Notes under the pieces: model-generated | Databases searched by the model: none | What the model saw: the letters and a program-made list of their open reading frames with translations, nothing else | Told to the model about the DNA's origin: nothing | Translations under genes and position numbers: made by a program | In this document: positions 1-12,917 of the stretch, one piece after another | Position numbering within the stretch: position 1 is the stretch's first letter | How the letters are laid out: each line of letters opens with the position of its first letter | Source of the DNA: an uncultured archaeon | GTDB lineage: Archaea; Asgardarchaeota; Thorarchaeia; Thorarchaeales; Thorarchaeaceae | NCBI GenBank assembly: GCA_964648855.1 | Contig: CAZYLT010000034.1 | Coordinates: 1 to 12,917 of the forward strand | DNA length: 12,917 bases | Direction: 5' to 3'

Positions 1-2
1 AC

Positions 3-329
3 CCTTCTCACGATGTTCTCATGGTGGATTCTAAAGATCGTACGCAAGTGGCTCTCATCTGGCTGTGTAATCGAGCGCCTTTCTGGCGATTCAAATCTCA
101 ACTCACTTGGATATACAATCTGCATGTGGTGCCGGCATTTAGAGGGCGGAGAATAGGACGAATGCTTTTACAAGAGGCGGAGAAATGGACAAGAAAAGGA
201 GGGATTGATACAATAACCCTTCACGTCATCGAATGGAATACGGCAGCGCGACACCTATACGAGTCCATGGGATATGAATTGGTCCGCACTCATAATGAGA
301 GCTGTTTCTACGAGAAAAAGATTGTTTAA
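3..329 (+). CDS. GNAT family N-acetyltransferase, 5'-partial
   Basis: Acetyl-CoA motif A (LHVVPAFRGRRIGRMLL) and motif B (LHVIEWNTAARHLYESMGY). The frame is open from the window edge (PSHDVLMVD...), so the real start probably lies upstream. Confidence 0.9.
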   Translation, partial: PSHDVLMVDSKDRTQVALIWLCNRAPFWRFKSQLTWIYNLHVVPAFRGRRIGRMLLQEAEKWTRKGGIDTITLHVIEWNTAARHLYESMGYELVRTHNESCFYEKKIV

Positions 330-440
330 CCATTCTATCACGGTCCGCTGAGTCAATTTCTCTCTACGGTGCCAATTTTATGTCCCCTGAGTATTCCTGT
401 CCACCAAAATGCAATCATACCCAGAATAAATGGGTCATGC

Positions 441-453
441 GGAAGTTTATAAG
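441..453 (+). promoter_or_regulatory. Putative archaeal BRE/TATA promoter for the SSB gene
   Basis: GGAAG-TTTATAAG, a purine-rich stretch followed by TTTATAA (446-452), in the intergenic region upstream of the SSB gene. Confidence 0.5.
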
Positions 454-582
454 TGACCTGAAAGAAAGTGAGAAATACAGAGCGGATAATTAGAGTCGAG
501 TAATTTCTAGAAGCGTACAAATTTGTGCAATTCTTTGGTACTTTTCTTATTGGAAGCTTGTTGTAACTATAAAGTGATACGA

Positions 583-1008
583 ATGTCTGAAGAAACTAAA
601 GATTTGGAAATCGCTGAGTTAGAGCCTAGAATGGGCGATATTAATGTCAAGTTCAAGGTCCTTGAAAAGGCCGAACCCAATGAGGTGACGTCACGAAGCG
701 ATGGTTCCACGCATCGTGTGTCGGATGCTACCGTTGGAGACACAACGGGTACTGTTGTAATCCCCCTCTGGGACGACACTATCGATCAAATGGAAATTGG
801 AAATACCTACGTTTTGAAAAATGCCCATACTGGACTATTCAGGGGTAATCTTCGTCTGAAGTTCGGACGCGAGAGCGTTCTTGAAGAAGCTGACGAAGCG
901 ATTGACGAAGTCAACGAAGAAAATAACATGTCTGAGGTTGACCATGGTCGTCGCAGACGTGACTACGGTGGCGGCAGAGGTCGTAGCTCTGGCGGTCGCA
1001 GTTGGTAA
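583..1008 (+). CDS. ssb: Single-stranded DNA-binding protein, single OB fold (crenarchaeal SSB/RPA-like) with Arg/Gly-rich tail
   Basis: INVKFKVLEK...VSDATVGDTTGTVVIPLWD...NAHTGLFRGNLRLKFGR is typical of archaeal OB-fold SSBs. C-terminal tail is RRRRDYGGGRGRSSGGRSW. ATG at 583 follows an AGTGAT RBS and is preferred over the ORF-track start at 523. Confidence 0.88.
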   Translation: MSEETKDLEIAELEPRMGDINVKFKVLEKAEPNEVTSRSDGSTHRVSDATVGDTTGTVVIPLWDDTIDQMEIGNTYVLKNAHTGLFRGNLRLKFGRESVLEEADEAIDEVNEENNMSEVDHGRRRRDYGGGRGRSSGGRSW

Positions 1009-1029
1009 GATTCGAAATCAAGCGTAAAC

Positions 1030-1064
1030 TCCGGAGACCAGTCTCCGGGAACTACTATTTTTTT
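1030..1064 (+). terminator. Stem-loop plus T-tract between convergent genes
   Basis: CCGGAGAC (1031-1038) and GTCTCCGG (1041-1048) form a perfect inverted repeat, followed by T7 at 1058-1064. Confidence 0.6.
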
Positions 1065-1890
1065 AGATACTGGATGTTGCATCAATTATCTGGAGGACCC
1101 TCTTCCAGAACCCTGATGGATTATCGTCATGCATGGCATGTCCCGCCTTAGGTACGTACAGCACTGGCAAACCATTTTGCCTAACCAGTCTTTCCGAAGA
1201 GAACATCCCCTTATTCTTCTCCCCAAATATGAAGTATTTTGGTCCTTCAAAGGCATCTTGAAGACGATTGAGAAGATTCCCTTCCTTGGATATCTTTACC
1301 AAATCTCTGCTGGATGCCCATACAGTGAAGCTTCCCGCCTTGCCTAATGCTTCTACCCAAGAACGCATCGATGTTTCTTGAGTGGTCCTCAGTACTTTTT
1401 CGACCCAAGGTAGAAACTCCTTCTGGTACTCCTCAAATGATTGTTCAGCCACCTTAGATGAGAAGAAGGCATCTCCAGTATCCAAGTTTCCCTCAAGGTA
1501 AAGAAGTAGAGTTGGCTCAATCATTGCTGAGCCGGGCTGTTTCAATAGCTCTAATAGTGAGATTGCTATTGGTCCTCCCATCGAATGGGCTATTACCCTT
1601 ACTCGATTCACTTTCTCCCTCTTGAGAATGCCTTCCAAGTACTTCGCTTGTTTCTCCATTGTGTATGCTTTTTGATTCCGGGGTTTTGACGAGTTTCCAT
1701 GCCCCATTAGATCCGGTACTATCCACGAGTAGCGGTTCAGTTCAAATCTCGCAAAATGGTCATGGAACCAGTTCTTATTATATCCAAGACCATGAATATA
1801 TAGGTTTACAGGAGATTGACTTGAGGGTATGTATGAGCAATATTCGAGTTCTCCATACTCTGAATCTATTCGTTTCATTTCCAGCTTCAT
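1063..1890 (-). CDS. Alpha/beta fold hydrolase
   Basis: HGLG oxyanion motif, PDLMGHGNS, nucleophile elbow AHSMGG, and C-terminal catalytic His in AGHAMH. Confidence 0.92.
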   Translation of the reverse strand: MKLEMKRIDSEYGELEYCSYIPSSQSPVNLYIHGLGYNKNWFHDHFARFELNRYSWIVPDLMGHGNSSKPRNQKAYTMEKQAKYLEGILKREKVNRVRVIAHSMGGPIAISLLELLKQPGSAMIEPTLLLYLEGNLDTGDAFFSSKVAEQSFEEYQKEFLPWVEKVLRTTQETSMRSWVEALGKAGSFTVWASSRDLVKISKEGNLLNRLQDAFEGPKYFIFGEKNKGMFSSERLVRQNGLPVLYVPKAGHAMHDDNPSGFWKRVLQIIDATSSI

Positions 1891-2018
1891 AAAGGATAAA
1901 CTCCCTTCAAGTTAATATGGGTGGCAGAATATTGTCATTATTGAACCCTAAAAACTGTCGCGATTGAAAAGGGCAATATCCATCTCTTTAAGGACATATG
2001 TGATAAGAATTCTAAGAG

Positions 2019-3053
2019 TTGATAGATTTGGCACTCACTTCCGATCAAAGAACCCGGTTTTCCCGAATGCTTGCTTTGCCAAACATAGATGAACAGGCCA
2101 TGCAGTCAATCATCGATACACATGTCACTGTGGTGGGGGCTGGTGGACTAGGTAGTCCTATCCTGCGACTTCTGACTGCTATTGGGTTTGGTACTATCCG
2201 AGTGATTGACCATGACATAGTTGACCTCTCAAACCTTCAGCGTCAAACCATATACACTACTGCTGATATCGGAACTCCAAAGGCAGAAACAGCAGTATCC
2301 AATCTTGCACCGATGAATCCCGATGTGGTCTTTGAGCCTTATAGTGTAACAATTCGTGAGGATAATGCTCGTGATCTGCTGAGAGGAACAGGTATCATTC
2401 TTGATGGGTTGGATTCGATTAGAGCGAGGCGAGCCGTCAACAAAGCTAGTCAAGAGCTACGTATTCCATATGTGTATGCAGGTGCCATTCAGTATTACGC
2501 TAATATCTCTACTTTCGTCCCAGGCGAAACCGGGTGCCTGCAATGCCTCTTAGGTGACACCGAAGATTCTCCTGAAATGACCTGTGAGAATGTTGGAGTC
2601 ACTCCGACGATACTCTCTCTGGCTGCCTCAATCGAGGTTCAAGAGGCAATAATGATATCAACACAGAAGGAGCCCAGTCTTGCTAACCATCTTCTACATA
2701 TGGATGTCAATCAACTTAGTTTTGACCGATTTGCCATACACAGGAATGAGGACTGTCCCGTCTGTTCGAAGGTCCTCTCAGATGAATCTACTGAGGATGA
2801 TGATTTTCTGGTGTCCATCTTATGCACTGGAAGTTTCAGTATATCGCCGCCTACTCGGCGCAAGATTGACTTTCATGCAGTAGCAGGGAAATTACCCGCG
2901 GACTACAAATCAGTGGTCACTGAGGCATTTCTCAAGGTAATAGAGGATGATGGAATTACAATAACCCTCATGCCCAAGGGGAATGCCGTCGTTGAAGGCG
3001 TCACAAACGCAAAAGAGGCGTTACATGAATACAAACAGCTGCTTGATATGTAA
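2019..3053 (+). CDS. ThiF/MoeB/HesA family adenylyltransferase (E1-like) with extra C-terminal domain
   Basis: GAGGLG nucleotide-binding loop, DHDIVDLSNLQRQ, Zn-binding CLQC and CPVC, and candidate catalytic Cys in TCENVG. The start may be the TTG at 2028. Confidence 0.93.
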   Translation: MIDLALTSDQRTRFSRMLALPNIDEQAMQSIIDTHVTVVGAGGLGSPILRLLTAIGFGTIRVIDHDIVDLSNLQRQTIYTTADIGTPKAETAVSNLAPMNPDVVFEPYSVTIREDNARDLLRGTGIILDGLDSIRARRAVNKASQELRIPYVYAGAIQYYANISTFVPGETGCLQCLLGDTEDSPEMTCENVGVTPTILSLAASIEVQEAIMISTQKEPSLANHLLHMDVNQLSFDRFAIHRNEDCPVCSKVLSDESTEDDDFLVSILCTGSFSISPPTRRKIDFHAVAGKLPADYKSVVTEAFLKVIEDDGITITLMPKGNAVVEGVTNAKEALHEYKQLLDM

Positions 3054-3064
3054 TGAACAGAAGT

Positions 3065-3376
3065 CTAGTCACGATCGTGTAGTTTATGCTTAATCCACCT
3101 TATAGGAGCTGTAAACAACATTCGTGGGCCAGCGAAACGCATCACTGCCTTGACTCTTTCTCTATAAGCAGGACTGTAACAGTGAGTATCACATCTTCTG
3201 CATGTTGGTTTATCGTTGCTGTATCTACAATGATCCAGACGAGAATGTGCATAACGGAGAAGATCTTCACAGTCTTGACAAAGCCCATTGGACTCGTGTT
3301 TACAATCACAATAGTAGCGAATCATTATCTCAATGGTTCTTTTTTCTTCAGCAATTCGTCCTTTTTCATCCGTCAT
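3065..3376 (-). CDS. YgbA-like (nitrous oxide-stimulated promoter family) Cys-rich protein
   Basis: EKRTIEIMIRYYC...LCQDCEDLLRYAHSRLDHC...KPTCRRCDTHCYSPAYRERVKAVMRFAGPRM matches the family pattern. Confidence 0.88.
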   Translation of the reverse strand: MTDEKGRIAEEKRTIEIMIRYYCDCKHESNGLCQDCEDLLRYAHSRLDHCRYSNDKPTCRRCDTHCYSPAYRERVKAVMRFAGPRMLFTAPIRWIKHKLHDRD

Positions 3377-3559
3377 ATCTCAATCGCTCGTATTTCTTAG
3401 TATATCCTTCAATATCAATTCGTAGCTAGCGGCTGTGCTTCTGTGAAGTTAACGCTCAATCAAGCGGCTGTCACATAACCGTGTCTCGCTACCTTTTTTT
3501 GTGTATCAGAAAGAGTGATTAGGAGTGTTATGCACTACTGATTCAATTTGGTGAATTCA

Positions 3560-3928
3560 ATGACTGAGATACCTATGGCTGAACCCGGTCCTAGCGGGGA
3601 AAAGCCATCCGAACAACCGATGGAGGTCAAGATTGCAGTCGTTCTGCTGTTGGTAAATGCTCTTCTGGGGCTCTTTGCTGGTGCTCTAGGTCTTGCAATC
3701 TGGGAAGACGCGACCTCTGCGATTGGTTTTCTCCTAGCAGTTTTTGCTCTCTGGATTGCGAGAGGATTATGGAATATGGAAGAATGGGCTTGGAATTGGG
3801 CTGTCATAGTCAATATCGTAGCAATTCCCTTGTACCTACTATCAATCTTCTGGTTAGAGGGGTCTATACTAAGCATCCTGACATTAGTGTACCTGAATAT
3901 TCCTGCTGTAAAAGAATCAATGGCGTAA
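3560..3928 (+). CDS. Small integral membrane protein (about 4 TM helices), unknown function
   Basis: Hydrophobic segments and a GLWNMEEWAW motif. GGTGA RBS at 3550-3554 precedes ATG 3560. Confidence 0.8.
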   Translation: MTEIPMAEPGPSGEKPSEQPMEVKIAVVLLLVNALLGLFAGALGLAIWEDATSAIGFLLAVFALWIARGLWNMEEWAWNWAVIVNIVAIPLYLLSIFWLEGSILSILTLVYLNIPAVKESMA

Positions 3929-3936
3929 AGGTCCAT

Positions 3937-3970
3937 GAGGGGGCAGAGAACCCCTCTCCTTGTTTTTCTC
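3937..3970 (+). terminator. Possible terminator hairpin plus T-rich tract
   Basis: GAGGGG (3937-3942) pairs with CCCCTC (3951-3956), followed by TCCTTGTTTTT, just after the stop at 3928. Confidence 0.45.
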
Positions 3971-4602
3971 TCAAGTGTCCCTTTTTATGAACAGGAATAA
4001 GTCAAATGATTGACTACAGCATCTCAATTTTCCGAAGACTATTTCGAAAGAACCATCACTTATGCATAATATTTAGAAGACAAACATGACTCGATTGAAA
4101 TTTCTTGGAACTCGTGCGAATACGGATGCTACTAGCCCCTATCATTCAAAACATTCGGGAATTCTTCTTAACGAGAAAATTCTCTTCGATTTGGGGGAAG
4201 ACGAGTTTCTTCAATATGAACCGGAAGTCATCTTCATAACTCATCTCCATCCTGACCATGCTGTCTTCATTCTCGAAGATATTGAGATAAAGGTACCAGT
4301 CTATGCACCTGAAGAGTCTGATGAGATTGAGATCAGGGTCATGCCTGATATTGTCGAACGTGAAACATGTGCGGTATTCTCAATACCGACAATTCATAGC
4401 AAATTAGTGAGATCACAAGTATATCTCATAGAAGGCGAACACAGGATTCTTTACACTGGAGATATGGTCTGGATCGAGAAGAAACATCATGATGCTTGTG
4501 GAGAACTTGATCTGGTAATCACTGATGGGAGTTTCCTTAGAGAGGGCGGTAGAGTGACGGGGGATAAAGAAGGCAGTATTTGGGGGCACAAAGGCATAAA
4601 CT

Positions 4603-4640
4603 ATTTCTGACAGATTGAGTGACCTCAACGTGTCTGAAAT
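4603..4640. repeat. Subterminal imperfect palindrome of the element
   Basis: ATTTCTGACA-GA-TTGAG-TGAC-CTCAA-CG-TGTCTGAAAT, with one mismatch in the outer stem and a 2x2 internal loop. Confidence 0.8.
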
Positions 4641-4750
4641 TTCTGTGTTCCACCCTTCCCCTGCCAGCGTCACCGCCCCCAGCGTACCCGAAGGCCACTG
4701 AGTCAGCAGGGGCTTTGTCCATGGTCATCGGGATGGTATCCCTCCCATGG
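4603..4750 (-). ncRNA. Putative structured RNA module within the element
   Basis: On the minus strand CCCCUGCU/GGCAGGGG closes a junction containing a cUUCGg hairpin and a GUGA (GNRA) hairpin. Several G-U pairs work only on the minus strand. Expression is not shown and boundaries are uncertain. Confidence 0.45.
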
Positions 4751-5407
4751 TCCTGGTCTCTTCCTCCTGTGTTGGTGCTGATGCATAACTCTCAGCCACA
4801 GCGAGGCTTTCCACAGTTCTTCCCACGGCGGGTTCATGATCACCCTTCCTGGCTCCGTCACCGAAGGCAGCAAGACTCGTCTGAGCATGGTGAACAGCCG
4901 CGGACTCTCCGGGAGATGATGTTCTCCTTTCCTTGGAGAGTAAGGACCTCCGTCAAGAAGTCGTGGACTTCCCTCAGGCTTTCGGCAGCGAGCTCCGCGA
5001 GATGTTGGTGGCCCACTCACCTAGTCCAGTAGTGAGTCTGACTGGGGCCATTTAAGCTCCCACAGAATTCATGGTGAGCACAGCCAGAGGAAAATCTGAC
5101 ACTTCTATTGGATAATTTAACTAGAAAACGAGGGGGTATTGCATAATTCCTGATTTGGTAGAGTTCTTCAAGCCTTATACAAATCATATTGTCTTTACGC
5201 ATCTAGGAAAATGGTTTTACGGAAATGCATCGGAATCCAGAAGAAAAGTAAAGTCATTATCAAGACAGGTACACATAGACCTCGCTTATGATGCAATGCT
5301 TCTCGATTTGGAATAGATTGGTTAAGAAAATCCATCCAAGAGCACTTTATCACAACAATCAAATCAATTCCCTTGTAACATACTCAAACACACTTGAGGA
5401 ATGAACG

Positions 5408-5692
5408 ATGACTGAGATTCATTTGTATGGACGACTGAGACAGCTTGTCCCAGATAGCAGAGCAAGTGAAGAAACCGTCTTACATATTGAATTAGAGGGG
5501 AAATGCTCCCTTGAGGAGCTGATTACAAAATTGGATCTAAAAGCCAGTGATGTTGGTGATTGTTTCATCAGTGGCATGCTGGCAGAGATGCATGATATGG
5601 TGATAGATGCTGACAGAGTCGGTCTTTTCCCATTCAATATGAGACTCATAGACGGTGCACTGCATCTCAAATACCATCCTAATCGCAGATGA
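5408..5692 (+). CDS. MoaD/ThiS-like ubiquitin-like (beta-grasp) protein with C-terminal extension
   Basis: IHLYGRLRQ...SLEELITKLDL...FISG...DADRVGLFP fits the beta-grasp sulfur-carrier/SAMP pattern. GAGGA RBS upstream. No terminal GG. Confidence 0.75.
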   Translation: MTEIHLYGRLRQLVPDSRASEETVLHIELEGKCSLEELITKLDLKASDVGDCFISGMLAEMHDMVIDADRVGLFPFNMRLIDGALHLKYHPNRR

Positions 5693-5695
5693 GTT

Positions 5696-7225
5696 TCATG
5701 TGTTTACATTAGAACTACTTCTACTTTCATCCATCTCGTGTTTCTTCTTGGGCTTACGTCGTCGCATTATTTTGAAGGGTGTCTGAAACGCCTCACGGAG
5801 CCCATCAACGGTTGACAATAGCCTAACATTTTGTCTTGTTTCAGCCAGAATGGCATCAATCACAATCCGGTCTTCAACCTCTCCTGCTTCCTTCACCAAG
5901 GCCAGTCTATGAAGCGCTAGAAATCCTAGTGCTACGGATATCAGAAACAGGAAATCCAGTCCCATCAAGTGGTAGGTATGAATGACGGTAGTTCCACCAG
6001 GACTCACAAATGAAATTGAAAAGAAAATCTCCTGAAAAGCAAAAAAATCCGCCAGCACCCCTCCAACCAATGGTGCCACAGTACCTGCAACTGCTATGCA
6101 CGCTCCCCTTGCTGCCAAGTATTCTGGAGCCTGTCTTCTTGGGGCTAGCTTGAGTCCAATATTGCTTGATGCCAGAGTCACTCCTGCTGCTGACAGTCCG
6201 GTCAGAAAATGTACAAGAATCATCATTGGGAGGGCAATGAAGTAGGCTTGCGCCAAGGACCCAAATGTCCATAGGAATGTACCCACCATGAATATTGGCA
6301 CAGTCACCCTCATAACGGACTTGTTGCTGAATCTATCCGAATACTTTCCCCAAAATCCAAAGAAAATAATGCTTACAAGTTGAGTCAAGGCTGACAACAT
6401 GGCAACAATCGGCATTGGAAAAGCAAATGTATTGATTAGATACACAGGGAAAAACGGGGATACCAGTGCCGTACTGAAACTCCATACCAATGAAAACCAG
6501 ATTAGATTTCTGAAGTTCGCGTCTTGAAATGGCTCTGAAACTATCTCCGAGAATCTCTTTTTTTCGGGGCGGGTGGCTATTCGCGGCTCGGGTGTTGTTG
6601 AAGTGTAGTAGGTTGCCACGAGTCCTGCTAGAAAGGCGAAGACAAATAGAATCGAGTAGCCCATTTCTGGCTGAATCGGAAATTGGTCGGTCCAATAGCC
6701 AATGAAAAATCCTCCTAGGATTGACGCTGCTACAGCTACTGCTCCACTTAGCGCCATTCTTCTAGAAAAGAATCTTCCTAACCTATCCTGTGGCACAAGA
6801 TCCCGAAGCCAAGAATTCCAACCTGGCGAACCTAATGCCGTGAAAAGAGATTGACTTGCGACTGCTATTACGAGCAACCCAATCCCGACAGCTCCAGTTG
6901 CAATGAATGGTACTGATGCCATCAGGAGCACACCTACTCTATTTCCCAATTGTGTAAGCAGATTGATTTTTTTCCTGACTCCAATTTTATCCAGAATATA
7001 GACTGCAGGTATCTGAAGGAGTTGAGTTATGGCAGGGACGGCAGCAAGAACTCCTATCACAGTATTAGATGCACCTAGAAGCAGAGCAAAGGCCACCAGA
7101 AAGACACTCTCAGTTAGAGTAAGACGAACTTGAGCAGCTATCCCCTGTTTCACCATCTGATTCAGAGCCCGTCTTGTTTCTTCCTCCGTAAGAGAGTCTT
7201 TCACTTCATATCTCACTTCTATCAC
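5696..7225 (-). CDS. MFS transporter
   Basis: About 12 TM segments, with WLRDLVPQDRLGRFFSRR and WGKYSDRFSNK loop motifs. The exact start is uncertain. Confidence 0.9.
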   Translation of the reverse strand: MIEVRYEVKDSLTEEETRRALNQMVKQGIAAQVRLTLTESVFLVAFALLLGASNTVIGVLAAVPAITQLLQIPAVYILDKIGVRKKINLLTQLGNRVGVLLMASVPFIATGAVGIGLLVIAVASQSLFTALGSPGWNSWLRDLVPQDRLGRFFSRRMALSGAVAVAASILGGFFIGYWTDQFPIQPEMGYSILFVFAFLAGLVATYYTSTTPEPRIATRPEKKRFSEIVSEPFQDANFRNLIWFSLVWSFSTALVSPFFPVYLINTFAFPMPIVAMLSALTQLVSIIFFGFWGKYSDRFSNKSVMRVTVPIFMVGTFLWTFGSLAQAYFIALPMMILVHFLTGLSAAGVTLASSNIGLKLAPRRQAPEYLAARGACIAVAGTVAPLVGGVLADFFAFQEIFFSISFVSPGGTTVIHTYHLMGLDFLFLISVALGFLALHRLALVKEAGEVEDRIVIDAILAETRQNVRLLSTVDGLREAFQTPFKIMRRRKPKKKHEMDESRSSSNVNT

Positions 7226-7340
7226 ATCATCAATCGACCATCTAGCCCGATAACAATCCTAATGAAGATTGGCACAGTTTAACATCTTGGTAACTGAAAC
7301 TCTCTCGGGCAGTATTGAAAGCAGATGGCTCTAATCACAC

Positions 7341-8060
7341 TCAGAAGAGAAACAGGTACAAAATACCAGCGGCAGTCAGTGGGATGAGGAAATTATCTAA
7401 CCAGCTGATGCTAATAGCCTCCATCAGCATAACTGTAAGACCAACCACCACAAACACCGGAAGCAATGTGAGAACACTTCTTGAAGAGAATAACTGGAAT
7501 GAGAAAGCTGTTGCGACTACAGTGAATGAGAATACTGCTATACTCCCCTGCAAAGTTCGCTCATTCCCAATCAATTGATACCGTCGTGTGCCAAATGGAC
7601 GACCAATTAACTCTCCGGATCCATCTCCCCATGAAACAGCAAGAATGGCGCTAACAAAAACTGCTGGCTCTTCTGGGAATGCAAGAAATACTAGGCCATA
7701 GGAAATAATGCCTAAGGTTCCCGCGGCGAAGGTATACCAGTGGTTTCGATTCTCATTATCACGGGATGTCAGTCTTATTAGATTCCTAACTGGCTCTCCA
7801 AAAAACAGGCGTCCAAGGAATAACGGAACTAGAAACAATACAACAGCTAACAGCGGGCCTGATAGATTTTCATAGCTCACGAGCGTGATGCCAACGACGG
7901 AACTGATAGAAATATGAATCAATTTCCTTGAAATCCAGCTTGCATGCCCTCTCTCATTGATTTCCTTTGCAATTAGCAGGACTGCATATACAATCACAAC
8001 GGTCATAGCTGCCAACAGTATATCAGGCATTCCGAGCGTGCCTAAGGTAAGATTCACCAT
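7341..8060 (-). CDS. CTP-dependent polyprenol/diacylglycerol kinase family membrane protein (SEC59/DGK1/VTE5-like)
   Basis: SRKLIH, WGDGSGELIGRPFG, RTLQGS and EAISISWLDNFLIP motifs. The start is probably 8060 or 8030 rather than 8186. Confidence 0.8.
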   Translation of the reverse strand: MVNLTLGTLGMPDILLAAMTVVIVYAVLLIAKEINERGHASWISRKLIHISISSVVGITLVSYENLSGPLLAVVLFLVPLFLGRLFFGEPVRNLIRLTSRDNENRNHWYTFAAGTLGIISYGLVFLAFPEEPAVFVSAILAVSWGDGSGELIGRPFGTRRYQLIGNERTLQGSIAVFSFTVVATAFSFQLFSSRSVLTLLPVFVVVGLTVMLMEAISISWLDNFLIPLTAAGILYLFLF

Positions 8061-8261
8061 GAGTTGAATAACCACACTACACATTTTGGCTTTTTCGCCT
8101 TTTCTCGAGTTGAATTTCGGCGACACTCTTCGTTTTGCTAGGTTGCCACTCCATGCCTTAAACCCGTTGCCAGCGTATTGAATCATGTCCTGATGGTGGA
8201 TAGCAACGTATCAGGTCCTAACAGATATAAGATGCCTTAAATTTCGGAATAATGAACAAAA

Positions 8262-8567
8262 ATGCCTGAATTCGCTAACCCTTTCAGTGTTTTGAAAAAC
8301 GATAGAAAGATCACCAACTCGGAGCTAGTCCGTGCAATTCGTTTCATGATTGCAGCAGAATATGAAGCAATACAATTGTACATGCAACTAGCTGAATCAA
8401 CTGATAACGAACTAGCAAAAGAGGTCTTGATCGACATAGCAAATGAGGAGAGAGTCCATGCTGGGGAATTTCTCCGAGTGCTTTATGAGATTGCACCCGA
8501 CGAGTCTGACTTCTATCAAGAAGGAATGAACGAGGTCGAAGAAGAAATAGCTGAGAAGATGAAGTAG
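8262..8567 (+). CDS. Small ferritin-like/rubrerythrin-domain protein (half four-helix bundle)
   Basis: AEYEAIQLY and DIANEERVHAGEF (ExxH) di-iron ligands in a 101-aa protein. Confidence 0.88.
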   Translation: MPEFANPFSVLKNDRKITNSELVRAIRFMIAAEYEAIQLYMQLAESTDNELAKEVLIDIANEERVHAGEFLRVLYEIAPDESDFYQEGMNEVEEEIAEKMK

Positions 8568-8585
8568 GATTATCAACCATCCTAT

Positions 8586-8605
8586 GGGCTCAATTTGAGC
8601 CCTTT
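8586..8605 (+). terminator. Inverted repeat downstream of the ferritin-like gene
   Basis: GGGCTCAA-T-TTGAGCCC perfect inverted repeat (8586-8602) followed by TTT. It could be a terminator or an operator upstream of the ATPase. Confidence 0.45.
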
Positions 8606-8683
8606 CATCATCTTCTGATATGGTACATTCCAAAGCACTGATTAACTATATTTTATTCTACTTAGGTTGGAGGCGAACCTCTG

Positions 8684-10693
8684 TTGTCGGCTGATAATCA
8701 CAACAAATCCAAAGAACATGACCAATCATCGCATCACAGGATGATGATGAAACGGTTTCGGAAACGTTTCATAGCGTCTATAATCCTCACTCCACCTGTC
8801 GTTCTCTTGTCTCCCTTGGTACAGCAACTACTTGGGTTGGAGTTTCTTGCCTTTCAGGGATTCGAGATTGTTCTGTTTCTCCTCTCAACAGTAGTATTCA
8901 TCTATGGAGGTCAACCATTCTTTGAGGGGTTCTTTGACGAGGTTCGCGATAGAGAGCTAGGTATGATGACATTAATTGCGGTGGCACTATCAGTGGCTTA
9001 CCTCTACAGCAGTGCGGTTGTGTTCATTCTTCCTGGCACCCTCTTCTTTTGGGAACTAGTCACCTTAATTGATGTAATGCTGCTTGGGCACTGGATTGAG
9101 ATGAGATCAATCCTTGGTGCCTCGCAAGCTCTGGAGGAGCTCGTGAAGCTATTACCCTCCACAGCACACATCATCAGAGATGACGGTAATATCGAGGATA
9201 TTGAGGCGTCAAAGTTGCAGAAGGGCGACAGGGTTCTGATTAAACCCGGCGAGCGCATTCCCTCAGATGGTCAAATCGTTGAGGGGACAAGCAGTATCAA
9301 CGAAGCCATGATGACGGGAGAATCAAAGCCTGTTGAGAAGACCGTGGGTGATGAGGTAATTGGCGGAACCATTAATGGGTCAGGTAGTCTTGAAGTTGAG
9401 ATCTCCAAAGTTGGTGATGAAACATATATTGCACAGGTAATCGACATGGTGCGGCAAGCTCAACAGAGCAAGTCCAGAACGCAGGACTTGGCAAATCGTG
9501 CTGCCTTTATCCTCACTATCATCGCGCTTAGTGTAGGTAGTGTTACTCTGGGTGGATGGCTCTTAGCAGGTCAGAGTTTGGGATTTGGTATTGAACGTGC
9601 TGTTACGGTCATGGTAATCACGTGTCCACATGCACTAGGCCTGGCTGTACCACTTGTTGTTGCTGTATCAACTTCAATCTCAGCAAAGAATGGATTGTTG
9701 ATAAGAGATAGGGCTGCATTCGAGAGGGCGAGGAATCTGCAAGCAGTTATCTTTGACAAGACTGGAACACTGACCAAAGGTGAATTTACAGTGAGCGAGA
9801 TTCTTTCTTTTTCATCCCTTGACGAAACTGAGGTCCTTCAGCTTGCTGCATCTATTGAATCACGCTCCGAGCATTCCATTGCACAGGGTATCGTTCGCGG
9901 TGCTGAAGAGCAAAATGTCTCACTTTTCGATGTAGATGCTTTTGAGGCTATCCCTGGGAAGGGTGCGAGGGGGATTGTAGAAAATCAGGAGATTGTGGTA
10001 GCAAGTCCCAGCTATGTTCGGGAAACAAATGCATTGCCGGAAGACCCACGAATCGATGAAATCTCGAAGAAGGGATTCACGCTTGCCTATGTTGTGAGAT
10101 CAGAGGAAGTTATCGGTCTTCTAGCACTGGGCGATGTGATTCGGGATGAGTCTCGGGAGGCAATTCAACAGCTCAAGGATATGGGTATACAATGTATGAT
10201 GCTCACTGGGGATAATGAGAATGTTGCCAGCTGGGTATCAGACGAACTGGGCCTTGATGACTATTTTGCAGAAGTGTTGCCCGATGAAAAGGCAGAGAAA
10301 GTGACTGAAGTACAAAATCGTGGTTTGACCGTGGCCATGGTAGGTGACGGCGTGAATGATGCCCCTGCATTAGCTACAGCTGACATTGGAATTGCCATAG
10401 GAGCAGGTACAGACGTTGCTGTAGAAACCGCAGACATAGTTTTGGTTAGAAACGATCCGCGTGATGTCGCATCAATTCTAGGATTATCGGATGCCACCTA
10501 TGATAAGATGGTCCAGAATCTCTTCTGGGCAACAGGTTACAATGCCGTTGCAATTCCATTGGCGGCCGGAGTTTTGTACTCCTATGGGGTGACACTAGAC
10601 CCCGCGGCTGGAGCGTTGCTCATGTCGCTGAGTACCGTAATAGTTGCTATCAATGCAAAATTCCTCTCTGTTAATCAAAAAGAGAGCACCTAA
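8684..10693 (+). CDS. copB: Copper-translocating P1B-3 type ATPase (CopB-like)
   Basis: TGES, CPH transmembrane motif (ITCPHALGLA), DKTGT, TGD, GDGVNDAPALA, YN and MSLST motifs. Short His/Met-containing N-terminus and a GGAGG RBS. Confidence 0.93.
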   Translation: MSADNHNKSKEHDQSSHHRMMMKRFRKRFIASIILTPPVVLLSPLVQQLLGLEFLAFQGFEIVLFLLSTVVFIYGGQPFFEGFFDEVRDRELGMMTLIAVALSVAYLYSSAVVFILPGTLFFWELVTLIDVMLLGHWIEMRSILGASQALEELVKLLPSTAHIIRDDGNIEDIEASKLQKGDRVLIKPGERIPSDGQIVEGTSSINEAMMTGESKPVEKTVGDEVIGGTINGSGSLEVEISKVGDETYIAQVIDMVRQAQQSKSRTQDLANRAAFILTIIALSVGSVTLGGWLLAGQSLGFGIERAVTVMVITCPHALGLAVPLVVAVSTSISAKNGLLIRDRAAFERARNLQAVIFDKTGTLTKGEFTVSEILSFSSLDETEVLQLAASIESRSEHSIAQGIVRGAEEQNVSLFDVDAFEAIPGKGARGIVENQEIVVASPSYVRETNALPEDPRIDEISKKGFTLAYVVRSEEVIGLLALGDVIRDESREAIQQLKDMGIQCMMLTGDNENVASWVSDELGLDDYFAEVLPDEKAEKVTEVQNRGLTVAMVGDGVNDAPALATADIGIAIGAGTDVAVETADIVLVRNDPRDVASILGLSDATYDKMVQNLFWATGYNAVAIPLAAGVLYSYGVTLDPAAGALLMSLSTVIVAINAKFLSVNQKEST

Positions 10694-10727
10694 CCTGTGA
10701 TCAGGTCATGTTGCCTTCTTTCAGGTG

Positions 10728-11669
10728 TTATTGATTGGAGCTGAGAGCCCTTGCACGGTTCCATTGTACAAAAAAGGCGGAAACTCCTACTAGAATCAGA
10801 CCAAAATAATCCAATAAGGTAGGCTGTTCCCCTAGAAAGACGATAGACAAGACCACGATTTGCGGAAGCATAGTGCCATTGATGATAGATACATCTATTG
10901 CTCGAAGAGTCTGCATTGCTCTATTCCAAATTGTAAATGCCAGAGCAGTATTCACTATACCCAACCATAGTAAGTAGATCATTGATGTGGGGCTAGCTGA
11001 GGTAGTGCCTTCAAAAATAATGCCTGCTGCAACAAGAACCAGAGAACCGATTGTGATACTCACTCCCGTCACGACAATAGGTGGCACCATCTTATTGCGG
11101 TTTATAGCCCGCCCCATGATGGAAGATGTCGCATTCGCAATCACTCCTATCAGGACCACCGCAAGGCCCACGAGCTGATTAAGTGGCAAGTCAATAGGAT
11201 GGAAGTAAATCAGTACACCAACGCCTCCAACACAAATCCAAACAATTTGCTTCCCATCTGGTTTTTCTTTCAGCGAGATGGCTCCTAGAACTAGAACAAG
11301 AATGGGGGTCAAATTCAGAAGGAGCGAAACTGTAATTGCATTGAGAAGGTCAAGGCCAATAAACTGGGCTCCTTGTGTAATTGCAACAAAGACGAGTCCA
11401 TAGCCTGTTACTCTCAACCACCACTCCCTTGATTGAAGTTGTAGAGCTCGTCGCAGGTCCCTCTGAGACAATATGATGCTCATCAAGATAATGGCGGCTA
11501 TCAAGTACCTGAGTCCTGAGAATGTAATTGGCGGCAGCTCTTCCAATCCAAATTTAATGATGACCCAAGACGATGACCAGAGCAGAGTAACAAAGAGGGC
11601 CTCTGCCACTGCGACCCGATGCTGCTGAGCATCATCTTCTACACTGATTTGTGGACTATTCTGCGTCAT
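10728..11669 (-). CDS. DMT/EamA family transporter
   Basis: LWSSSWVIIKFGL...PPITFSGLRY, LKEK and FLGEQ motifs. Two EamA repeats with about 10 TM segments. Confidence 0.92.
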   Translation of the reverse strand: MTQNSPQISVEDDAQQHRVAVAEALFVTLLWSSSWVIIKFGLEELPPITFSGLRYLIAAIILMSIILSQRDLRRALQLQSREWWLRVTGYGLVFVAITQGAQFIGLDLLNAITVSLLLNLTPILVLVLGAISLKEKPDGKQIVWICVGGVGVLIYFHPIDLPLNQLVGLAVVLIGVIANATSSIMGRAINRNKMVPPIVVTGVSITIGSLVLVAAGIIFEGTTSASPTSMIYLLWLGIVNTALAFTIWNRAMQTLRAIDVSIINGTMLPQIVVLSIVFLGEQPTLLDYFGLILVGVSAFFVQWNRARALSSNQ

Positions 11670-11743
11670 GATTTCTATCTCACAGGTTGTAGCTATACTG
11701 ATATGCGGTTTAATCCATTGCCGTCCTATGACAGGTGTTTATA

Positions 11744-12388
11744 ATGGTCCTAGAATGCGTTCTTGAAATCAGTGCTGAAAATTACTACTCCTGTGAGCTA
11801 ACCAGCAAGATTCCTGTCAGAGTGTCAATTATGACGATCCATGGTGACACAGGCTTTGGTGTTCTCGAGTCATTACAGAACAGGGAATCTGACATGGAAT
11901 CGTATGTTCTCCATTTGAAAGCGAATGATAGCATACGTGAAATTGAAGTGACTTACAGGTCCCCCGAGGCATATTGGACAAGGGTGGTTCACCACCTAGA
12001 GGGCCCGTCGATCTATGATACTGTTCTTCACAGCGGTTGCATGTCCCGTCTTCCTATCATAATTCAGAATGGCGTTCAGAAGCACACTGTTCTTGCACCA
12101 TCTAGAAATAAGGTGAAAGAGATGTTAGGCCTTCTAAAATCAAGGTTCAAAGGTGTTCAACTTATCCGACTTCGAACAACTCCGTATACCAAGTCAGGGG
12201 TGACGCTAACAGAAAAGCAAATGGAGGCATTTAGACTTGCATATGAATCAGGCTACTATGCAATTCCTCGGGGAGCGAAAATTACAGAAATGGCGAAAAA
12301 ACTCGGTATCAGCAGAGTAGCCATGCAAGAACGTCTGAGGCGAGCTGAACGGGAAATCACTAAGGCATACTATATTGATACTCCATAG
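11744..12388 (+). CDS. HTH_10 (bacterio-opsin activator-type HTH) transcriptional regulator
   Basis: C-terminal LTEKQMEAFRLAYESGYYAIPRGAKITEMAKKLGISRVAMQERLRRAE. AGGTG RBS before ATG 11744. Divergent from the DMT gene. Confidence 0.9.
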   Translation: MVLECVLEISAENYYSCELTSKIPVRVSIMTIHGDTGFGVLESLQNRESDMESYVLHLKANDSIREIEVTYRSPEAYWTRVVHHLEGPSIYDTVLHSGCMSRLPIIIQNGVQKHTVLAPSRNKVKEMLGLLKSRFKGVQLIRLRTTPYTKSGVTLTEKQMEAFRLAYESGYYAIPRGAKITEMAKKLGISRVAMQERLRRAEREITKAYYIDTP

Positions 12389-12424
12389 AAACTACTACGT
12401 CATAAATCATCCTACAGTGTTCTC

Positions 12425-12874
12425 TCAGTTCCCAGACATCTCTCCAGGAGGGCAGTTTTCCATGAATTCAGATTTCAAGATGTCCATTACAATCGCATCC
12501 TCATATCTGCCGCCTGAATACATGTATTGTCTAATCTTGCCCATTCGTTTGAATCCGGCTTTTCTGTATGCTCTTTGAGCACGCTTGTTCGACTCCATAG
12601 TATACAAATGGATACTATTTAGCCCTAGTTCATGAAATCCTATCCAGAGGGTAGTTTCTGTGGCATCCGTTCCATATCCCTTTCCCTGTTGTGCAGGATC
12701 ATGTATTGCAATGCCAAACTCCGCATGCGAATTTTCCGGAGAGATTCGTGAGAGTCCCACAGTACCGAGGAATTCTTGAGTTTCTCTATCCTCTATCGCA
12801 AGAGTAAGATTGCCGTCCTTCCAAGGGGTTTCTTTTGTGGCTCTTTCAAGCCATTCTCGTTCATGTTCTCTAGA
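12425..12874 (-). pseudogene. RimJ/RimL-type GNAT acetyltransferase, N-terminus cut off by element copy 2
   Basis: Reads SREHEREWLERATKETPWKDGNLTLAIEDRETQEFLGTVGL...AEFGIAI...QQGKGYGT...NKRAQRAYRKAGF. Upstream of 12874 the sequence is element DNA rather than GNAT. Confidence 0.85.
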
Positions 12875-12917
12875 TAAACTATTTCTGACAGATTGAGTGA
12901 CCTCAACGTGTCTGAAA
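12874..12917. mobile_element. Second copy (terminal 44 bp visible) of the 4596-5145 element, truncated by the window end
   Basis: ATAAACTATTTCTGACAGATTGAGTGACCTCAACGTGTCTGAAA is identical to 4596-4639 and in the same orientation, with a different upstream flank (CTCTAG versus AAAGGC). Confidence 0.9.

Follow-up and report, generated by a model that had tools for sequence, protein, structure and literature searches.

Elements of Asgard archaea that combine TnpB with a Cas1 homolog (aCas1) were reportedly noted by Makarova et al. in the CRISPR Journal in 2020. Among the other mobile elements relevant here, those of the IS200/IS605 group are moved by a Y1 HUH TnpA and insert 3' of a tetra- or pentanucleotide without target duplication, and casposons leave a target-site duplication (TSD) of 14-15 bp. 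The aCas1-associated TnpBs of Asgard archaea fall into the groups Cas1H-Asgard-1 and Cas1H-Asgard-2; their loci are flanked by repeats and have GTTCACTCA conserved downstream of tnpB, and it was stated that "aCas1 is likely to be the transposase" (Altae-Tran et al. 2023, PNAS, PMC10691335). In the passages of that paper used here, and in the literature to that extent, aCas1-TnpB loci are treated only as a probable transposon family. The same passages mention neither a mini-element, defined left and right ends (LE and RE), a 6-bp TCNNGA duplication, an RE hairpin or abundant RNA-only copies, nor the 1,500-1,900-aa size of the Cas1 homolog and its PD-(D/E)xK and RecA-like domains; the supplements and the 2020 paper may do so.

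The window (the whole 12,917-nt stretch of DNA that was analyzed) contains a 550-bp insertion that we identify, with a probability of roughly 0.8, as a miniature form, devoid of protein genes, of an aCas1-TnpB transposon of Asgard archaea (Thorarchaeota) that measures 7.7-8.3 kb in full length; the miniature form would be mobilized in trans. We assign it as a non-autonomous aCas1-TnpB derivative because of its tnpB homology, the RNA and ends that it shares with larger elements, the TSDs, and the fact that no Y1, serine or IS110 transposase was found in the genome. As in the published loci, tnpB adjoins a Cas1 homolog in the full-length relatives, repeats flank them, and a GTTCACTCA-type motif lies downstream. 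The published examples are loci with genes; the derivative in the window, 550 bp long, has none. The original prediction regarded the insertion as unassignable and perhaps as a sign of an undescribed archaeal system. That part is not supported, since the element derives from TnpB (E 2e-18), has its RNA and RE in common with intact tnpB loci, and belongs with aCas1-TnpB parents already in the literature (PMC10691335).

The interrupted MBL-fold gene and the anatomy of the insertion

From the ORF list and the sequence, the 5' part of an MBL-fold hydrolase gene with an HLHPDH motif was located at 4086-4595 on the plus strand, ending in GHKG; the 3' part (5146-5316, plus strand) continues with IPDLVEFF up to the stop. 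A genome of the same genus (G075) has an intact ortholog, a 229-aa ORF that is 84% identical to the 5' part and in which AAAGGC is followed directly by ATTCCTGA (GHKG-IPDLVEFF). Excision of exactly 4596-5145 (550 bp net) restores the frame of the window gene to that seen in G075. The break after GHKG and the resumption 550 bp later had been read from the window alone, and the empty allele sought in sister genomes was thus found, uninterrupted, in G075. The description of the intervening DNA as GC-rich was likewise accurate (0.57-0.59 inside, compared to approximately 0.44 in the surroundings). With the insertion in place the MBL-fold gene is inactive, barring removal of the element from the transcript, for which no support was found.

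The insertion is supported by the empty-site comparison, the genomic copies and homology to the 3' ends of tnpB; its functional strand is the minus strand. The LE, approximately 64 nt at 5084-5147 (minus), was delimited by alignment of copy ends and abuts a target hexamer, TCAGGA (5148-5153, minus; TCCTGA on the plus strand), that fits the TCNNGA consensus. The RE (4597-4640, minus) terminates in AGTTTA at 4597; just before this comes a hairpin of 38 nt (4603-4640), AUUUC-A-GACA-C-GUUGAG[GUCA]CUCAAU-C-UGUC-A-GAAAU, whose loop and 3' inner stem contain GGTCACTCA (4618-4626, minus). Most relatives have GTTCACTCA instead, and this hairpin motif matches the one published for aCas1-TnpB loci. When the last 60 nt of 32 copies were folded, all showed the same RE hairpin, with compensatory changes; as a covarying stem, the hairpin explains the "hypervariable region" of aCas1-TnpB loci in the published passages. 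No terminal inverted repeats (TIRs) were reported between the element ends by a repeat finder, in agreement with the original prediction, and only a subterminal TGTCAGA, at 5095-5101 in the LE and as the 3' arm of the RE hairpin, is common to both.

Most of the element is occupied by a structured RNA of the omega-RNA type, approximately 430 nt (4597-5027, minus), which starts near a conserved GGACTAGG (5020-5027) and ends at the RE. It overlaps the decayed C-terminal 101 codons of a tnpB gene (4728-5030, minus), which include two in-frame stops. These codons were recognized by blastx of the minus strand against the C-termini of the genome's own TnpBs (43-50% identity, E 2e-18), and nucleotide identity to the 3' ends of intact tnpB genes is 66-73%. 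The insert contains no intact ORF with a transposase domain, only this TnpB tail, which agrees with the earlier report of no recognizable transposase. A TATA-like box, TTAAAT (5050-5055, minus), starts 28 nt upstream of GGACTAGG and, as read from the sequence, is a candidate promoter for the structured RNA. Other TnpB-less copies have ATTAAATA, AATAAATA or CTTAAATA at this position, and full-length copies have coding sequence there.

Copies, target duplications and mobility

Searches of the 3.1-Mb source assembly with blastn and nhmmer recovered 5 full-length copies, approximately 14 contig-end fragments and several remnants; copies in the source genome number about 15-20. The element is multi-copy and therefore not an assembly chimera. 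A second copy is present in the window itself. As first noticed, the 44 nt of 4596-4639 recur at 12874-12917 with 100% identity, where the contig ends within a minus-strand ORF of GNAT type. This copy (12869-12917, minus) consists of a TSD, TCTAGA (12869-12874), and the RE (12875-12917), where it is cut by the contig end; the host gene occupies 12425-12868 (minus). Its LE junction, again with TCTAGA, was located where contig C36 begins, and the empty GNAT site in G075 has a single hexamer, TCGAGA.

Copies are flanked by true 6-bp TSDs with the consensus TCNNGA. Perfect pairs of eight sequences were observed (TCTAGA, TCAAGA, TCTTGA, TGTAGA, TCTGGA, TCAGGA, TCCAGA and TCATGA). The copy in the MBL-fold gene has only one hexamer, and the second copy expected at the RE junction is missing; it may have arisen by canonical insertion followed by a 7-bp loss at the RE junction, or by aberrant integration. 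A "composite target", with TCTAGAGTGATCTAGA as a pre-existing site, was tried and rejected, with 0 occurrences in the genome.

The element resembles IS200/IS605, IS1341-type (tnpB-only) elements and PATEs in combining TnpB with a 3'-overlapping structured RNA and an RE hairpin and in having no TIRs; PATEs are also short derivatives that retain the ends and the RNA. It could therefore be read as a PATE-type derivative of IS200/IS605, moved as single-stranded DNA by a Y1 HUH TnpA acting in trans and inserted 3' of a short motif without duplication. The tnpB remnant with its 3' structured RNA and RE hairpin, the lack of TIRs, and the lack of a 6-bp duplication in the MBL-gene copy all fit such an origin. 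However, copies have perfect 6-bp direct repeats of eight sequences and the empty site has one copy, and this TSD evidence weakens the PATE reading. Moreover, Y1 TnpA (PF01797) was not found in the source genome (94.6% complete) and occurs in 4 of the 86 genomes of the family, compared to 54 that have the RNA core, and every intact tnpB examined (in the source genome and genus g15) is paired with a Cas1-like giant gene and not with tnpA. We consider a PATE-type origin highly improbable. The IS607 serine recombinase (PF00239) and the IS110 DEDD transposase (PF01548) were also not found in the source genome, nor was the former found between the ends of two full-length elements (L083 and L084). 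Of the families proposed originally, IS200/IS605 is thus the nearest by cargo but is set apart by the 6-bp TSD, the absence of a Y1 TnpA, the pairing with a Cas1-like gene and the length of its TnpB (557-624 aa), and for IS607 and IS110 no transposase was found.

The duplicated hexamers also allow the element to be viewed as a mobile archaeal intron. [quoted passage not shown] Each reading frame would be recovered exactly if the element left together with one TSD copy; by inspection, TCTAGA and TCTGGA are self-complementary as RNA; and long open frames adjoin ten junctions of the younger copies, 7 in the orientation of the RNA and 3 in the opposite one. Yet no BHB motif formed when the joined junctions of five copies were folded (MFE) in both orientations, and the flanking inner helix of the canonical copy is weak (3+2 pairs by hand). 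In addition, the TSDs TCAAGA, TCTTGA and TCAGGA cannot self-pair, the MBL-gene copy has one hexamer and lies antisense to its host gene, and a 30-nt insert in hutU is unlike the element ends. We give the intron reading hardly any credence.

Of 30 loci sampled, approximately half lack TnpB, and in every one of these the truncation falls just upstream of the point where the RNA starts. In the source genome, more than 10 copies have the same LE-to-RNA junction, with 90-100% identity, at different target sites and with their own flanks; in another genome (G078), the same 560-570-bp form is present many times with its own TSDs. The TnpB-less copies could alternatively be full-length insertions that decayed independently by deletion, with the RNA merely the slowest part to decay and no mobilization of short copies as such. 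Other deletion forms do exist, including one that retains a TNB zinc-ribbon piece (C1:207714-208148), one with 128 codons (C29), and one with an internally deleted giant gene (C22). Nevertheless, separate deletions would not yield the identical junctions of the source-genome copies or the many copies with their own TSDs in G078, and independent decay is very unlikely. The original prediction of a recently active, non-autonomous, TIR-less element that must be mobilized in trans is supported, and the element has many copies. In this the element is comparable to MITEs, which are short, non-coding, multi-copy, TSD-flanked internal-deletion derivatives mobilized in trans by a parent. It differs from MITEs in having no TIRs and in that a conserved structured RNA, apparently with its own promoter, takes the place of filler over approximately 80% of its length.

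Full-length relatives and the Cas1-like protein

Full-length relatives of 7.7-8.3 kb encode TnpB and a giant protein of 1,500-1,900 aa; from LE to RE they carry the giant gene (antisense), then tnpB, then the structured RNA. Longer, ORF-bearing copies that share both ends with short ones, for which the original prediction had proposed a search, were found in genus g15. L083 runs from LE to RE over 7.67 kb between TCTGGA hexamers, with only tnpB and the giant ORF between its ends and an nhmmer LE match beyond the giant gene; L084 spans 8.3 kb between TCAGGA hexamers. Short and full-length elements of this genus share the first approximately 65 nt of the LE (88-91% identity) as well as the RE. 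An intact tnpB lies head-to-head with a giant ORF in both of these elements and in 4 of 4 cases in the source genome. The TnpB proteins of the source genome match Cas12f1-like_TNB in Pfam as well as solved TnpB structures, with a zinc ribbon and an NADRN motif. Across the 86 genomes, the RNA and the giant gene occur together in 45; 4 have the giant gene only, 9 the RNA only, and 28 neither.

Weighing against our identification, the LE type of the source genome has only short similarity to the LE of g15 full-length elements (nhmmer E 2.6e-4, with a ATAGAAGTGTCAGATTT core). The four intact tnpB-giant modules of the source genome have diverged RE tails, and no LE was found beside them or after the giant-gene fragments on contigs C4 and C22, both of which start at an identical codon of a giant gene; a full-length element whose LE and RE match is absent from the source-genome assembly. 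The empty site of L084 was not found in two other g15 genomes.

In fold, residues 1-263 of the giant protein match the catalytic domain of Cas1. Each of the 24 best rows by VIA-align was Cas1 or casposase, at Z 13.4-7.3, for a helical fold in which Z of approximately 13 is possible without kinship; the best was 4n06_B (Z 13.4, rmsd 3.7 over 186 residues). The giant protein has invariant E88, H195 and D205 (numbering of P0001), which are candidates for residues required for integration. Residues 285-575 matched PD-(D/E)xK nucleases (Z 4.5-7.2), and residues 600-900 matched RecA/KaiC/DnaB-like folds (Z approximately 12). Classification of the parent ORF by fold had been suggested at the outset; with Foldseek alone, Cas1 and Cas4 were reached only at E 0.07-1, and realignment by VIA-align made the Cas1 match clear. 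Sequence-based searches gave no Cas1 or credible family with Pfam and NCBIfam on four giant proteins or with Pfam on 65 N-terminal regions (E <= 10), and nothing in the PDB with one giant protein and a 6-sequence profile. An ESM-Atlas feature search with the giant protein returned scores of <= 0.77, with weak AAA and PDDEXK leads only.

A Cas1-fold integrase as presumed transposase (by fold match only; casposase 6opm_C, Z 12.1) and a duplicated target are also features of casposons. The present elements differ from casposons in several respects. The interval between the ends of L083 and of L084 showed no PolB gene, TIRs were not seen, and the target duplication is 6 bp long. The alignment of the Cas1-like domain covers only the C-terminal, catalytic half of Cas1; nuclease and RecA-like domains are part of the same protein, and the elements also carry TnpB and its RNA.

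We infer that aCas1 is the integrase of these elements and mobilizes the short copies in trans. An internal deletion would have removed the giant gene and the first approximately 80% of tnpB, so that the LE, the TATA-like box, the omega-type RNA in full and the RE hairpin are what remains. The aCas1 giant protein of full-length copies would join both ends at staggered TCNNGA positions 6 bp apart, and could act on short copies through the common LE and RE.

Conservation of the structured RNA and meaning of the short copies

RNAalifold analysis of 32 sequences gave 99 consensus pairs, 49-50 of which had compensatory changes. Of the cells, 95.8% were paired compared to 88.3% in shuffles, and pairs with double changes numbered 50 compared to 28.6, with 0 of 500 shuffles reaching the observed value; slid controls paired at approximately 42%. 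The window copy retains 98 of the 99 consensus pairs. A search of the whole window against Rfam, one of the checks proposed at the start, gave no match at E <= 1.

The short copies could be kept with an intact, self-promoted RNA because this RNA works with TnpB supplied in trans. Our broader suggestion, that RNA-only mini-elements stay intact with their own promoter because the RNA programs TnpB or the Cas1-like integrase in trans, is speculative and rather doubtful. The RNA ends inside the element with the TSD next to it, which, given the placement of a TnpB guide, we count against our own best explanation.

These data add direct sequence evidence of recent mobility (filled compared to empty sites, young near-identical copies, and gene disruptions), defined ends with a 6-bp TCNNGA duplication and a right-end hairpin, and the observation that 550-bp copies, which retain only the RNA of the nuclease, are the most common form. 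With LE and RE substrates, a target motif and protein domains specified, a Cas1-integrase transposon that carries an RNA-guided nuclease becomes experimentally approachable. For annotation, many islands of "orphan structured RNA" in genomes of Thorarchaeota, and many breaks between contigs, are explained by the element. The question raised is why protein-less copies retain the RNA. If the RNA does act in trans, a Cas1-type integrase, a Cas4-like nuclease, a Cas12 ancestor and dispersed guide-type RNA genes would cooperate in one mobile element, which would be a living analog of the step from TnpB transposon to type V CRISPR, or an RNA-guided Cas1 transposon.

Interruption of the MBL gene and a family of insertions

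The assembly of this archaeon (G000) comprises 3.1 Mb in 62 contigs and is 94.6% complete; the window is one entire contig, C34. An ORF whose HLHPDH motif marks the metallo-beta-lactamase (MBL) fold occupies 4086-4595 (plus strand) and ends ...GHKG, and, by ORF reading, its C-terminal frame resumes at 5146 on the same strand. In G075, a genome of the same genus, the gene is unbroken (229 aa) and reads ...AAAGGC/ATTCCTGA... across the site. Deleting exactly 4596-5145 from the window restores this frame, and together with the ORF borders this shows that the coordinates in the original prediction of an insert splitting the gene were exact. The insert is also GC-rich as described (0.57-0.59 vs approximately 0.44 in its surroundings), and its end does recur verbatim in another gene: the first 44 nt (4596-4639) are identical to 12874-12917, at the contig end, within a minus-strand GNAT-type ORF. 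The gene at this second site is likewise uninterrupted in G075, so that the sister genome supplies the empty allele for both insertions.

Searches of G000 by blastn and an nhmmer profile established the insert as a repeat family, with 5 full-length copies (on C34, C8 at 91% identity, C6 at 82%, and C20 and C56 at 78% each), about 14 further fragments that abut contig ends and are 90-100% identical, as well as several remnants. Long open frames adjoin ten junctions of the younger copies; in 7 cases the frame runs in the direction of the element's RNA and in 3 against it, so several genes are interrupted. Two deletion forms were also observed: C1:207714-208148, in which a TnpB zinc-ribbon (TNB) piece is fused to the last 250 nt, and C29:18275-18754, which keeps 128 C-terminal codons with 78% identity to the C19 TnpB. 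On C11 (26986-30984, minus strand), an end resembling the left end (LE; 30913-30984) and a partly deleted RNA with right end (RE; 26986-27178) are separated by 3.7 kb, in the correct order, with two unrelated-looking ORFs between them on the other strand; this pair could be cargo capture, nested insertion or chance. Separately, the urocanase gene hutU (C24:~21850-21885, locus L092) holds an insert of about 30 nt that places a TGA in frame within the NYGQMTAG motif; this insert bears no likeness to the transposon ends by sequence.

Complete copies carry an identical hexamer on both flanks, and the hexamer differs from copy to copy: TCTAGA (C8, L046, L077), TCAAGA (L048), TCTTGA (L047), TGTAGA (C56), TCTGGA (L083), TCAGGA (L084, L114), TCCAGA (L115), and TCATGA (L117). 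Those flanking older copies have 1-3 mismatches. For the window's second copy, the RE junction reads ...AGTTTA-TCTAGA-GAACATG (12869-12874) and the LE junction, at the start of contig C36, reads ...CCTCAT-TCTAGA-GTGATGC, while the uninterrupted gene of G075 has one hexamer only (CCTCAT-TCGAGA-GAACATG). The hexamers are a true 6-bp target-site duplication with the consensus TCNNGA, which would not be expected of an IS200/IS605 element. The MBL insert is atypical in that its LE adjoins TCAGGA (5148-5153) and its RE runs directly into host sequence. Compared with a canonical insertion, 7 bp are absent (the second hexamer and one host base) or, equivalently, 0-2 bp are duplicated; either a later deletion or aberrant integration could have produced this junction.

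A tnpB remnant and a conserved RNA

The element also matches, less strongly (66-73% identity), four opposite-strand ORFs of 557-624 aa at their 3' ends. Pfam assigns these ORFs to Cas12f1-like_TNB / OrfB_IS605, and their proteins match solved structures of TnpB, an RNA-guided nuclease, with the zinc ribbon intact and the NADRN motif present. The element itself retains the last 101 TnpB residues with two stops (5030 to 4728, minus strand; E 2e-18). The earlier view of it as non-autonomous stands, with the cause now visible as internal deletion leaving this tail.

A conserved RNA overlaps the remnant and extends downstream of it. The alignment of copies places its start near the invariant GGACTAGG (5020-5027, minus strand); in TnpB-less copies it is preceded by a TATA-like box (in the window copy TTAAAT, 5050-5055, minus strand), at a position that is coding sequence in full-length copies. 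Across 32 copies from many genomes there are 99 consensus pairs, with 95.8% of cells paired vs 88.3% in shuffles and about 42% with slid partners. Changes on both sides occurred at 50 pairs vs 28.6 in shuffles, a value reached by none of 500 shuffles. The window copy retains 98 of the 99 pairs, and an Rfam search, which had been proposed, returned no match to the RNA. The final ~45 nt of the element form a hairpin whose loop and 3' inner stem hold GGTCACTCA or GTTCACTCA and whose arms covary among subfamilies (UUUC-AGACA...UGUC-AGAAAU vs UUUCUUGCA...UGUAAGAAA); AG(G/T)TTA follows, then the terminus.

Full-length parents and the giant Cas1-like protein

A search for longer, ORF-carrying copies that share both ends had been proposed; in genus g15 such copies share both ends with the short copies of that genus, and none with matching ends is assembled in G000. 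In g15, L083 (7.67 kb) is ordered TCTGGA-LE-giant gene (antisense)-tnpB-RNA-RE-TCTGGA, and L084 (8.3 kb) carries the same gene pair with TCAGGA on both sides. The LE is multi-copy in g15 genomes (24 matches in G078), and the TnpB-less copies of 560-570 bp have the RE in common with the full-length elements, as well as the opening ~65 nt of the LE (88-91% identity), which establishes the parent-derivative relation.

Every intact tnpB in G000 lies head-to-head with a 1,538-1,829-aa ORF, the giant gene (C19:36419-43600, C28:2809-9900, C21:12300-18965, and C4:179290-186802; loci L031-L033 and L041-L044). The RE tails of these four modules have diverged and no LE is detectable; the modules may represent old, immobilised or domesticated copies. 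Their tnpB-giant pairs are 24-58% identical to one another, and the C21 module adjoins a tRNA-like sequence. Contigs C4 and C22 each open within a further giant-gene fragment (C4:3-4256 and C22:3-388), in both cases at one and the same codon near residue 186, and the two fragments share 93% identity across 271 nt; the C4 fragment has one in-frame stop and the C22 fragment is internally deleted. These fragments suggest that a recently duplicated, repeated parent lies upstream, collapsed and unassembled.

The four G000 giant proteins are mutually homologous (24-28% identity, E 1e-64 to 1e-96) and had no sequence match in Pfam, NCBIfam or PDB. More than 166 clusters make up the family; all come from metagenome bins of Thorarchaeota or Promethearchaeia, and every one is named 'hypothetical'. 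AlphaFold2 models built with family alignments reached a pLDDT of 82.8 over residues 1-620 and of 75.7 over residues 600-1160. Residues 1-263 align with Cas1 at its catalytic alpha-helical domain, and all of the 24 leading matches are Cas1 or casposase (4n06_B, Z 13.4 with rmsd 3.7 across 186 residues; casposase 6opm_C, Z 12.1). The N-terminus is thus predicted to be Cas1-like, a match of the helical domain that is confirmed by no sequence method; we take the family consensus GPLNALLNYAGARLR and H..LDFVDMIRAH to be Cas1-like motifs. Residues 285-575 align to PD-(D/E)xK nucleases (DinG N-terminal domain, Z 7.2; AddAB, 6.6; Cas4, 4.7; Dna2, 4.5), and D405, E427 and K429 are invariant or almost so. 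Residues 600-900 (P0001 numbering; L083:11815-12715) model as a RecA/KaiC/DnaB-like fold (Z about 12) with the consensus SSGN (SPTSSGN), which has no lysine, at the P-loop-like position; this domain may be a degenerate ATPase.

Distribution, assignment and proposed mobilisation

The RNA core was present in 54 of 86 family genomes and the giant protein in 49 (both in 45, giant only in 4, RNA only in 9, neither in 28, counts inflated by kinship). The RNA structure is conserved, and the element co-occurs with the Cas1-like protein. Y1 TnpA was found in 4 of the 86 genomes and not in G000, where resolvase and IS110 DEDD domains were also not found. In genus g14, giant genes are paired with a second TnpB type of ~720-733 aa (Pfam TNB 6e-11; L093-L096 on G074:C14, C27 and C6 and G073:C26, e.g. 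L095:11004-13157), whose kinship with the 544-624-aa type is distant, and the element profile found no RNA near these loci.

The short element arose by internal deletion and has spread in multiple copies with target duplication. The Cas1-like domain would integrate it with a stagger of 6 bp, LE and RE would serve for mobilising the short copies in trans, and their RNA may act with TnpB in trans. Under IS605 logic the TAM lies on the left flank, the guide is drawn from the right flank, and the occupied site is protected from cleavage. In the present element, by contrast, the conserved RNA extends to within 6 nt of the end and the duplicated target comes next; that logic is therefore not directly transferable.

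No paper in the library searched joins Thorarchaeota with TnpB. Passages of Altae-Tran et al. (2023, PMC10691335), which cites Makarova et al. (2020) on the aCas1-TnpB system, describe aCas1-associated TnpBs as two Asgard-linked groups, name aCas1 as the probable transposase, and report a hypervariable region upstream of a conserved GTTCACTCA. The two TnpB types paired with giant genes agree with those two 'Cas1H-Asgard' groups. In our reading this hypervariable region is no spacer; it forms the 5' arm of the covarying RE hairpin. Those passages were not found to contain this reading, the domains that compose the giant Cas1 homolog, TnpB-less mini-elements, the 6-bp TCNNGA duplication or the LE and RE. 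The original prediction had called the element unassignable and possibly an undescribed system. With its tnpB remnant (E 2e-18) and an RNA and right end shared with intact tnpB loci, it is instead a non-autonomous derivative of aCas1-TnpB transposons and belongs to that published system, a known kind of transposon that is barely characterised.

Follow-up and report, generated by a model that had tools for sequence, protein, structure and literature searches.

A protein-less mobile element on the minus strand

The stretch of DNA analysed here (12,917 nt; hereafter designated the window) contains a 550-bp, MITE-like mobile element on its minus strand, and the region under study, 4603–4750, lies at one end of it, within an island of 57% GC in a genome of about 44% GC (Table 1). 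BLAST searches with wider flanks placed the ends common to the copies at 5144/5145 and 4596, with a 2-nt ambiguity (AT) that makes 4598–5147 equally possible. In the window's own 3.1-Mb assembly, 26 matches were found, and the genome carries more than 20 whole or partial copies of the element, many of them broken off at contig ends. The copies are young and similar to one another, with a mean column identity of 89%.

The site is empty in a genome of the same genus (G001), where the flanks abut as TCAGGAAT joined directly to GCCTTT at the position of the 550 extra bases in the window. The element splits a gene for a metallo-beta-lactamase-fold protein (window 4086–4610 on the plus strand and 5148 onward), which has 226–229 codons in G001 and 174 in the window, with the stop codon inside the element. 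For two other copies, the comparison was less informative: the site of the copy on contig C6 is rearranged in G001 and says nothing of the left junction, and the empty site for the copy on C8 runs into a contig end. The element is thus mobile and multi-copy, its insertion is absent from the sister genome, and its sharp ends, known empty site and lack of any intact gene are properties of a protein-less derivative.

Table 1 Features of the window, with target duplications at sister copies of the element
Feature	Position	Strand	Remarks
Protein-less mobile element, MITE-like, 550 bp	4596–5145	−	5′ end 5145, 3′ end 4596
Left-flank target-like motif TCAGGA	5148–5153	−	Host DNA; also at the empty site of G001
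Left-end subterminal repeat GTGTCAGA	5095–5102	−	1–3 copies in sister elements
TATA-like box TTAAAT	5050–5055	−	Begins at −28 relative to the conserved start of the RNA
Broken remnant of the last ~100 tnpB codons	4728–5030	−	49.5% identity (tblastn) to residues 514–613 of the TnpB on C19
Predicted omega-RNA scaffold, ~430 nt	4596–5027	−	Starts at near-invariant GGACUAGG (5027–5020); 19 helices
Module 1	4719–4750	−	Helix 4750–4746/4723–4719 around hairpin 4742–4738/4734–4730; 10/10 pairs compensatory in 42 homologs
Module 2, three-way junction	4658–4712	−	Closing helix 4712–4705/4665–4658; UUCG hairpin 4702–4678 (4702–4693/4688–4678); GUGA hairpin 4677–4666 (4677–4674/4669–4666); 15/17 pairs compensatory
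3′ strands of two long-range helices	4643–4654	−	GGU 4654–4652 with ACC 4757–4755; CACAG 4647–4643 with CUGUG 4816–4812
Terminal imperfect hairpin	4603–4640	−	z −5.0 in the window
Apical motif GGUCACUCA	4624–4616	−	Corresponds to GTTCACTCA of aCas1-linked TnpB loci
3′ arm of the hairpin, CTGTCAGA	4606–4613	−	Core TGTCAGA common to the left end
3′ flank, canonical position of a TnpB guide (predicted)	4576–4595	−	20-mer unique in the genome
Second copy of the element, last 44 nt	12874–12917	−	Cut by the contig end; CTAGA follows
Target duplication, copy on C8			CTAGA
Target duplication, copy on C56			GTAGA
Target duplication, copy on C12 of G006			CTGGA
Target duplication, copy on C19 of G006			TCTAGA
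Target duplication, copy in G021			CTTGA

Conserved helices in region 4603–4750

The first-pass annotation of this DNA had read 4603–4750 as three folded modules of a strand-specific RNA, and all three were recovered on the minus strand where it had placed them. In the first module, the GGGAU/AUCCC hairpin is enclosed by a helix that had been drawn as CCAUGG paired with CCAUGG; five of the six pairs stand, whereas the sixth (G4745–C4724) is not conserved and is unpaired in 10 of the 16 MITE copies. In the second, the 8-bp helix closes a three-way junction, of which both arms, with UUCG and GUGA loops, are present. The third, the terminal hairpin, stops 7 nt short of the element end at 4596. 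Folding was strand-specific: a 165-nt piece folded more stably than its shuffles only when read on the minus strand (z −3.6, against −1.2 for the plus strand). Moreover, two long-range helices (numbers 11 and 14 of the 19 described below), which are 99% paired and of which helix 11 covaries in all 5 pairs, enclose both internal modules. The region is therefore the 3′ third of an RNA of about 430 nt, roughly three times longer than had been described, and not a self-contained RNA; its helices are real.

Covariation among homologs, which had been named as the way to check the proposed structure, was analysed with a covariance model built on window 4590–4762 and run on 31 genomes of the taxonomic family. 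The motif occurs in 25 of them, with up to 78 copies in one genome (G012). Among 42 distinct homologs, 92.9% of the pair cells held standard pairs, compared with 35–44% when the partners were slid by 1–3 columns; the covariation score was 0.511 against 0.221 in shuffles, none of 500 reaching the observed value, and compensatory changes were found in 25 of the 27 pairs. The tetraloops and G–U pairs had been taken as signs of selection at the RNA level; the conserved G–U pairs form on the minus strand only (U4705–G4665, for instance, in 33 of the 42 homologs).

Since the 42-sequence alignment is itself fitted to the covariance model, the test was repeated with 33 full-length homologs (window 5027–4590) that had simply been aligned by MAFFT. 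RNAalifold gave 93 pairs in 19 helices, with 94.5% of the cells paired (39–44% in the slid controls) and compensatory changes in 69 of the 93 pairs; the fold of the 432-nt RNA had z values of −3.0 on the minus strand and −1.65 on the plus strand. A large part of the covariation signal is contributed by TnpB-linked copies, and the signal within the MITE lineage is modest: the 16 protein-less copies alone have 11 compensatory pairs, against 4.6 ± 1.6 in shuffles (0 of 500 reaching 11). Compensatory substitutions maintain the 19-helix structure of about 430 nt also in several protein-less copies whose tnpB frame is broken. For this RNA, Rfam yielded no relevant family, whether the gathering or an E-value threshold was applied.

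One pairing was rejected, namely that of GGGUGG with UCACUC, which RNAalifold had proposed on 14 sequences; on 33 sequences the stretch pairs with the upstream ACC and CUGUG. For a candidate pairing of the conserved 5′ ...GUGGG with the UUCACUC loop, no more than 4 bp are consistent, and the loop is invariant.

Relation to tnpB genes of the same genome

Diverged matches to window 4921–4636 (66–73% identity) overlap the 3′ ends of open reading frames of 558–613 aa, which carry the Pfam domains Cas12f1-like_TNB and OrfB_IS605. In tblastn searches, the tails of these TnpB proteins (the last ~100 residues) matched window 5030–4728 with 38–50% identity, and in the window copy the frame stops after 17 codons. 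At three intact TnpB reading frames, the homologous copies take in the final ~100 codons together with ~130 nt of the DNA beyond them; the RNA is present downstream of three of the four intact TnpB genes (558–624 aa) in this genome. The element is homologous to both the 3′ end of tnpB and the downstream RNA. It is therefore a TnpB element from which almost the whole tnpB gene has gone, whereas the gene's tail and about 130 nt behind it, the usual place of an omega RNA, have been kept. Together with the covarying structure and its persistence in copies with a broken tnpB frame, this homology supports the omega-type RNA, one of the kinds of RNA that the first-pass annotation had considered. Conservation as a protein remnant, which would have spoken against a structured RNA, cannot explain the region because most of it lies beyond the stop codon of the ancestral gene, at about 4728.

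Even the closest of the TnpB-linked RNAs of this genome share no more than 66–73% identity with the MITE RNA, and the only tnpB that adjoins an RNA of the MITE type (C1:207729–207875) is a pseudogene; we count both against the reading given below. The MITE shares its right end and RNA with the TnpB loci. Its left end was sought beside the intact aCas1–TnpB pairs of this genome and near left-end-like fragments on C4 and C2, and no link was found. The size and the tetraloops had also suggested a large ribozyme such as a group II intron, a reading rejected in view of the TnpB homology.

The intact TnpB genes, on C4, C19, C21 and C28, each stand head-to-head (divergent) with a gene for a giant protein of 1540–1830 aa, these giant proteins being paralogous; the pairing of TnpB with a Cas1 homolog holds for these four loci and not for the window copy. 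The RuvC-I and RuvC-III aspartates and the zinc finger of the intact TnpBs are preserved, and the RuvC-II glutamate is replaced by glycine, a replacement known from a published rearranged type of TnpB that is thought to stay active. Profile searches of Pfam, NCBIfam and PDB found nothing for the giant neighbour. A structural model of its first 470 residues (pLDDT 74.9) matched the catalytic helical domain of Cas1 in 31 Cas1/casposase entries, with Z scores of 9.6–13.4 and rmsd values of 3.0–3.7 Å over 145–191 residues, the next unrelated entry having a Z score of 6.9. As a Z score near 13 is not far above chance for helical models, it is the exclusive run of Cas1 matches that carries the argument. 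In this model, the N-terminus of the giant protein has the Cas1 fold.

A promoter-like box before the conserved RNA start

A near-invariant GGACUAGG occurs in every homolog, some 265 nt to the 5′ side of the region covered by the covariance model. Protein-less lineages have a TATA-like box 28–35 nt before this conserved start: in the window's lineage, an A/T hexamer (TTAAAT, ATAAAT or TATATA) stands at exactly −28 in 8 of the 8 copies examined, and two further protein-less lineages have a TATA-like TTATTA at −33 to −35. In the TnpB-linked copies, GGACUAGG lies inside the coding sequence, and nearly all of those examined lack an A/T box before it; the one with an A/T hexamer has it only at −19/−18. 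The spacing between box and start matches that of the archaeal TATA box, and the arrangement suggests a transcription start at about 5027.

The terminal hairpin and the element ends

A long imperfect hairpin occurs at this end of the RNA in most lineages; its stems differ, and its apical (G)UUCACUCA is conserved. The apical motif is near-invariant in 39 homologs. Downstream of tnpB in aCas1-associated TnpB loci, a GTTCACTCA motif has been described, preceded by a hypervariable region, between a conserved T and the motif, that was suggested as a possible guide (Altae-Tran et al. 2023, PMC10691335). In the present RNA, this hypervariable region is the 5′ arm of the hairpin.

The opposite arm has a different relation. 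Its core recurs in the subterminal repeats of the left end, and in the lineage of G003 and G044 the shared motif has been switched to TGAAATGT(A/T)AGA at both ends; single comparisons of this sharing are weak (p from 0.25 to <0.003), and the pattern is consistent. Because the 3′ arm repeats the left-end motif, a second role of the hairpin, as the transposon's right end at the DNA level, is probable. Given this likely role, its presence is weaker evidence for selection at the RNA level than the other helices are.

Target duplications

Among the eight copies with both flanks known, five have a 5-bp direct duplication, the sequence of which varies between copies (Table 1), and the copy on C20 has one with a single mismatch. 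All 14 left flanks seen have a T directly before the left duplication; the sister copies have T plus CTNGA at the left flank and CTNGA again at the right flank. The window copy and that on C6 lack the right-hand duplication, which also counts against the reading given below. Such a 5-bp CTNGA duplication fits integrase-type insertion. It does not fit IS200/IS605 transposition, which makes no target duplications. None of Y1 TnpA, a serine recombinase and an IS110 enzyme was found in the assembly, which is 94.6% complete.

As a separate observation, TCTAGCACTCTAGA occurs once in the genome (G000:C3:157281) and is the reverse complement of the flank pair TCTAGAGTG plus CTAGA found around young copies; this position may be an empty or excised site.

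Interpretation and alternative readings

In our judgement, the region is probably the 3′ third of the omega RNA of an Asgard aCas1-associated TnpB transposon, kept in a 550-bp, internally deleted, protein-less derivative. The element would then be a self-promoted omega-RNA gene that depends on a TnpB and a transposase encoded elsewhere, as has been proposed for PATEs (PMC10055086). Transcription would start from the TATA-like box, and a TnpB from another locus of the genome would bind the RNA in trans. The transcript would run past the element end, with the flank from 4595 downward acting as the guide; a guide in the 3′ flank, which the first-pass annotation had surmised, is the canonical expectation for TnpB. 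For the flank 20-mers, no second target was found in the genome. TnpB would cut empty alleles, and retention or spread of the protein-less element would be favoured in this way. The terminal hairpin would be the right end recognized, as DNA, by the transposase, for which the Cas1-like giant protein is a candidate; this tie to aCas1 is indirect, since no intact aCas1–TnpB pair was found to have the MITE left end beside it.

Alternatively, the element might be an inert relic, retained solely for its right end, which transposition requires in cis; the helices would go back to a TnpB-linked ancestor, and a functional RNA would be absent. The youth and similarity of the copies, which leave little time for decay, and the arm that the terminal hairpin has in common with the left end would agree with this. 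We nevertheless consider it unlikely, since about 430 nt are kept, far beyond the need of a transposon end; three protein-less lineages agree in the distance of a TATA-like box from the start of the RNA; compensatory changes are in excess among protein-less copies; and the pairing persists while the tnpB frame decays.

A bolder proposal extends the omega-RNA reading: the dispersed protein-less copies would form a library of trans-acting guides, each set by its insertion site, and in a stronger version the variable arm beside GUUCACUCA would be a genuine internal spacer. We hold this to be distinctly improbable. If the library were real, dozens of loci would come under the surveillance of a small number of TnpB genes, which would thereby drive the protein-less elements through RNA-guided homing; if the internal spacer were, the element would be a living intermediate between TnpB and CRISPR.

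The internal guide can also be taken by itself, as suggested in PMC10691335. The stretch 4635–4624, between ...GAAGUUUC and GUUCACUCA, would be spacer-like and the whole a one-spacer proto-CRISPR unit, and it does differ between lineages while both flanking motifs are nearly invariant. However, the stretch is base-paired to the sequence after the motif and the two arms change together: cognate arms pair better than foreign ones in 25 of 35 lineages, by a mean of −2.0 kcal/mol (Wilcoxon p about 0.001, the lineages not being independent). Moreover, about 15 copies, at separate loci of this genome, carry it unchanged, a genome-wide search allowing 2 mismatches found only chance-level matches elsewhere, and its 12–14 nt are short for a TnpB guide. 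The match of the opposite arm to the left-end repeats also points to a role at the DNA level, and we give this reading very little weight.

An IS110-type bridge RNA or an IscB-type (HEARO) omega RNA, which a structured RNA at an element end had brought to mind in the first-pass annotation, can practically be dismissed, as no DEDD IS110 transposase (PF01548) was found in the assembly, Rfam gave no match at the gathering or E-value threshold, and the RNA, collinear with tnpB, is placed 3′ of that gene rather than on the 5′ side of a gene for a recombinase or for IscB.

Comparison with known systems

The closest counterparts of the omega-RNA element favoured here are the aCas1–TnpB loci named Cas1H-Asgard-1 and -2 (PMC10691335), which likewise combine a TnpB with a giant Cas1 homolog in Asgard hosts (with homologs named as Thorarchaeota), have the RuvC-II glutamate replaced by glycine, and carry GTTCACTCA downstream of tnpB, separated by a variable stretch from a conserved T. 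Unlike them, the window copy is a deletion derivative of 550 bp that has neither gene and carries a TATA-like box of its own. In addition, no RNA structure is given in PMC10691335, where the variable stretch is treated as a potential guide; here it is an arm of a hairpin rather than a free guide. These loci of Asgard archaea are a published, uncharacterised link of Cas1 integrases to RNA-guided nucleases, and their RNA has not been defined so far. The present locus and its relatives provide a testable, covariation-backed model of a scaffold of about 430 nt together with a probable transcription start.

The omega RNAs (reRNAs) of IS200/IS605 and IS607 elements such as ISDra2 resemble the present one in overlapping the 3′ end of tnpB, reaching the right end and having a structured scaffold. 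Typical TnpB scaffolds are roughly 100–250 nt long, against about 430 nt here. The present family further differs in that neither a Y1 nor a serine TnpA was found in the genome and that sister copies have 5-bp duplications.

The protein-less derivatives of IS200/IS605 elements that are designated PATEs frequently carry an omega RNA on which proteins act in trans (Meers et al. 2023, PMC10055086). The present element is likewise multi-copy and protein-less, keeps the guide-RNA scaffold and would need TnpB and a transposase in trans; they differ in that here the parent family is linked to Cas1 rather than Y1 and a dedicated promoter box of archaeal type precedes the RNA. Self-promoted protein-less copies of this kind could serve as natural minimal guide-RNA genes.

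Further features of the TnpB loci

At the fourth intact TnpB (G000:C4:179290–181161, L050; 624 aa), which is paired with a giant Cas1-like gene, the downstream region does not align to the RNA family. A fifth giant Cas1-like gene, G000:C4:3–4259 (L089), stands at a contig start and has a stop or frameshift after residue ~1032.

The TnpB loci on C28 (L028) and C21 (L029) abut, immediately 3′ of their RNA, the 3′ end of an antisense tRNA-like sequence (...GGTCA followed at the junction by GGGCGCGGGAATCGAACC...), so that a flank-derived guide there would be tRNA-derived. Between the aCas1-like gene and tnpB, both loci have a unit of ~90 nt bracketed by two identical TATA-like boxes (CCTTAAATACTGC or CTTTAAATGGAT). 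This unit includes the GTTCACTC loop motif in reverse complement (GAGTGAAC), and that on C28 also contains GAGACAGGTCAG, identical to the right-end terminus. The unit might give a second, small transcript or mark an internal end.
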